Below are positions 1 to 64,000 of a stretch of 64,000 bases of DNA, in pieces. The stretch is from Bryobacterales bacterium. GTDB lineage: Bacteria; Acidobacteriota; Terriglobia; Bryobacterales; UBA6623. The DNA is taken from NCBI GenBank assembly GCA_963422375.2, contig OY729427.2, positions 544,001-608,000 of the forward strand, written 5' to 3'. The stretch's first letter is position 1. Each line of letters begins with the position of its first letter. The notes under the pieces are model-generated. The model was not told the origin of the DNA and ran no database searches. It was given only the letters and a program-made list of their open reading frames with translations. Both the position numbers and the translations under genes were made by a program.

Positions 1-310
1 AGCCGATCGCGAGCGTCCGTGCAGGCGGCCGGTACGAATGGGATTGCTGCGGCCCGACCGAGCAGCATCGCGCGAATCTGCTTGCTCGCACCGACATTGG
101 ACGCGCCGAGCGAGCGGCGGTTCCAGTTGCCGCGCCAAGCCGGGCAACTGCAGTCTCGCGCATCCTGCGGGGACAAGGGCTCGGTGGCGGATGGGACGCC
201 TTTCGCCGGTCGGGCTGCAAGTCCTCCGACCCGAGACGGCGAGATAGCACTCATGCCGAAGAGCCGTTTGTTGCGCGGTCCCACGCGGCGGGAGCCGGCA
301 TCCGGCTCGT

Positions 311-319
311 TGGTACAAT
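311..319 (+). promoter_or_regulatory. Putative extended -10 element (TGGTACAAT)
   Basis: TGnTAcAAT about 32 nt upstream of ATG 352. Confidence 0.45.
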
Positions 320-351
320 CCGGCAAGTTCCTTGATGCTAGGGAGCCCCCG

Positions 352-3156
352 ATGCTCGCTCGAATGGCCCGTGCCCTCCCCGTCCTACTGTCCGCAGCGT
401 TACTCCCGCTCGCGTTGCAAGTTCAAGCAGAGACCGTTTCCATCCGCGTGCGCCTTGGCATGCATGACACGGCCGAGACGGCTTGGGACGGATCGGCGTC
501 CGTTACGGGCGGCAAGCTGCTGCTCGCCCGCGATTGGCACCCGCGCCCCGAGAACGAAGTAGACCCCTCGGGATCGTGGAAGCTGTCGACGCGCAAGGGA
601 GTCAACTACAACTGGCGGGCCTACGAGAACCTGCCGGACGGCGAGGTCCAGCTGTACTACTGGACAACCGGAGTCGTACTCGACATCGAGTCCGCTCCCG
701 CCGCCGCCGTGCGGATCAGGACGGCCCAAGGGGATTTCGGATTTCCGCTCAGCGACGCCCGGCTCGGAAGGCCGATGGAGTTCCTTGGCGGCAGGGTGGC
801 AGTAGACCGCGTCCCGACTGTCGAGAAGCTTTCGACCGAAGATTACCAGGACGACTTCGCCACCATGCTGGGCGGAACGGACGGAGACGCCAGGGCGGCC
901 TGGGTGGCGTTTCGCGACGGAGCCAGCGCAATCCTGACCCGAGCGTACGACGGCGAGTCCTGGGGCGCGGCCGAGACGGTGACCGAGGCTCCCGGCGACA
1001 TTCACATGGTCGAGATGGGCCGGGCCGGGGACGGCTCGATCTGGTTCGTCTGGGCCGCTCAGGCCGACGGCAACTTCGACATTTACGGGCGCTCCCTGCG
1101 CGAGGGCAGCTGGTCCGCGACGGAGAGGCTGACCGAGGCGCCGCAGCCGGACGTGCTCCCGGGCATCGTCGCGGCGAGCGACGGAAGTCTCTGGCTGGTG
1201 TGGCAGGGCTTCCGGGGCGGGCAGTCCGACATCCTCGCCAAGCGCTACGTCGACGGAGCATGGACAGTGGAGCAGCAGGTGTCGACTTCAGGAGCCAACG
1301 ACTGGGAGCCGGCCGTGGCGGCCGGCCTCAACGGCGAAGTGCATATCGCTTGGGACAGCTACGACTCCGGGAATTACGACGTAATGCTGCGCACTTGGGA
1401 CGGCGAGCGCTGGGCGGCCGCGGCCACGGCCATCGCGGACACCCCCCTCTATGAGGCGCACGTCGCGCTGGCGGTCGACCCCCAGAACCGCCTATGGGCG
1501 GCTTGGAACGAGAGCGGGCTGAACTGGGGCAAGGACACGGGCTTCCTGCTGCCGGTCGAGGGCACGCTGCTCTACGCGTACCGCTTCGTGCGCGTGGCGG
1601 TGCTCGACGGGAACACCTGGAAGGAACCGGCCGCGGACATCAACGCGGCGATGCCGACGCACATCGACCGCACCCACAACGACTTCCCCCAGCTGGCGGT
1701 CGATCCAGAGGGACGGGTCTGGGTATTCGGGCGGCATCGGACGATCCGCCAGCGAGACATGCCCAACGAGACCCCGCTGCACCGGGCCGCTTGGGAAATC
1801 TGGGCTTCGACGCTGGACGGCGGGAGCTGGACCGAGCCCTACGAGATACCGTTCAGCGCGGGGCGGCAGGACGTGCGCTGGGGCGTCGCGTCGGACGGGT
1901 CGGGCCATCTGGTGGCGACCTGGGCCTCGGACGGTCGCGACTTCTACGAATTCCTCTACGAGCATGCCGACGTGTACGCGGCCAAGCTGCCCGCGCTCGG
2001 CCGGTCCACGAAACCGCCGCAACTGCGCGTGCGGCCGGAGCGCCGGGTGCAGTATCACGACGTAGCACCGACCGAGCGCGAGGATCTCCGGCGCCTGCGC
2101 GCCTACGAGATCCAATCGGAAGGCCGAACCTACAAGATCTACCGCGGCGACACTCACCGCCACACCGAATTCTCGATGGACGGCAACAACGACGGCTCGC
2201 TATTCCAGGCCTACCGCTACGCGCTCGACGCGGCCAGCCTAGACTACATGCTGGTCAGCGAGCACAATTTTCAAGGCGGACCGGACAACGAGTACATCAA
2301 CTGGCTGCTGCAGCAGGCGGTTGACGTGTTTTCGGTTTCCGGCACGTTCCAGCCGTTCTACGGATACGAACGCTCGGTGCGCTATCCGGACGGTCACCGC
2401 AACATCCTCCTGCCGAAGCGCGGGACTCCCACGCTGCCGATCCTGCCCGAAGAGTCGAACCACGCCATGGGCGCGGAGCGCCTGTACGCGTATCTCAAGG
2501 GGAACGGCGGCATCGCCATCTCGCACACGCCCGCCACAGGGATGGGCACGGACTGGCGCGACAACGATCCGGAAGTGGAGCCGCTGGTTGAGATATTCCA
2601 GGGCGACCGCGTATCGGCGGAGTACGAGGGTGCGCCGCTGGCGGCGCACCGGGAGCGCCCGACGACCCAAGCGGGGGGCTTCCAGCCGGCCGGCTTCGTC
2701 TGGAACGCGTGGGCCAAGGGCTACAAGCTCGGCGTCCAAGTTGCCTCGGACCACTTGTCGACGCACTACTCTTACGCCTGCACGATCGCCGAGGACTTCA
2801 CGCGCGAGGGCCTGCTCGACGCGATGAAGCAGCGGCACAGCTACGGAGCGACGGATAACATCGTCCTAGACTACCGCTTGGTGGCGGGCAGCAAGGAGCA
2901 CCTTCAAGGCGACATCGTGAAGGTGGACGGTCCGTTCCGCTTGGCGGTCAAGGTTCTCGGCACGACGACGATCCGCCAGATCGACATCATCAAGAACCAG
3001 GAGTTCGTGTACACGAGCCAGAAGCTGCCGCAGGACGTCGAATTCAGCTTCGAAGATCCCGCTAAGACAGCCGGCGAGGACTACTACTACGTGCGGGTGG
3101 AGCAGAATGACGGCAATGTCGCATGGTCGTCGCCAATTTGGGTGACATCCGACTAG
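352..3156 (+). CDS. Secreted PHP-fold metallohydrolase (DUF3604/CehA-McbA-like) with N-terminal beta-propeller-like repeats
   Basis: ATG at 352 after GGGAG; signal peptide (LPVLLSAALLPLALQVQA); PHP motifs GDTHRHT, SEH, HRN, SHT, SDH; C-terminal YYYVRVEQ..AWSSPIWV. The ORF-track extension to 19 is not protein-like. Confidence 0.8.
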   Translation: MLARMARALPVLLSAALLPLALQVQAETVSIRVRLGMHDTAETAWDGSASVTGGKLLLARDWHPRPENEVDPSGSWKLSTRKGVNYNWRAYENLPDGEVQLYYWTTGVVLDIESAPAAAVRIRTAQGDFGFPLSDARLGRPMEFLGGRVAVDRVPTVEKLSTEDYQDDFATMLGGTDGDARAAWVAFRDGASAILTRAYDGESWGAAETVTEAPGDIHMVEMGRAGDGSIWFVWAAQADGNFDIYGRSLREGSWSATERLTEAPQPDVLPGIVAASDGSLWLVWQGFRGGQSDILAKRYVDGAWTVEQQVSTSGANDWEPAVAAGLNGEVHIAWDSYDSGNYDVMLRTWDGERWAAAATAIADTPLYEAHVALAVDPQNRLWAAWNESGLNWGKDTGFLLPVEGTLLYAYRFVRVAVLDGNTWKEPAADINAAMPTHIDRTHNDFPQLAVDPEGRVWVFGRHRTIRQRDMPNETPLHRAAWEIWASTLDGGSWTEPYEIPFSAGRQDVRWGVASDGSGHLVATWASDGRDFYEFLYEHADVYAAKLPALGRSTKPPQLRVRPERRVQYHDVAPTEREDLRRLRAYEIQSEGRTYKIYRGDTHRHTEFSMDGNNDGSLFQAYRYALDAASLDYMLVSEHNFQGGPDNEYINWLLQQAVDVFSVSGTFQPFYGYERSVRYPDGHRNILLPKRGTPTLPILPEESNHAMGAERLYAYLKGNGGIAISHTPATGMGTDWRDNDPEVEPLVEIFQGDRVSAEYEGAPLAAHRERPTTQAGGFQPAGFVWNAWAKGYKLGVQVASDHLSTHYSYACTIAEDFTREGLLDAMKQRHSYGATDNIVLDYRLVAGSKEHLQGDIVKVDGPFRLAVKVLGTTTIRQIDIIKNQEFVYTSQKLPQDVEFSFEDPAKTAGEDYYYVRVEQNDGNVAWSSPIWVTSD

Positions 3157-3422
3157 CGAGCCTGCGCCTCGGAGTGGGGACCTACGCGGCACTCCATGGC
3201 TGCGGCAACCGCAGCACGGAACGTCAACGCTGCCATCGCAGAGCCCATCACGCCGGCGCGAGCAGGAGTTCACCGGCACTACTTCAGCGTGGGTCGGGCC
3301 CGGCTGGAGACCGGGACATGCCGTTCTCGTGAGGGCGCGGCGAGCGATGCACCGAGCCAGAATCCCTGATTCACAGGGTGATACCGGAATCGGCGAATCC
3401 CCGACAGTCTCGTCGATCCTGG

Positions 3423-3460
3423 CGCGGGCTCGAGGCGGGGACAAGCGACTCGAGCCCGCG
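3423..3460. repeat. 12-bp perfect inverted repeat (hairpin)
   Basis: CGCGGGCTCGAG (3423-3434) and CTCGAGCCCGCG (3449-3460), 14-nt loop, in a 930-bp intergenic region. Confidence 0.6.
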
Positions 3461-4087
3461 TCTTGGCCATCAGGGAGCCGCGGCCGGGCCAAGAGGCCGA
3501 GTCGGAACCGCTAGAGGGGTATCAGGCACGCGAACGTCGTCGAAACTAGCAGCTGCTGATCCGCGTGGGGCCCGCTTGCAGCCCTTGCGCCGCTCCCGGG
3601 CGGTCGGCCGCGCCCTACCCGCGACATCGCAGACGACTACGGAATGTCGGAGGATTCGGCGATCGCAATCAGCACCTCGCAACGTGCCCGTCGTGCGGCA
3701 CTACACCGACCCGCCGCCAACGGGCCGCATCCGACAGCGCCTACAATGGTAAGGGAATCGAGATGCGCGGGCGCTGCTGCATGGGTCGCCGGGGCCAGGT
3801 GGCGGACTGCGGCACTATCCTAAGAGCAACACTGCCACGTGGTTCTCGTCCGTGGTTCACTGCCTGCCCCGCAGACCACTCGCGCTCGCCGCGATTCCCT
3901 TTCAGCCGCACTCGTGTCGGGACGTGGGCGATAGTGCGCGACAGTTTCTCGCTCCAGCTGAGCTGGGGAGCAAGGATTCGCGGAGCTTCCCGACCAGCCG
4001 CGGATGATCACTTGACAGCGCGCCGACGCCCAGATCGACCGGTTCCGCTCGCCATGAGCTAGGCTGGCCCGCGCCGAAGTTGCGAAC

Positions 4088-6844
4088 ATGCAATTCCGTC
4101 GAGAGGAGGCCAGCAGCTGGCGGGACGACGTGCCCGGAGCCCGGTGGTTCAAGGCCGACCTTCACATTCACACCATTGACGACCTTCCGGGAGGCAGGGC
4201 GAAAGTTCCGGCCGAACTGTCAGTGAGCCCCCGCAGCGAGAGCGGAATCAAGCGGTACGCCCGACTTTTCCTGCAGCGCTTAGTCGCTCAGGGAGTCACG
4301 GTGGCCGGTCTGACACCTCATTCCCCGAAGCTGGACGAGACACCCGATAGCAGTGTGGTCTGGGCTATCGTCAATGCATGGAACGCTGCGACGGACGCCG
4401 ACGGCGTCCCGTTCCGAGACAAGATTTACGCGGTATTCCCCGGCTTCGAACCGTCGCTTAGCGACGGTTCGACTGGACTTCATCTCCTCTTCCTGTTCGA
4501 TCCCGAGATCGGTCGCGAGCGGTACTTGAGGGCATTCGACCTAGTTATGGGAGGCGTGTCGCCTTGGCGCGACAAATCATTGAAGATTTCCAACCGAAGC
4601 GCCCGAAAAGCATTCAGTTCGTTGCGAGAGTTCAAAGCGCGTGAGCAATCCGGCTACGAGACGAGCGAGTGGGACTACGCTGTAGTCGCTCGTCATGTCA
4701 ATTCGCCAAAGGGCTTGCTCAGGGCCCAGAAATCACAGATTCTCGAGCTCTTTGAACACAAGGAAGTGTGCGCCTTCGAGCTCGGCGATAATCAACAACC
4801 GAAACGTCAAATCGACGCACGCCCTTGGTTGCTCGCAGGAATGCAAAAGCATCGCCAAGCGTTCATCCATAGCAGTGACGCGTATTCTCTAGACGAGATC
4901 GGAGTGCGCTTCACTTGGGTCAAGCTGGCTTGCCCGCGTATCGAAGCGCTACGCCAGGCCTTCGTCGCTAGCGATTCCCGCTTGCGCATTCCACCCAACT
5001 GGGACACGAAGTGCGCAACAGATCCCGCCGTAGATCCCTCGCTCCACCGTCATCCTTGGCTCAAGCAAGCAGTCATCCGCAACAGAGCTTCGTTCTTCAG
5101 CGCCCCAAGGAACGCCGCCGAAGAGACGCGGTTCCAATTCAGCCCCGACCTGACATGCGTGATCGGGGGCAGCATGACGGGCAAGAGCACTTTGCTGGAT
5201 GGTCTGAGAACACATTGCGGTGCCTCCCCGCCGACCGACCCAACTATCTCGCGGCATGTTTCGGATAGGGGACACTCCCGTTTCGGGGCAAGGTCTCCGG
5301 ATATCGACCTCGACATTCAGGGTGGCCTGCCCGCAGCGCCCGTTGACGAGCGGTGGCCTGCGCAATTCTTCAGCCAGAACGAGCTCCAGGCTCTGTCGCA
5401 GAACGCGATCGCGATCAACGGAATTCTCGGCAGTTTGGTTCCCAAAGAGGCGGAGATTATCGAGAAGATAGAGGTCGAAATGAGCGATCTGGACGACGAA
5501 CTAGGCGGGTTGGCAACGAGAGTGGACAAGCTCGAAAAGGACCTCGCTGTCGCGGAACAGGCCTGCCGAAAAGCAGCCCAAGCAACCGAGTCGCTTGCCC
5601 AGTATTCCGCAGCTGGAGTCGAGGACCTTCATCAAGCGGCCAAGTATCTTCGACGCTGGACTGACACGAATCAGAGCGCCCATTCGATTCGGGCGGCATT
5701 AACCGAGACGAGAGATGACCTGCGTGGGCTCGACATTCCAAGGCCCGCCTCAAATGGATCGGAAGAGCTGGCAGAGCAAGATGCCATCTCCACTGAATCC
5801 TCTGTTGCGCTGCTACGGGCACGGGTCGTGAAAAGACTCGATTCGATCGAGCGTGAGATTCTCGAATGGCTCGATCTCATCGACGAGGTGATTCGATCTC
5901 TGTCGGCCCATCAGGAGAATCTGCGTGCCACAGTGGAACAGCGCCTTGCAGAAAGCGGGCTTACCGCGGCGTCAATCATGGTAACCCGTGAGCTCGGCAA
6001 GCAGGCGTCGCTCCTCGCCAACTATTCCGCAGTCCTCAAGCAGACTCGGCGTGCAGCAACGGAGCACGGTAACAGATTCTTGCGGTTGCTGGAGCGTCGT
6101 TCGGCGCTTGTCAACGACCATCGAGAGGCATTCCGGCGGGTCACAGCGGGAATCGAGGGACGATTTGCTGGGATCATTCGCGTGCGTCGCGTGGACCACG
6201 GCATGTCCGAGTTACTCGAGCGTTTCTTGACGGGCTTGCGGTCCAGGGGAGTCACGAGATGGTGGAACCTACTAGCGGTCGACGAAAGGCCATCGCCCGA
6301 GAAACTCGTCCAATGCCTCGTGGACGGATGCCTTGATCGTGTCGGGATGACCGCGACGGTGCAAGAGAGCTTCCGAGATGCGCTGACAAAGTCGAAAAGG
6401 CGCGAGCTGAAGACTATCAGGTGCCCTGATAGGTATGTTGTCGAGTTGCAGATGGATTCCGGCAACTACCGTTCGCTAGACGAGCTCTCTGGAGGGCAGA
6501 GGGTCGGTGTGCTGCTGTCCCTTCTGTTGCAAACCGTCGATGACCGTCCGCTGGTGATTGATCAGCCGGAGGACGAGCTCGACAACCGCTTCTTGTCTGA
6601 TACGATTCTTCCCGCGCTCAAGCGCCTCAAGGGGCGGCGCCAAGTAATCGTTGCAACTCACAACGCCAACATTGTGGTGAACGGCGACGCCGACATGGTG
6701 ATCGAGCTCGAGGCAACCGCCGACCGAGGCTGGGTGTCGACCTCGGGCACGATCGAGGATCCGGCTGTACGGAACGCGATCGTCCGGACGGTCGATGGCG
6801 GTGCGGATGCGTTTCGCCTGCGACAGAGGAAATACGGATTCTAA
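4088..6844 (+). CDS. PHP domain plus coiled-coil ABC/SMC-type ATPase (TrlF/Ppl-like, putative antiphage protein)
   Basis: N-terminal GARWFKADLHIHT; Walker A GGSMTGKS; coiled coil; signature LSGGQR; Walker B/D-loop PLVIDQPEDELD; H-loop VATHN. Visibly lower GC than host genes. Confidence 0.85.
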   Translation: MQFRREEASSWRDDVPGARWFKADLHIHTIDDLPGGRAKVPAELSVSPRSESGIKRYARLFLQRLVAQGVTVAGLTPHSPKLDETPDSSVVWAIVNAWNAATDADGVPFRDKIYAVFPGFEPSLSDGSTGLHLLFLFDPEIGRERYLRAFDLVMGGVSPWRDKSLKISNRSARKAFSSLREFKAREQSGYETSEWDYAVVARHVNSPKGLLRAQKSQILELFEHKEVCAFELGDNQQPKRQIDARPWLLAGMQKHRQAFIHSSDAYSLDEIGVRFTWVKLACPRIEALRQAFVASDSRLRIPPNWDTKCATDPAVDPSLHRHPWLKQAVIRNRASFFSAPRNAAEETRFQFSPDLTCVIGGSMTGKSTLLDGLRTHCGASPPTDPTISRHVSDRGHSRFGARSPDIDLDIQGGLPAAPVDERWPAQFFSQNELQALSQNAIAINGILGSLVPKEAEIIEKIEVEMSDLDDELGGLATRVDKLEKDLAVAEQACRKAAQATESLAQYSAAGVEDLHQAAKYLRRWTDTNQSAHSIRAALTETRDDLRGLDIPRPASNGSEELAEQDAISTESSVALLRARVVKRLDSIEREILEWLDLIDEVIRSLSAHQENLRATVEQRLAESGLTAASIMVTRELGKQASLLANYSAVLKQTRRAATEHGNRFLRLLERRSALVNDHREAFRRVTAGIEGRFAGIIRVRRVDHGMSELLERFLTGLRSRGVTRWWNLLAVDERPSPEKLVQCLVDGCLDRVGMTATVQESFRDALTKSKRRELKTIRCPDRYVVELQMDSGNYRSLDELSGGQRVGVLLSLLLQTVDDRPLVIDQPEDELDNRFLSDTILPALKRLKGRRQVIVATHNANIVVNGDADMVIELEATADRGWVSTSGTIEDPAVRNAIVRTVDGGADAFRLRQRKYGF

Positions 6845-6853
6845 GGCAAGGGC

Positions 6854-8056
6854 ATGGAATGGATCAAAATCCTGCACAGAATTCGCGAGGGTGAGGGCGA
6901 CCGAACCGAGTTCAAGCGCGGCCTTGGCAGGGACCTCAGCAGTGTCGGCAAGGCGATTTGCGCATTCGCGAATTCCGATGGCGGTGTGCTGATTCTAGGC
7001 ATCTCCGACTCCGGGGAGATTATTGGAGTCACCGAGAACTCCGAGCGCGTCCAAGAACGGCTAACATCGTTTCTGCAGTCCGGACTCAGCGCTCCGGTTC
7101 CTGCGCGGTGCGGTCGGCACGATGCACAGGGAGGTTGGGTACATTGGATCGATGTCCGTCGCGAGCGCGGTTTGGAGCCGCTCCGCCACAACGGGAAGGT
7201 GTGGGTCCGCCGGGCGCGGAGTTCCGTGGAACCGAGCCCTAGCGAGCTTCAGGAACTATACAACGCCTTCGGCTTCGTTCTCACCGAGAATCAGGTGATT
7301 CGCAGAGCCGGTCCCGACGCTATCGACATCGATCTCTTTCGCTCCTTCCAGCGAGACCGGGGGATTGACATTGATTCACCCCCGCAAGTTGCATTGGAAT
7401 CGGACCTGCTGAATCAACAGGTGCTGTCGGACGATGACGGTCAACTATGCCCCACGCTCTACGGCCTGCTGCTATTCGGACGGGACCCTCAGGGCCATCC
7501 GCACACAACCAACTTTTTCGTGAGATGCGCCTGCTACCGAGGAGACGACCAGGCTTCAAGCGTGCTCAGCGTCGCCGACGCAAGGGCGACCGTGGTCGAT
7601 CAAGTGAGGCGGTCAGTTGGCTGGTTTCGGAGCCTCGGAGGTAGCGAGCGCTACCCAAGCCCGTTTCGGGAAGATCGACCGCTGCTGCCGGAACGCGCTC
7701 TCCGCGAGGCGATCGTCAATGCCGTAATCCACAGGGACTACGCCGTTACCGGCTCGACAGTGCTACTCGAGGTGTTCCGGCAGCGAGTCGTGATCACTAG
7801 TCCGGGAGTCTTGCCGAACCACATGACGGTCGAACGAGCGAGGGGAGGCGGCGGTCCGCGGTCTCGGAATGAACTCGTGGCAAACGCAATGGTAGTTCGG
7901 CGATTGATGGAGCAGCGAGGTCGAGGATGGCCGCTCATGCGACGCGCTATGTTCGAATTCAACGGTACGGAGCCGGAGCTGGAGAACGACACCGACAATC
8001 GGCTGGTGCGGGTGACGTTCCGACTGGGGAAGGAGGCCGAGACGAGCGCCCCTTGA
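6854..8056 (+). CDS. AlbA_2/Schlafen-domain protein with HATPase_c_4-like C-terminus
   Basis: EGEGDRTEFKR and ICAFANSDGGVLILGISD (AlbA_2); ALREAIVNAVIHRDY, ITSPG, SRNELVA, MEQRGRG (HATPase_c_4-like). Starts 9 bp after the upstream stop. Confidence 0.88.
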   Translation: MEWIKILHRIREGEGDRTEFKRGLGRDLSSVGKAICAFANSDGGVLILGISDSGEIIGVTENSERVQERLTSFLQSGLSAPVPARCGRHDAQGGWVHWIDVRRERGLEPLRHNGKVWVRRARSSVEPSPSELQELYNAFGFVLTENQVIRRAGPDAIDIDLFRSFQRDRGIDIDSPPQVALESDLLNQQVLSDDDGQLCPTLYGLLLFGRDPQGHPHTTNFFVRCACYRGDDQASSVLSVADARATVVDQVRRSVGWFRSLGGSERYPSPFREDRPLLPERALREAIVNAVIHRDYAVTGSTVLLEVFRQRVVITSPGVLPNHMTVERARGGGGPRSRNELVANAMVVRRLMEQRGRGWPLMRRAMFEFNGTEPELENDTDNRLVRVTFRLGKEAETSAP

Positions 8057-8853
8057 TCGGGGTGGGAAGCCCGCGCGGCGGTCTCCGAAGTCTCTGGCCG
8101 TGGCGACACAGTAGATTCCCTTTCGATACTCGCTCGCATCACGAGGGTCTCGGTCAGCGGCAGCGGATGGCACCAACGGTACGGGCGGGTCGCGACCAAG
8201 GGCGGCAGGCTGGCTCCCAGCGCGTGTCAACCCCGTTCCCGGACGTCCTCGCCCTCGGGCCGCACGAGGAATCGCTCGGCGCCGGCCGATCCAAGTCTCA
8301 CGCGACGCGCACTGGAACACGCTCGGTCCGCCAGCCCGCCACCGCCACGCGGCGGGGCCCGCTGACTGCGGGAGGCCCGGGTAGAGTCCAGCGGCCATGG
8401 GCAGTCAAGCCCCAGACGCTTCTCGGGCTGCTCGATGCGCGGGATGCCCTCCTCTAAGCGAGACTCCAAGGCTTCCCGGGCGGGAATCACACAGATTGCA
8501 GAACTGACTGCCCCGGATATGGCTATACACGTTTCCCGCGAAGGTGATCATGTCACCGCCGAGCTGCGGACACGGTGTCCCTTGACAATCGGACAGCGCT
8601 TTCTCTCGATGATTCGCCAAAGGCGAGCCCCCAAGGCAAGACGAATCGGACGGGCGGCCTAGCCCGGATAATTCATGAGCAGCCCGGAGGGCCATAGTCC
8701 GGTCCCTCCGCCCGGGCCGTGAGGGCCCCGGTCCAGCGCGATCCTCACTCCTACGAGTGCCCTGCGATCCCCGGCGGCAGCCCCGGCCCGGTCCGATTGA
8801 GATCCAAGTTTATATATTGAAGTGGTTTTCATCCGGTAGTTTATAATGAATAC

Positions 8854-10368
8854 ATGGTCGCATCCGCAGGCTCCCAAGGCGTTCTGTTCCGCAATCCGCG
8901 CCGTCGCCGTCCGCTTCGATCACGAGCGCAGCAGCTCCGACGGCGGCGCTGTCCCGGTCGAGGCCGCCGACCGCGCTCCCGGCCTCACCGCGGCCTTCGC
9001 CGGCTGCCTGCGCGACCGGCGCCAGCCCTCCGAGGTGCTCCACTCCCTCGCGGACATGCTCCGCCAGCGCATCCACGGCCTCGCCTGCGGCTAGGAGGAC
9101 TGCAACGACGCCGGGCGCCTCGGCGGCGACCCCGTGTTCAAGCTGCCGCTCGGGCGCGACCCCTGGCAGGGCCGCGACCTGCCGTCCCGGCCCACCCTGT
9201 CGCGCTTCGAGAACGCCGTCACCGCGGACGCGCCGAGCGCGCTGTCCGCGGTTCTCGCCCGCTGCGTCGTCCGGCGCCGGCACGAGCGGCGCCCCGAGAC
9301 CAGGATCGTCGAGCTGGACTTCGACCCGACCTGCGAGCCGACGCACGAGGGCCGGCAGCTGGCGCTGTTCAACGGCTTCTGCGACACGCATTGCTACTTG
9401 CCTTGCTACTTGCCGCTGGTGGGCGTGGTGCGCTTCGACGACGAGCGCGAGCGGCATCTCGTGGCGGCGCTGCTGCGCTCGGGCACGGCCGCCGCCGCGG
9501 AGGGCTTGCTGCCGCTGCTGGAGCGCTTGCTGCCGCTGCTGCGGGAATTCTTCCCGCGGGCGACGCTGCGCCTGCGCCTGGACGCGGGCTTCCAAGGGGA
9601 CGAGCTGCCGGCCTATGGCGAGCGCGAGGGCCTGGAGTACGTGGCGTGCCGCAGAAGAACGCGGTGCCGGAGCGGCGCGCGGCCCCGTTGCGGGCGGCCG
9701 TCGAGGCCCGGCGCGCGCGCGGCGGCACCCCGGGCACGGACCCCGGCGGGGCCGCGGCGGCCGCGGGGGACCCGCCGTCCCGGCTGGAGCAGTTGCGGGC
9801 GAAGTACGCGCGGCTGGGAGCCGGCACGCAAGGGGGCCGGCCGGTCGCGGAGGACGCGTGCAGCGGCCCGGGCCCGCTGCACGGGCAGTTCGTCTACCGG
9901 GCGGGCCGCCGGTCGCGGGCGCGGCGGGTGATCGTCAAGGCGGACGTGAGCGAGTTTCCCGGGCGCGCCCCGAAGTGGAACCCGCGCTACGCGGTGACCA
10001 ACGCGGGCGGCAGCCCGCAGCGCCTCTACGAGCGGATCCACTGCCTGCGCGGAGACGTGGAGAACCGCGTCAAGGAGCTCAAGCAAGGGATGCGGATGGA
10101 CCGCGCCAACTGCTCGAGCTTCGCGGCGAACCGGTTCCGCGTGCCGCTCGCGGCGGCGGCCTGCGCGATCATGCAGGAACTGCGCTGGCAGGCACGGGAC
10201 ACGCCGCTGCGGAAGCGCCGGGTGGACGGGTTGCGCCTCGGCCTGCTGAAGCCGGGGGCGCGGGTCGCGGCCACGGCGCAGCGGATCGTGCCGCACGTGC
10301 CGCGGACGGCACCGTTCCGGGACGCCTGGGTGGTGGTGGCGCGGGGCTTGGGGGCCGTGCCGAGATGA
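8854..10368 (+). pseudogene. IS1380-family DDE transposase pseudogene
   Basis: Motifs SSDGG, RQRIHGLACG*EDCND, PTLSRFEN, LDFDPT, LRLDAGF, RGDVENRVKELK. TAG at 9092-9094, frameshifts near 8900 and 9650, and a 12-bp duplication (CYLPCYLP). Confidence 0.92.
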
Positions 10369-10524
10369 CGCCGGGCCGGGTCAATCCGGAGAGTGTCGGC
10401 AGGCGCCGGGCGTCGCCGGGGGAAACCGTGCCTGCCCTCCGGGCGGGTGCTGCCGAGGAGGTGTCCGCGGCTCGCCCGCCGCTCGCGAGACGCCCCGCAA
10501 GCCCCGCCCGCAGGCGTTTCGGAA

Positions 10525-11912
10525 GGGAATTATATATCTGAGTGCCGACGACGCCATATCCGGCTAGAACTGCTCTGATTGGGGACATCGGCGTCTAGCT
10601 CGGGTCTCTCATGTGCGGCCGAGCTCGGCACTGAAAGGTCGGTTCGTATCTGAATCGCACCTGCAAGCGGATTTCGCGGCGCACGGACTAGAGAGACCGC
10701 CTCGGATGCCCCGGTGGAACCCGGATTGCCGTGGAGAGGCTCCCCTTCCAGGACGGCTGCATCTATGAATCGTCCGGGCTGGACACCGGTCGCGGCGCGG
10801 GATTCCGGATCCGGAGCGCCCTTCGCACCGAGCGTCAAGAGAGGCCGCAGCGAACCGGCTAGGCCGTGCTCGGGCCGCGACCGCGGCCTTGCCGACCAGT
10901 TGCCGGTAGGTCAGCGTCCGGCCGACCAGGCCCCGCGCCGCATCCGTTCCGCCGTGTCGCAGTTGCGGGCGTTGCGCCGTCCCGCGAACTCCGTGAGGTA
11001 GCGGCCCGAATGGCGGACGCTCATCCGGTGATAGGTTCCGTAGAGGCCGCGCTTCAACAGGGACCGGAACGACTCGATGCCGTTCGTACGCGCTGTCCCG
11101 CGCACGTACTCGCCGCCGGAGTGCTTGACGCCCTCGTGCGCGAACTCCGCCATGCCGGCGCAGGCCGCCGCCTCGTCGGAGCGGACCTGCGCGCCCGGCG
11201 CGACCCGGCCGCGCACGAAGCCCTGCAGGTCGCCCTCGGTCGTGCCCGGCAGCGGCCGGGCGGCCGCTGCGTTCGTGGCGCGGTCCCGCGCGCCCGCCAC
11301 GGGGGTCTTGCCGGCCGGCCCGCGCCCGGCGCGGGCCTTCTTGCTCTCGTGCTTGTTGCGCTCCTTGCCGCCGACGTACGTCTCGTCCGCTTCCACCGGG
11401 CCGACGAACAGGTCCCGGTCCCGCTCCCGGCACGCGCGGATGCGGTGCGCCAGGTGCCGGGCCGACTTCCGGCTGATGCCCGGGTCGCGGTGCAGCTTCA
11501 TGCCGGAGACGCCCTTGAGGCCGGTGGTCAGCAGGAACAGGGCCATGGCCCGGACGCGGTAGCCGAGCTTGGTGTCGGCCATCACGCTGCCGGCGCGCAC
11601 GGAAAAGCGCTTGCCGCAACCGCGGCAGCGGGGGCATGCCGGACCGTCCGGCCAGCGCACGGAGGCGAACCACTCTTCCGCGGATTCGTCATCGGGGAAC
11701 ATGGCGATCACTTCGATCAAGGTGATGCCTTTACGAAACCACTTCCCGGGACCCTTCTGCTTCGACTTCTTCAACGAAGACCTCCTATATTGGAACTATT
11801 CTATCAAGAAACTCCACAGACTGTCAACAGATATCCGGAAGACATATCAAATTCCTTTATGGATTGATAATTTGCCAAATCGGTTGCCTCGGCACTCAGA
11901 TATATAATTCCC
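10525..11912 (-). mobile_element. IS1595-family element nested in the right end of IS1380 copy 1
   Basis: Perfect 24-bp IRs GGGAATTATATATCTGAGTGCCGA (10525-10548 and 11889-11912); 8-bp TSD TTTCGGAA (10517-10524 and 11913-11920). IS1380 copy 2 has the single empty site. Confidence 0.95.
10911..11774 (-). pseudogene. IS1595-family (ISXO2-like) transposase, probably inactive
   Basis: RWPDGPACPRC (zinc ribbon appears shortened), VEADETYVGG, TNGIESF, YHRMS..YLTEF. Several conserved W/L positions read R/P and the 3' end appears frameshifted. Confidence 0.85.
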
Positions 11913-11996
11913 TTTCGGAAGCAGCTTTGGCGGCCATCGAGGGCCCAGAAACTGGATCCATGGGCCTGCGCCGCATTCGTGAATAATGCGGGCTAG

Positions 11997-13011
11997 CCCT
12001 CAGCCGGTTGCTCCTGATACTGGCCTTCGACCGGGAGGGCTGGAGCGCGGACCCGACCGCTCGGAATATAGCCGTGGCAACGAAGGGCAAGGGCCCTCGC
12101 GAAGAGATCTGGCAGGAGACCGACTTCCGCGACATTGATCCGTATTCCGAAAATCTGAGGTTGAATGTCGAGCGCGGGCGGCAAGCTTACAGGCGGGACT
12201 TCAGTTTCTCGGCCTCCACGCCTGCCAGGTTCCAAGCGGACACAATTGACCTGCGCGTCGTCGCCCGAACACGAGAAGCGGAATTCCGTCAAGGCAATCA
12301 GGTCATTCGCCATCGCGACTAGAGTCTCCGATACTTGTACCGAGACGCCGTGACACAGATCCAAGGAGTCGATGTCAAACTCGATCACCGATTGAAGTTG
12401 GGCTATGTCATGGATGTCGGAGACGAGGTTCCGAGCGAGATCGAGCAGATGCGAGCCGACTTCACTCTCTTGCAGACCGATGACCCAATCACCGGATCCT
12501 TGAGCGCCTACGGAGCGATAGTAGTCGGCACACGGGCCTACGCCGTGCGTCGGGACCTGATCAGCTACAACGAAGATCTGCTCGAGTACGTTCGCCAAAG
12601 GGCCAACTTGATTGTTCTCTATCAGACGCAGGAGCTCATTCCTAAAAAGTTGGCCCCTTCCCAGCCGATCTTCCGCGGAGAGCCGACGAAGTTTTGGAAG
12701 AGGACTCTCTGGTGCAAATCTTGAATCCTGAACGTGCGGTGTTTCAACGGCCAATCAAGATCATGGCGGCCGATTTCGACAGCTGCGTGGAGCAGAGAGG
12801 CTCCAATTGTTTCTCTAGTTGGGACGACGCTTACATTCCCCTAGTCGAGACGCAAGATCAGGGACAGGAACCACAAAGAGGGGGGTGGCTGACCGCGCGC
12901 TACGGACAGGGGCACTATACATACTTCGCCAACGCCGTTCATCGCCAGTTGCCGTACGGAGTGCCGGGAGCGTATCGGATCTTTGCCAACGTCCTGTCGC
13001 TTGGGCGCTGA
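11997..13011 (+). pseudogene. Remnant of the C-terminal part of a PIG-L/LmbE-family secreted protein
   Basis: Fragments GYVMDVGDEVP, IVVGTRAYAVR, VEQRG..FSSWD, HRQLPYGVPGAYRIFANVLSLG; in-frame TAG near 12320 and a frameshift near 12670; no N-terminal domain recognised. Confidence 0.75.
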
Positions 13012-13279
13012 CCCGAGCAGCCAAGCCGCCCGAGTATTCCGCGTCATCTTCTCCGCCAACCTGCTGACGGCGCAGGGGTGTCCGACAGACGTGTTGCGGA
13101 CAACCGTCTCGATGTCCCGACATGCGTGATGAGACGGTAACCGACCCGACGGAACGCGACGCTGGTTGCGGAATCAGGGCCTTGCGCGAGCCTTTGCGCG
13201 AGCCTGCTCGCGACTCTCTGGGCGGGGAAGGGGTCTGGAACGCATCGAGCGAGGCGCGACTAATCGTACCGCCTGCGCC

Positions 13280-14917
13280 TCACGAAAGATCCGGGCCGGT
13301 GCCGGAGCGAAATCCCGGCGGCACGCGGTGCCGGGTCGACTGCTCCAAAGCGAAGGCCAATCCCAGCAGCGCCGGCTCGGACCAGGCCGGACCGAAGAAG
13401 GAGACGCCGACGGGCAAGCCGTGCAGCGATCCGCCCGGCACCGTCACGTGAGGGTAGCCGGCCCGGGCCGCGGCCGAGGAACATCCGCGAAACGATGAGC
13501 GGTCTCCATGGACGAGATCCGTGACCCAAGCGGGGCCAGTCGTGGGTGCGAAGAGCGCGTCCAGCGAGTGCTTCGCGACGGTGCCGTCGATGGCCTCGCG
13601 CGCCACGTCCTTGGTCGCGGCCAAGTCTTCCAGATAGGCGGCGTCGGTGAGCGGCCCCTTCGCCTCGGCTAGCTCGAGAATGTCTTGCCCGAAATACGGC
13701 ATCTCGCGATCCCGGTTCTCCTCGTTGAACCGAATCACATCCCGCAGGGCGCGCACTCTGGCACTGGGGCCGAGATCGGCTAGGTACCGGTTGAGGCCCG
13801 CCTTGAATTCGTACAGCATGAGGTCGAATCCCGGCGCGTTCGTCGACGCGATTCCGGGCAGCGCCTCGAGATCAACGAGTGTCGCGCCAGCTTCGCGCAT
13901 GGCGGCGCAGGCGTCGTCGAGCAGCCTGTCAATTCCTCCGTGCGCGCCCCAGTATTCCCGCAGCAAGCCAATGCGTGCCCCGCGCAAAGCGTCGCTGTCA
14001 AGAAATACCGTGTAATCCTCGTGGGACTGGTCGGCGCTGGCCCGCGTCGCAGCGTCCCGCTCGTCCCGGCCGACGAGGGCCCCGAGCATGGCGGCCGCAT
14101 CCGCCACTGTGCGGGCCATCGGCCCGGCGGAGTCTTGGCTGTGCGCGATCGGCACGATTCCCGCCCTGCTGACGAGGCCGACAGTCGGCTTGACACCGAC
14201 GATGCCGTTGATCGACGACGGGCATACGATTGAACCATTGGTCTCTGTCCCTAGAGCGAGCGGGGCGATGCCCGCCGCGACTGCGACGCCGGACCCGGAG
14301 CTCGATCCGCACGGATTGCGCCCGAGGAAGTAGGGATTCAAGGTTAGCCCGCCGCGAGCGCTCCAGCCGCTGGTCGATCGCCTCGACCGGAAGTTGGCCC
14401 ATTCGCTCAGATTGGTCTTGGCAATCAGCACCGCGCCCGCGTCGCGCAGGCGCGCCGCGACCCAAGAGTCTCGAGGAGCGGCGGCACCTTCCAACGCGAG
14501 CGACCCCGCCGTCGTCTGCATTCCGTCGGCAGTAGCGATGTTGTCCTTGAGCATCACTGGAATGCCATGCAGCGGGCCGCGGACCCGGCCGACCTGCCGC
14601 TCGGCGTCGAGACGCGCCGCGACCCTCATCGCGTCCGGATTGATTTCAATGACGGAGTTCAGTACCGGGCCGGCGGAATCAATCTCAGAGATTCGATTCA
14701 GGTACGCCTCGCAGAGAGCTGCGGCGGTCCAGTGGCCCGACTCCAATCCGGCTTGGAGGTCGGCGACCGACATCTCGGCGAATTCGAAGGGAGGGACGGC
14801 CGCTGTGTCCGAGCGAGGTGCCCGGGACGCGCAGGCGTGCAGGCCCGGCACGGCCGAGATTCCTGCAGCCGCGAAGAAATCCCTTCGACGCAGCCTAGTC
14901 GACAGCAGCGCGTTCAT
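13280..14917 (-). CDS. Amidase-signature family enzyme with Tat signal
   Basis: RRRDFF twin-arginine motif; GPLHGIPVMLKDNI, GSSSGS, GTETNGSIVCPS. Start set at ATG 14917, 7 nt after TACGAT. Confidence 0.92.
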   Translation of the reverse strand: MNALLSTRLRRRDFFAAAGISAVPGLHACASRAPRSDTAAVPPFEFAEMSVADLQAGLESGHWTAAALCEAYLNRISEIDSAGPVLNSVIEINPDAMRVAARLDAERQVGRVRGPLHGIPVMLKDNIATADGMQTTAGSLALEGAAAPRDSWVAARLRDAGAVLIAKTNLSEWANFRSRRSTSGWSARGGLTLNPYFLGRNPCGSSSGSGVAVAAGIAPLALGTETNGSIVCPSSINGIVGVKPTVGLVSRAGIVPIAHSQDSAGPMARTVADAAAMLGALVGRDERDAATRASADQSHEDYTVFLDSDALRGARIGLLREYWGAHGGIDRLLDDACAAMREAGATLVDLEALPGIASTNAPGFDLMLYEFKAGLNRYLADLGPSARVRALRDVIRFNEENRDREMPYFGQDILELAEAKGPLTDAAYLEDLAATKDVAREAIDGTVAKHSLDALFAPTTGPAWVTDLVHGDRSSFRGCSSAAARAGYPHVTVPGGSLHGLPVGVSFFGPAWSEPALLGLAFALEQSTRHRVPPGFRSGTGPDLS

Positions 14918-14954
14918 GGGCCTCATCGTATCGCGAGGGTGACGTCGCGGCCTG

Positions 14955-16775
14955 CTATTCGGGCCGTGTCAAGCCGTACGGACGGAAGGCCTCAAACAGG
15001 CGGCCGGCACCGTCCAGACCAACGGCGCGCACGGACAGGGTGGCCGGATACGAACCCGTCAGGGAGCTCGGCACGCTGAAGCGACCTGATTGCGAGGTGC
15101 CGAGCACGCGAGCGCCGCGGCCCGAGCCCGCGACCTCGGCCGTCCAGAGCCAAAGCATGCGGCGGGCGGCGATGGTGTTCCTCGTCAGCGTGGCATTGAA
15201 ATCATGCTCCCTTCCGGCCTGGATCTCACCCGCGTCGGGCAGCTGAATCTCGAATGGGAGGTTCGCGGGCGAGTATTCGATCTCGCGAATCCGCGGCTTG
15301 GTCGACTCTAGGATGAACGACTTGTTGAAGCCCTGCTTCCTGCCCTCGCGCCGGAGGTACAGCACCCAGTCGCTGCTCTCGTCGGGAGTCCGGGAGGTGT
15401 AGCGGTCGCCCTTGAACTTCCTCTTCTGGTCCAGCCATGAACCGTCGGCGGGGTTGTACCAGCTCACCGAGTACTCCTGCTTCGGCATGACCATCTCGAT
15501 GATGCCCGGCTTCTCCGCGTAGACGATGTATTCGATGCCGACCGCTCTTTCCGCCCGGTAGGGGACGCGCTGCAACGCCAGTCCCGACCCGCCGACCACC
15601 CGGTAGTGCGGCTGCAGGTCGAAGTAACGCGACTGCGCGAAGAAACCCCATAGCAACGCAGCTTGGTCGGCACCGGGCGAGTCCGGTTCGACGCCGGTGT
15701 CCGCAAGGGTGACGTAGTGGCCGCGGGTCGCGGCGGTCCATGCTTGGCGGCGAGTGCCGTCGGCGCTCGCACCGGCCCCGACGCCGGTGCTGACGAAGGG
15801 TGCCGGGCGGGTCTCGAACTCTATCGAAGCCAGCGCCGGGTCGACGCGGTTCTGCGTGATGTAGTCCTGCCAGCCGTCCTCGGCTAGAGGGGCCGAGGTA
15901 ACGGTCGCGCCGGTCGACTTGGGGTGAGCGTACGGGTCGTACTTGTCCAATGATCCCGCCAGCTGCCTCGCGAGCCTCCCGCCGGCCTCGTGGCTCTCCC
16001 ACTCGAGCAAGGCCTGCCACGTGACGCTGTAGGCCGCGAAGCGCGCGCAGACGTAGCGGACGTAGTGATCGCGCTGCCGGAGCCGGGGGAAGAGGCGCTC
16101 GAGCTCCGCGCCAGAACTTGCGAGAACCAAGTCCGTGACGATGCCGAGGCCGCTTAGATACGCCACCCTCCGGTCCAATTCCCGGAAGTGCTCGACGAGA
16201 GGGTCTTCGGGGCCCTTAAACACCTCGGCCGCTCGCTCGGGAGGGCCGAGCACGAGCGCGCGCAGATGAGTGAATCCCTGCTCGGCGCGACGGTCGACCA
16301 AGGCCGTGAATCGGTCCCACGGAAGCCCTGCGAGATCCAAGACGCTGGCGCCGAGCCAGTAGTGCGGACTGTTGGTCAGGGGGTACTTGAAGTGCCGGAC
16401 GTTGAATACCTCGATGAAGCCCGGAGTCTCCGGGGCCACAGCCCGAAAGCTCCCTGTCTTTCTGTCGAGCGACTTGATGCCCGAGATGAAGCGGAAGTCC
16501 CAGCGTCCTTCGTAATCCGGGGAGAAACGTAGCACGAACTGTCTGCCGCCGTCCCAATAGGCCGACATGACCTTGGTGCGACCGCCTTTCGGCGACCTGA
16601 ACTCCGCACGCAGTGTCACGCCGGAGTACGGATTCCAATCCTCCGCGACCTCGTCGGCGGGGATCACGACGCGGATCTCGCACGGGCTGTAGACCGCGAC
16701 GGAGTCGCAGGCTTCAAACGCCTGGCCAGCCGCCAAGACCGGCAACATCAACGCTAGAGCCGCAAGCAACCGCAT
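14955..16775 (-). CDS. Secreted DUF5060/DUF4038 (apiosidase-like glycoside hydrolase fold) protein
   Basis: Signal peptide; FRSP..YWDGG..FVLRFSPDYEGRW; FRELDRRVAYL; YVCARFAAY; DPYAHP; WYNPADG. Confidence 0.7.
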   Translation of the reverse strand: MRLLAALALMLPVLAAGQAFEACDSVAVYSPCEIRVVIPADEVAEDWNPYSGVTLRAEFRSPKGGRTKVMSAYWDGGRQFVLRFSPDYEGRWDFRFISGIKSLDRKTGSFRAVAPETPGFIEVFNVRHFKYPLTNSPHYWLGASVLDLAGLPWDRFTALVDRRAEQGFTHLRALVLGPPERAAEVFKGPEDPLVEHFRELDRRVAYLSGLGIVTDLVLASSGAELERLFPRLRQRDHYVRYVCARFAAYSVTWQALLEWESHEAGGRLARQLAGSLDKYDPYAHPKSTGATVTSAPLAEDGWQDYITQNRVDPALASIEFETRPAPFVSTGVGAGASADGTRRQAWTAATRGHYVTLADTGVEPDSPGADQAALLWGFFAQSRYFDLQPHYRVVGGSGLALQRVPYRAERAVGIEYIVYAEKPGIIEMVMPKQEYSVSWYNPADGSWLDQKRKFKGDRYTSRTPDESSDWVLYLRREGRKQGFNKSFILESTKPRIREIEYSPANLPFEIQLPDAGEIQAGREHDFNATLTRNTIAARRMLWLWTAEVAGSGRGARVLGTSQSGRFSVPSSLTGSYPATLSVRAVGLDGAGRLFEAFRPYGLTRPE

Positions 16776-17917
16776 CTACCAGTGAGCATACTCGCACTAG
16801 GCACGCTGTCACAACGTAGCCTGCTGTCTCGCGGGGGCGTGGCGTGGTCGAGCCGATCGAGTCGCGTCTCGGCTGCGCCTGCGGACCACGCCCCCCTTGC
16901 GGAAGCACCCGCCGCTGTTGAAGGTCGCCTTGATTACGGCCAGGACAGGGGTGCGATGGAAGAACCCCGTGGCAAGTGCTTGCTCGACGGTGCGAGCAGA
17001 GCCGTCGCAATCCCGCCGTGACCGCGCCACGGGAGCCAACCGCCCCCTCCCGGAGTCTCACCGATCAAGTCCGGCTGTCCCTGCAACTGACCCCTTGGAG
17101 GTCGGAGTCGAGTCTCTCGGCGGTCTCATTGAAGGCCTTCGGGCCGTCGCGCCGCGGGGAGTCTTGTACGTGCGGGCAGGGAGCGAGGCGTGCAGCCCGT
17201 GTCGCGCGGGATCATTGGGAGAGCGGGTCAGTCCCCTGACCCGGTGCATCGAGAATCATCCGGGATGCGAGCGGCACGCGCATTGTGAAGGCAGCGTACT
17301 CCACAGATAAGTGTCGGAACTGGCCTCAACAGAGGGCGCAAACGGGAAGAACGACTCATGCGCTCCTCAGTACCGGCACCCGGCGAGCAGCTCGAGGTGT
17401 CGGAGGCCCGTCGGCGTGGGCGCCGCAGGCGGACCGCGCGCCGAGCAGCACCCCGGCGCTGCGCTAGTCCGCTTGACGTCGGCACTCCCTTGGTCACCGC
17501 CGGCGGTGGTAGTCCAGTCCCCAGGAGAGAGACCGAAGGAGTAGCCGCCGCGCTGGAGAAGAATTGCTCCAAGCGGTGTTTCAATGCCGAAGGTACATCC
17601 GCAAGAGAGTACCGTTATTGTCGAGACAGACACTAGTCGTCCACCGTACACCAGAATTCCTTGTCGCGGCTCGCATCTTGCGAGTTTATCAAGCCACCTC
17701 GGCTATCAATATACATCATTTTGAGCCATGGATCTCGCGGTTTATTGCCTTGATATACCGGTGGAGATTTTCCCCGAACTCCATCCACATATTAGGACAC
17801 TGTTCCTCCGATACAGTACACCATATCAGCGTGTATTGTCGTCCTAATAGTACTCCTATAGAATCCTAATAATTGCCTATATTACAACACATATGATTCA
17901 ATATTTGGCGTCATGGA

Positions 17918-19649
17918 CAGCGATTCTCAATTTGGGCATTTGGGGATTTCCAGAGTGTCTGAGAAAGGTGTCGAGGGCAGTCTGGCACTTGACTTTTCCT
18001 TGCGGTCCTTGCGGAATTTGTGAGCTAGGGTGAATGCCCCGTGTCCTGGACTCGCTGCCGAGCGCCTTCCGCGAGACGGCCGCCGGCCTGCCCGACCGGC
18101 GCGAGGGTCGCAGCAACAAGCGCTACGAGGTCAGCGACGCCGCCGGTTGCGCCCTGGTGCGCCCCGGCCTGCTTCTGCACCCGGTGCGAGTCGTTGCTCG
18201 CGTTCCAGCGGCGCATGGAGCGGGACGGCTCCCGCTGCAACTGCCGGACCCTGTTGGGCGCGGGCCGCATCCCCTGCGACAACCGGATCCGCAACTTGCT
18301 CGACGACCTCGACCCGGCCGCGTTCGACCCGCTGTTCCGGCCGTGCCTCGAAACCGTGGCCGCGCAGGGCGCGCTCGAGCCCTTCCAGCGCCTCGACGAG
18401 CGCCTGCCGGCGGCTCCGGACGGCGTCCGGTTCCACCGCTCCGACAGGGTGCATGGCCCGCAGTGCTCGGTGCGGCGCGTCGGCAGCGAGCGCCGGCCGC
18501 ATCACTTCCACGCCATGGCCGTCGGCCACCGCGGTGGCCGACGGCCACGCCACCGTCCTGCCGCTGATGCCCGAGTTCGCGTGCCCGCAGCAGGACCCGG
18601 CCGCGACCCGCGCCGACACGAGCGAGGACGAGCGCAAGCGGGACTGCGAGCGCAACGCCGCCAAGCGCTGGCTCGCCGCTCGCGGCGCCTGGCTGCAGGC
18701 CTGCCGCCCCGTCCTGCCGGGCGACGACCTGCACTGCTGCCAGCCGGTCTGCGAGGCCGCCGCGGCGGCCGGCATGGACTGCATCCGGGTAGGCAAGCCC
18801 GGATCCCGCAAGGGATTGTACGAGGTGCCGGAGAGCCGGCAGGCGAGCGGCGCGGCGCGCTCCACCGGCTGGCTGCCGCGGCGCGGGAAGGGCAAGCGGT
18901 CCGAGCGGCACCGTTTCCGCCGGACGGCCGCGGCGCCCCTGCGCCAGGGCCGCGACGCCCTGCGGGGCACTTGGCTCGAGTACGCCGTGGAGCGCGACGG
19001 CAAGCGCACCTGCGCCAGCAGCTTCTTCACCGGTCTCGCGGTCACCGCGGACAACGCGGAGCGGATCGCGCGGGCCGGCCGGGCGCGCTGGAAGATCGAG
19101 AACGAGGGCTGCAACTGCCTGGCGCGGCACGGCCGCAACTGCAAGCGCAACTTCGGGCACGGCAAGGAAGGGCCGGCCAACGTGCCGGCCGTGCCGAACC
19201 CGTTCGCCTTCGCGCTCCACGCCGTGGTGCAGTGCGTCTGCGCGCTGCGGCAGCAGTGCCGGCGCCAGCCGGTCACGCGCCGCGCCCTGTTCCAGGAGCT
19301 GCAGGTCGCGCTGCGCTGGTTCCGCTTCCCGGACCGGCCGGCGCTGCTGGCGGCGGTGCGCGACGGACGCGCGCCTCCGGGCTGCCAGGCGGCCGGGCAG
19401 CCGGGGCCTGGACTCCGCGCAGTTTCGTGCCGGCAGCGGCCGGCCGTCAAAGCCGGCTACCGCCGGAGTGCGTCCGGTCGCGGGCTCGGCACTCCGCGGA
19501 CCCGCGACGCGGGCCGCGCCACGGCCCTGCCCGCCGTCCGACGCTCCCGCGGGGCGGCCTCGGGAGCGCAACCTCTCGGTCAACTCATTCACCTCATCCT
19601 CCGAAACAACCTTCACGCACCCCCTTGACGGCCAAATTTAGAACCGCTG
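17918..19649 (+). mobile_element. ISNCY/ISAs1-like insertion sequence, degenerate
   Basis: Imperfect terminal IRs CAGCGATTCTCAATTTGG (17918-17935) and CCAAATTTAGAACCGCTG (19632-19649), 16/18 match; no clear TSD. Confidence 0.75.
18034..19400 (+). pseudogene. DDE transposase pseudogene (ISNCY-like), multiple frameshifts
   Basis: LPDRREG..NKRYEVSDA, IPCDNRIRNLLD, KRDCERNAAKRWL, GRARWKIENEG, NFGHGK spread over three frames; end coordinate approximate. Confidence 0.85.
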
Positions 19650-20696
19650 CCCAAGGATTCACTAGGTGGATCTCACCCGGGGCCGGGCTGGGTTCGGGGA
19701 ATGGGATCGAACGGCACTCCCGTGCGATTGGATCGCGCTGGGTCGGTGGGCCTCACGGCCCGAATGGAGGGACGTTCGTGAGTCCCTCCGAGGCGCTCAC
19801 GAGCGATCCGGGCTAGCGCAAGTGCGAGACCCGCCGAGCTCCGACCTTGGAATCGCGGCCCATCAAGGCCGCTTTCGGCTTGACCAGTCCCGTGCGTTGG
19901 CCACGCGAGAGGGCGGGCGCACTGGCAGGCACATCGGCCTGCTGAAAATCTAAAGGGCGGTGCTGCCGACGGCATCCAAGCAGAGTTCGACCGCCGGGCT
20001 GGCCGTTGCCAATTGCGCTTCGAGGTGCAACGGGAGTTGCGCTGGGTACCCTAACGAACCACTACTCAAGGAGGTCGGCCCTGGCTGTCGGATCTTCGCC
20101 AAGGGATCGGCCGGGAGCGAGCCAAGAACAGGAGGGACCGCCGTTCGATTGCCGGCATCCCTGCCCAGCGCTGGCACGAAAGCGGCCGCATCGGAGGGGG
20201 GCCATTCCCGGCAGGTCATGCAGACTTGCCAGCGATCACGAACAGACTCGAGTGCCACGCACAGCGACGGACTGCTGACGCTCGCGCCCCTGGGCGCGAG
20301 CGTCATCCCCGTCCCAGCGCCAGGTGGCGGGCTACAAGCGCGACTGGCCCAGCCAGCGCCCAAGCCGGAGAAGCGGATACGAAAGGGGGCGCTGCAGAGA
20401 CCGGTTTCGGAGCGTCCAGCCAGGTGTGCGTTCCCCTCAGAAGGGAGCTAGGTCGGGATTTCACAGCCAGCAGGCCGACTGCGGTGGTCCGCTCTGTAGC
20501 CCCTTGGAGCGATCCGCTGCGCGACCCTTTAGCGCTTTCACCGGGGAGCGGCCCGCGGCCAGGAGACCCGCATCGCATGGCCCCGGTACCGCGACCGGGT
20601 TTTCTTTCTCCGGATCTGGGGCGCTCGACCACGGAAGCGAGCGTGGTGGCCCCTCCCGCCAAGACCATGTGGGCGGGCCGGTCTACATTTAGGACT

Positions 20697-22106
20697 GTGC
20701 TGGCTAGGGTCGCCAGTCGGGCAGAGCGCGACAGCATGTTCGCCGGTTCCGAACGGATCGGCGTCGCGGTCTCCGGCGGCGCGGATTCCGTAGCACTGCT
20801 GCACGCCCTCGGCGAACTCTACCCCGGACGGTCGCTCGCGGCGGTCCATCTCAACCACAGCCTACGTGCCGAGGAGTCCGACGCGGACGAGGCCTTCGTG
20901 CGGGCCCTCGCCGCCCGGCTCGGCTGCGGCCTGTTGGTGCGGCGGGAGGACGTGGCCGCGCAGGCGCGGCGCGCCGGGCGCAATCTCGAGCAGGCCGGGC
21001 GAGTCAGCCGTTACCGATACTTCGGCGAGCTCCTCTCGGACGGATCCTGCGACGTAATCGCTACCGCACACACCCGTTCGGACCAAGCCGAGACCGTCCT
21101 GTTCCGGCTGCTGCGCGGCAGCGCCGGCAACGGCCTGAGCGGGATCTGGCCGTCACGCGCCCCTGGAATCGTCCGCCCGATGCTCGACGTGTCCCGTGAA
21201 GAGGTCGTCGCGTACCTTCGCCGCTCCCATCTCTTGTGGCGCGAGGACTCGAGCAACGCCGACGAACGCTACTCGCGCAACCGCCTGCGCCATTCCCTGC
21301 TGCCCCTGCTGCGCCGCGAGTGGAACCCCGGCGTCGAAAAGATCCTCGCCAACACCGCTGACTGGGCACTGGAAGAGGAGCGCTGCTGGCAGGGACGCGT
21401 GATCGAGCTCCGACGTCGCTGCGTCCGTGAATCACCGGCCGGTCTGATCCTCGATGTCGCCGCGGCTAGAGCGCTTCACATCGCCGAATTCCGCCGGCTG
21501 GTTGACGACCTGTTGCAATCCCCGCGATTCCGTCCCGGACGAGCCGGCTTCGAGCACATCGAGTCCGTCCGCCTGCTGGTGTTTTCGCCATCGGGTTCGG
21601 GAACCGTCGAGCTGCCCGGCGCGCGCGCCGAACGGTCGTTCGGCGAAGTCCTGCTCGCGCCGCTCCCGGGGCCCGAGGAGGCCCCCTACGACCTCCCATT
21701 GGCCGTGCCGGGCCTGACGTTCCTGCCCGGGGATTCCGGCAAGGGCGTGAAGACGCGCCTCCTCGGGGCAGCCGATACGCCCAAGCTGTACAATAAGGAT
21801 CAGCCTGCGCTTCTCGACTGGGACCTTGTTCCGCGGCACTTGCGGCTGCGGAATTGGCGCGCTGGCGACCGGTACCAGCCTGTCGGCCAGCAGTCGCCTA
21901 GGAAGATCACGGAACTGTTCGGACGATATCGGGTCAGCGCATGGAGACGGGCCGGGTGGCCGGTTGTGACTGCCTCGAATGACGCCGCGAAGTCAGGCCG
22001 CATAGTCTGGACGCGGGGTTTCGGCCCGGCGGGCGACCTCGCGGCGGGGCCCCGGAGCCGCCGTGTCCTAGCATTGGACGAGTCGGGCGGCGATTCCTCG
22101 CGTTAG
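20697..22106 (+). CDS. tilS: tRNA(Ile)-lysidine synthetase
   Basis: VAVSGGADS, HLNHSLR, TAHTRSDQAETVL, DSSN..RNRLR; directly upstream of ftsH. GTG 20697 follows TACATT by 7 nt. Confidence 0.95.
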   Translation: MLARVASRAERDSMFAGSERIGVAVSGGADSVALLHALGELYPGRSLAAVHLNHSLRAEESDADEAFVRALAARLGCGLLVRREDVAAQARRAGRNLEQAGRVSRYRYFGELLSDGSCDVIATAHTRSDQAETVLFRLLRGSAGNGLSGIWPSRAPGIVRPMLDVSREEVVAYLRRSHLLWREDSSNADERYSRNRLRHSLLPLLRREWNPGVEKILANTADWALEEERCWQGRVIELRRRCVRESPAGLILDVAAARALHIAEFRRLVDDLLQSPRFRPGRAGFEHIESVRLLVFSPSGSGTVELPGARAERSFGEVLLAPLPGPEEAPYDLPLAVPGLTFLPGDSGKGVKTRLLGAADTPKLYNKDQPALLDWDLVPRHLRLRNWRAGDRYQPVGQQSPRKITELFGRYRVSAWRRAGWPVVTASNDAAKSGRIVWTRGFGPAGDLAAGPRSRRVLALDESGGDSSR

Positions 22107-22173
22107 CTATCGCAATCGTCTCCACATGCGTCTTATCCAGTAGCGCGAACGCGCGGAAAAGGGACCGCAAGCT

Positions 22174-24087
<1,914 letters not shown>

Positions 24088-24107
24088 GCGGCGGTCGGCG
24101 GACGGGC

Positions 24108-24635
24108 CTAGAACGGGATATCGTCGTCGTCGATCGGCTTTTCCGCGACGGACTCCGGGGCTCCGCTCGGAGCCGGCGGCGCTTGCGGAGGCGGCTCCTC
24201 GCGACGGTAGGCGCCGCCATAGCCGCCTTGCCCGGAAGGCCCGCCTTGGCTTCCCTCGTAGCGGCCTCCGGCTTGGCCGTAGCCCCCGCCTCCGCCTTCC
24301 CGGCCGCCGAGCAGGATCAGGCCCATCGGATCGCAGACCACCTCGGTCTTGTATCGCTTCTGGCCGTTCTGGTCTTCCCACGAGCGGGTCTGCAGGCGGC
24401 CCTCTATGCCGACCTGCTTGCCCTTCCTGAGGTACGGGGCCACCCTGTCGCCCCTCCAGAGGACTACATCGTGCCAGTCGGTCCGCTCGCGCCAATCCCC
24501 AGTCGCTTGATCCTTGTAACGGGAGGTCGTGGCGAGCGGGAAATTCACGACCGCCGTCCCGCTCTGGGTATGGCGCGTCTCGGCGTCCTTGCCGAGATTA
24601 CCGATAAGCAGGACTTTGTTCAGACTGCTAGCCAT
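24108..24635 (-). CDS. ssb: Single-stranded DNA-binding protein
   Basis: LNKVLLIGNLGKD, EGRLQTRSW, Gly-rich linker, DDDIPF tail. Confidence 0.97.
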   Translation of the reverse strand: MASSLNKVLLIGNLGKDAETRHTQSGTAVVNFPLATTSRYKDQATGDWRERTDWHDVVLWRGDRVAPYLRKGKQVGIEGRLQTRSWEDQNGQKRYKTEVVCDPMGLILLGGREGGGGGYGQAGGRYEGSQGGPSGQGGYGGAYRREEPPPQAPPAPSGAPESVAEKPIDDDDIPF

Positions 24636-24708
24636 CGATACCAAGGTACAATCAAAAGCCTGCGGGCATCAACCGCTCGCAGCCGTGGCGGGCTTGACGA
24701 TTTCGAAA

Positions 24709-25719
24709 ATGAAGGCCTGGGGGCTGCCCTTCCTGTCTTTCGCCCTCGCGACCGGGCTCGGCGCGGCGGAGCGCGCCGACCTGCTCGTCGTAGAGAAGAA
24801 GAACAACTCGGTCGGGTTCTACTCGTCGTACGGCCATCGCCTAGGCGGCGTCCTCGTGGGCGAGACGCCGCACGAAGTGAGCGTCTCGCGAGACGGCCGC
24901 TTCGCATACGTGTCCGATAACGGCGTGCTCTGGATGGACTACGACGGCCCGGGCGGCAACACGGTCTCGATCATCGATCTCGCGACCCGGCGGCGCGCCG
25001 GCATCCTGCCACTGGGCAAGTTCCACCGGCCGCACGGCATCTCGCAGGATCCGAACTCCGGCCGGGCGCTCGTCACCTCGGAAAACCCCGATCGCGTCGT
25101 GCTGGTGGATCTCGACGCTCGCGCGGTGATCAAGGACTTCGACACCGGCGGCGCCGATCCGCACATGGTGACGTTCGGCAAGGATGGGCTGTGGGGCTAC
25201 GTCTCGAACACGGCCAGCTCCACCCTCGGAGCGGTCCACGTCGTCACGGGCGAACTGCACCTGATCAAGGTGGGCAAGGGCCCGCAGGGCAGCCTGCTCT
25301 CGCGCGACGGGTCGAAGCTCTGGGTGACCTGCCGCGACGAGGGAAGAATCGACATCGTCGACACGGCGTCCCGCACGGTCGTCGGCTCCATCACCACCGG
25401 CGAGGGCGTCAACCGGGTTGTCGCAACCCCGGACGAGACGCTGCTCGTGTACTCGCTCCAGTTCGGCGAGGCCGTCGGAATCGCCGATGTCGCCGCCGAG
25501 ACGGAGGTCGCCCGGATCCCTCTCGGCGGCCCGCCGCTTTCGATCTCCCTCTCGCGAGACGGCCACTACGCGTTCGCCGGCGTCCAGGACAAGGACCAGA
25601 TCTGGATCGTCTCGGTTCCCGACCGCAAGGCCGTGCAGGTCATCGACACCCCTCCCGGCATGGGGCCCGACCCAGTAATCGAGATCGGCACCTACTTCCC
25701 GACCAAAGCCAGGCCATGA
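24709..25719 (+). CDS. YncE/YVTN-type secreted beta-propeller protein
   Basis: Signal peptide; repeated [24 protein letters not shown] blades. Confidence 0.8.
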
Positions 25720-26462
25720 ACGACGAGAGCCTGCGCGCGCTCCTCGAAGACGTACGCGAGGGGCGCTGCGACGTCGACCGGGCGGTCAGCGAAATGCGGC
25801 ACATGCCGTTCGAGGACCTCGGCTTCGCCAAGGTCGACCACCACCGGGCGATCCGCCACGGGATGCCCGAGGTCATCCTCGGGCAGGGCAAGTCGGTCGA
25901 GGAAGTGCGGGCCATCGCCGGGCGGATCCTGCAAAGGTCCCCCAACCTGCTGGTCACCAGGGCCAGCCAGGCGATGTTCGAGGCAGTGCGCGAGGCGGAT
26001 GCCAGCGCGGAGTTCTTCCCCCGCTCGCGCGCCGTCCGCGTCTGCCGGGACCGCACCGTCCTCGGCAAGGCGAAGATTGCCGTCGTCTGCGCTGGCACGA
26101 GCGACATACCGGTCGCCGAGGAAGCATGCGTGACCGCGGAGGTCATGGGCAACGAGATCGATTCCATCTACGACGTCGGCGTCGCGGGCATCCATCGCCT
26201 CCTGTCGCGGATCGAGCGCATCGAGTCCGCCCGCGTCGCGATCTGCTGCGCGGGCATGGAGGGAGCGCTGCCCAGCGCTCTCGGCGGGCTGGTTTCCATC
26301 CCGGTCATCGCGGTCCCGACGAGCGTGGGCTACGGTGCGAGCTTCAACGGCCTGTCCGCCCTGCTGGGCATGCTGAACTCGTGCGCCAGCAACGTGTCGG
26401 TGGTCAACATCGACAACGGCTTCGGTGCGGCTTACGTAGCGACGCTGATCAACCGAATCTAG
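25716..26462 (+). CDS. larB: Nickel-pincer cofactor biosynthesis protein LarB
   Basis: [56 protein letters not shown] overlap with the upstream gene. Confidence 0.93.
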
Positions 26463-26523
26463 CCGCGACCAGCATCCCGTCCACCGTCCGGGTCCGCGCG
26501 CGGCGTGTGCGAAACTAGCTTTC

Positions 26524-27357
26524 ATGCAAGGTGGAAGACTCGGTCCCCTAGCCGTCGCGGCGGCCTTCGCGCTACTCCTCGCGGTCCCGGCCGCCGCCGC
26601 CGAGGCGGACGAGCGGATGCACTTGCTCGTGCTCGGCGGCTCGGACTTCTTCGCGCACGACGCGGTCTCGCATGCCATGTTCACGATGGCCAAGATCGGC
26701 GAGCGGTCGGGCCTGTTCGACGTCCGCTTCCGCACCGACATGGAGCTCGTCAGCAAGCGCAAGCCGAAGGGCAACCGCAAGAACCTCGACTACTTCGACG
26801 CGGTGCTGTTCTACACGCAGGGCGACATCGCCCTGAGCGCGGAGCAGAAGGCCGACCTGATGAGCTTCGTCAAGGAGGACGGCAAGGCCATCCTCGTCGC
26901 GCACAGCGGCACCGACTCGTTTCGCGAGACCTGGCCCGACTACATCGACATGGTCGGCGGGGCGTTCGTCAACCATCCCTGGCACCAGAGGGTCCGCGTC
27001 CGGGTGGAGGACAGCGGGCACCCGATCACGCGCCACTTCCCCGAGACGTTCGAGGTCACCGACGAAATCTACCAGCTGAACCGCTACTCGCGCGACCGAG
27101 TGCGGGTCCTGATGAGCCTCGAGCCAGCCAGCGTGGATCTGACCAAGAAGGGGGTCCAGCGCGAGGACCGCGACTTCGCCATCGCATGGGTGCGCGAGTT
27201 CGGCAAGGGCCGCGTCTTCACCTGCGTGCTGGGCCACCGCAACGAAGTGTGGGACAGCCCCGACATCCAGAAGATGTGGCTGGAGGCGTTCCGCTGGGCG
27301 GTGGGCATCACGGACGGCGAAACCGCCTCGCTGCCGCGCCCGACAGACGACGACTGA
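26524..27357 (+). CDS. ThuA-like domain secreted protein
   Basis: Signal peptide; DAVLFYTQG, HSGTD, GGAFVNHP, DEIY, GKGRVFTCVLGH. Confidence 0.88.
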   Translation: MQGGRLGPLAVAAAFALLLAVPAAAAEADERMHLLVLGGSDFFAHDAVSHAMFTMAKIGERSGLFDVRFRTDMELVSKRKPKGNRKNLDYFDAVLFYTQGDIALSAEQKADLMSFVKEDGKAILVAHSGTDSFRETWPDYIDMVGGAFVNHPWHQRVRVRVEDSGHPITRHFPETFEVTDEIYQLNRYSRDRVRVLMSLEPASVDLTKKGVQREDRDFAIAWVREFGKGRVFTCVLGHRNEVWDSPDIQKMWLEAFRWAVGITDGETASLPRPTDDD

Positions 27358-28069
27358 GACCGGGACCGGGTTCCCGCACGAAGCGGTACCCGACCCCGCG
27401 CACCGTGAGCAGGTGCCGGGGCTTGGTCGGCTCGGGCTCGATCGACCGTCGCAGGCGAACGATGAAGTTGTCGACGGCCCGCGTGTCGGTGTCCTCGCGC
27501 ACGCCCCAGACTTCTCGCAGGAGCTTCTTCCGGGACACGTTGCGCCCCTCATTGGCGATCAGGTGGTGCAGGAGCCTAGCCTCCATCAGGGTCAGGTCGC
27601 GCGTCTCGCCGTCCACGGTCAGCTGCTGCCGGGCGAAATCCACCTTGCAGCCGTTGAATTCGTAGGCTTCCAAGGAGGGTTCCAGCCCCTCCCCCGCGCT
27701 CCACCTGTGCCTCCTGAGCAGACCGCGTATGCGCGCAAGCAGCACCGCCAGCTCGAACGGCTTCGGCAAGTAGTCGTCGGCCCCGGCGGAAAGGCCTTCC
27801 ACGATGTCCTCCGGCCGCCTGCGGGCCGTGAGCATCATGACCGGCTCGTAGTGCCCGCACGAGCGGAGACGCCGCACCACGGCGAATCCGTCGATGCCGG
27901 GCAGCATGACGTCGACTACCAGCGCGTCGAACGCCGGGCACGTCCGGACCGTCTCCAAGGCCTGCTCCCCGGTCTCGGAGACTTGGACGGTGAAGCCCTC
28001 GGCCTCCAAGTTGAATCGCAGGCCTGTCGCCAAGTGACGCTCGTCCTCGACGATCAGGATGCGCTTCAT
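27308..28069 (-). CDS. OmpR-family response regulator
   Basis: ILIVEDE, DVMLPGIDG, GADDYLPKPF, winged helix TVRGVGY. Confidence 0.95.
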   Translation of the reverse strand: MKRILIVEDERHLATGLRFNLEAEGFTVQVSETGEQALETVRTCPAFDALVVDVMLPGIDGFAVVRRLRSCGHYEPVMMLTARRRPEDIVEGLSAGADDYLPKPFELAVLLARIRGLLRRHRWSAGEGLEPSLEAYEFNGCKVDFARQQLTVDGETRDLTLMEARLLHHLIANEGRNVSRKKLLREVWGVREDTDTRAVDNFIVRLRRSIEPEPTKPRHLLTVRGVGYRFVREPGPGLSRRLSGAAARRFRRP

Positions 28070-28971
28070 CCCGTCGCCGCCAGCGGGAGCTCGATGGTGA
28101 AGGTGCTGCCCCGGCCCTTGCCCGCGCTCTCCCCGTAGGCCCGGCCGCCGTGCCTGCTCGCGACCGTACGGACGATGAACAGACCGAGGCCGGTGCCCTT
28201 GGCCCGGAAGGCACCCGGAATCCTGTAGAAGCGGCGGAACACGCGCTTCAGCTCCTCCGGGTCGATTCCGATGCCGTTGTCGCTAATGCGGATCGCCACC
28301 GTGGACGGACCGACCTTGTCGGTCTCGATCGACACCTCGGGCCTGTCGCCTGAATACTTGACCGAGTTGTCGATCAGGTTCGAGACGGCCGCCCGCAGCT
28401 CCTCGCCGTTCCCCAGCACCACGGCGCGATTCCCCGCGGGAATGCGGTTGCGGAACCGCAGCACGCCGTCCGCGAGGTCGTGGGCGCGCCGGAGCGTATG
28501 GACGCATTCGAGCACGATCTCGGGCACGTCCAACGGCATGGGCTGCGACCGGCGACGGGATCCGACCGACCCGGCCAGGAGGACTTGGTCGATCGTGCCC
28601 TGCAGGCGCTTCATGTCCGCCAGCATGATGCCGTAGAACTCCCGCTGGCGCTCCTCGTCAACGCACCTCGACTGGAGCGTCTGCAGGTACAGGTTCAGCG
28701 ACGCAACGGGTGTCTTCAGCTCGTGCGTGACGGCGTTGATGAACGCGTCGTGCTTCTCGTTCCGACGGATTTCGCGAACAAGAAAGACCGTGTTGAGGAC
28801 CAGCCCGGCAATCAGCAGCAGCCCGGCGATGACGCCGATGCCCATGACCACGCCGCTGCGCCAGTTGGCCACTAGCCAGCCGATGTTCAGCGCCGCCGCC
28901 AGAACCACCAGGCAGGCCCCAAGAGCGATCCAGAAGATCACCGAGCGCTTGCGATGACCGGTCAGCTCCAC
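28066..28971 (-). CDS. Sensor histidine kinase (HisKA + HATPase)
   Basis: Two TM segments; VTHELKTP, NLIDNSVKY, DNGIG, GTGLGL; probable GTG start at 28971. Confidence 0.93.
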   Translation of the reverse strand: MELTGHRKRSVIFWIALGACLVVLAAALNIGWLVANWRSGVVMGIGVIAGLLLIAGLVLNTVFLVREIRRNEKHDAFINAVTHELKTPVASLNLYLQTLQSRCVDEERQREFYGIMLADMKRLQGTIDQVLLAGSVGSRRRSQPMPLDVPEIVLECVHTLRRAHDLADGVLRFRNRIPAGNRAVVLGNGEELRAAVSNLIDNSVKYSGDRPEVSIETDKVGPSTVAIRISDNGIGIDPEELKRVFRRFYRIPGAFRAKGTGLGLFIVRTVASRHGGRAYGESAGKGRGSTFTIELPLAATG

Positions 28972-29074
28972 GCTGTTTTCATGATACTTTCGGCCCGCGC
29001 AACGCCATCCGTGCTCTCCCGTCCGCGGGCCCGCTGGGGCGGGCGCGGACCCTCGGGACCGTATAATCCGAGTC

Positions 29075-29956
29075 ATGCTGAACCGTCGCCAGCTCTTCCC
29101 CGCCCTCGCCGCGCTCCCGGCGGCCTTGCGCGCCGGAGTGCCGAAGCTCGATGGCGCCAGGCCCCGCCTGAGAACCGCGATCTGCGCGTATTCGTTCCGC
29201 AAGGCGCTCGGCGAAGGCTCGCTGAGCTACCTCGACCTCGTTGACATGGCGGTCGACAACGGCGTCGACGGGCTGGATTCGACCGTGTACTGGTTCCCGG
29301 CCAACGGCCTGGGGGGTTTCCTCGCAGCCTATCGGCGGAAGGCCTACCTCGCCGGGGTGGACCTGCCGAGCATCGCCATCCGGACCGATCTGTGCCGCCG
29401 TGACCGCGGCGAGCGGGCGCGGGAAGTCGCATGGCTGAAGCATTGGACGGATGTCTCGTACAGGCTCGGATCCAGCCATATCCGGGTCTTCGGCGGCACC
29501 GTTCCCGAGGGCAGCAGCGAGGACGAGGCGGCGGGTTGGTGCGCGGAGATCCTCAAGCGGTCGGCCGACTACGCCGCCGAGCGCGGCGTGGTCCTAGGCC
29601 TGGAGAACCACGGCGGCATCACTTCGCGAGCCGAGCGGATCATCCAGATCGTGCGCGCCGTGGACCATCCGAACGTCGGCATCAACCTCGACACCGGGAA
29701 CTTCCGCAGCGACCCCTACGGCCAGATCGCGATGAGCCTGCCGTACGCGGTCAACTCTCAGTTTAAGGTGCAAATCCGTGACGAGCGCGGCAATCACCGG
29801 CCGTCCGACTGGGACCGAATCGTGCGCATGTTCGCCGAGGCCGGATACCGCGGATACATGGCCCTCGAGTACGAAGCGCCCGATGATCCTTTCGCGGCCG
29901 TGCCGCGACACCTAGCCCGGCTGCGCGAGCTCGCCACCAAGTACGGCGACGCCTGA
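29075..29956 (+). CDS. Sugar phosphate isomerase/epimerase (AP_endonuc_2 TIM barrel), Tat-exported
   Basis: NRRQLF; IRVFGG, LENHGG, NLDTGNF, GYRGYMALEYE. Confidence 0.9.
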   Translation: MLNRRQLFPALAALPAALRAGVPKLDGARPRLRTAICAYSFRKALGEGSLSYLDLVDMAVDNGVDGLDSTVYWFPANGLGGFLAAYRRKAYLAGVDLPSIAIRTDLCRRDRGERAREVAWLKHWTDVSYRLGSSHIRVFGGTVPEGSSEDEAAGWCAEILKRSADYAAERGVVLGLENHGGITSRAERIIQIVRAVDHPNVGINLDTGNFRSDPYGQIAMSLPYAVNSQFKVQIRDERGNHRPSDWDRIVRMFAEAGYRGYMALEYEAPDDPFAAVPRHLARLRELATKYGDA

Positions 29957-29990
29957 GGCGCGGTCCGAGGCGGGCCCGCGGCCAAAACGG

Positions 29991-31040
29991 TCAGTCCGGG
30001 AACGGTCGCGCCTGAACCGCTTCGAGGAAGGCCGGATTCTGCCGCCGGAGGCGCAGCGAACGCTCCTTGGCCTCGCGAGCGCTGTCTCGGTCGCGCAGGC
30101 GGAAGTACACCTGCGAAAGCAGGAGATGCGGCTGCGGATGCCGCGGCTCGATGCGAACCGCCTCCCGGAGCACGCCGAGCGCATCGTCCCAGGTCCCGGC
30201 ACCCATCAGGGCCCGCGCCAATGCGATCCTGCCGGGCATGTAATCCGGACGGATGGCGATCGCTCGTCGGAGCGGCTCGAGAGCCTCTTCGTGCCGGGCC
30301 TGCCTCACCAGCCAGTCCCCGTAGAAGTAATGCGGCTCCTCGTAGTCCGGATCGAGCTCGATGGACTTGCGCAGCAGGGGCAGCGCCTCGTCGAACCGAC
30401 CGGTCCTCTGGAGGTGCCATGCCAGCTCGAAACTGGCGCGAGCCGAAACTGGAAAGCGCTTCGCGGCCCGGGCGGCGATTTCGAACCCGGCCGGCAAGTC
30501 GCCGGCCTCGCGGCAGGCGTGGATCGCCAAGTAGTACAGATCCTCGATCTCCGGCCGGAGGCGGAGCGCTCGCATGGAAACGTCGGCCGCCTCGCGCAGG
30601 TAGCGCCCCTTGCCGTATTCCACGGCCATGACCTGCATGAGCTGGTAGTGGTCCGGCTGGATCTCCAGAGCGCGACGCCAAGCGCGCAGGGCCTCGTCCG
30701 ACCGGTCGAGCTTGTGGCTGGCCGCCCCCAGCAGGTAGTGCGCGTTGAATTCGCCAGGCCCGGCCGAAGCGGCCCGGGACAGCAGGGGAATCGCCCTCTC
30801 GAAGAGTCCCGCCGAGAAATGCATGTACCCGAGATTGAACAGCGCGGGGAAGTATTCGGGAGCGACCTCCAGCGCCTGGCGCCAGAGGTCGGCCGCCGCA
30901 TCCGGCCGACCTTGCTGCGCAAGCTCCAAGCCGCGGTCGGTGAGCAGCCCGGGGCCGACCCCCGCTTGCCCGCCGGCCGCCGACGCGATCAGGAGACATG
31001 CCGCCAGCACTTTCGCGCCTGCGGCCAGCCGCGCCTTCAC
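29991..31040 (-). CDS. Secreted TPR protein
   Basis: Signal peptide and tandem TPR repeats; GTG 31040 overlaps the upstream TGA. Confidence 0.88.
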   Translation of the reverse strand: MKARLAAGAKVLAACLLIASAAGGQAGVGPGLLTDRGLELAQQGRPDAAADLWRQALEVAPEYFPALFNLGYMHFSAGLFERAIPLLSRAASAGPGEFNAHYLLGAASHKLDRSDEALRAWRRALEIQPDHYQLMQVMAVEYGKGRYLREAADVSMRALRLRPEIEDLYYLAIHACREAGDLPAGFEIAARAAKRFPVSARASFELAWHLQRTGRFDEALPLLRKSIELDPDYEEPHYFYGDWLVRQARHEEALEPLRRAIAIRPDYMPGRIALARALMGAGTWDDALGVLREAVRIEPRHPQPHLLLSQVYFRLRDRDSAREAKERSLRLRRQNPAFLEAVQARPFPD

Positions 31041-32779
31041 GGAGCCGCCTCGACCTTGCCGGATCCCTCTACCAGCAGCCATGCGCCGCCGGCGGCGGCG
31101 GGAAACTGCTCGCGCTCGCCGCTGGGCCAGAGCACCGTGATCCGCTCGACGCCCGCGGCACCGCCAAGTCCGAAATGCTGCCGCAGGTCGCTGTGGGAAA
31201 CGTAGCTCGACTGGCTCATCACGGCCCGGGTCTGGAGGCGGCCGCCGACCTCAACCGAGACGACGGAGCCGACGGCCGCACGATTGGAGAGGGTGCCACG
31301 CAACTGCAGGCGGATCCAGTTGGTTCCGGGCGGGAGGCCGTTGCGCAGCAGCGAGACGCGCTCCGCCATGTTCATCACGAGCACGTCCAGGTCCCCGTCA
31401 TCGTCGAAGTCGCCGAAAGCGGCCCCGCGGCTGGACCTGGCCTCGCGCAGGCCGCGGCCGGACAGCGCGGTCACGTCCTCGAAGCGCTTGCCCGCCAAGT
31501 TCCGGTAGACGAGGTTCGTCTGCGCGTAGGTCTCTGCGACCTTTGACTGGCGGTCTAGCTTCGGATAGACGTGACCGTTGACCTGGAAGAGGTCCTGCCA
31601 GCCGTCGTTGTCGAGATCAACGAGATCGACGCCCCAGCCCACGTACTGCGGATTCGACGCGAGGCCGGCCCGCACGCACATGTCCTCGAAGAACAGGCCG
31701 TCGGTGTTCCGGTACAGGTTCGGATAGTCGTCGGCGAAATTCGTCTTGACCAGATCCAGCCAGCCGTCCCCGTCGAAGTCGCCGACACCGACGCCCATGC
31801 CCCCCTGTTCGAAGCCGTGCTCGCTGAACGCCACGCCGGTCTCGGTGCCGTAGTCCGTGAAGGTCCCGTCGCCGTTGTTCACGAACAGAATGCTGGGCGT
31901 CGAGTCGCAGGCGATATAGATGTCCTGCCAGCCGTCGCCGTCAAAGTCCGCGGCCGCCGCCGTGAAGGCGTAATAGTCCCGCACCTCCCGCACGCCCGCG
32001 ACCTCGCTGACGTCCTCGAAGCGCCCGTCTCCCAAGTTCCGGTACAGGGTCACGCCGCCGAATGGCAGGCCTCTCGGCCCGCAATAGACCGGCATGCCCT
32101 TCCACTCGCAGTTCGACGTCTCGCCCGGCGGGGGCGCCGTGGTCGGGTCGAACTGCTGGTACTGCGTAACGAGCAGGTCGAGCAGCCCGTCCCTGTCGTA
32201 GTCGACGAACGTGCAACCCGAACTCCACTGGCCGGGAGCCCCGGCCACGCCGGCCTCGGTGGCGACCTCCCCGAAGCTCCCGTCGGCGCGGTTCCGATAC
32301 AGCGCGTCCTCGCCCCAGTAGCCGACGAACATGTCGAGGCCGCCGTCATTGTCGTAGTCGCCCGCGCACACCGCGCTGCCCCAGCCGGAGCGCCCGACGC
32401 CGCTCGCCACCGTGACGTCCTCGAACTTGCCGCCGCCCGCGTTGCGGTAGAGACGGCTGGTCGGGGCCTCGCCTGCGGGGAATCCTGCCAAGCTCGACCC
32501 GTTGACCAGGAAAGCATCCAGCCTGGAATCGCCGTCATAGTCCAGAAACGCCACGCCGGAACCGTTGGCCTCGATGATGTAGCTCTTCTCCTCGCGCCCG
32601 CCGTAGGTGAACTCGAGATCGAGACCCGCGTCCAAGGCGACGTCCGCGAACTTCGCCTTCCACGGCAGACCCGACAACTCCGGCGCCCTAACCGGCTGTG
32701 CGTTCGAGCTGGCGACGCCTTGGCCGAGCAGCGCCGAGGGGACCAGCAGGCAGAGCCACAGCAGCGACGGGACCAGCAT
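31037..32779 (-). CDS. CRTAC1-like FG-GAP repeat plus ASPIC/UnbV protein
   Basis: Repeated DYDxDGxxD motifs; SSRGAAFGDFDDDGD; SNRAAVG, HFGLG, V.WPSG. Confidence 0.92.
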   Translation of the reverse strand: MLVPSLLWLCLLVPSALLGQGVASSNAQPVRAPELSGLPWKAKFADVALDAGLDLEFTYGGREEKSYIIEANGSGVAFLDYDGDSRLDAFLVNGSSLAGFPAGEAPTSRLYRNAGGGKFEDVTVASGVGRSGWGSAVCAGDYDNDGGLDMFVGYWGEDALYRNRADGSFGEVATEAGVAGAPGQWSSGCTFVDYDRDGLLDLLVTQYQQFDPTTAPPPGETSNCEWKGMPVYCGPRGLPFGGVTLYRNLGDGRFEDVSEVAGVREVRDYYAFTAAAADFDGDGWQDIYIACDSTPSILFVNNGDGTFTDYGTETGVAFSEHGFEQGGMGVGVGDFDGDGWLDLVKTNFADDYPNLYRNTDGLFFEDMCVRAGLASNPQYVGWGVDLVDLDNDGWQDLFQVNGHVYPKLDRQSKVAETYAQTNLVYRNLAGKRFEDVTALSGRGLREARSSRGAAFGDFDDDGDLDVLVMNMAERVSLLRNGLPPGTNWIRLQLRGTLSNRAAVGSVVSVEVGGRLQTRAVMSQSSYVSHSDLRQHFGLGGAAGVERITVLWPSGEREQFPAAAGGAWLLVEGSGKVEAAP

Positions 32780-32921
32780 CGCAGGGGGCGGCAGCCCCCG
32801 AATCCAGAGTATCTCACCGGGTTGCGCCGCGAGCGGCAGCCGGCTAGGGGCAGGCGGCGTTCGCGCGGAGCTCGAGCCGAGCGTTCAGCCCGTGCGTCAA
32901 CCGCAGCGCTACAGCGGTGCC

Positions 32922-34778
32922 CTAGCCGACCGCCTCGGAGTCGGGCACGCTGGGCGAATCGCTCAGGGACAACTTGCCTCGGAGGACGACCTCGAAAGCG
33001 TGCTCCGTGGCCGCCTGCCGCTTGATGCGCCTTGACCCGTAGTCCGTGCCCTGCGCGTTGATCCGGTTTCCGAGGCTCCAACCGATGTCGGGTGCGCCGA
33101 CGGCCATGCGGGTGCTTCCATGGGCCTGATGGGCCATCACCGCCGCGGGCCAGCTCGCGCTTGGCGCCGACTGGCCCAGCGGCGTCTCGACCGATTCGTA
33201 GAAGGTGTAGTCCGTAACGCCGCGCGCCGGGAAGCTCGCCTGATGCATCCTGCCCGCTCGCACGACCCGGTGGTGGGCCGACGGATCGGCCGCCTGCTCC
33301 CGCAGCTTCTGCGCGCCTCGGTCTGCCGGGAAGAGCACGTACTCGTAGCTGTGCCCGTCGGGCGGATGACGTGATCGAGGAAGGCCTGCGCGTAGGCCCC
33401 CTCGTTCGGCTCGTACTCTTCCGACATGCTCTTCCGGATGCCATAGGCCGCCGCGAGATCCGCGGTGCTGCCCGCCCGGAAGTAGCTGTTTCCGACGCTG
33501 TCGTCCATCGCCGCCGTCCCCCTCGCTATCACTCGGATCGAGACCTCGAGACCGGTCAGCGAGATCCCGCCTAGCCCAGTGGCGGCTGCGGGGCCCGCGG
33601 ACGGGTCTGGAAGAGAGTCGTGTGCGTCTCGTCGGTCGGCGTGCGTCCGTGGATGTCCGTACCCACGGCCAGCACCCGATCCCCCGCGAAGCGCTAGGTC
33701 TTGCGCGCCCGCAGGTCGGTAGGGGCCGTAATGGACACGGCTTCCCAGTCATGGACGAAAGACCCGTGGTCACCGAGAGAGACACAGCCCACGAGCGTCT
33801 AGGTGCTGTAGCTGCGCTGCGGATGCTTGAGCTCGATTCCCTGGGATCTCTGGCGCACTTTCGAGTTGCCAGGGAGCGCTCTTCGATCGGATAATGGCTG
33901 GCCGTCGGGCCCGGCTCCTGGCACCAATCCCAGCCGTTGTCGAGATCGTGCCCGGAATCCGGCGCGCGGACGGGCGAGCCCGCGCTGAAACCCTGCAGGA
34001 CACCGTACGGCCAGTTCTGGACGAAGCTGTGCTCGAGGGTTCGAATCTGGCCATCGAAGTCCCAGAAGTTCTGTCTGAGTCCCCGCGCCGAAACCAGCCA
34101 GTCCGCGGGCCGGAAGAAGGCGGCCGCGGCGGTGGGCGTGATCCAGACTCCCTGGGGCGTCGGGGCGGCGGCGATGCCCGGTCCCGGCAGGTCCGCGACC
34201 AGCCGGTAGATCCCGAGGCCGCGAATCGGAGCCTGCACCTGCGCTCGAACTAGGCGCGGCTGCCGGGCTCCGGCCAGAAATGGCGGCGGCCGAAGAAGCT
34301 CGAGGAAGCGTGCCCTCATTGCGTCGTCGTTCGATCCGTCCGGATGCGCCCGGAAGGGCATGGCCTTGGAAACGGTCATGGTGGGCCTGTCGCCGTGGTC
34401 GCCGCGCTGCCGCCCTCGCAGGGCGCTGGTGACCGAGTACTTCTGCACCATCACCCGGTCGGCTTCAAGCGCGAGCTTGACCGCGGCGACGTTTCCTCCC
34501 GTATGGCCGGCTAGCCCCTGCGCCACGTAGAGCAACTCGGCGCACGACTCGGGCGCGAAGGGGCCACAAGCGCCCATGCAAGCCGACGCGTAGTGGAAGG
34601 TCGTGCCGTCGGGCTGGATGGCGCCCTGCGCGCCGGGCTTGGCAGCGACGTTCTGAGCGATCGCGCGGGAGAGGGCCGCCGACATCCTTCCGCGCTCGCC
34701 GGCGCCCTCGACCAGCAGGAAGTAGGGTGAGAAGTAGTCTACGAGGAGCCGCAAGGCGTCCGCATTCGAGCGACCCAA
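32922..34778 (-). pseudogene. Chondroitinase ABC-like (PL8) polysaccharide lyase remnant, 5'-truncated and frameshifted
   Basis: IQPDGTTFH, FFR..WLVSARG, GWDW..PG.T, HTTLFQ, DSVGNSY, AFLDH, SYEYVLFP distributed over several frames. Confidence 0.7.
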
Positions 34779-34971
34779 GCGCGGCGCGGCCGGAGGCCGC
34801 GATCAGGGATGCCCGCTGCGCGGGCTGCCGGAAACGGGGTGGCCAGCCTTGGCTGCCAGCGGGTCCGACTGTCGACCGCCCGATATCCAGAGCCGGGACC
34901 GTAGCACCATGCGGGGCCTTCGTCCGAGACTAGGCGCAAGCGTCGGATCGAAAGCGAGTAGAATGCAATCT

Positions 34972-37900
34972 GTGAGGGTGGCCGGTACGGCCCTGGCGGT
35001 GGCATGTGCGCTGGCCGCATGGGGCCAGAATCCGGAACATCGCTTCTATCCGAGCTACCAGCTGGAGCGACCGGTTGATCGCGTCCTAGCCAAGGCTCAC
35101 CCTAGTGCCGGCGATTGGGTCGGCGAGCGGGACTTCGCCGCGGTCGACGCTCAGCTGAAGAGGATTGCCCGGTCGCTGCTGGCGGATCGGAATTCCTTCA
35201 AGCCCCTCGCAACCGAGACGGAGCGCTTCAGCGAACTAGCCTTGGTCGAGTTCAAGATCCTCTCCACCTCGAGGAACGAAAACCAGCCGCCACTGGTGCG
35301 TTCCGCCGTCCGCATCGAACTGGGAGGCACGGCTGACGATGGCGGGCTGCTGTCGCGCCTCGCCACGGCGCAACTGACCTGGGCGGCGGACGAGGACGGC
35401 CTGGCTCTCCGCGACTTCGCCGTCGGCGACATCCGTGGCGGGCGTTCGAGCGCCTTCGGATTCGCGGAGGTGACGGACCAGGTATTCGGCGGGATCGAGT
35501 CCTTCCGGGAGCAGCTGGTCGCGGGCGTCGATCACTGGCGGGATTCCATCGACGCGGCAGCCGGAGTCACCGTGTACGGCCACCAAGGCCTGTCCCTCGG
35601 GGACTTCGACGGCGACGGACTGGACGACCTCTACGTCAGCCAGCCCGCCGGGCTGCCGAACCGCCTCTACCGCAACAACGGCGACGGGACCTTCTCCGAC
35701 GCCACTCGCCGGGCGGGCCTTGACATTCTCGACGACACTTCCATGTCGCTCTTCGGCGACGTGGACAGCGACGGAGACCAAGACCTGATCCTCGTGGGGC
35801 CGACTCCGCTGCTCTTTCGCAACGCGGGCGATGGGTCGTTCTCGCTGGACGGCAGCGCTGGCTTCGATTTGCCGGAAGAGAAGGCCGCCATGTTCACCGG
35901 AGCGGCGCTGGCGGACTACGACCTAGACGGGGACTTGGATCTTTACGTCTGCGCTTACGATTTCTGGCAGCCCGGGGCCCAGTACGACGCTCCTACGCCC
36001 TACTACGACGCTGTTAACGGTCCGCCGAACCTGCTGTTCCAGAACGACGGACAGGGCAGGTTCGAAGAGGTTGCCGCCCTGGCGGGCCTGCAGCCGACCA
36101 ACAATCGCTTCAGCTTCGCCGCCGCCTGGGCAGACTACGACAGCGACGGCGATCCCGACCTGTACGTGGCGAACGACTTCGGGCGCAACAATCTCTACCG
36201 CAACAACGGAGACGGCACCTTCGTGGAAGCAGCCGGCGAGCTCGGCGTAGAGGATCTTGGCGCGGGCATGTCCGCAGCGTGGGGCGACTATGATAACGAT
36301 GGTGACCTAGACCTGTACACCGCCAACATGTGGTCGTCGGCCGGCCTTCGGATCACGACGAGCCCGCAGTTCGACGCGGTCGCGCCTAGTGCGGCGGTGC
36401 GCGGTGACTTCAAGCGCCACGCGCAGGGCAATTCCCTGTTCCGCAACGACGGAGCACTTGGCTTTCGCGACGTGAGCGACGAGGCCGGGGTGCGCACGGG
36501 GCGCTGGGCCTGGGCGTCCGATTTCGTAGATTTGGACGGGGACGGCCTGCTGGATCTCTTCGTCCAGAACGGCTACATCACCGGCGAGAGCCTAGACGAC
36601 CTTTGAAGCTTCTTCTGGCGGCAGGTCGTGTCGCAATCCCCTCTTGGAGCCGAGGGCTCCAAGAGCTACGCCGAGGGATGGCGAGCGATCAATATCCTGA
36701 TTCGCTCCGACGGGTCTTGGAGCGGCAGGGAGCGCAACCTGTGCTTCCGCAACCGTGGAGACGGCACGTTCGATGACGCGTCCTTCACCAGCGGCCTCGA
36801 TCTGGATGCCGACGGCCGGGCGTTCGTCCCCTTGGACATCGACTCGGACGGGGATCTCGACCTGATCCTCAAGAACCGCAACGGACGCCAGCTGAGGGCG
36901 TTCCGCAACGACATGCGCCCCGGTCACACAAGGCAATTCTCCGTGCGGCTCGAGGGTCGGCGCAGCAACCGCGATGGCGTTGGCGGGAGGGTTTGGATCA
37001 CCACCGATCGACGCACCATGATGCGCGAGATCGCCTCGGGAAGCGGCTACCTGTCGCAGAGATCCCGCCGGGCCCGATTCGCGCTGTCTGAGGCGGAAGC
37101 GGTGCGAGGCGTGCAAGTCCGCTGGCCTCTAGGAGACGTGCAGGAGATCGCGTCTCCGCCGCAAGACGGGCATTTCGCTCTGGTCGAGGGCGATACGGCA
37201 TTCCGGGCGGAGGCTTCTCCGCAGTCGGCAATCGCAGTGCCGGAGCCGGCCCCAAGCTCGGGGCGGCAGGCGAGCCCCGGGGCGTGGCTCCTCGATCCGC
37301 CGCCCGCTCCCGACTTCGAGCTGAGAACCCTTGGCACGGGCGCCTCGGCGCGCCTGTCGGACCACCGGGGAGGCCCGGTATTGCTCAACTTCTGGGCTTC
37401 GTGGTGCCCGCCGTGCCGGACGGAGCTGGCCAGCTTCCAAGACCGAATGGAGGACTTTCGACGGATGGGGGTCGAAGTCGTCGCCGTCTCCCTAGACCAG
37501 CCCGAAACCGCCGAGGCCGCGAAGGATCTGGTGTCGATGCTGGGACTGGACTACAGCGTGCTGCTGGCTGACCCGCAGACGGCCGCAGCTTACAGCGTGC
37601 TGAACGAGCGCCTCTTCGACCGCCGCAGGGCGCTTGCAGTCCCAACGACATTCCTCTTGAACTCCGACGGCCGGATCGTGAAGGCGTATCGCGGCGAAGT
37701 CGATGCCGACGCGGTCATCGCCGACATCCGGGCTGGCAGCGGCGCCGCGCTTCCATTCGCCGGACGCTGGGCCGCGTCCGCGCCGGGCCGGGACTACGAG
37801 GAACTCGCCGCCGCGTTTGCGGAGCGAGGCCTAGGCGTTGCGGCGAGGTCGATGTTCGCCGAGGCGCTCGCGACCGGCGCCCGCTCGCCGGTCCTCCTGA

Positions 37901-38637
37901 ACAATTTCGCCGGCGCCCTGATAACGGACGGCGAAAAGCTGGAAGCGGAGCGGCTCCTGCGCGAAGCGCTGGCCAAGGCACCGGGCCTGACGGACGCAAA
38001 GGTCAACCTAGCGACCCTGCTAGTCGAGCGCGGGGACAGGGCAGAGGCCGTGCGGCTTCTCGAAGCGGCGCTGAACGAGCAGCCGAAGGACGGCCAAGCG
38101 CTCTCCGTTCTCGGAGCCGTCCGGTTCTCGGAGGGCAGGCTGGAGTCCGCGGAGACACTCTTCCGTCGGGCCGTGCAGACTCGTCCGGAGGAGGAGCGGT
38201 TTCGCGCCAACCTCGGAGCGGCGCTCGCGTCCCAAGGACGCTTCGCCGAGGCACTGCAAGAGTACGAGGCGGCAAGGCAACTCGGCGCGGAGAGCGCGGC
38301 CCTGCATACCAACCTAGCCGTGCTCTACATGCAGACGGGCCAACCCGGGAAGGCTCGGGAATACTTCCTGAAAGCGGCCGAGACGGATCCGGACGATCCG
38401 AGCGCACACCTGAACCTCGCTCGTTTCCTCCTCCAAGCGGGCGATGCCAAGCACGCCAAGGATTCGATCCGTCACGCGATGAATCGAGATCCACGAAGCT
38501 CGGCAGCGTTCGCCCTCTTGGCCCAAGCTCTCGCCATGCAAGGGCTAGTCGACCAAGCGCGAGAGGCGGCGGAAGAGGCGCTCCGCCATGATCCGAACTC
38601 GGCTGAGGCTGCTAGGATCATCGATTCGCTCGAGTAG
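34972..38637 (+). CDS. Candidate selenoprotein: signal peptide, FG-GAP propeller (in-frame UGA at codon 545), ASPIC/UnbV, TlpA-like thioredoxin (WCPPC), TPR; 1221 aa if read through
   Basis: ORFs 34849-36606 and 36628-38637 share one frame with one TGA (36604-36606): NGYITGESLDDL*SFFWRQVVSQSP. FG-GAP repeats continue after the stop, no SD is evident for the second part, and a SECIS-like hairpin follows. Confidence 0.7.
36618..36634 (+). promoter_or_regulatory. Putative bacterial SECIS hairpin
   Basis: Stem GCGGCA/TGTCGC (6 bp including one G-U) with loop GGTCG, starting 11 nt after the TGA; contains GCAGGTC as in the E. coli fdhF SECIS. Confidence 0.6.
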
Positions 38638-38639
38638 TT

Positions 38640-39700
38640 GCAGAGTCTCCGCAGTTGCAAGCGACGACCTTGAATCGATCAACTCCGATTCTTGGACATC
38701 TCACTATACTCTGAATTTCTCACTCAGCGAATAACACTCGGAATATCGTCCGATAAGGAGATCGATAAGAAATACATAGATCTCATAATCTACTGAAATA
38801 TATCAGTTCGTTTTCCGTCTTCATATCGCCATTGTCTTGTCCAATACACTCGAAAGAATTCGCGAACTGAAAGTTAGTCATTAACTGTCAAGATCTCAGA
38901 AGAATTCGATTGTCATTTTAGCAAGATAATTCTACAGATTGAATCGACAGTCTATCTGAATTTGTACCGAATAAACGAACTTAGACCCAATTGGATAGGA
39001 TTGCGTAGAACATCGACAAGTCTTGGAGGAAGCGTTTGGCTCCGATCTTCACCCGCCTGACACGGCTACATTCCACTTATATTTGCAGGCATTCAGACGG
39101 TCCTAACGTCAAGGTCCCGGTCAAATCAGTGCCGGGAAATTCACTGGGATATTCGACAAGAGCAAGGAATTCAAGCTTACCTACCTGCGGACAGTTATCT
39201 CGAAGGTGTCGCACCCGTTTGGATGCACATCAACCGAAGACTACCGGACTGGTGACCAGTATTCCTAGCAAGTCCTTAATCATCAAGTCCTTAATCATCA
39301 CGAATGCGTCGATCTTCGTCAACCTTTGAACCAAGACGTTCAGAGAAGGAATGTCTGTGCGCCAGAATCGGTGGCCCTTGTAGACACGTCCATAAAGGCA
39401 ATTGCCCCTAGACGAGGCCATGAGCATGGCTGGCTTCGGCATGTCAAGCACAGTCCCGGAGTCATGGGATAGATCGTCCACGCTCCCCTATCAATCCCAA
39501 GCCCTTCAGTCGCGGTCTGAGGGATCCGGGATCGCAACTGCTCAATCTTCCGGGACGGCCGGAGGGGACCGAGGTACCAGCAGGCAGCGGCAGGCCGGAC
39601 CCGCCGGATCCGGAACAGATCCGCGACGGCATCAAGTCCAGCCCTTGTTGATTCCTGCCGGACTCGCTTGCCACTAGCGGACATCTACGGCCCACCAGAA
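38640..39700. other. AT-rich, ORF-poor foreign or decayed DNA
   Basis: Sharp GC drop after 38640; no ORF of 60 aa or more in 38660-39035; 15-bp tandem duplication CAAGTCCTTAATCAT at 39269-39298. Confidence 0.6.
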
Positions 39701-39847
39701 CGATTCCTCCCGCGACGTTGCCCAGTGAGACGACCAGAGATCTTCGCCCCCAGTACAGGTGCCAGCACGTGACCCTTCGATCCAACGACCATCATGCCTC
39801 GAGCGGCCCGCTAACGGCCCGTGCCGCACGCCGTAGCATACGAGCAG

Positions 39848-40873
39848 ATGAAGAGCCGGCCCAAGGCCGGGGGCGAGGCGCAGGTCACGGCCGAGAAGGA
39901 GGCCGCGCCCCGGCGCGTGGACTACGACGGGGCCTGCAAGGTCCTCTTCTCCACGGCGCGGATGGTGGTCGACCTGGTGCGCGGCTACGCCAGGGAACTC
40001 GATCTCGACGAGATCGACTACACGACCTTGGAGCCCGCGAGCCCCTCCTACCTCGGCGCGGAGGCCGTCAAGCGCTACGGGGACCTGCTGTGGAAGGTGC
40101 AAACGAAGGGCGGGCGGCCGGTGTACGTCCTCGTGCTGCTGGAGTTCCAGTCGAGCGTGCAGGACTACATGGCGGTGCGCCTGATGACCTACGTGGGCCT
40201 GCTGTACGAGTCGCTGTGCCAGCGGCAGGGGCTCCCCCCCGCTGCCCATCCTGGTGCCGGTGGTGCTGTACTGCGGCCGGAACAGGTGGACGGCCGCGGA
40301 CAGCGTGCGCCCGCTGGTGCTAGCCGAGCCGGCGGCCCTGGCGGGCTTCGTGCCGGGATTCCGCTACATTCTGATCGACGAGCGACGCTGCGAGCTGCTG
40401 GGCCTGGAGCAGCGCAACCTGGTGGACGCGATGATTCGCTGCGGGCGGGCGGCGTCGGCGCCGGCGGCGTCGGAAGAGGTGCTGCGCCTGCAGGAGTGGC
40501 TGCGGGGGGACGCGAACGCCGCGCTGCGGCGGGCCTTCGTGACCTGGCTCGACATCGTGCTGATTCGGCCGCAGTTCCCCGAAGTGAAGCTGAAGGCCGG
40601 AGACGGCCTAGCGGAGGTGGCGAAAGTGCTGGGAAGCTCTATGACTTGGATCGAGCAGGCGGAGACGAAGGGCCGCGCGAAGGGCCGCGAGGAGGCGCTG
40701 AGGGACACGTTCCAGCGAGTGGTCCGAAGCCGGTTCGGGGAACCCTTCGCCGAGGCCGTGGCTTCCCTGAGCCGGCCGTTCGAGTCGGGCGAGGCCTTTT
40801 CGCCCGAGCCTTGGACCGGGCCTACGGCTGCCGAAGCGAAGGCGAGCTCCTGTCCAAGCTGGCCACCCTCTGA
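39848..40873 (+). pseudogene. Rpn/YhgA-like PD-(D/E)XK nuclease, two frameshifts
   Basis: GDLLWKV, LLEFQSSVQDYMAVRLMTY, PVVLY.G..RW, KGRAKGREE; frame changes at the C7 run (40234-40240) and the T4 run (40797-40800). Confidence 0.85.
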
Positions 40874-40941
40874 CGCTAGGGCAGCAACGGGTCCAGTCGG
40901 CGCGTCGGGGACAACCCTCGCACACCTAGGACGGAGGAGCA

Positions 40942-41130
40942 TCACCGACTCGCTCCAATGTGGATCAATTTGCCGTCCCAAGCGACGCCCGCGCACCCCG
41001 GCCCCGAGATTCGGACTGTCCCGCAGGTCCGTCGGCCCGTCCACAGCCGCGTCGAGCCCCCGGGGTAGGCGAGCTTGACGAGGTTCTGCACCCAGGGGGC
41101 TTCGGCGGCTTCAGCGGCTTCAGCGGCCAC
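40942..41130 (-). pseudogene. N-terminal fragment of a phage minor tail protein
   Basis: LVKLAYPGGSTRLWTG..WDG motif; GGAGGAGG SD; lies directly after the Dit-like gene. Confidence 0.5.
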
Positions 41131-41157
41131 GTCCGGATCCTCCTCCGCCAGCCGCCG

Positions 41158-41745
41158 TCACGCCGCTTCCTCCCATTCGATCGCCCACGGCCCGGCGAAG
41201 TCGGGATCCAGCCTCCACGGCTCGCGCTCGGGCCCGGTCCGGCGCGCCAGGCAGGTGACGCCCTCCCAGGCGATGCCCCGCCCCGCGGAGGGCGTCGCCG
41301 GCGGCTCCAGCTCGCAGCGGCCGCCCCGCAGGTCCGAGACCAGCTGGTACAGGCGCTCGCCGATGCGCACGTAGTCGCCCGCGACGAGGCCCTCGGAGGA
41401 GCCGTCCGCCCACACGCGCAGGCCGCCCGCGTAGATCCCCGCCGCCTGCACCGACAGCTCGGCCCCGGCGACGAGCGAGCCGCCGCTGGGGCGGTGCAAC
41501 GGCGCCTCGAACGTGTTCCCGGCCCCCCGCAGCCGCGCCAGGAAGGCCTCGACCGCGCGCCGGTCCGCGACCGAGGCGCGGTCGGCCGGGCCGATCTCGA
41601 GCCGTCCGGACCAGATGCCGGGACCGCGCCCGAGCACCTGCGTCCCGCCGCCGTAGGGCGAGCGCAGCACGATCTGGCCGGGATGCGCCAGGGCCAGGTC
41701 CGAGCGCGTCACCGGCACGCCCGGCGGGAACGGGATCAGCGCCAC
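41158..41745 (-). CDS. Phage distal-tail-like protein
   Basis: SPYGGGTQV..W, EAFLARLRG..F, LVAGDYV.IG..L, C-terminal WEEA; downstream of a tape-measure remnant. Confidence 0.6.
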   Translation of the reverse strand: MALIPFPPGVPVTRSDLALAHPGQIVLRSPYGGGTQVLGRGPGIWSGRLEIGPADRASVADRRAVEAFLARLRGAGNTFEAPLHRPSGGSLVAGAELSVQAAGIYAGGLRVWADGSSEGLVAGDYVRIGERLYQLVSDLRGGRCELEPPATPSAGRGIAWEGVTCLARRTGPEREPWRLDPDFAGPWAIEWEEAA

Positions 41746-41825
41746 GAATCGCCCCCGTCGCCCCCGTCGCCCCCGTCGCCCCGGCGGTACACTGGCTCGG
41801 GCGCCCCGGAGGCGCCTCGCACCGC

Positions 41826-42488
41826 GTGACCGGCCCTCTCGCCCGCATCCCCGCCCTCCTCTTTCTCGCGTTCCTCGCGGCGGCGCTCGCCGCGGCCCAG
41901 CACGAGCCGGCCGGCCGGCTGGATCCCGACCGCGACGTGCACTGGAATGCCATCGCGATGACCACCGTCGCCAGCGTGTACGGCGGCGATGCCCTGAGAA
42001 CCAAGGCTGTCGTCCATGCCAGATGCGCGCAAGCGAACGGGACCCGCCTCGAAGGATTGGCCAGCCTGTCCGTCGGCCTCTCCGTCGGCCAGGGGCCTAC
42101 CCCCGACGAAACGGCGGACTTCGCGTACGAGAACTCCGCGGCCATGAGCAAGGTGCTGCGCTTGACGGGCCAGCGGCGCCCCGTCGACGTCACGGTGGTG
42201 GAGCTCGCCTTCTGGAAGCGGGCCGGGGACGACGACTCGCGCGAGACGCAGGCTTTCGACGCCCGGCGAGGCGCCTCCCCGCGCCAGGCCTTGGTCCGAG
42301 AAATGGACGCGGCGAGGGTGCTCGCCAGGATCCGCTCCTCGGAGGCCTTCAGCTTCCACATCCAGTGGCGCTCGGACGCCGCGGATCTCGTCTCCCCGGC
42401 CATCCCGGTGACCGCCGAGGCGCGCGAGTACCTCGGTCTCCTGGCGCACGCCTGCATGCTGGACCTCAGGCACGCAGCGTCCCCCTGA
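41826..42488 (+). CDS. Hypothetical secreted protein opposite to the tail genes (moron-like)
   Basis: Clean signal peptide ALLFLAFLAAALAAAQ; 220 aa; GGAGG upstream. Confidence 0.6.
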   Translation: MTGPLARIPALLFLAFLAAALAAAQHEPAGRLDPDRDVHWNAIAMTTVASVYGGDALRTKAVVHARCAQANGTRLEGLASLSVGLSVGQGPTPDETADFAYENSAAMSKVLRLTGQRRPVDVTVVELAFWKRAGDDDSRETQAFDARRGASPRQALVREMDAARVLARIRSSEAFSFHIQWRSDAADLVSPAIPVTAEAREYLGLLAHACMLDLRHAASP

Positions 42489-42990
42489 GCCCCGACGCCC
42501 GCGCCATGTCCGTTCTCACCGCGCCCTTCGCGAGCTCGGCCGCGTCGGACGCCAGCAGCGGCCGCAGGCGCCGGATCGCCGCCTCCACGCCGGGGCCGTC
42601 CGTGGACTCGACGCGGATGTTGAGCGTGACCGCGGGCGCCTCGCTCCCGCCGGCGAGCGGCCGCAGGCGGTGGTTCGGCATGATGGAACCGGCCGCCGCC
42701 GGCCGGAACAGCTCCACGCCGCTCTCGCCGACGCAGTAGATCCGCCCGGCCTCGACGGGGCCGCCGCCGGCCTTGCCGGGCGCCGCCCCGCCGCCGAACA
42801 GCCCCGACAGGGCCCCGGAGAGCGCGCTCGTCGCCTTGTCGATGACCAGCTTCCGGAGAGCCATTTTCAGCAGCGTCCGGCCGATCTCCTCGAAGTGGTC
42901 CTTCAGCTTGCCACCCTGCTCGACGGCCCGGGCCAGCCCGTCGGAGAGCGCCAGCAGATCCCTCTGGATCGCCTGGCGGCGGCGGAAGTG
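42466..42990 (-). pseudogene. C-terminal remnant of a phage tail tape measure protein
   Basis: GLFGGG..GKAGGGPVEAGRIY.VGESGVELFRP..GSIMPN, typical of TMP C-termini; 5' part missing, boundary approximate. Confidence 0.78.
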
Positions 42991-43205
42991 CTCGCATGCC
43001 CGACTCGGAGCTTGCAGAATCCAGCGGGCAAGATGATCAACCGCGACCGGGCGGTGCCCGGCGACGATGCCTGGGAATTGGCTTCGATTCCGCACGCAAG
43101 AGGGGATCGGCACGGCAAGCTTCGCGACCCGTTGGCGAAGCAGCTGAAGTCCATGACGCTCCAGATTCACTTCCCCGTCCGGACCGCGTCATTCGCGACC
43201 CGCAC

Positions 43206-43235
43206 TTGACACCAGCAGCGCTCACAATGTAGCGT
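43206..43235 (+). promoter_or_regulatory. Sigma70-type promoter with a possible LacI-family operator in the spacer
   Basis: TTGACA (43206-43211), 18 nt, TAGCGT (43230-43235); AGCGCTCACAAT at 43217-43228. Confidence 0.55.
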
Positions 43236-43303
43236 TGCTCGGAAGGGGGTCGGGTGCCGTTGCCGTTGGGCCGACCCCGAACGGCATAGGAGGTACTCCA
43301 TTC

Positions 43304-46300
43304 ATGCGCATTCGCCTCTTCCTGGCACTTGTCGCAATCGTGTCGCTGCCGCTGGCGGCCCAACAGTCCGGGCTGACCGGCGCCGTGACGGACACAACCG
43401 GCGCGGTGGTCGTAGGCGCCGACGTCACCTTGGTCAATTCGGATACCGGGGTCTTGCTCTCGGCGCAGACGAACGAGTCCGGGGCCTTCAATTTCACCCT
43501 AGTGCAGCCCGGCACGTACGAGCTGAGCTGCGAATCGGTGGGCTTCAAGACCTACCGTCTGTCGGGTCTCGTGATGGAAACGGGCCTTACCAAGACTGTG
43601 ACTGCGCAGCTCGAGATCGGGGAAATCACCGAGACGATCGAGGTGACCGGCTCGGCCCCGCTGCTCGAGACAGAGAACACCACGGTGGGGCAGTTCATCG
43701 AGCGCACCACGGTCGCGCAAATGCCGGTCGGCAGCAGGCAGGCAGGCCAGCTAATCAAGCTGGCCGGAAATGTCACCTTCGCCACGTCCGGCGGCGGACT
43801 CTACGACCTCCCATTCTTCTCGATGGCCGGCGGCCGCTCGCGCAACCAAATGTGGCACCTCGACGGCGGCGTCGTTCAGAACATGGCCCTCGGAATCGCC
43901 CAGCTCAACCTCAACCCGCCGGTGGAGTCGCTGCGCGAGTTCAAGGTGGAGTCGAACAACTACGCAGCGGAGTTCGGACGGACGGGTAACGGCCTAATCA
44001 TCATGAGCACCCGCTCGGGGACCAACGACATGCACGGGGCCCTCTATCACAACTTCCGCAACGACAAGCTAGACGCCCGCACGTTCTTCGCCCCCAGCAT
44101 CGCGCCGCTCCGCTACAACATCTTCGGCGGGTCGGCGGGCGGCCCGATCAAGCGCGACCGGACCTTCTTCTTCGTCAACTACGAAGGCCAACGCCGCAGC
44201 GACGGGGTCACGATCGCGAATACCGATGTCCCCCACGCGATCGAGGCCCGCGGCGACTTCTCCAATCGCTCCAGCTTCGCGCTCAAGGATCCTCTCACGG
44301 GCGAGGCATTCGAGAACAACGTCATCCCTCCAAGCCGCATCGATCCCCTCGGCAGAGCCTTCGTCGGCCTGTACCCCGAGCCGAACGCCGCCAGCCCGCT
44401 GTCCTCCGCCCCACGCGACAACTTCGTCAAGAACGTCGCCAACCGCGGCGTGTCCGACTTCACCACCGTCAAGGTCGATCACAACTTCGGCCCGAGCGAC
44501 CGGATCTCCAGTCGCTTCAGCTACGTGTCCGCACCCGCCCAGCCCGAGCCGGTCTACCCGAACAAGTTCGCGGACTTCCGCGCCTCGGATCAGACCCGCT
44601 CGAATCTGGTGTCCACGTCGACCTGGAATCACAACTTCACGACCACGATGGTCAACGAGTTCCGCTACACCTTCGGCAACCGCACTTTCACCACCCGCGG
44701 ACTGGGAACCAACAGCGGCAAGAACGGCGAGCTCGGCGTGCCGAATGTCGACCCAGAGTTCTTCGCCACGGTGAATGTCACGGGCTACACGCGCTTGGGC
44801 GCGGGCAACCAAGAGCGCATTCAGAAGCCGATCCGGACCCACCAAGTCGTCAACAACACCTCATGGTTCAAGGGCGACCACAGCGTCAAGTGGGGCATCG
44901 AGTACCGCTACTCGCGCAACCAAGACGATTTCAACCAGTTCGCCGGCGGCAGCTTCAGCTTCAACAACCGCGTGACCGGTGACGGCATTGCGCAGCTTCT
45001 TCTCGGCTGGACTACGCGCGGACAGCTCGTCGACACGGACATCCTCAATACTCGCAGCGACTACTGGGGAGTGTACTTGCAGGACAGCTGGAAGTTGACG
45101 GACAGATTGACTCTCAACTTCGGCCTGCGCTGGGACCTGGACACGCCTCGCTGGGAACTCAGCAACAACCAGAGCGGGTTTGACCCGGGCCAAATCAACC
45201 CGGTATGCGATTGCTCGGGCGTGATGCTCTTTTCGGGCCGCAACGGCCGCGACAAGTACGCGCACGCCTTCGACGGCAATAACTTGGGACCGCGCGTCGG
45301 CCTCGCCTACAAGGCGACGGATTCGACCGTCGTCCGAGCCGGCTTCGGCGTGAACTACAACGGAGCGTACGCCCGCGCCGTCCCGTTCACGCAGTTCTGG
45401 ACGTTTTCCCGCACTCTGGACATCAACTCACCCGACGGCGGGTTCACGCCGGCCTTCATGCTCAGCGACGGCCTTCCCGCCGTCGATCCGTTCACCGAGG
45501 AGGACAGGGTCGGCACGTTCGGGGCTACGATGAGCGGGCGCCGCACCGTCTCGCCGGATTTCATCCAGCAGAACCAGCAGAACGGCTACTCGCAGCAGTG
45601 GAACCTGACACTGCAGAAGCAACTGCCCAATAGCGTGTTGCTCGAGGCGCAGTACCAAGCAAACGTCGGTCACAGCCTCGGAGGCCCGAACTACAACTAC
45701 AACATGATCCCTCTCGTCGTCGGCCGGGGGCCCGAGCGGCAGAGCCAGAACCTGCGTCTCTTCCCGCACTACAACAGCGTCGTCATCGAGAGCCCGGACT
45801 GGGGCAATTCGACCTACCATTCGCTCAACCTGAAAGCCGAGAAGCGCTTCTCCAGTGGTCTCAGCTACCTCTTCAACTACACGTGGTCCAAGTTCATCGA
45901 CGACGTAGAGTCGGCCAACGAGCTCGGCGGCGAGCAGAACAACGGCTACACGCACTACCAGCTGCGCCATCTGGACAAGGCCCTGTCGGGCAACGACATC
46001 CGGCACCGGCTCGTAGCGAGCGGGGTCTACGAGCTGCCCGTCGGCCGCAACAAGCCGCTTGCGATCGAAAATGCCGCGCTGGACGCGCTGATCGGAGGCT
46101 GGAGCCTCGGGGTAATCGCCGAGTTCCGCAGCGGCTCGCCCTTCGGAATCATTGAGCAGACCAACCGGAGCAACACGTTCAGCCACGGGCAGCGCCCGAA
46201 CGTGCTCGGCGACCCGGTCCTCGCCGGCGGCCGATCGAAGTCTGATCGATTGGTGCGGTGGTTCGACACGTCGAAATTCGAGGCTCCCGGAGCCGGCGCA

Positions 46301-46546
46301 TTCGGCAACTCGCCGCGCAACATCTGCTGCGGGCCGGGCTTCGCAGTCGTCGACGTCTCGATCCAGAAGCGGTTCCGGCTGTCGGAAAAGGGGCGACTGG
46401 AGTTCCGCGCGGACTTCTTCAACTTCACGAATCACGCCAATTTCGGAATCCCGGAACGCCGTCGCGGCAATTCCGGTTTCGGCAGGATTCGAGGCACCAT
46501 CGGCACGGGACGGCAGGCGCAGCTCGGTCTCCGCATCGAGTTCTAG
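43304..46546 (+). CDS. TonB-dependent receptor, Oar-like with carboxypeptidase-regulatory N-domain
   Basis: AGGAGG SD; signal peptide; GAVTDTTGAVV, EFKVESNNYAAEFG, TRSGTN, YLQDSWK, terminal QLGLRIEF. Confidence 0.95.
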   Translation: MRIRLFLALVAIVSLPLAAQQSGLTGAVTDTTGAVVVGADVTLVNSDTGVLLSAQTNESGAFNFTLVQPGTYELSCESVGFKTYRLSGLVMETGLTKTVTAQLEIGEITETIEVTGSAPLLETENTTVGQFIERTTVAQMPVGSRQAGQLIKLAGNVTFATSGGGLYDLPFFSMAGGRSRNQMWHLDGGVVQNMALGIAQLNLNPPVESLREFKVESNNYAAEFGRTGNGLIIMSTRSGTNDMHGALYHNFRNDKLDARTFFAPSIAPLRYNIFGGSAGGPIKRDRTFFFVNYEGQRRSDGVTIANTDVPHAIEARGDFSNRSSFALKDPLTGEAFENNVIPPSRIDPLGRAFVGLYPEPNAASPLSSAPRDNFVKNVANRGVSDFTTVKVDHNFGPSDRISSRFSYVSAPAQPEPVYPNKFADFRASDQTRSNLVSTSTWNHNFTTTMVNEFRYTFGNRTFTTRGLGTNSGKNGELGVPNVDPEFFATVNVTGYTRLGAGNQERIQKPIRTHQVVNNTSWFKGDHSVKWGIEYRYSRNQDDFNQFAGGSFSFNNRVTGDGIAQLLLGWTTRGQLVDTDILNTRSDYWGVYLQDSWKLTDRLTLNFGLRWDLDTPRWELSNNQSGFDPGQINPVCDCSGVMLFSGRNGRDKYAHAFDGNNLGPRVGLAYKATDSTVVRAGFGVNYNGAYARAVPFTQFWTFSRTLDINSPDGGFTPAFMLSDGLPAVDPFTEEDRVGTFGATMSGRRTVSPDFIQQNQQNGYSQQWNLTLQKQLPNSVLLEAQYQANVGHSLGGPNYNYNMIPLVVGRGPERQSQNLRLFPHYNSVVIESPDWGNSTYHSLNLKAEKRFSSGLSYLFNYTWSKFIDDVESANELGGEQNNGYTHYQLRHLDKALSGNDIRHRLVASGVYELPVGRNKPLAIENAALDALIGGWSLGVIAEFRSGSPFGIIEQTNRSNTFSHGQRPNVLGDPVLAGGRSKSDRLVRWFDTSKFEAPGAGAFGNSPRNICCGPGFAVVDVSIQKRFRLSEKGRLEFRADFFNFTNHANFGIPERRRGNSGFGRIRGTIGTGRQAQLGLRIEF

Positions 46547-47947
46547 CCCACATTATTCATGAATGCGGCGCAGGCTCATGGATCCAATTTCTGGGCCCTC
46601 GATGGCCGCCAAATCTGCTTCCGAAACGCCTGCGGGGGAGGAATGCGGGGCTTGCGGGGCGTCCTCGCGAGCGGCGTGCGGAGCTCGCGCACCGCGGCGG
46701 CACCCGCCCGGGGGGGCAGACGAACTGCCCGTACAGCGGGCCCGCGCCCTCCGCGCCCGGCCGGCCCCCTTTGCGTGTCGGCCCCCAGCCGCGGGTACTT
46801 CGCCCGCAACTGCTCCAGGCGGGACGGCGGGTCCCCCGCGGCCGCCCCTTCCCCGCCGGGGTCCGTGCCCGGGGTGCCGCCGGGCGCGCGCCGGGCCTCG
46901 ACGGCCGCCCGCAACGGGGCCGCGCGCCGCTCCGGCACCGCGTTCTTCTGCAGGCACACCACGCACTCCAGGCCCTCGCGGTACTCCAGGCCCTCGCGCT
47001 CGCCATAGGCCAGCAGCTCGTCCCCTTGGAAGCCCGCGTCCAGGCGCAGGCGCAGCGTCGCCCGCGGGAAGAATTCCCGCAGCTGCGGCAGCAAGCGGTC
47101 CAGCAGCGGCAGCAAGCCCTCCGCGGCCGCGGCCTTGCCCGAGCGCAGCAGCGCCGCCACGAGATGTCGCTCGCGCTCGTCGTCGAAGCGCACCGCGCCC
47201 ACCAGCGGCAAGTAGCAAGGCGTGTCGTAGAAGCCGTTGAACGGCGCCAGCTGCCGGCCCCCGTGCGTCGGCTCGCAGGTCGGGTCGAAGTCCAGCTCGA
47301 CGATCCTGGTCTCGGGGCGCCGCTCGTGCTGGCGCCGGACGACGCAGCGGGCGAGGACCGCGGACAGCGCGCTCGGCGCGTCCGCGGTGACGGCGTTCTC
47401 GAAGCGCGACAAGGTGGGCCGGGACGGCAGGTCGCGGCCTTGCAAGGGCTCGCGCCCGAGCGGTAGCTTGAACACGGGGTCGCCGCCGAGGCGCCCGGCG
47501 TCGTTGCAGTCCTCGTAGCCGCAGGCGAGGCCATAGATGCGCTGGCGGAGCATGTCGGCGAGGGAGTGGAGCACCTTGGAGGGCTGGCGCCGGTCGCGCA
47601 GGCAGTCGGCGAACGCCGCGGTGAGGCCGAGAGCGCGATCGGCGGCCTCGACCGGGACAGCGCCGCCGTCGGAGCTGCTGCGCTCGTGATCGAAGCGGAC
47701 GGCGACGGGACAGATTGCGGAATAGAACGCATTGCGAGCCAGCATCTGCGATCATGTATTCAATATAAACTACCGACTTAAAACAGTTTCGGTTTATAAA
47801 ATTGGATCTCATCCGGACCGGACCGGGGTTGCCGCCGGGGATCGCAGGGCACTCCTAGGAGTGAGGATCGCGCTGGACCGGGGGCCCCCACCGCCCGGGC
47901 GGAGGGACCGGACTATGGCCCTCCGGGCTACTCATGAATTATCCGGG
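46547..47947 (-). mobile_element. IS1380-family element, copy 2 (internally deleted)
   Basis: IRs CCCACATTATTCATGA and TCATGAATTATCCGGG; CTAG duplication at 46543-46546 and 47948-47951; lacks about 0.5 kb of the transposase 3' part present in copy 1. Confidence 0.92.
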
Positions 47948-48056
47948 CTAGCGCAGCGCACGGGCCGACACGCGACCGGGACCTCGCCGGCCCGGTCGCC
48001 CGCCTGCCTTCCGTCGCGAAGCGGGTCTGCGCAAGCTGCGGCCTGCCGCGGCGCGG

Positions 48057-48824
48057 CTAGCCCAGCAGGGCGCGAACCATGGCCGCGTTGCGCTTGCTCA
48101 CTGCGCACTGCACACCGTTGTCGAGGGTCAGCATCCAGCGCCGGCTGCTTAGAGCGCTGATCCGGCGGATCTTGTCGCTGTTCACGAGCAGGCCGCGATG
48201 CACCCGCAGGAACGCGGTATTCGCCAAGCGGCTCTCCAGCGCGGACAGCGTCAGGGTCGCCCGGTACTTTCTGCCCTTGGTCTGAATCCAAACGATCTCG
48301 CCAGCGGCTTGGAACGCGTACACCTGGTCCAAGTCGAGAAGCAGGTAGTCGCGCCCGTGGCACGCAACGATCTTCATCCTCCGCGGCGAGTGCTCCGCGG
48401 CAGCGTTGACGGTCGTAGCGACCTGCTCGGCGGTGTAGCTCGGACGCTTCGCGCCTTCCAGCGCCCGTTCGACGGAGCGCTTCAGCCGCTCGGCGCTGAA
48501 CGGCTTGAGCAGGTAGTCGACGGCCCCTACTTCGAATGCCCTGAGCGCATGCTCGCTGTACGCGGTTACGAAGACGACGGCCGGGAGTCGCCCGCGGATT
48601 CCGCGCACTACCTCGAAGCCGTCGTAGACGGGCATCTGGATGTCCAGCAGCACCAAGTCGGGATCCAGATCGGCGATCTGCCTCTGCGCGTCCGCGCCGT
48701 TCTCGGCCTCGCCGACGATCTCGATCCCGCTCAGGTCCGCCAGGTCGCGACGCAGGACCTCCCGCGCGGCTGCCTCGTCGTCCACGATCAAGGTGCGCAG
48801 CCGGTCCGCCCCACCGAGGTTCAT
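48057..48824 (-). CDS. LytTR-family response regulator
   Basis: LIVDDE, LDIQMP, FVTAY..AFEVGAVDYLLKP, FLRVHRG.LVN. Confidence 0.95.
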   Translation of the reverse strand: MNLGGADRLRTLIVDDEAAAREVLRRDLADLSGIEIVGEAENGADAQRQIADLDPDLVLLDIQMPVYDGFEVVRGIRGRLPAVVFVTAYSEHALRAFEVGAVDYLLKPFSAERLKRSVERALEGAKRPSYTAEQVATTVNAAAEHSPRRMKIVACHGRDYLLLDLDQVYAFQAAGEIVWIQTKGRKYRATLTLSALESRLANTAFLRVHRGLLVNSDKIRRISALSSRRWMLTLDNGVQCAVSKRNAAMVRALLG

Positions 48825-49017
48825 CCCTACCGCTTTGTATCACGCTACCGTCGCAGCCGGGATGCCTCTGACTGCAGGCGGGACGGTCCAGCCTGTCCGA
48901 GGGCCCCTCCGGGCGATGCGCGGGGCATCGAGCCAGCCGTCGGGGGTCTGCTTGCCCAGGCAGCTCTGAATTCCCTTGCCGGGTGCTGTAAGTTGACCCA
49001 AGGGCCGGCAGCTCGCT

Positions 49018-50841
49018 GTGGAATTCGTCGTCCATTTCCCGATCCTCCTCAACGTCCTCGGCCACTCAGCGGGCATCACGGCGTTCGGGGCTTTCCTGGC
49101 GCTGCTGTTCCGCAGCCCGCGCCGAGGCATGCGTGCTCCGGCCGTCGCGGCCGGCCTGGCCCTGTGCTGGAACCTCGGCTCGCTAGTCGTCCTATTGGCG
49201 GAACAGGGGAGCGCCCTCCAAGGGACCGTCGCGGCGGCCAGCCTCGCCGTGCTGAGCATCCTGCCGTGCACCCTGCTGCACCTGGCGCTGCAAGGCGAGC
49301 ACCGGTGGCTGGCCCGGGCCGGCTACTGCATTGGATCGTGCGCCGCAGCCATCCACCTCTCAAGCGCCGCCGACCTGCAGGTCGCTTCCCAAGCCGTCGG
49401 CATTTCGCTGATAATGTACGGATTCAGCGCGGTCGCTATAGTCGGCGCGGCTCTGCTGCTGGCCCGCCGGAACACCCTGCGCAGCGGGCCGGGGATGCGC
49501 TTCCTCGCCGCGATGGCTCTCTTCCTGCTGGCGGCGTCGTTCGTCCATTTCGGCAGGTTCCACGAATCGGGAGCGTGGCTTCACGAGCTGGCCCTTCACC
49601 ACGCCGGCATCCCTCTGGCGCTCTTCGTGCTGCTGCAGGACTACCGCTTCCTCCTACTTGACGTGTTCGTTCGTCTCGCGGGGGCGGGCCTGCTGGCCGC
49701 GTCATTCGCAGGCTCGCTCCTGTGGCTCGCTGACTCCCTCGGGCTGGCGCGGACCGAGGAGTCGACGGCGCTCGGCGTGGCCGTCTTCGTGGTGGGTTCC
49801 GGCGCGATCATCGTGTCCTACCCCGCGCTCCTGCAACGGCTGGGCGTCTGGGTGGAGAACGCGCTCTTCCGCAGGAAGAATGCGCACGAGGCGGCACGAG
49901 CCATCCGCGCCCTCGCAGCCGAGAGCGAGGCCGCGTATCTAGAGCAGGCCTCGCGGACGGTGGCGGACTTCGTTTCCGCGAAGCGCTGGGAGCTGCTCGA
50001 GGCGACGCGCGGACCGCGCGTCGCCCGCTCCGAGGCCGCCCCGGCTCCGATCTTCGAGTCCCTCGCCCCGGCGGACAATGCCTGGGCGGAGGCGGCAGTG
50101 CCGTTGCGGGACGGCACCGGGGCCGACCGCCCCCTCCTGCTGGGACCCCGCGCGGGGGGACGGCGCTACCTGAGCCTTGATCTCGCGGACTTGGACCTGC
50201 TGGCGGCGGAAGTCGCGAGCCGGGTGGAGCGGATGCGCCGCGACGAGCAGGAGAATCTGTTGCGGGACGCCGAGATGGCGACGCTGCGCGCGCAGATCAA
50301 CCCGCACTTTCTATTCAACGCGCTGAACGCGCTGAACGCGATCATCCCTGCCAGCGCGCCGGATGCCCGCCGGACGGTGCTGAACCTAGCGGAAGTGTTC
50401 CGATACTCCCTTGCGGCCAAGCGCCAGCTGGTCCCGCTGGAGGAAGAGCTGGGAATCGTCGAGGCCTACCTGCAAATCGAGAGGCTCCGCCTCGGCAGGC
50501 GGCTGGCTACCAAGATCGATCTGGACGAGCGGGTCCGCTGCAGCTCGGTGCCCGCGCTCTCGATCCAGCCCTTGGTCGAGAACGCAGTCAAGCACGGAAT
50601 CAGCCGCAGGGCCGAAGGCGGGGAAGTCCGGGTGCTGGCGCGCGAGGAAGGAGGGGCGCTGCGCGTCGAAGTGATCGACGACGGCCCCGGATTCGATCCC
50701 GCAGCCCTGCCCGAGCGCGGGCACGGGCTGCGCAGCGTAGAGCGACGCCTGCAGCTGTGTTTCGCGGGGAAGGCGGAATTCGTCCTCGAATCCCGGCCGA
50801 CGGGATCCAAGGTGGGATTCCTCGTCGGCGGAGGCGCGTAG
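49018..50841 (+). CDS. LytS-type membrane sensor histidine kinase
   Basis: Multiple TM helices; LRAQINPHFLFNALN, IQPLVENAVKHG, DDGPG, GHGL. Confidence 0.93.
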   Translation: MEFVVHFPILLNVLGHSAGITAFGAFLALLFRSPRRGMRAPAVAAGLALCWNLGSLVVLLAEQGSALQGTVAAASLAVLSILPCTLLHLALQGEHRWLARAGYCIGSCAAAIHLSSAADLQVASQAVGISLIMYGFSAVAIVGAALLLARRNTLRSGPGMRFLAAMALFLLAASFVHFGRFHESGAWLHELALHHAGIPLALFVLLQDYRFLLLDVFVRLAGAGLLAASFAGSLLWLADSLGLARTEESTALGVAVFVVGSGAIIVSYPALLQRLGVWVENALFRRKNAHEAARAIRALAAESEAAYLEQASRTVADFVSAKRWELLEATRGPRVARSEAAPAPIFESLAPADNAWAEAAVPLRDGTGADRPLLLGPRAGGRRYLSLDLADLDLLAAEVASRVERMRRDEQENLLRDAEMATLRAQINPHFLFNALNALNAIIPASAPDARRTVLNLAEVFRYSLAAKRQLVPLEEELGIVEAYLQIERLRLGRRLATKIDLDERVRCSSVPALSIQPLVENAVKHGISRRAEGGEVRVLAREEGGALRVEVIDDGPGFDPAALPERGHGLRSVERRLQLCFAGKAEFVLESRPTGSKVGFLVGGGA

Positions 50842-50909
50842 CGTATCCGATGGACTCGCGGCCCGGCGGGCGGCGAGGGGTAGGCTCCGCCGACACTGGG
50901 CGCGAGGCT

Positions 50910-52853
50910 CTAGGCGGTCGCGTCGCAGGAATCGATCAGCGGCTTGAGGTCGGCTAGGAACTCCCTCGGCTTGCGGGCACCCGTGTCACCCGCCCTGCGG
51001 TGCCGCACGGAAACCGTCGCGGTGTCCGTCTCGCGCTTTCCTACCACGAGCATGTACGGAATCTTCTGCAGCTGCGCCTCGCGGATCTTGAAGCCGATTT
51101 TCTCCCCGCGAGCGTCGACCTCCACCCGCAGCCCGCCGGAGCGGAGCTCCCGCGCAACTTCGCCGGCGTACTCGATCTGGCGGTCGGTGATCGGCAGCAC
51201 GATGGCCTGCACCGGAGCGAGCCACAGCGGGAACGCTCCGGCGTAGTGCTCAATGAGCACGCCGAAAAACCGCTCGACGGATCCCCACAGCGCGCGATGG
51301 ACCATCACCGGGGAATGCGCCTTGCCGTCGGCACCAATGTACTCCAAGCCGAATCGGCGGGGCAGGTTGAAGTCGAACTGGATCGTCGACAGCTGCCACG
51401 GGCGCCCGATCGCGTCGACCATCTTGATATCGATCTTGGGGCCGTAGAACGCCGCCTCGTCCGCCATGACCTTCGCCTCGATGCCGCGCTTCCTCAGCGC
51501 CTCGAACAGGCTGTCCTCTGCCAGCTCCCATTCGTCCGGCGTGCCGGCGTACTTGCCGCTCGCCCCGCCGTCCCAAGTGGAAAGCTCCACGGCGAACTCG
51601 GCGAAGCCGAACGCGCGCAGCACCTCCATCGCCAGGTCGACGCAGCCCAGCACCTCGGACTCGACCTGCTCCGGCGTGCAAAAGATGTGCGCGTCGTCCT
51701 GGGTGAAGCCGCGCACCCGCAGCAGTCCGTGCATGACGCCCGATCGCTCGTACCGATAGACCGTGCCGAGCTCGGCCAGCCGGACTGGCAGGTCCCGGTA
51801 GCTGCGCAGCCTGTCCTTGTAGATCAGGATGTGGAACGGACAGTTCATCGGCTTGAGCTGGTACAGCGAGTCGTCCAGCTTCATGGGCTTGAACATGTCG
51901 TCCTTGTAGAACTCGGCGTGGCCGGAGGTCTCCCACAGCCCGTGCCGGGCCACATGGGGCGTCGAAACGAGGCCGTAGCCGCGCGCCACCAGCTGCTCGC
52001 GCAGCCAGTCCTCCATCACGCGCCGGATCGTCCCGCCCTTGGGATGCCAGAAGATCAGGCCCGGCCCGGCCTGCTCCTGGATGCTGAATAGGTCGAGCTG
52101 CTTGCCGAGCTTGCGGTGGTCGCGCTTCCTCGCCTCCTCCAAGCGGTTCAAGTGGGCCTTGAGGTCCTTCTTGGAAAAGAAGGCGGTGCCGTAGACGCGC
52201 TGGAGGCGCTGGAGGCGCTCGTCGCCCTTCCAGTACGCACCGGCCACCGACAGCAGCTTGAAAGCCTTGATGCGCCCCATGGACGGCACGTGCGGGCCGC
52301 GGCAGAAGTCCATGAACAGGTCGCCGGTCTTGTAGACCGACACCCGCGTATCGTCGGTCTTCTCCTCGATCAGCTCGCACTTCATGAACTCGCCCTGGCG
52401 CCGGTACTCGGCCAAGGCCTCCTCGCGCGGAATCCAGACGCGCTCGTTCTCAGGATCGCGCTTGACGATCTCGCGCATGCGATCCTCGATCATCGCCAGA
52501 TCGTCCGGCGTGAAGGGCCGCTCCCTGTACATGTCGTAAAAGAAGCCCTGCTCGGTCGGCGGACCTACCCCGAGCTTCGTCTCGGGAAACAGCTCCAGCG
52601 TCGCGGCCGCGAGCAGATGGGCCGCGGAATGCCGGTAGACCTCCAGCGCCTCGTGGTCGCGATCCGTCAGAAAGCGGACGCTGGCATCCGCGCCAAGCGG
52701 CGTGGCCAGATCCGCCAGATCCCCGTCGATCTCCGCCACCAGAGCGGCGCGCGCCAAGCCGGGACTGATCCGCTCGGCAACGGCTCGCGCGGCCGTGCCC
52801 TGCTCGACGTGCATCCGGCTGCCGTCGGGAAGGGTGACTGCAACGTTGGGCAT
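50910..52853 (-). CDS. thrS: Threonine--tRNA ligase
   Basis: TGS domain VTLPDGS; HSAAHLL; DFCRGPHV; RDHRKLG; LKPMNCP; RVRGFTQDDAH; HRALWGSVERF. Confidence 0.98.
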   Translation of the reverse strand: MPNVAVTLPDGSRMHVEQGTAARAVAERISPGLARAALVAEIDGDLADLATPLGADASVRFLTDRDHEALEVYRHSAAHLLAAATLELFPETKLGVGPPTEQGFFYDMYRERPFTPDDLAMIEDRMREIVKRDPENERVWIPREEALAEYRRQGEFMKCELIEEKTDDTRVSVYKTGDLFMDFCRGPHVPSMGRIKAFKLLSVAGAYWKGDERLQRLQRVYGTAFFSKKDLKAHLNRLEEARKRDHRKLGKQLDLFSIQEQAGPGLIFWHPKGGTIRRVMEDWLREQLVARGYGLVSTPHVARHGLWETSGHAEFYKDDMFKPMKLDDSLYQLKPMNCPFHILIYKDRLRSYRDLPVRLAELGTVYRYERSGVMHGLLRVRGFTQDDAHIFCTPEQVESEVLGCVDLAMEVLRAFGFAEFAVELSTWDGGASGKYAGTPDEWELAEDSLFEALRKRGIEAKVMADEAAFYGPKIDIKMVDAIGRPWQLSTIQFDFNLPRRFGLEYIGADGKAHSPVMVHRALWGSVERFFGVLIEHYAGAFPLWLAPVQAIVLPITDRQIEYAGEVARELRSGGLRVEVDARGEKIGFKIREAQLQKIPYMLVVGKRETDTATVSVRHRRAGDTGARKPREFLADLKPLIDSCDATA

Positions 52854-52906
52854 CTGCAAGCGAGGGCGCGGGGGGAGGCGCCTCCCCGAGCGAGCCTCCG
52901 AAACTC

Positions 52907-53581
52907 TCAGTATCGCTCGAATGACTGCCGGTCGTCCGGAACGCCGGCGGCCGCGAGACGCTCGCGCAGGGAGGCCACCATCGCGGGGTGCCCGCAGAAG
53001 TAGGCGTCGAGGTCGCTTCGGGCGGCAAGCGCCAGTTCCACGTGGTCGGTGACGCGCCCCCGCAGGCCCGTCCACCCGGGCGCGGCCCGGCTCAGGGTGG
53101 GCAGGAACCGGAAGCCCTCGCGGCTCGCCGCGAGCGCCTCGAACTCGCCGCGGTAGAGCAGGTCCGAGGCGCGACGAGCACCTAGGACTAGCGTCGCGAC
53201 CGCGCCGGGATTGGCCTGCAGCTGCGCTCGGAGGATGGCCCGCAGCGGGGAGACTCCCGTGCCCGCCGCGAAATAGACCGCCGGGCGAGCCGGATCAAGC
53301 AGGCGCATCCTGCCGGCGGGCTCGCCGCAGTCGACAGCATCCCCCGGCCGGAGGCCGAGCAGGTGCGCGCCGAATTCCCCGTCGTGGCGGATGCACAGCT
53401 CGACACGCCCGTCACCGGAGGGAGGAGAGGCGATGGAGTAGTAGCGCCGGGCCCGCGACCCGTCGAGGTCTGCTTCCAGCGCAAGATACTGGCCGGGCCG
53501 ATGCCGGAACGGCGTCCGAAAGGAAAAGTGGGTGACGCTCTCGCTGAGGGGGCGCGCCTCGATCAGTCGGATTGTCGCCAC
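52907..53581 (-). CDS. FAD/NAD(P)-binding oxidoreductase (ferredoxin reductase family)
   Basis: PGQY, RYYSIAS, AAGTGVSP, YFCGHPAM, FERY. Confidence 0.9.
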   Translation of the reverse strand: MATIRLIEARPLSESVTHFSFRTPFRHRPGQYLALEADLDGSRARRYYSIASPPSGDGRVELCIRHDGEFGAHLLGLRPGDAVDCGEPAGRMRLLDPARPAVYFAAGTGVSPLRAILRAQLQANPGAVATLVLGARRASDLLYRGEFEALAASREGFRFLPTLSRAAPGWTGLRGRVTDHVELALAARSDLDAYFCGHPAMVASLRERLAAAGVPDDRQSFERY

Positions 53582-53611
53582 GCTGCGTCCCCTCGCCGCC
53601 GTCCCAAGCCG

Positions 53612-54016
53612 CTACCGAGACCCGGGTTCCGTGCCGCTCGCCTGCAAGAGCGCACCGGCCCGCTCGGCGAGAATACCCGCCAGGCCGGGATGCCCGTCCA
53701 GCGGAGGCGATGTCCGCACCAGCAGATCCGGATGCGCGGACCGGACCAGGCCCAGCAGCCGCGGCAGATCTTCGGTCAAGTGGCGTCCATTGGTGAGGAA
53801 ATACGGCGTGACCAGCACCTCGCGGACCCCTTCGGCGGCGAGTTGGGCGATCGCCTCGCCCAGCGTCGGATCCGCCAGCTCGAGGAACGCGGTGCGGTAG
53901 GCCGGCAGGCCCGCTTGCCGGGCCGCCTCGCGCGCCACGCGCCTCACGGCTTCATTCGCCGCGACCACGCGCGAGCCGTGCGCGAACACCACCAAGCCGA
54001 TCGCGTTGCAGGTCAA
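53612..54016 (-). CDS. CbiX/SirB-family chelatase (single domain)
   Basis: VFAHGSR, AFLELADP, PYFLTNGRH..DLP; start uncertain (TTG 54016). Confidence 0.85.
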   Translation of the reverse strand: MTCNAIGLVVFAHGSRVVAANEAVRRVAREAARQAGLPAYRTAFLELADPTLGEAIAQLAAEGVREVLVTPYFLTNGRHLTEDLPRLLGLVRSAHPDLLVRTSPPLDGHPGLAGILAERAGALLQASGTEPGSR

Positions 54017-54035
54017 GGTATACTCTCGATTTCCT

Positions 54036-55616
54036 ATGGACGCCTTTATTATCACCGCATACTTCGTCGCGGTGTTCGGGGTGGGCTTCTACCACTCGCG
54101 GAACAAGAACACCACAACCGAGTACTTCCTGGCCGGCAAGCACATCGGCTGGTTCGCGGTCGGGGCCACACTGTTCTCGACGAATATCGGCAGCGAGCAC
54201 GTCATCGGCTTGGCTGGCTCGGGCGCATCCAGCGGCCTGGCGGTGGGCACCTACGAGTGGTCCGCCAGCTTCTGCCTGCTGCTGCTGGCGTGGATCTTCA
54301 TTCCGCAGTACCTCCGCAGCCGCATCTTCACCATGCCGGAGTTCCTCGAGAAGCGCTTCAGCCCTGGCTGCCGCTGGTACCTGACGACGGTCTCGCTGTT
54401 CGCGTACGTGCTGACAAAGATCTCCGTGGCGCTGTTCGCCGCAGGGATTCTCGCCCGCGAAATCTTCGGCTGGGACTACATGACCACGGCCGTGCTGCTG
54501 GTCATCGCCACCGGCATCTACACCATCACGGGCGGACTCTCGGCCGTGATCTACACCGACCTGCTGCAGGCGTTCATCATGATCGGCGGATCGGCATTCC
54601 TGACGCTGCTCGGGCTGGGCGAGGCCGGGGGCTTCGCCGGGCTGCGGGAGGCGCTCCCGGGCGATTTCTTCCATATCGTCAAGGACATAAGCCACCCGGA
54701 GTACCCGTGGCTAGGCACCACCCTGGGAACGATGATCCTCGGCACGTGGTACTGGTGCACCGACCAGGTGATCGTGCAGAAGACGCTGAGCGCCCGGAAC
54801 CTGCCCCACGCCCGGGGCGGGGCGATCCTCGCGTCGGCGCTGAAGATCCTGCCGGTATTCATCCTGGTGCTGCCGGGTCTGATCGCCCGCGCGCTATGGC
54901 CCGCGGAGGCCACGGGGGACACGGCGTTCCCGCTGCTCGTGCAACGCCTGCTGCCTGCCGGCCTTTCCGGACTCATGATCGCGGCTTTGCTGGCCGCGCT
55001 GATGTCCTCCCTGAGCAGCGTCCTGAATTCGTGCTCGACGCTCGTGACGATGGACATCTACAAGAAGCTGCGACCGGACGCCAGCGAGAAGCGCCTCGTG
55101 TTCGTCGGACGGCTGATTACTGGCTGCGTGGTGCTGGTGAGCATCCTGTGGATTCCCATGATCCGCCACCTGAGCGGCGAGGTCTACCAATACCTGCAGA
55201 GCGTGCAGGCGTACATCGGCGCTCCGATCACGGCGACATTCCTGCTCGGCATCCTGTGGCGGGGCGGAACCTCCCGGGCCGCGATCTCGACCTTGGTCTT
55301 CGGCGGCCTGGCGGGCGGGGGGCGGTTCGCGCTCGACATCCTGTACAAGGCCTACGGCATGGATCTGGGCCCGCTGAACGGCTTGGTCCAGATCCCGTTC
55401 CTGAACTTCAGCGTCGGAGTGTTCGGCGCCTGCCTGGCCCTGTTCTGGGCCGTGAGCAAGCTGGACGAGAGACCGGCAGCCGCCCGCGTCGCGGAGCTCA
55501 CGGTCGACTGGTCCGGGAAACGGCGGGGCGACGGAGCCGGCAGCGAGAAGCTGCAGGGCTGGCTTTCCGCCGGCGTGGGCCTGGCGGTGCTGATGCTGTG
55601 GTTCCACTTCCGGTAG
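54036..55616 (+). CDS. Sodium:solute symporter (SGLT-like)
   Basis: EYFLAG, TNIGSEH..GLAGSG, TMPEFLEKRF, WYWCTDQVIVQ, AALMSSLSS. Confidence 0.95.
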   Translation: MDAFIITAYFVAVFGVGFYHSRNKNTTTEYFLAGKHIGWFAVGATLFSTNIGSEHVIGLAGSGASSGLAVGTYEWSASFCLLLLAWIFIPQYLRSRIFTMPEFLEKRFSPGCRWYLTTVSLFAYVLTKISVALFAAGILAREIFGWDYMTTAVLLVIATGIYTITGGLSAVIYTDLLQAFIMIGGSAFLTLLGLGEAGGFAGLREALPGDFFHIVKDISHPEYPWLGTTLGTMILGTWYWCTDQVIVQKTLSARNLPHARGGAILASALKILPVFILVLPGLIARALWPAEATGDTAFPLLVQRLLPAGLSGLMIAALLAALMSSLSSVLNSCSTLVTMDIYKKLRPDASEKRLVFVGRLITGCVVLVSILWIPMIRHLSGEVYQYLQSVQAYIGAPITATFLLGILWRGGTSRAAISTLVFGGLAGGGRFALDILYKAYGMDLGPLNGLVQIPFLNFSVGVFGACLALFWAVSKLDERPAAARVAELTVDWSGKRRGDGAGSEKLQGWLSAGVGLAVLMLWFHFR

Positions 55617-55653
55617 CTAGGAAGCCGGCGGCAGCCGATTGCGCGGAGTCGCC

Positions 55654-57105
55654 GTGACGTCACCGTCGCGCGGGCCAGGCATTCTGGCCGGGGCGCTCGC
55701 GCTCGCGCTGGCCGCCTGCGACGCGGGCAACCGGCTTCCGCAGGTCCCGGACGTCGCGGCGGAGGACTTCCCCGAGCGGCTTCGGGACGAGACCGCCCGC
55801 ATGATCGAGGCGGCCGACGGGAAGGGCGGCGATCCGTGGGCCAACGGCGATCTGGCGATGCTCCTGCATGCCCACGGGCAGCGGGGCGCCGCGGAGCCGC
55901 TCTACGAGCGCGCCGAAGCGCTCTCGGGCGGGGAGTTTCGCTGGGCCTACCTGCTGGGCGTCTGCCGCCAGGAAGCGGGCGAGTACGGCGAAGCCGTCGC
56001 TGCCTTCCGCCGCGCCCTGTCCAAGCGCGCGTACGGGCCGGCCGCGGTGCGGCTGGGCGAGTCGCTGGCGGCCGCCGAGTCGCTCGCGGAAGCGAAGACT
56101 GCGTTGCGAGACGCGATGCGCCTGGAGGGCAGCGAGGCCGCAGCGGGCTACGCCCTCGGCCGAGTCCTGCTCGATCTCGGCTCGGCCGAGGAGGCCATTC
56201 CCCTGCTGGAGCGAACCTTGGAGCTTTCGCCGGAATCGGGAGCGGCGCGCTACGCGCTCGCAACGGCCCACCGCGCCGCGGGCGACGAAGGCGCGGCTAG
56301 CCGCCACCTAACCGCGTTGGCCGGGGCCGGTCGCGACAAGCCCTCGCTGGACGACCCCGTGCTCGCTCGGGTGCGGGGCCTCGCCGCCGACGCCCACCAC
56401 TTCCTGAATGAGGGCCGGGCCCTGGCCTCGAGCGGGAGACTGCGCGAGGCGATCAGCGCGTACCAGCGGGCCCTTGCGCTGGACGCTGGCATGGCCGCCG
56501 CACACGCCAACCTCGTCGGGGCGTTCGGTCAGCTCGGCGACTTCGCGCAGGCCAAGGCGCATTACGACGCCGCACTGTCGATCGATCCGCGGCTCGAGGA
56601 GCTCCACAACAACTGGGGGGTGCTGCAGGCATCGAGAGGCGATCCGTCGAGCGCCGCCGAGGCGTTCCGCCGGGCGCTCGAGGTCAACCGGAACTCCGCC
56701 AAGGCCCATGCGAATCTCGGCGTCGCCCTGATCGAACTGGGGAGGAGGGATGCAGCGATGGGGCACTTCCTCACGGCCGTGGAGAGCGACCCGACGAACC
56801 GCCCGGCACGAACGAACCTCGGCACGCAGGCTCTTGAGTACGGTCGCCCGTCGGAAGCGGCCGAGCATTTCCGAGCGGCGCTTGACGGGGCCGATGACGG
56901 GAACGAGGCGTTCATCCGCTTCGCGCTCGGCATGGCCTACGGTCGCATAGGGCGAGACGCCGCCGCTTCCGAGTCGCTGGAGCGGGCGCTCGCCATGGCC
57001 GAGGCTCTGGGGAGGGAGAGCCTAGCGGTCCAGATCCGCAACGAGCTCGAATCGTCGCGGCAGGCGAACCAACACCAGTCGCACGAACCCGTTCCGGCTC
57101 GATGA
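55654..57105 (+). CDS. TPR lipoprotein
   Basis: Lipobox LAAC; many TPR repeats. Confidence 0.85.
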   Translation: MTSPSRGPGILAGALALALAACDAGNRLPQVPDVAAEDFPERLRDETARMIEAADGKGGDPWANGDLAMLLHAHGQRGAAEPLYERAEALSGGEFRWAYLLGVCRQEAGEYGEAVAAFRRALSKRAYGPAAVRLGESLAAAESLAEAKTALRDAMRLEGSEAAAGYALGRVLLDLGSAEEAIPLLERTLELSPESGAARYALATAHRAAGDEGAASRHLTALAGAGRDKPSLDDPVLARVRGLAADAHHFLNEGRALASSGRLREAISAYQRALALDAGMAAAHANLVGAFGQLGDFAQAKAHYDAALSIDPRLEELHNNWGVLQASRGDPSSAAEAFRRALEVNRNSAKAHANLGVALIELGRRDAAMGHFLTAVESDPTNRPARTNLGTQALEYGRPSEAAEHFRAALDGADDGNEAFIRFALGMAYGRIGRDAAASESLERALAMAEALGRESLAVQIRNELESSRQANQHQSHEPVPAR

Positions 57106-57322
57106 ATCCAAGGGTGCCGGACCTGCGGCAGCGGTCTCCCCCTGCTGAACCCGCACCGGTTCCGAGCGTGTCGAAGGCGACACGGGCGGTCAGCGGGGGC
57201 AATGACCGCACAGCCTGGCACCAGCGGCAGCGCCGGTCGCCCAATGGCGCGCGTCGTCGCAAGGGCTCTAGCCCGTTGAACACCGAGGGAGCGCTGACCG
57301 GCCTGCGCGCTGCGACAGGACG

Positions 57323-57745
57323 ATGCCCGCCCAGAATGACGATGTGGAGCAGGGATTTCGCGTTGCGACGTATGGAGACTACATTCGCAGGGGCGGGACA
57401 GACTCGGGCCGCTACCGCACGATCCCGAACGACCTGCCGCGCCCGTTCCGCGCGCTGCCTAGGAACTTGCAGGAAGCAGCGTTGGGCGACCCCGCTCCGT
57501 TGAGCGGGCCGCGTTCGGACGCGCTGCTTGCGGCCATGGTCGAGCACGTCGCCCGGCTGCACGGTCACCCGATTCCGGATTGGTTCGAAGAGCCAAGTCG
57601 ATTCCTCGACCGGCCCTGGGGCGTGAGCAAGAATCCCGTCATCGCGGCCGACTCGGCGCTCTACGCGGCCGGGGAGTTCATTCGCCACGGCGCTCTTGCG
57701 GATCCGGCGGAGATGGACTGGCGCGGAGGGAGGTCCATGAATTGA
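57323..57745 (+). CDS. Putative antitoxin-like partner of the downstream nucleotidyltransferase
   Basis: DALLAAMVEHVA..IPDW..P.RFLDRPW..EFIRHG pattern; abuts the nucleotidyltransferase remnant. Confidence 0.55.
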   Translation: MPAQNDDVEQGFRVATYGDYIRRGGTDSGRYRTIPNDLPRPFRALPRNLQEAALGDPAPLSGPRSDALLAAMVEHVARLHGHPIPDWFEEPSRFLDRPWGVSKNPVIAADSALYAAGEFIRHGALADPAEMDWRGGRSMN

Positions 57746-58403
57746 TCCCTCGATAGGGAAGCGCTCCAGAATGCGCTCTCAGCGCTGTCCGACAAGCTCC
57801 GCCAGCGCAATATTCGAGCTCCCGTGTACATTGTCGGCGGGACCGCCGTGCTTGCTTGCATACCGGCGGAGCTCCGTCGCGATGGACGTGGACGCGCTGC
57901 TGATCGAGAGCAACGCTTCGGTGCTTCCGGTGGTCGAGTCGGTCGCGCGGGATCTCGGCCTCGGCAGCCGCTGACTGAATGACGCTGTTCGGATACTCCA
58001 ACGCATGCCCCCTCGACCCGACAGTCGAGCGATCACGGTATTCCAGTTGCCTTACCTCGTCGTCACGCGGGATTCGGCCAGTCACATGCTGGCAATGAAG
58101 GTGGGGTCGGGGCGAGAGAAGGACTTCGAGGAGATCGAGACCTTGCTGCGCGCTCTGAAACCCGACGACATGGACGGGATTCGGAAGACCCACCGCGCCG
58201 CGTTCCCGCACGAGAACATCCCTGCGCGCAGCGAGAAGCGCGTGGCCGCACTACTGCGGTCATTGCAGTCCTCCGACTGGCGCTACGAACCGGTCGTCTC
58301 CGCAAGCTGCTATCCGCCGGGGCCAAGCAGCCTGCTGTACGCATGGATCGCAGGCGCTCCGCCCAAGTGGACGAACAGAACTTTCGAGCCGCTTGGGAAA
58401 TAA
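57737..58403 (+). pseudogene. DUF6036-like nucleotidyltransferase pseudogene
   Basis: VYIVGGTAV, MDVDA, GLGSR*LNDAV, MLAMKV..GREKD; stops at 57743-57745 and 57972-57974 plus frameshifts. Confidence 0.72.
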
Positions 58404-59326
58404 CCCTGGCGCACAAGGTCGATCAAACCTTGCATGGACTTGCCCTCGTAGACGGGGTCGGTGATCAATGCCTCGGTTCGGGCGGCAACACGGATCGCCT
58501 CGATCGTCTCGCTGGAAGGCATGCCGTAAGCCGGATAGGCGTAGTCTTCGATCAGCACGATGTCCGAAGGGTCGATGTCGAGCCCGAGTCCGACGAGGTC
58601 GGCCGTGTTGCGGGCGATATCGAGGACCTGAGCCCTAGCCCGCTCAGGCGTTGCGGAAGCGTCAATGCCAACTACCCTTCTCTGACGTCCGTCCGCCGCG
58701 AAGCCGACGGCCATCCCCGCATGAGTGGAGCCCGTCACGGTGCAGGTCACCACGTAATCGAACCGAATGCCGAGCTCCGCTTCCTGGGCGTGCACCTCCT
58801 CGGCGAAGCCCACGTATCCCAAGCCCCCGAGCCGGTGGACAGAGGCTCCGGCCGGGATCGAGTACGGCTTCCCTCCAACCGCCTTCACCGTCTCGAGTGC
58901 CTGACGCCAGCTCGCTCGGATGCCGATGTCGAATCCGTGCGGCGCGATCTCGACCTCCGCACCCATGACGCGGCTCATCAGGATGTTGCCGACGCGACCG
59001 TAGCCGGGGTCGTCGACCGGGACCCAAGCCTCCTGCACCAAGTGGCACTTCAGGCCGAGCTTGGCCGCTACCGCGGCAACCTGCCGAGTGTGATTGGACT
59101 GGACACCGCCGATCGTGACCAAGGTATCGGCGCCGGTCGCAAGAACGTCCGGCACCATGTATTCGAGCTTGCGGAGCTTGTTGCCTCCGCAGACGAGGCC
59201 GGAATTGCAGTCCTCCCGCTTCGCGTACAGCTCGACCCGACCGCCCAGGTGCTCCGAAAGCCGGTTCAACGGCTCGACCGGCGTGGGGCCGAATGTCAGA
59301 GGGTAGCGCTCGAATCTGGCAAGCAT
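58310..59326 (-). CDS. acdS: 1-aminocyclopropane-1-carboxylate deaminase
   Basis: 338 aa; [45 protein letters not shown] and HLGG, the Glu/Leu pair that separates AcdS from D-cysteine desulfhydrase. Confidence 0.92.
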
Positions 59327-59414
59327 CGACGAGATCCTGACTCATTCGCCTCGACCCGCTGGCCGACAACGCTCCGTCGTAGATTCCTTCCCTACACGGT
59401 ACGTGCAAGGGCCC

Positions 59415-59432
59415 GGGGGGGGGGGGGGGGGG
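59415..59432. repeat. G18 homopolymer
   Basis: 18 consecutive G, about 90 bp upstream of the acdS start. Confidence 0.9.
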
Positions 59433-59952
59433 CCGCATGGGATCGACGCAGGCAGCGGCAAGCCAAGGGATAGGGCATGGACGCCCTGCCAGGCGAGGTC
59501 CAGGGGAGCCGGGAACGATACTGCGGCACCCCGTATCCGCTGGCTTGATAGACTCGACCCTTGCTCAAGTTCCTAGCCGTCCGCATCGTCGGGTCTTCGG
59601 TGTTCGAGGAAGGGCGCGGCGAGAACGAGATTCTTCGCATTCCGCAACAAGGCCTTCGACACACCTCGGCCAAACGCTTCCCGTCAAGTCTCGCAGGCGG
59701 GGAAGGCAGGCAACTGGCTGAGGACTGGGATCGCAACGAGGCACTGCACCGCCGAGGCTCTGCGCGCGGGACTGAACCGGGACGACCATGTTGCCCGGCG
59801 ACGCCGATTCAAGGGATCGGATACACTTTCCGGTGCTTCGGATTCGAGAGCACTGAAGCGACAGGAAGCGAGGTCGCGGAATCCACGCTGCCGGCGTCCC
59901 GCACCGGATATCCTTGTCTTCGCCGCCAGCGCGGCTCCGACGGAGGCCACCA

Positions 59953-62523
59953 GTGAAGTTCAAGTCGATGGCGCTAGGTGCGCTGCTGCTCTGCCTGCTC
60001 TGGGTGCTAGCCGCCCAGGACCGACGCGGCGGCGCGGAGGACTACCTCGAGCCGGATCTTCGCGAGCGCGTCGAGAGACTCAAGGTCGAAGCCGGAGAGC
60101 CGTCTTCGGACGCAGCCGTCCTCTCCAAGAGGCTAGCCATCCTGTGGGAGTGGGCCAACGCCTACTCGCTGACCGGCGGGCCCGTTCCGGGCGGCTTCCC
60201 GCAGCTCGCCGCCAACGCGAATCGGGGCCTGCGACGGCTAGCGCCGGGGGGACCGCAGATCCCGGTCGATGCGGTCGGTCAATTCATCGCTAGGTACGCA
60301 CGGGAATTCCAGATCAAGGACGAGAATCCGCAGGCCATCGGCACGCTCACGCTCTCGTCGTCCGGCCCCTTCCGAGCCGGCCAGCTCGTGACGGTCAGCG
60401 AGACCTACGAGGTCGGCGACATGCCGATGGCCGTCGGTGGCGGAATCGCCGTCGGCCAGGGACGCGGTAGCCGACTCCAAGCCAGCGACCCGTCCGGGGC
60501 ACGCTACGTGACCGCCGTCACGTCGAACCCGGAGGCGGTGCTGACCGCGACGGAGCCCTGGGGCCGGTGGGTCACGTTCGAGACGCGCAGCACGCTGGCG
60601 TTCCGCCTCTCCGGCACGGAATTGCGGAAGGGCGACACCATCACGCTCACCTTCGGCGACAGAAGCGGGGGCGGTCCCGGTCTCAGGTTCCAGCAATGGT
60701 CGAACGACCGCGTCGTCTTCAAGACCTTCGTCGACCTCGAGGGCAATGGCTGGCTGCTCAGTCCCGCTTGGCCCGCGATGGAAGTCGTCGGCGAGGAGCG
60801 GATTCGATTTGTGAACGCCGTCGCCCCGTCGATTGTCGAGACAGGTGAAGAGTTCGAACTGTTCGTCCGGTCGGAAGACCGGTTCAAGAATCTCGCGTCC
60901 GGCACGACGCCCGACCTCGAAGTGGCGCTCGGCGGCGAGACGGTGCGGGAAGTTCCTGCGGGCAGCCGGGCCATGCACCGGGTGGACGGAATGCGGATCG
61001 AGTCCCCGGGTGTCTACCGGTTCCACGTCCGCTCTCGTGACGGAACGCTGCAAGGAACAAGCAACCCAGTCCGGGTGGAGAACGAGCCGACGCGCAGAAT
61101 CTACTGGGGCGAGACCCACGGCCATACCGGCTTCGCGGAAGGGCAGGGCTCCCCCGACGGGTACTACAGGTTCGGCCGCGATGTCGCGCGGCTCGATTTC
61201 CTGAGCCTCTCCGAGCACGACATCTGGATGGACGACTTCGAGTGGAAGACCCTCCAGGAAATGGTCGAGAAGTATCGCGACCCGGGCAGGTTCACCACGC
61301 TGCTCGGATTCGAGTGGACCTCGCGCTTGCCCTACGGAGGGCATCACAACGTCTTCTTCCGCGACACCCCGGGCCGCCTGCGGGTGCCCAACCAGACGGC
61401 ACCATTGCTGGACGAGCTGTACGAGGGCCTGAGAGCAGGGAACGCCAGCGAAGACGTACTGGTCGTCCCGCACGCCCACCAGCCGGGCGACTGGACTACA
61501 AGCGACGGCGACCTCGAGCGGCTGGTCGAGATCCAGTCTGGCCACGGCACGTTCGACTGGTTCGGGAACAAATACCTAGAGAGCGGCTACCGCGTCGGAT
61601 TCGTCGGGGCGTCCGACAACCATGTCGGACACCCCGGCTACAGCGGGATGACGAACCGCCAGCTGGGCGGGCTCGCGGCCGTCATCGCGGCCGAGAACAC
61701 GGCGGACGCGATCTTCGACGGGCTACGCGACCGCGCCACCTACGCCACGACCGGCGAGCGCATCGTCCTGGACGCCGACCTTAACGGCGTCGGCATCGGG
61801 AAAGAGCAGGCGGACGCGCCGGGCCGGACCATTCGCTGCACCGTGAACGGCACGGCGCCGATCGACGCTGTCGATGTCATCAAGAACGGCGCGGTGGTCT
61901 ACACCCAGCGGTACCTGCAGACCGACCTAGGCGCCGACGCCTTGGTCCAAGTGAGCTTCGAGGCCTCCACCGAGGTGATCGGCAGGCGGCAGGTGCCGCG
62001 CGGGGACCGGCCGTGGAAGGGCGTCATCCGGGCCCAAGGGGCTCGGATCGTGGGACTTGACGAACCGTGGCACCGCCATCCCGGCACCTACAGCGCCAGG
62101 CTCGAGGACGGGCAGGTGCAGTTCGCGATGCATACCCGCGGGCGCAGCACTTCACTCGTCCTCCGCCTGCGCGACGCGAGCGCCAGCACCCGGGTCGTCG
62201 TGGACATGGAGGGGACTAGGGAGCGCCCTGGCTCCGGCGGCTACGAGCGCAGGCCGCAGGGCCTGCCGGCCGCCGAGGCGACGTTCCGGCTCGGCGACCT
62301 CGGGGGCGAGGTGGACCGCAGGGAATTCAAGGTGCTCGAGCACGCGGACGCCCTGTCCGTCCAAGTCATACCGTCCGGCGGGGCGCTCGACCGCGACTTC
62401 ACCTACACCGACCGCGACAGTCCGCAGGCCGGCGACTACTACTACCTGCGCGTGCGCCAGGTCGACGGGGCCATGGCATGGTCCAGCCCCTTCTGGGTCG
62501 GCGCTCGCTCGAGCGGCAGCTGA
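59953..62523 (+). CDS. Secreted DUF3604-like PHP metallohydrolase
   Basis: GGAGG SD and GTG; signal peptide; YWGETHGHT, SEHD, GFEWT..GHHNV, PHAH, GASDNH, YATTG; YYYLRVRQ..AWSSPFWV. Confidence 0.85.
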   Translation: MKFKSMALGALLLCLLWVLAAQDRRGGAEDYLEPDLRERVERLKVEAGEPSSDAAVLSKRLAILWEWANAYSLTGGPVPGGFPQLAANANRGLRRLAPGGPQIPVDAVGQFIARYAREFQIKDENPQAIGTLTLSSSGPFRAGQLVTVSETYEVGDMPMAVGGGIAVGQGRGSRLQASDPSGARYVTAVTSNPEAVLTATEPWGRWVTFETRSTLAFRLSGTELRKGDTITLTFGDRSGGGPGLRFQQWSNDRVVFKTFVDLEGNGWLLSPAWPAMEVVGEERIRFVNAVAPSIVETGEEFELFVRSEDRFKNLASGTTPDLEVALGGETVREVPAGSRAMHRVDGMRIESPGVYRFHVRSRDGTLQGTSNPVRVENEPTRRIYWGETHGHTGFAEGQGSPDGYYRFGRDVARLDFLSLSEHDIWMDDFEWKTLQEMVEKYRDPGRFTTLLGFEWTSRLPYGGHHNVFFRDTPGRLRVPNQTAPLLDELYEGLRAGNASEDVLVVPHAHQPGDWTTSDGDLERLVEIQSGHGTFDWFGNKYLESGYRVGFVGASDNHVGHPGYSGMTNRQLGGLAAVIAAENTADAIFDGLRDRATYATTGERIVLDADLNGVGIGKEQADAPGRTIRCTVNGTAPIDAVDVIKNGAVVYTQRYLQTDLGADALVQVSFEASTEVIGRRQVPRGDRPWKGVIRAQGARIVGLDEPWHRHPGTYSARLEDGQVQFAMHTRGRSTSLVLRLRDASASTRVVVDMEGTRERPGSGGYERRPQGLPAAEATFRLGDLGGEVDRREFKVLEHADALSVQVIPSGGALDRDFTYTDRDSPQAGDYYYLRVRQVDGAMAWSSPFWVGARSSGS

Positions 62524-62811
62524 CCGCAGGCGGCCGGATCCCTCGGGCACTCGGCTGGACGCCGCGATTCGCGCGGTTCCCGCTCATCGTCCCAAGCCAT
62601 CCCGGCCGGGCCTGACGCCGCGCTGACGCCCCGGATTCGAGCCCGACGTCATCCAGCGGGCGCGGCTCGGGCGCCTCCTGCGATAGAATGCGGTCCGAAC
62701 CCTCCCTAGGAGCATGCATCCCATTTCAAGGAGAGAAGGCCCAACCGCACTCTTCTCCTAAAGGATCCGACTCGACAGCGACCAACGGCCGCACTTCGCT
62801 AGGAGGCGAAC

Positions 62812-64000
62812 ATGAGAAACCGATCCATCTGGCTAGCAGCCCTGCCGCTGCTTCTCGCCCAAGGAGCGCTCGGCCAGCAAGCCGACACCGCCGTGGTCGT
62901 CGGCTCCGTTAGCGATGCCACAGGCGCCGTGATTCCCGGAGTCGAGCTCCGGTTCACCCATCAAGCCACGGGATCGGCCTACGACGCCCAGACCGATGCC
63001 GGCGGCTTCTACCGGACGCCACCGCTGCGCATCGGCGCGTACCGCATGGAAGCCGAGTCCCCGGGATTCAAGCGCATCCATCAGTCGGGCGTCGTCCTGA
63101 ACGCCGGCGACACCCGCCAAATCGACCTGGTGCTCGAGGTCGGCGAGGTGACCGAGACCATCGAGGTGGTCGCGCAGGCACCGCTGCTGCAGACGCAGGA
63201 GGGGGCGACCGGCACGGTGATGGAGAACCAGCAGATTCTCGAACTGCCGCTCAACGGCCGCGACTACCTGCAGCTCGCGCGAATCTCCGCGGGCGTGACC
63301 CCCCCGGCCCGCTCGGAGGTGGCCAACCGCCAGGGCGTGAGCGTCGGCGGGTCGCAGGCGACCCAAGTCAACTTCATCATCGACGGGATCGACAACAACA
63401 ACCAGTCCATCGCTTCCCAGGGCAATCAGAAGGAAGCGATCAAGCCGCAGATCGACGCGGTGCAGGAGTTCAAGATTCTGACCAACGCCTATTCCGCCGA
63501 GTTCGGTCGCTCGATGGGCGGGGTGGTCACGATGACGACCAAGTCCGGAACCAACGAGATCCACGGCTCGGCCTTCCAGTTCATGCGGAACGAGGGCATG
63601 GACGCCAAGAACTTCTTTGTCCCCCACGACGCCGACAAGCCGCCGTTCAAGCGCAACCAATACGGATTCTCGCTGGGCGGCCCGCTGGCCCGGAACCGGT
63701 CGTTCCTCTTCGGGGACATGGAATACACGGACATCCGCGAATCGACCACCCGCGTCAACACGATTCCGAACAAGCTCGAGCGAGCGGGCGACTTCTCGGG
63801 GCAGAGCGGCATCATCCGCGACCCGCTGACGACGCATGCGGAGACATTGGCCCGCGACCCGTTCCCCAACAACATGGTTCCCGACAGCCGCGTCGACTCG
63901 GTCTCTCGAGTCGCGCGCGACTGGTGGCCGGAACCGACCAACAGCGGCAGCACCCGGAACCACGTCTGGGTGCCGCCCCGGAATCAGGACCTGAATCGCT
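62812..64000 (+). CDS. TonB-dependent receptor, Oar-like (runs off the window end)
   Basis: AGGAGG then ATG 62812; MRNRSIWLAALPLLLAQG; GSVSDATGAVIPG, LPLNGRDYLQLA, EFKILTNAYSAEFG, TKSGTN. Absent from the ORF track because it has no stop in the window. Confidence 0.93.
   Translation, partial: MRNRSIWLAALPLLLAQGALGQQADTAVVVGSVSDATGAVIPGVELRFTHQATGSAYDAQTDAGGFYRTPPLRIGAYRMEAESPGFKRIHQSGVVLNAGDTRQIDLVLEVGEVTETIEVVAQAPLLQTQEGATGTVMENQQILELPLNGRDYLQLARISAGVTPPARSEVANRQGVSVGGSQATQVNFIIDGIDNNNQSIASQGNQKEAIKPQIDAVQEFKILTNAYSAEFGRSMGGVVTMTTKSGTNEIHGSAFQFMRNEGMDAKNFFVPHDADKPPFKRNQYGFSLGGPLARNRSFLFGDMEYTDIRESTTRVNTIPNKLERAGDFSGQSGIIRDPLTTHAETLARDPFPNNMVPDSRVDSVSRVARDWWPEPTNSGSTRNHVWVPPRNQDLNR

Follow-up and report, generated by a model that had tools for sequence, protein, structure and literature searches.

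The upper hairpin of Escherichia coli fdhF is the minimal functional SECIS element. Like fdhF, the gene described here carries a UGA within an open reading frame, followed by a short stem-loop whose stem begins 11 nt after the UGA. The two share the heptamer GCAGGUC with GGUC in the loop (+16..+22 in fdhF, +15..+21 here), a likeness pointed out in an earlier sequence-only reading of the locus and borne out by the E. coli K-12 record. The loop has 5 nt here and 4 nt in fdhF, the lower stem of fdhF is without a counterpart, and the encoded proteins are unrelated, a propeller protein here and a molybdopterin enzyme in fdhF. The bacterial SECIS (bSECIS) consensus, as given in PMC13188914, comprises a loop of 3-9 nt, an upper stem of 4-16 bp, a G in the first two loop positions, a UGA-to-loop distance of 16-37 nt and a minimum free energy (MFE) of -7.5 kcal/mol or lower.

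The commonest theme among bacterial selenoproteins, as summarized in PMC13188914, is selenocysteine (Sec) with thioredoxin-fold, CxxC-type chemistry. In these families Sec lies inside the motif (UxxC, CxxU or UGC), whereas here the motif is all-Cys and the predicted Sec lies ~267 residues upstream in another fold. With the extracytoplasmic ResA/TlpA thiol-disulfide oxidoreductases the present protein shares the fold (ResA chains at target-normalised TM 0.85-0.89, rmsd 1.6-2.0) and a CxxC at a helix N-terminus, but the domain is embedded in a 1221-residue protein. With the CRTAC1/ASPIC proteins, represented by murine CRTAC1 (PDB 9etn), it shares an FG-GAP propeller and UnbV_ASPIC at 19% identity; CRTAC1 is without the thioredoxin-fold domain, the TPR repeats and Sec, and does not align at the Sec stretch.

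Four unnamed candidate rows with the same domain description stand in Table S9 of Kim et al. 2016 (PLoS One, PMC4807772), each consisting of two called genes with an in-frame UGA, three of the four with a SECIS element found by bSECISearch; the main text of that paper has no mention of ASPIC or FG-GAP candidates. Judged by their description, these rows probably represent the family treated here, and TGA forms of our family occur in Planctomycetota in our own search. An uncharacterised selenoprotein family had been proposed at this locus; uncharacterised it is, but it probably already figures among those unnamed candidates. Elsewhere, the 119 prokaryotic families in Table 1 of a 2026 catalogue (PMC13188914) include no FG-GAP, ASPIC, CRTAC1 or propeller entry, and the main texts of deep-Sep (PMC12013277) and BSepDB (PMC13326102) do not mention FG-GAP, ASPIC, CRTAC1, propeller or VCBS, the BSepDB known-family list (Table S2) lying outside this search. 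Literature listings for selenoprotein with FG-GAP, or selenocysteine with ASPIC, held nothing that appeared relevant. The present family is almost certainly a widespread bacterial selenoprotein family left out of current catalogues.

The gene lies in a 64,000-nucleotide stretch of the genome of a Bryobacterales bacterium (the window). Its features are as follows, with residues numbered from GTG 34972.

34963..38637, + strand: whole gene read through the TGA; ATG 34963 is the start of the public gene call, GTG 34972 the start used earlier, and the terminal TAG is at 38635-38637
34972..35028, + strand: predicted signal peptide, ~residues 1-19, with a cleavage-like motif A-W-G before Q, as judged by eye
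35590..36903, + strand: FG-GAP beta-propeller, CRTAC1-like, ~residues 207-644 (Pfam FG-GAP_3 147.1 bits, FG-GAP 54.5 bits)
36601..36705, + strand: helical insert in the propeller, ~residues 544-578, three helices (DSSP on the model)
36604..36606, + strand: UGA predicted to be read as selenocysteine, Sec545 from GTG 34972 or Sec548 from ATG 34963
36618..36634, + strand: predicted SECIS hairpin, with 5' arm 36618-36623, loop 36624-36628 (GGUCG) and 3' arm 36629-36634
36976..37164, + strand: UnbV_ASPIC, residues 669-731 (Pfam PF07593, 49.7 bits against a cut-off of 23.4)
37303..37704, + strand: ResA/TlpA-like thioredoxin-fold domain, residues 778-911 (Pfam AhpC-TSA 88 bits, Redoxin 70.6 bits)
37405..37416, + strand: active site C812-P-P-C815 (WCPPC) within the thioredoxin-fold domain
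37915..38616, + strand: C-terminal TPR repeats, ~residues 982-1215 (several Pfam TPR families)

One reading frame interrupted by a single TGA

Positions 36598-36633 read GAC CTT TGA AGC TTC TTC TGG CGG CAG GTC GTG TCG. Upon translation of 34972-38637, codon 545 (TGA 36604-36606) is the sole internal stop, and the open reading frames 34849-36606 and 36628-38637 are in a common frame, as the sequence-only reading had it. Public gene calls split the gene into P0129 (547 aa), which starts at ATG 34963, three codons 5' of GTG 34972, and P0124 (669 aa). Read through, the gene has 1221 codons from GTG 34972, the basis of the 1221-residue protein with Sec545 proposed previously; the public ATG start instead gives 1224 codons and Sec548. 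Contigs from four public sequencing runs span the TGA with zero differences; this unchanged coverage, together with conservation of the codon in other species, rules out an assembly error. In this genome TGA otherwise serves as an ordinary stop codon, ending 1951 of 3809 long frames. In the orthologues a stop codon lies immediately 5' of the start region, the upstream open frames span 542-544 codons and the downstream half is open over ~676 codons. Among 120 listed rows, ~24 N-terminal halves and ~56 C-terminal halves called in orthologues were counted.

Conservation of the TGA and selection on both halves

The TGA is found well beyond one strain: 23 of the 24 other genomes of the genus carry it in their orthologue, at 73-81% identity and with exactly one TGA per match. 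A tally of the column over 71 homologous loci from the genus and its relatives gave TGA in 42, TGC in 19, GGC in three, AAC, ATG and GAG in two each, and TGT in one. A phylum sample of 301 genomes contained a homologue in 77 and a homologue with one TGA in 50; outside the window's own genome, 66 of 106 rows had one TGA, and the codon at the aligned column, checked in 48 of these loci, was TGA in 15 of 28 and 20 of 20. Among named public genomes the column could be aligned in 67 of 79 loci, with TGA forms in Acidobacteriota (3), Planctomycetota (7), Verrucomicrobiota (14, one doubtful) and one unclassified genome. One locus, L233, was flagged as a TGA form by the column script and was treated as misaligned because it is without the peptide motif and the hairpin. 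The 30-nt stretch comprising the UGA and the hairpin is frozen, being near-identical in three phyla.

Homologues are not split with an independent start at this point: in all TGA forms examined the frame runs unbroken past this codon, and comparison of 23 orthologues with the window's gene gave dN/dS of 0.177 upstream and 0.220 downstream of the TGA (dS ~1.3-1.4). These values bear on the reading of the locus as a recent pseudogene, in which the TGA would be a nonsense mutation and the downstream frame would be decaying. A TGA is one base change from TGG, TGC or TGT, and a paralogue in the same genome (C1:944267-945252) is truly decayed, with a frameshift and truncation. However, the same-column TGA in 42 of 71 loci and in three phyla, purifying selection on the downstream half and its long open frame in orthologues all speak against decay here; as judged from sequence comparison, conservation of the TGA has already refuted this reading, and its probability is negligible.

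At the same column, Cys occurs in the 20 TGC/TGT loci of the 71-locus tally, which represent a same-genus paralogue. This Cys paralogue sits inside the one non-Sec clade and has no detectable thioredoxin-fold domain, so it makes a Sec/Cys functional pair with the TGA genes only in a formal sense. Other homologues without TGA have mostly N, S, E, M, A, G or D at the column, not Cys.

Domain architecture and predicted structure

The order FG-GAP, ASPIC/UnbV, thioredoxin with WCPPC and TPR, recognized previously from the sequence, is reproduced by Pfam, which also finds FG-GAP and UnbV_ASPIC in a single chain in the paralogue at 31037-32779. The N-termini of 15 orthologues open with a short basic stretch, followed by a hydrophobic run and by A-x-A/G ahead of Q; the N-terminal region following the predicted signal peptide matches no family. 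FG-GAP and UnbV_ASPIC both score above the Pfam cut-offs, and the fold is that of a solved CRTAC1 member, consistent with membership in that family. An AlphaFold2 model (pLDDT 83.7, pTM 0.86) matches murine CRTAC1 (9etn_A) in the propeller with a Foldseek E of 3.1e-27 and a target-normalised TM of 0.69 over 601 aligned columns. By phmmer, 9etn_A aligns to query residues 1-54 and 184-323 only, skipping the stretch that holds Sec, and no NCBIfam family matched the 343 residues around Sec.

Sec had been placed on a plain propeller loop; the model puts it elsewhere. DSSP assigns the insert helices to model residues 355-362, 364-369 and 375-389, with Sec as model residue 356, so that Sec would occupy the first turn of the first insert helix, a block with a pLDDT of only 64-76. 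The CPPC of the thioredoxin-fold domain lies at the N-terminus of model helix 624-635, and Sec would likewise stand at a helix N-terminus. The thioredoxin-fold domain superimposes on ResA 2f9s_A with a Foldseek TM of 0.89 and rmsd of 1.6. NCBIfam ResA (75.5 bits, cut-off 170) and TlpA (58.4 bits, cut-off 230) both fell below their cut-offs, as did all NCBIfam TPR families scored, and the relation to ResA/TlpA is at the level of fold and motif only.

The structure also bears on the reading of the locus as two real genes, the first stopping at the TGA and the second translated from GTG 36628. Gene callers do yield 547-aa and 669-aa proteins here and split halves in orthologues too. Against this, the division would cut through a propeller that appears as one body both in the model and in the match to CRTAC1, GTG 36628 is a Val codon within the hairpin, and homologues without the TGA are single chains of ~1180-1300 residues. 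Together with the frame kept across the TGA in all TGA forms examined, these observations render two separate genes highly improbable.

A covarying hairpin downstream of the UGA

The hairpin proposed to start exactly 11 nt after the UGA was recovered, with a spacer of 11 nt (36607-36617) and a stem of 6 bp; it is predicted by ViennaRNA from the single sequence and by RNAalifold from 27 homologues. It conforms to the bSECIS consensus in its 5-nt loop, 6-bp stem, G in the first loop positions and 17 nt from UGA to loop. When a single flanking base is included on either side, the MFE is -8.7 kcal/mol; the bare 17-mer, at -7.3 kcal/mol, falls just short of the -7.5 threshold. Folding energy is not above chance relative to shuffled sequences (z +0.17, with 106 of 200 shuffles folding as well or better); the element of the FdhA-like gene of this genome (z -0.24) and that of E. 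coli fdhF (z -1.56) are likewise unremarkable or nearly so. An Rfam scan of 36550-36750 (E <= 10) returned no family, only two chance-level matches (E 4.9 and 9.9).

The above-chance features of the hairpin are conservation and covariation, not energy. Stem cells were paired in 100% of cases over 42 TGA genes and in 96.6% over 76 TGA genes, as compared to 17.6-67.4% in slid controls. The covariation test on the 76 genes, which the sequence-only reading had called for, revealed compensatory changes: the score was 0.245 versus 0.110 in shuffles, a value reached by none of 500. Pair 18-28 was GU in 38, CG in 18, GC in eight, AU in six and UA in two of these genes. A further locus, L223, shows compensatory change at two other pairs, with A-U at 16-30 and G-C at 20-26. 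In the loop of the 76 genes, G22 and U23 are invariant (76 of 76).

The hairpin sequence also encodes WRQVVS, and the earlier caveat was that it could be a by-product of conservation of this peptide. Because same-peptide paralogues without the TGA do not keep the hairpin, the caveat is answered: among 23 such paralogues of the genus, which have Cys or Gly at the column, pairing reaches only 66.7% of the stem cells, versus 100% in TGA genes, and codon choice is free. At the Arg+5 codon, 20 Cys forms use CGC (7), AGG (4), CGG (4), CGT (4) and AGA (1), while the TGA genes use CGG (38) and CGA (4). Across 24 orthologues, the eight degenerate codons 3' of the TGA have a codon entropy of 0.203 bits versus 1.183 elsewhere, and none of the other windows, out of 248, scored lower. 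Covariation and frozen synonymous sites, both read from aligned genes, indicate that the RNA structure of the hairpin is under selection of its own. Two additional candidate structures were set aside: a perfect 11-bp inverted repeat at 36641-36665, considered as part of the element, is not conserved in orthologues, and a mini-hairpin over the UGA (columns 2-5 with 9-12), given by RNAalifold on 27 close sequences, is absent in a distant clade.

Selenocysteine machinery and recoding of the UGA

The genome encodes selA (418.2 bits), selB (345.6 bits) and selD (299.7 bits), all above cut-offs, as well as tRNA-Sec, so that the full set sought at the suggestion of the sequence-only reading is present. 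It also contains an FdhA-like selenoprotein gene: its U occupies the usual site, and downstream of this comes a 6-bp stem whose loop is GGUCU. The suggestion that the TGA would be restricted to genomes with Sec machinery accords with every TGA-bearing genome tested: 47 of 50 have selA, and the other three have selB above the cut-off and tRNA-Sec above the gathering score. Four genomes of a related genus without selA have S, G, A and A at the column and no TGA.

On comparative grounds, the conserved UGA, the covarying hairpin, the genomic Sec machinery and selection on both halves constitute a recoding signal. Such data speak to recoding and not to the identity of the inserted residue, and thereby leave room for read-through without selenium, in which a near-cognate tRNA (Trp, Cys or Arg) would decode the UGA with the aid of the hairpin. 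The design of the hairpin, however, is that of the genome's own FdhA-like SECIS and has GCAGGUC in common with E. coli fdhF, and both the machinery in every TGA-bearing genome tested and the residues found in the four selA-less genomes argue against selenium-free decoding, which is accordingly given very little probability. UGA 36604-36606 is very probably a selenocysteine codon. SelB and tRNA-Sec would decode it, directed by an fdhF-type in-frame SECIS element 11 nt downstream. Since the TGA is almost certainly read as selenocysteine, the two called genes would be one protein.

Sec, the fused CxxC domain and proposed function

A CxxC is present at the thioredoxin-fold active site in 58 of 58 full-length Sec forms versus 1 of 51 non-Sec forms, and the only conserved Cys columns specific to the Sec forms are U545, C812 and C815. 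This co-occurrence reflects only three to four evolutionary events. Seventeen of 18 non-Sec forms among 57 rows belong to one clade, 109 rows comprise four changes of Sec state and three of CxxC state, and of three independent pairs, two point in the same direction and one shows no difference (sign test p 0.5). The self-contained redox relay envisaged earlier is consistent with the co-occurrence of Sec and CxxC, but the pattern derives from few independent events. No UxxC or CxxU motif adjoins Sec. The genome also has a gene of the DsbD_TM family. Over six orthologous loci no neighbor is kept except an outer-membrane barrel gene, and for this reason no operon-based function is proposed.

We infer, with the balance standing about even, that Sec may act as a redox-active selenol outside the cytoplasm, reduced by the fused CxxC, which would be re-reduced via a DsbD/CcdA-type route. 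Once the selenol had reacted extracytoplasmically with an oxidised substrate, its site would be reduced by the fused domain through C812 and C815, and the C812-C815 disulfide would be re-reduced through the DsbD/CcdA-type route. A further proposal is more tentative and falls somewhat short of an even chance, namely that Sec at the start of the inserted helix is the catalytic center of a new class of exported selenoenzymes with its own ResA/TlpA-like recycling domain, found in Acidobacteriota, Planctomycetota and Verrucomicrobiota.

Alternatively, Sec may be inserted and serve as a metal ligand, the TlpA-like domain keeping the selenol reduced for metal loading; this differs from the redox proposal in mechanism only. 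Sec has no resolving Cys next to it, and FG-GAP propellers have DxDxDG-type loops. Such loops bind Ca. Structural matches of the fused domain include TlpA complexes with the copper chaperone ScoI and with cytochrome oxidase subunit II (4txo, 4txv). On the other hand, zero metal-binding families matched, and a survey of conserved columns revealed no second conserved ligand near Sec; a metal-binding role is considered unlikely.

Implications

For annotation, the finding means that gene calls systematically divide the large exported proteins of a whole family in two, with dozens of orthologues split, and that in these soil and aquatic phyla the locus is therefore counted wrongly in proteome, pangenome and domain-architecture surveys. 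The frozen 30-nt stretch of UGA plus hairpin could be used to find and repair such gene calls. For selenium biology, Sec would lie in a propeller insert, outside the thioredoxin-fold motif and ahead of a fused domain whose CxxC is all-Cys, and this arrangement offers a natural test case for selenol recycling outside the cytoplasm. Bacterial CRTAC1-like proteins, to which we found no function assigned, could likewise gain a first functional entry point from it. If the proposed catalytic role is true, the family would have a selenium active site on a fold that lists of selenoproteins have so far lacked, and its substrate would be extracytoplasmic.

The reading frame and its in-frame TGA

Translation of 34972-38637 yields a single internal stop, codon 545, and a terminal TAG, and the mechanical ORFs 34849-36606 and 36628-38637 share one common frame, bearing out the sequence-only reading of the two as one frame broken by a TGA (...GAC CTT TGA AGC TTC TTC TGG CGG CAG GTC GTG TCG CAA... 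round 36604). The relevant features are as follows.

34972-38637 (+), gene read through the internal TGA
36604-36606 (+), in-frame TGA, proposed Sec545 counted from 34972
36618-36634 (+), hairpin, arms 36618-36623 and 36629-36634, loop 36624-36628

That reading holds for the TGA, the frame, the domains and the hairpin; a small correction concerns the start, as the public call for the upstream half (P0129, 547 aa) begins at ATG 34963, three codons before the start that it had chosen. On the downstream side, the public call (P0124, 669 aa) begins at the GTG that encodes Val within the hairpin. Elsewhere in this genome TGA serves as an ordinary stop codon, found at the end of 1951 of the 3809 long frames. 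Compared with 23 orthologues, the gene has dN/dS of 0.177 upstream and 0.220 downstream of the TGA (dS ∼1.3-1.4), which argues that both halves are translated.

Contigs spanning the TGA site from four public runs contained no differing letter, the runs coming from two studies and at most four samples, one of them possibly the source of the assembly. Contigs of all four runs also break within 36595-36635, with loose ends that match the upstream sequence of paralogues. The stretch of TGA and hairpin is an exact ∼30-nt repeat in the three copies of the gene in this genome, long enough to split de Bruijn assemblies.

Conservation of the TGA

When 343 residues round the break were searched in 40 related genomes, 23 of the 24 other genomes of the genus gave a match (73-81% identity) that contained a single TGA. 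A second paralogue group and one genome from another family contributed further one-TGA matches, at ∼50-54% identity. In 71 loci located codon by codon, the aligned column held TGA in 42, TGC in 19, TGT in 1, GGC in 3, and AAC, ATG and GAG in 2 each. An even sample of the phylum contained a homologue at E <= 1e-30 in 77 of 301 genomes; by our count, 66 of 106 rows outside the window's genome, from 50 genomes, carried one TGA, and direct inspection of the column in 48 of these loci found TGA in 15/28 and 20/20. These phylum tallies include three unpublished genomes, one with the TGA form (G089) and two without TGA (G192 and G064); their removal lowers the TGA-bearing genomes from 50 to 49 and otherwise changes nothing of substance, and the G089 locus was kept out of all alignments and trees. 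Among named public genomes, 79 loci were found and the column was aligned in 67, with TGA forms in Acidobacteriota (3), Planctomycetota (7), Verrucomicrobiota (14) and an unclassified bacterium (1). One of the 14 verrucomicrobial loci, L233, was rejected as misaligned. The window itself falls in Acidobacteriota, judging from the names (Terriglobales, Terriglobia, Acidobacteria) borne by database proteins of ∼50% identity. The TGA is thus shared with other strains, species and phyla, and we judge it to be real and old.

A conserved hairpin downstream of the TGA

The hairpin lies 11 nt after the TGA, as first read, with a 6-bp stem and the loop GGUCG. The earlier caveat that it might be a by-product of the encoded peptide WRQVVS was not borne out by a third paralogue group of the same genus, which encodes nearly the same peptide with Cys (20 sequences) or Gly (3) at the column and pairs far less often.

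Pairing of stem positions in TGA genes and TGA-less paralogues (group; sequences; stem cells paired)
TGA genes, genus and relatives; 42; 100% (240 cells)
Same-genus paralogues without TGA; 23; 66.7%
TGA genes including distant clades; 76 (73 distinct); 96.6% (438 cells)

Codon choice is fixed in the TGA genes, whereas the 20 Cys forms vary freely. At Arg+5 the TGA genes use CGG (38) or CGA (4) and the Cys forms CGC (7), AGG (4), CGG (4), CGT (4) or AGA (1); at Val+8, GTG is found in 42/42 and 15/20, respectively. In a set of 24 orthologues, codon entropy over the eight degenerate codons that follow the TGA was 0.203 bits, lower than in every other window of 248; the remaining 247 invariant degenerate codons had 1.183 bits. 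Across the 76 sequences, pair 18-28 occurred as GU (38), CG (18), GC (8), AU (6) and UA (2), and the covariation score of 0.245 (0.110 in shuffles) was reached by 0 of 500 shuffles; as a control, sliding the partner by 1-3 columns lowered pairing to 17.6-67.4%. A verrucomicrobial gene, L223, showed two more pairs with fully compensated changes, and unguided RNAalifold on 27 sequences recovered the same stem. Within the loop, G22 and U23 were invariant in the 76 TGA genes, while positions 21 and 24 co-varied (of 40 distinct rows, 32 had G/C and 7 had A/U; some members of the distant clade had C with G). Taken together, these comparisons indicate that the hairpin is under selection as RNA.

Columns 21 and 24 (window 36624 and 36627) flank the invariant G-U, with two bases between, and resemble the N1/N2 pair of the published loop pattern with the spacing off by one. 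Just downstream, 36641-36665 is a perfect inverted repeat of 11 bp around a 3-nt loop, which dominates the single-sequence fold; considered as a part of the element, it was rejected, not being kept in orthologues, and is probably incidental.

According to the consensus in a 2026 review of prokaryotic selenoproteomes (PMC13188914), a bSECIS has 4-16 bp in its stem and 3-9 nt in its loop, with G at the first two loop positions; the UGA precedes the loop by 16-37 nt, and the minimum free energy is <= -7.5 kcal/mol. The window's hairpin conforms (a 6-bp stem, a 5-nt loop that opens with GG, 17 nt between UGA and loop, and -8.7 kcal/mol when flanking bases are included; the bare 17-mer gives -7.3 kcal/mol). 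Its heptamer GCAGGTC lies at +15..+21 after the TGA, while in Escherichia coli K-12 fdhF the same heptamer lies at +16..+22. Folding energy is not evidence for the hairpin, since the energies are near the shuffled level: the window's hairpin was not above chance (z +0.17, 106/200 shuffles folding at least as well), nor was an FdhA-like element of the same genome (z -0.24), and E. coli fdhF itself (z -1.56) was nearly no better than shuffled.

Selenocysteine machinery and other Sec genes

The window's genome has the genes needed to decode the UGA as Sec: selA (418.2 bits), selB (345.6 bits; cut-off 242.25) and selD (299.7 bits), along with a tRNA-SeC whose anticodon is tca. The open frame of the selD match (G000:C1:1374433-1375347) has 779 codons, far longer than a plain SelD, and may be a fusion protein. 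selA was found in 24/24 other genomes of the genus and in 236/301 genomes of the phylum sample, so that its presence in 47 of the 50 TGA-bearing genomes of that sample is a weak test of co-occurrence; the other three had selB above the cut-off and tRNA-Sec above the gathering score. In four selA-less genomes of a related genus, the homologues carry S, G, A and A in that column.

An FdhA-like molybdopterin oxidoreductase of the same genome (L107) also has an in-frame TGA (first base G000:C2:2609581, minus strand), with U in the standard ...T-U-H-x-P-S... site, followed after 12 nt by a 6-bp stem with loop GGUCU. The design is that of the window's hairpin, with the distance from the UGA longer by one base. 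For L107, the N-terminal portion of the family match falls nearby, but in other frames or at other loci.

Two further copies of the subject gene were observed in the genome. L014 (G000:C2:3297228-3301244) is a second intact Sec paralogue, ∼52% identical, with its TGA at ∼C2:3299313-3299315 (minus strand) in the same column, a 30-nt hairpin stretch identical to the window's and a thioredoxin-fold domain with WCAPC. L016/L017 (G000:C1:944267-945252) looks decayed, with a frameshift between 944491 and 944500, a 4-residue gap and 224 open codons after the TGA; it retains the TGA and a perfect hairpin.

The comparative data as a whole show that UGA 36604-36606 is almost certainly read as Sec in a SelB-dependent manner, under the direction of hairpin 36618-36634, and that the product is then one exported protein.

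Protein architecture

Pfam confirmed the proposed domain fusion in the read-through protein: FG-GAP_3 (147.1 bits, six stretches) together with FG-GAP, UnbV_ASPIC at 669-731, AhpC-TSA/Redoxin at 778-911 containing WCPPC, and TPR repeats up to the C-terminal end. Also as first described, the paralogue at 31037-32779 has FG-GAP and UnbV_ASPIC within a single chain, of 580 residues. Read by eye, the N-termini of 15 orthologues resemble Sec-type signal peptides: the start is basic, a hydrophobic stretch comes next, and A-x-A/G precedes Q.

An AlphaFold2 model of residues 190-930, with Sec modelled as Cys and a 27-row alignment, had a mean pLDDT of 83.7 and pTM of 0.86. Its best solved match was murine CRTAC1 (9etn_A; E 3.1e-27, target-normalised TM 0.69, 601 columns), a protein that by sequence does not align to the Sec-bearing stretch; the C-terminal part matched ResA (2f9s_A; TM 0.89, rmsd 1.6) and also TlpA complexes. 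In the model, Sec (residue 356) falls within the opening turn of helix 355-362, which is part of a three-helix insert (355-389) between blades that the window's short paralogue lacks (block pLDDT in the insert 64-76). The earlier placement of Sec on a propeller loop is less well supported, the model putting the residue in this helix. CPPC lies at the N-terminus of model helix 624-635.

Association of Sec with the CxxC motif

In a MAFFT alignment of 57 full-length homologues, W-C-x-x-C occupied the thioredoxin-fold active site in 39/39 Sec forms, whereas CxxC occurred there in 1/18 non-Sec forms; the latter had a decayed site in a kept fold (e.g., one or both Cys lost) or an undetectable domain. 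Only U545, C812 and C815 were Cys/Sec columns specific to Sec forms. With named genomes included (109 rows), CxxC was found in 58/58 Sec and 1/51 non-Sec forms, counts that overstate the case because there are few independent state changes: two for Sec and one for CxxC in the 57-row tree, and four and three in the larger set. Among three independent pairs, two changed in the same direction and one showed no difference (sign test, p 0.5). A FastTree phylogeny built from the propeller region places 17 of 18 non-Sec forms in one clade (support 95), and the same-genus Cys paralogue has no detectable thioredoxin-fold domain. The pattern fits Sec working with CxxC, short of proof. It also shows that the Cys paralogue is derived within a clade whose redox site was lost, and is no functional Cys counterpart of this enzyme.

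In the proposed mechanism, a selenol at the helix N-terminus would react with an oxidised substrate outside the cytoplasm; in many redox proteins the reactive residue is so placed. C812 would then attack the oxidised selenium, C815 would resolve, and the disulfide would be reduced via a DsbD/CcdA-type membrane route; the genome contains one DsbD_TM family gene (62 bits). A rival explanation for this mechanism is that Sec is a metal ligand held reduced by the TlpA-like domain.

Genomic neighbourhood

The following genes lie near the Sec gene.

31037-32779 (-), short CRTAC1-like paralogue, upstream and divergent
32922-34778 (-), 618-residue ORF weakly matching a polysaccharide lyase (27.7 bits), upstream and divergent
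39821-40873, YhgA-like transposase ORF, downstream
43235-46546 (+), CarboxypepD_reg and OMP_b-brl_4 (TonB-dependent-receptor-like) gene, 4.6 kb downstream

Neither upstream gene is kept beside the Sec gene in six orthologous loci. The orthologue of the OMP_b-brl_4 gene (83-87% identity; L160, L164 and L165) adjoins it in three of the six, on either side; in the window, the transposase ORF and another ORF lie between the two.

Relation to described selenoprotein families

Table 1 of the 2026 review (119 families; PMC13188914) has no FG-GAP, ASPIC, CRTAC1 or propeller entry, and these terms are absent from the main texts of deep-Sep and BSepDB. NCBIfam has no model for the Sec region. Full-length relatives reached at most 52% identity among the best 120 rows of the protein collection. 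By our count, ∼24 N-terminal and ∼56 C-terminal halves, 64-86% identical and many of them on long contigs, were among the best 120 shorter proteins; "selenoprotein" appeared in none of the names displayed for these matches. The window's gene belongs to a family of ordinary SelB/SECIS selenoprotein genes that has so far gone essentially undescribed; compare the unnamed candidates with the same domain description in Kim et al. 2016 (PMC4807772, Table S9), which by that description would be the same family.
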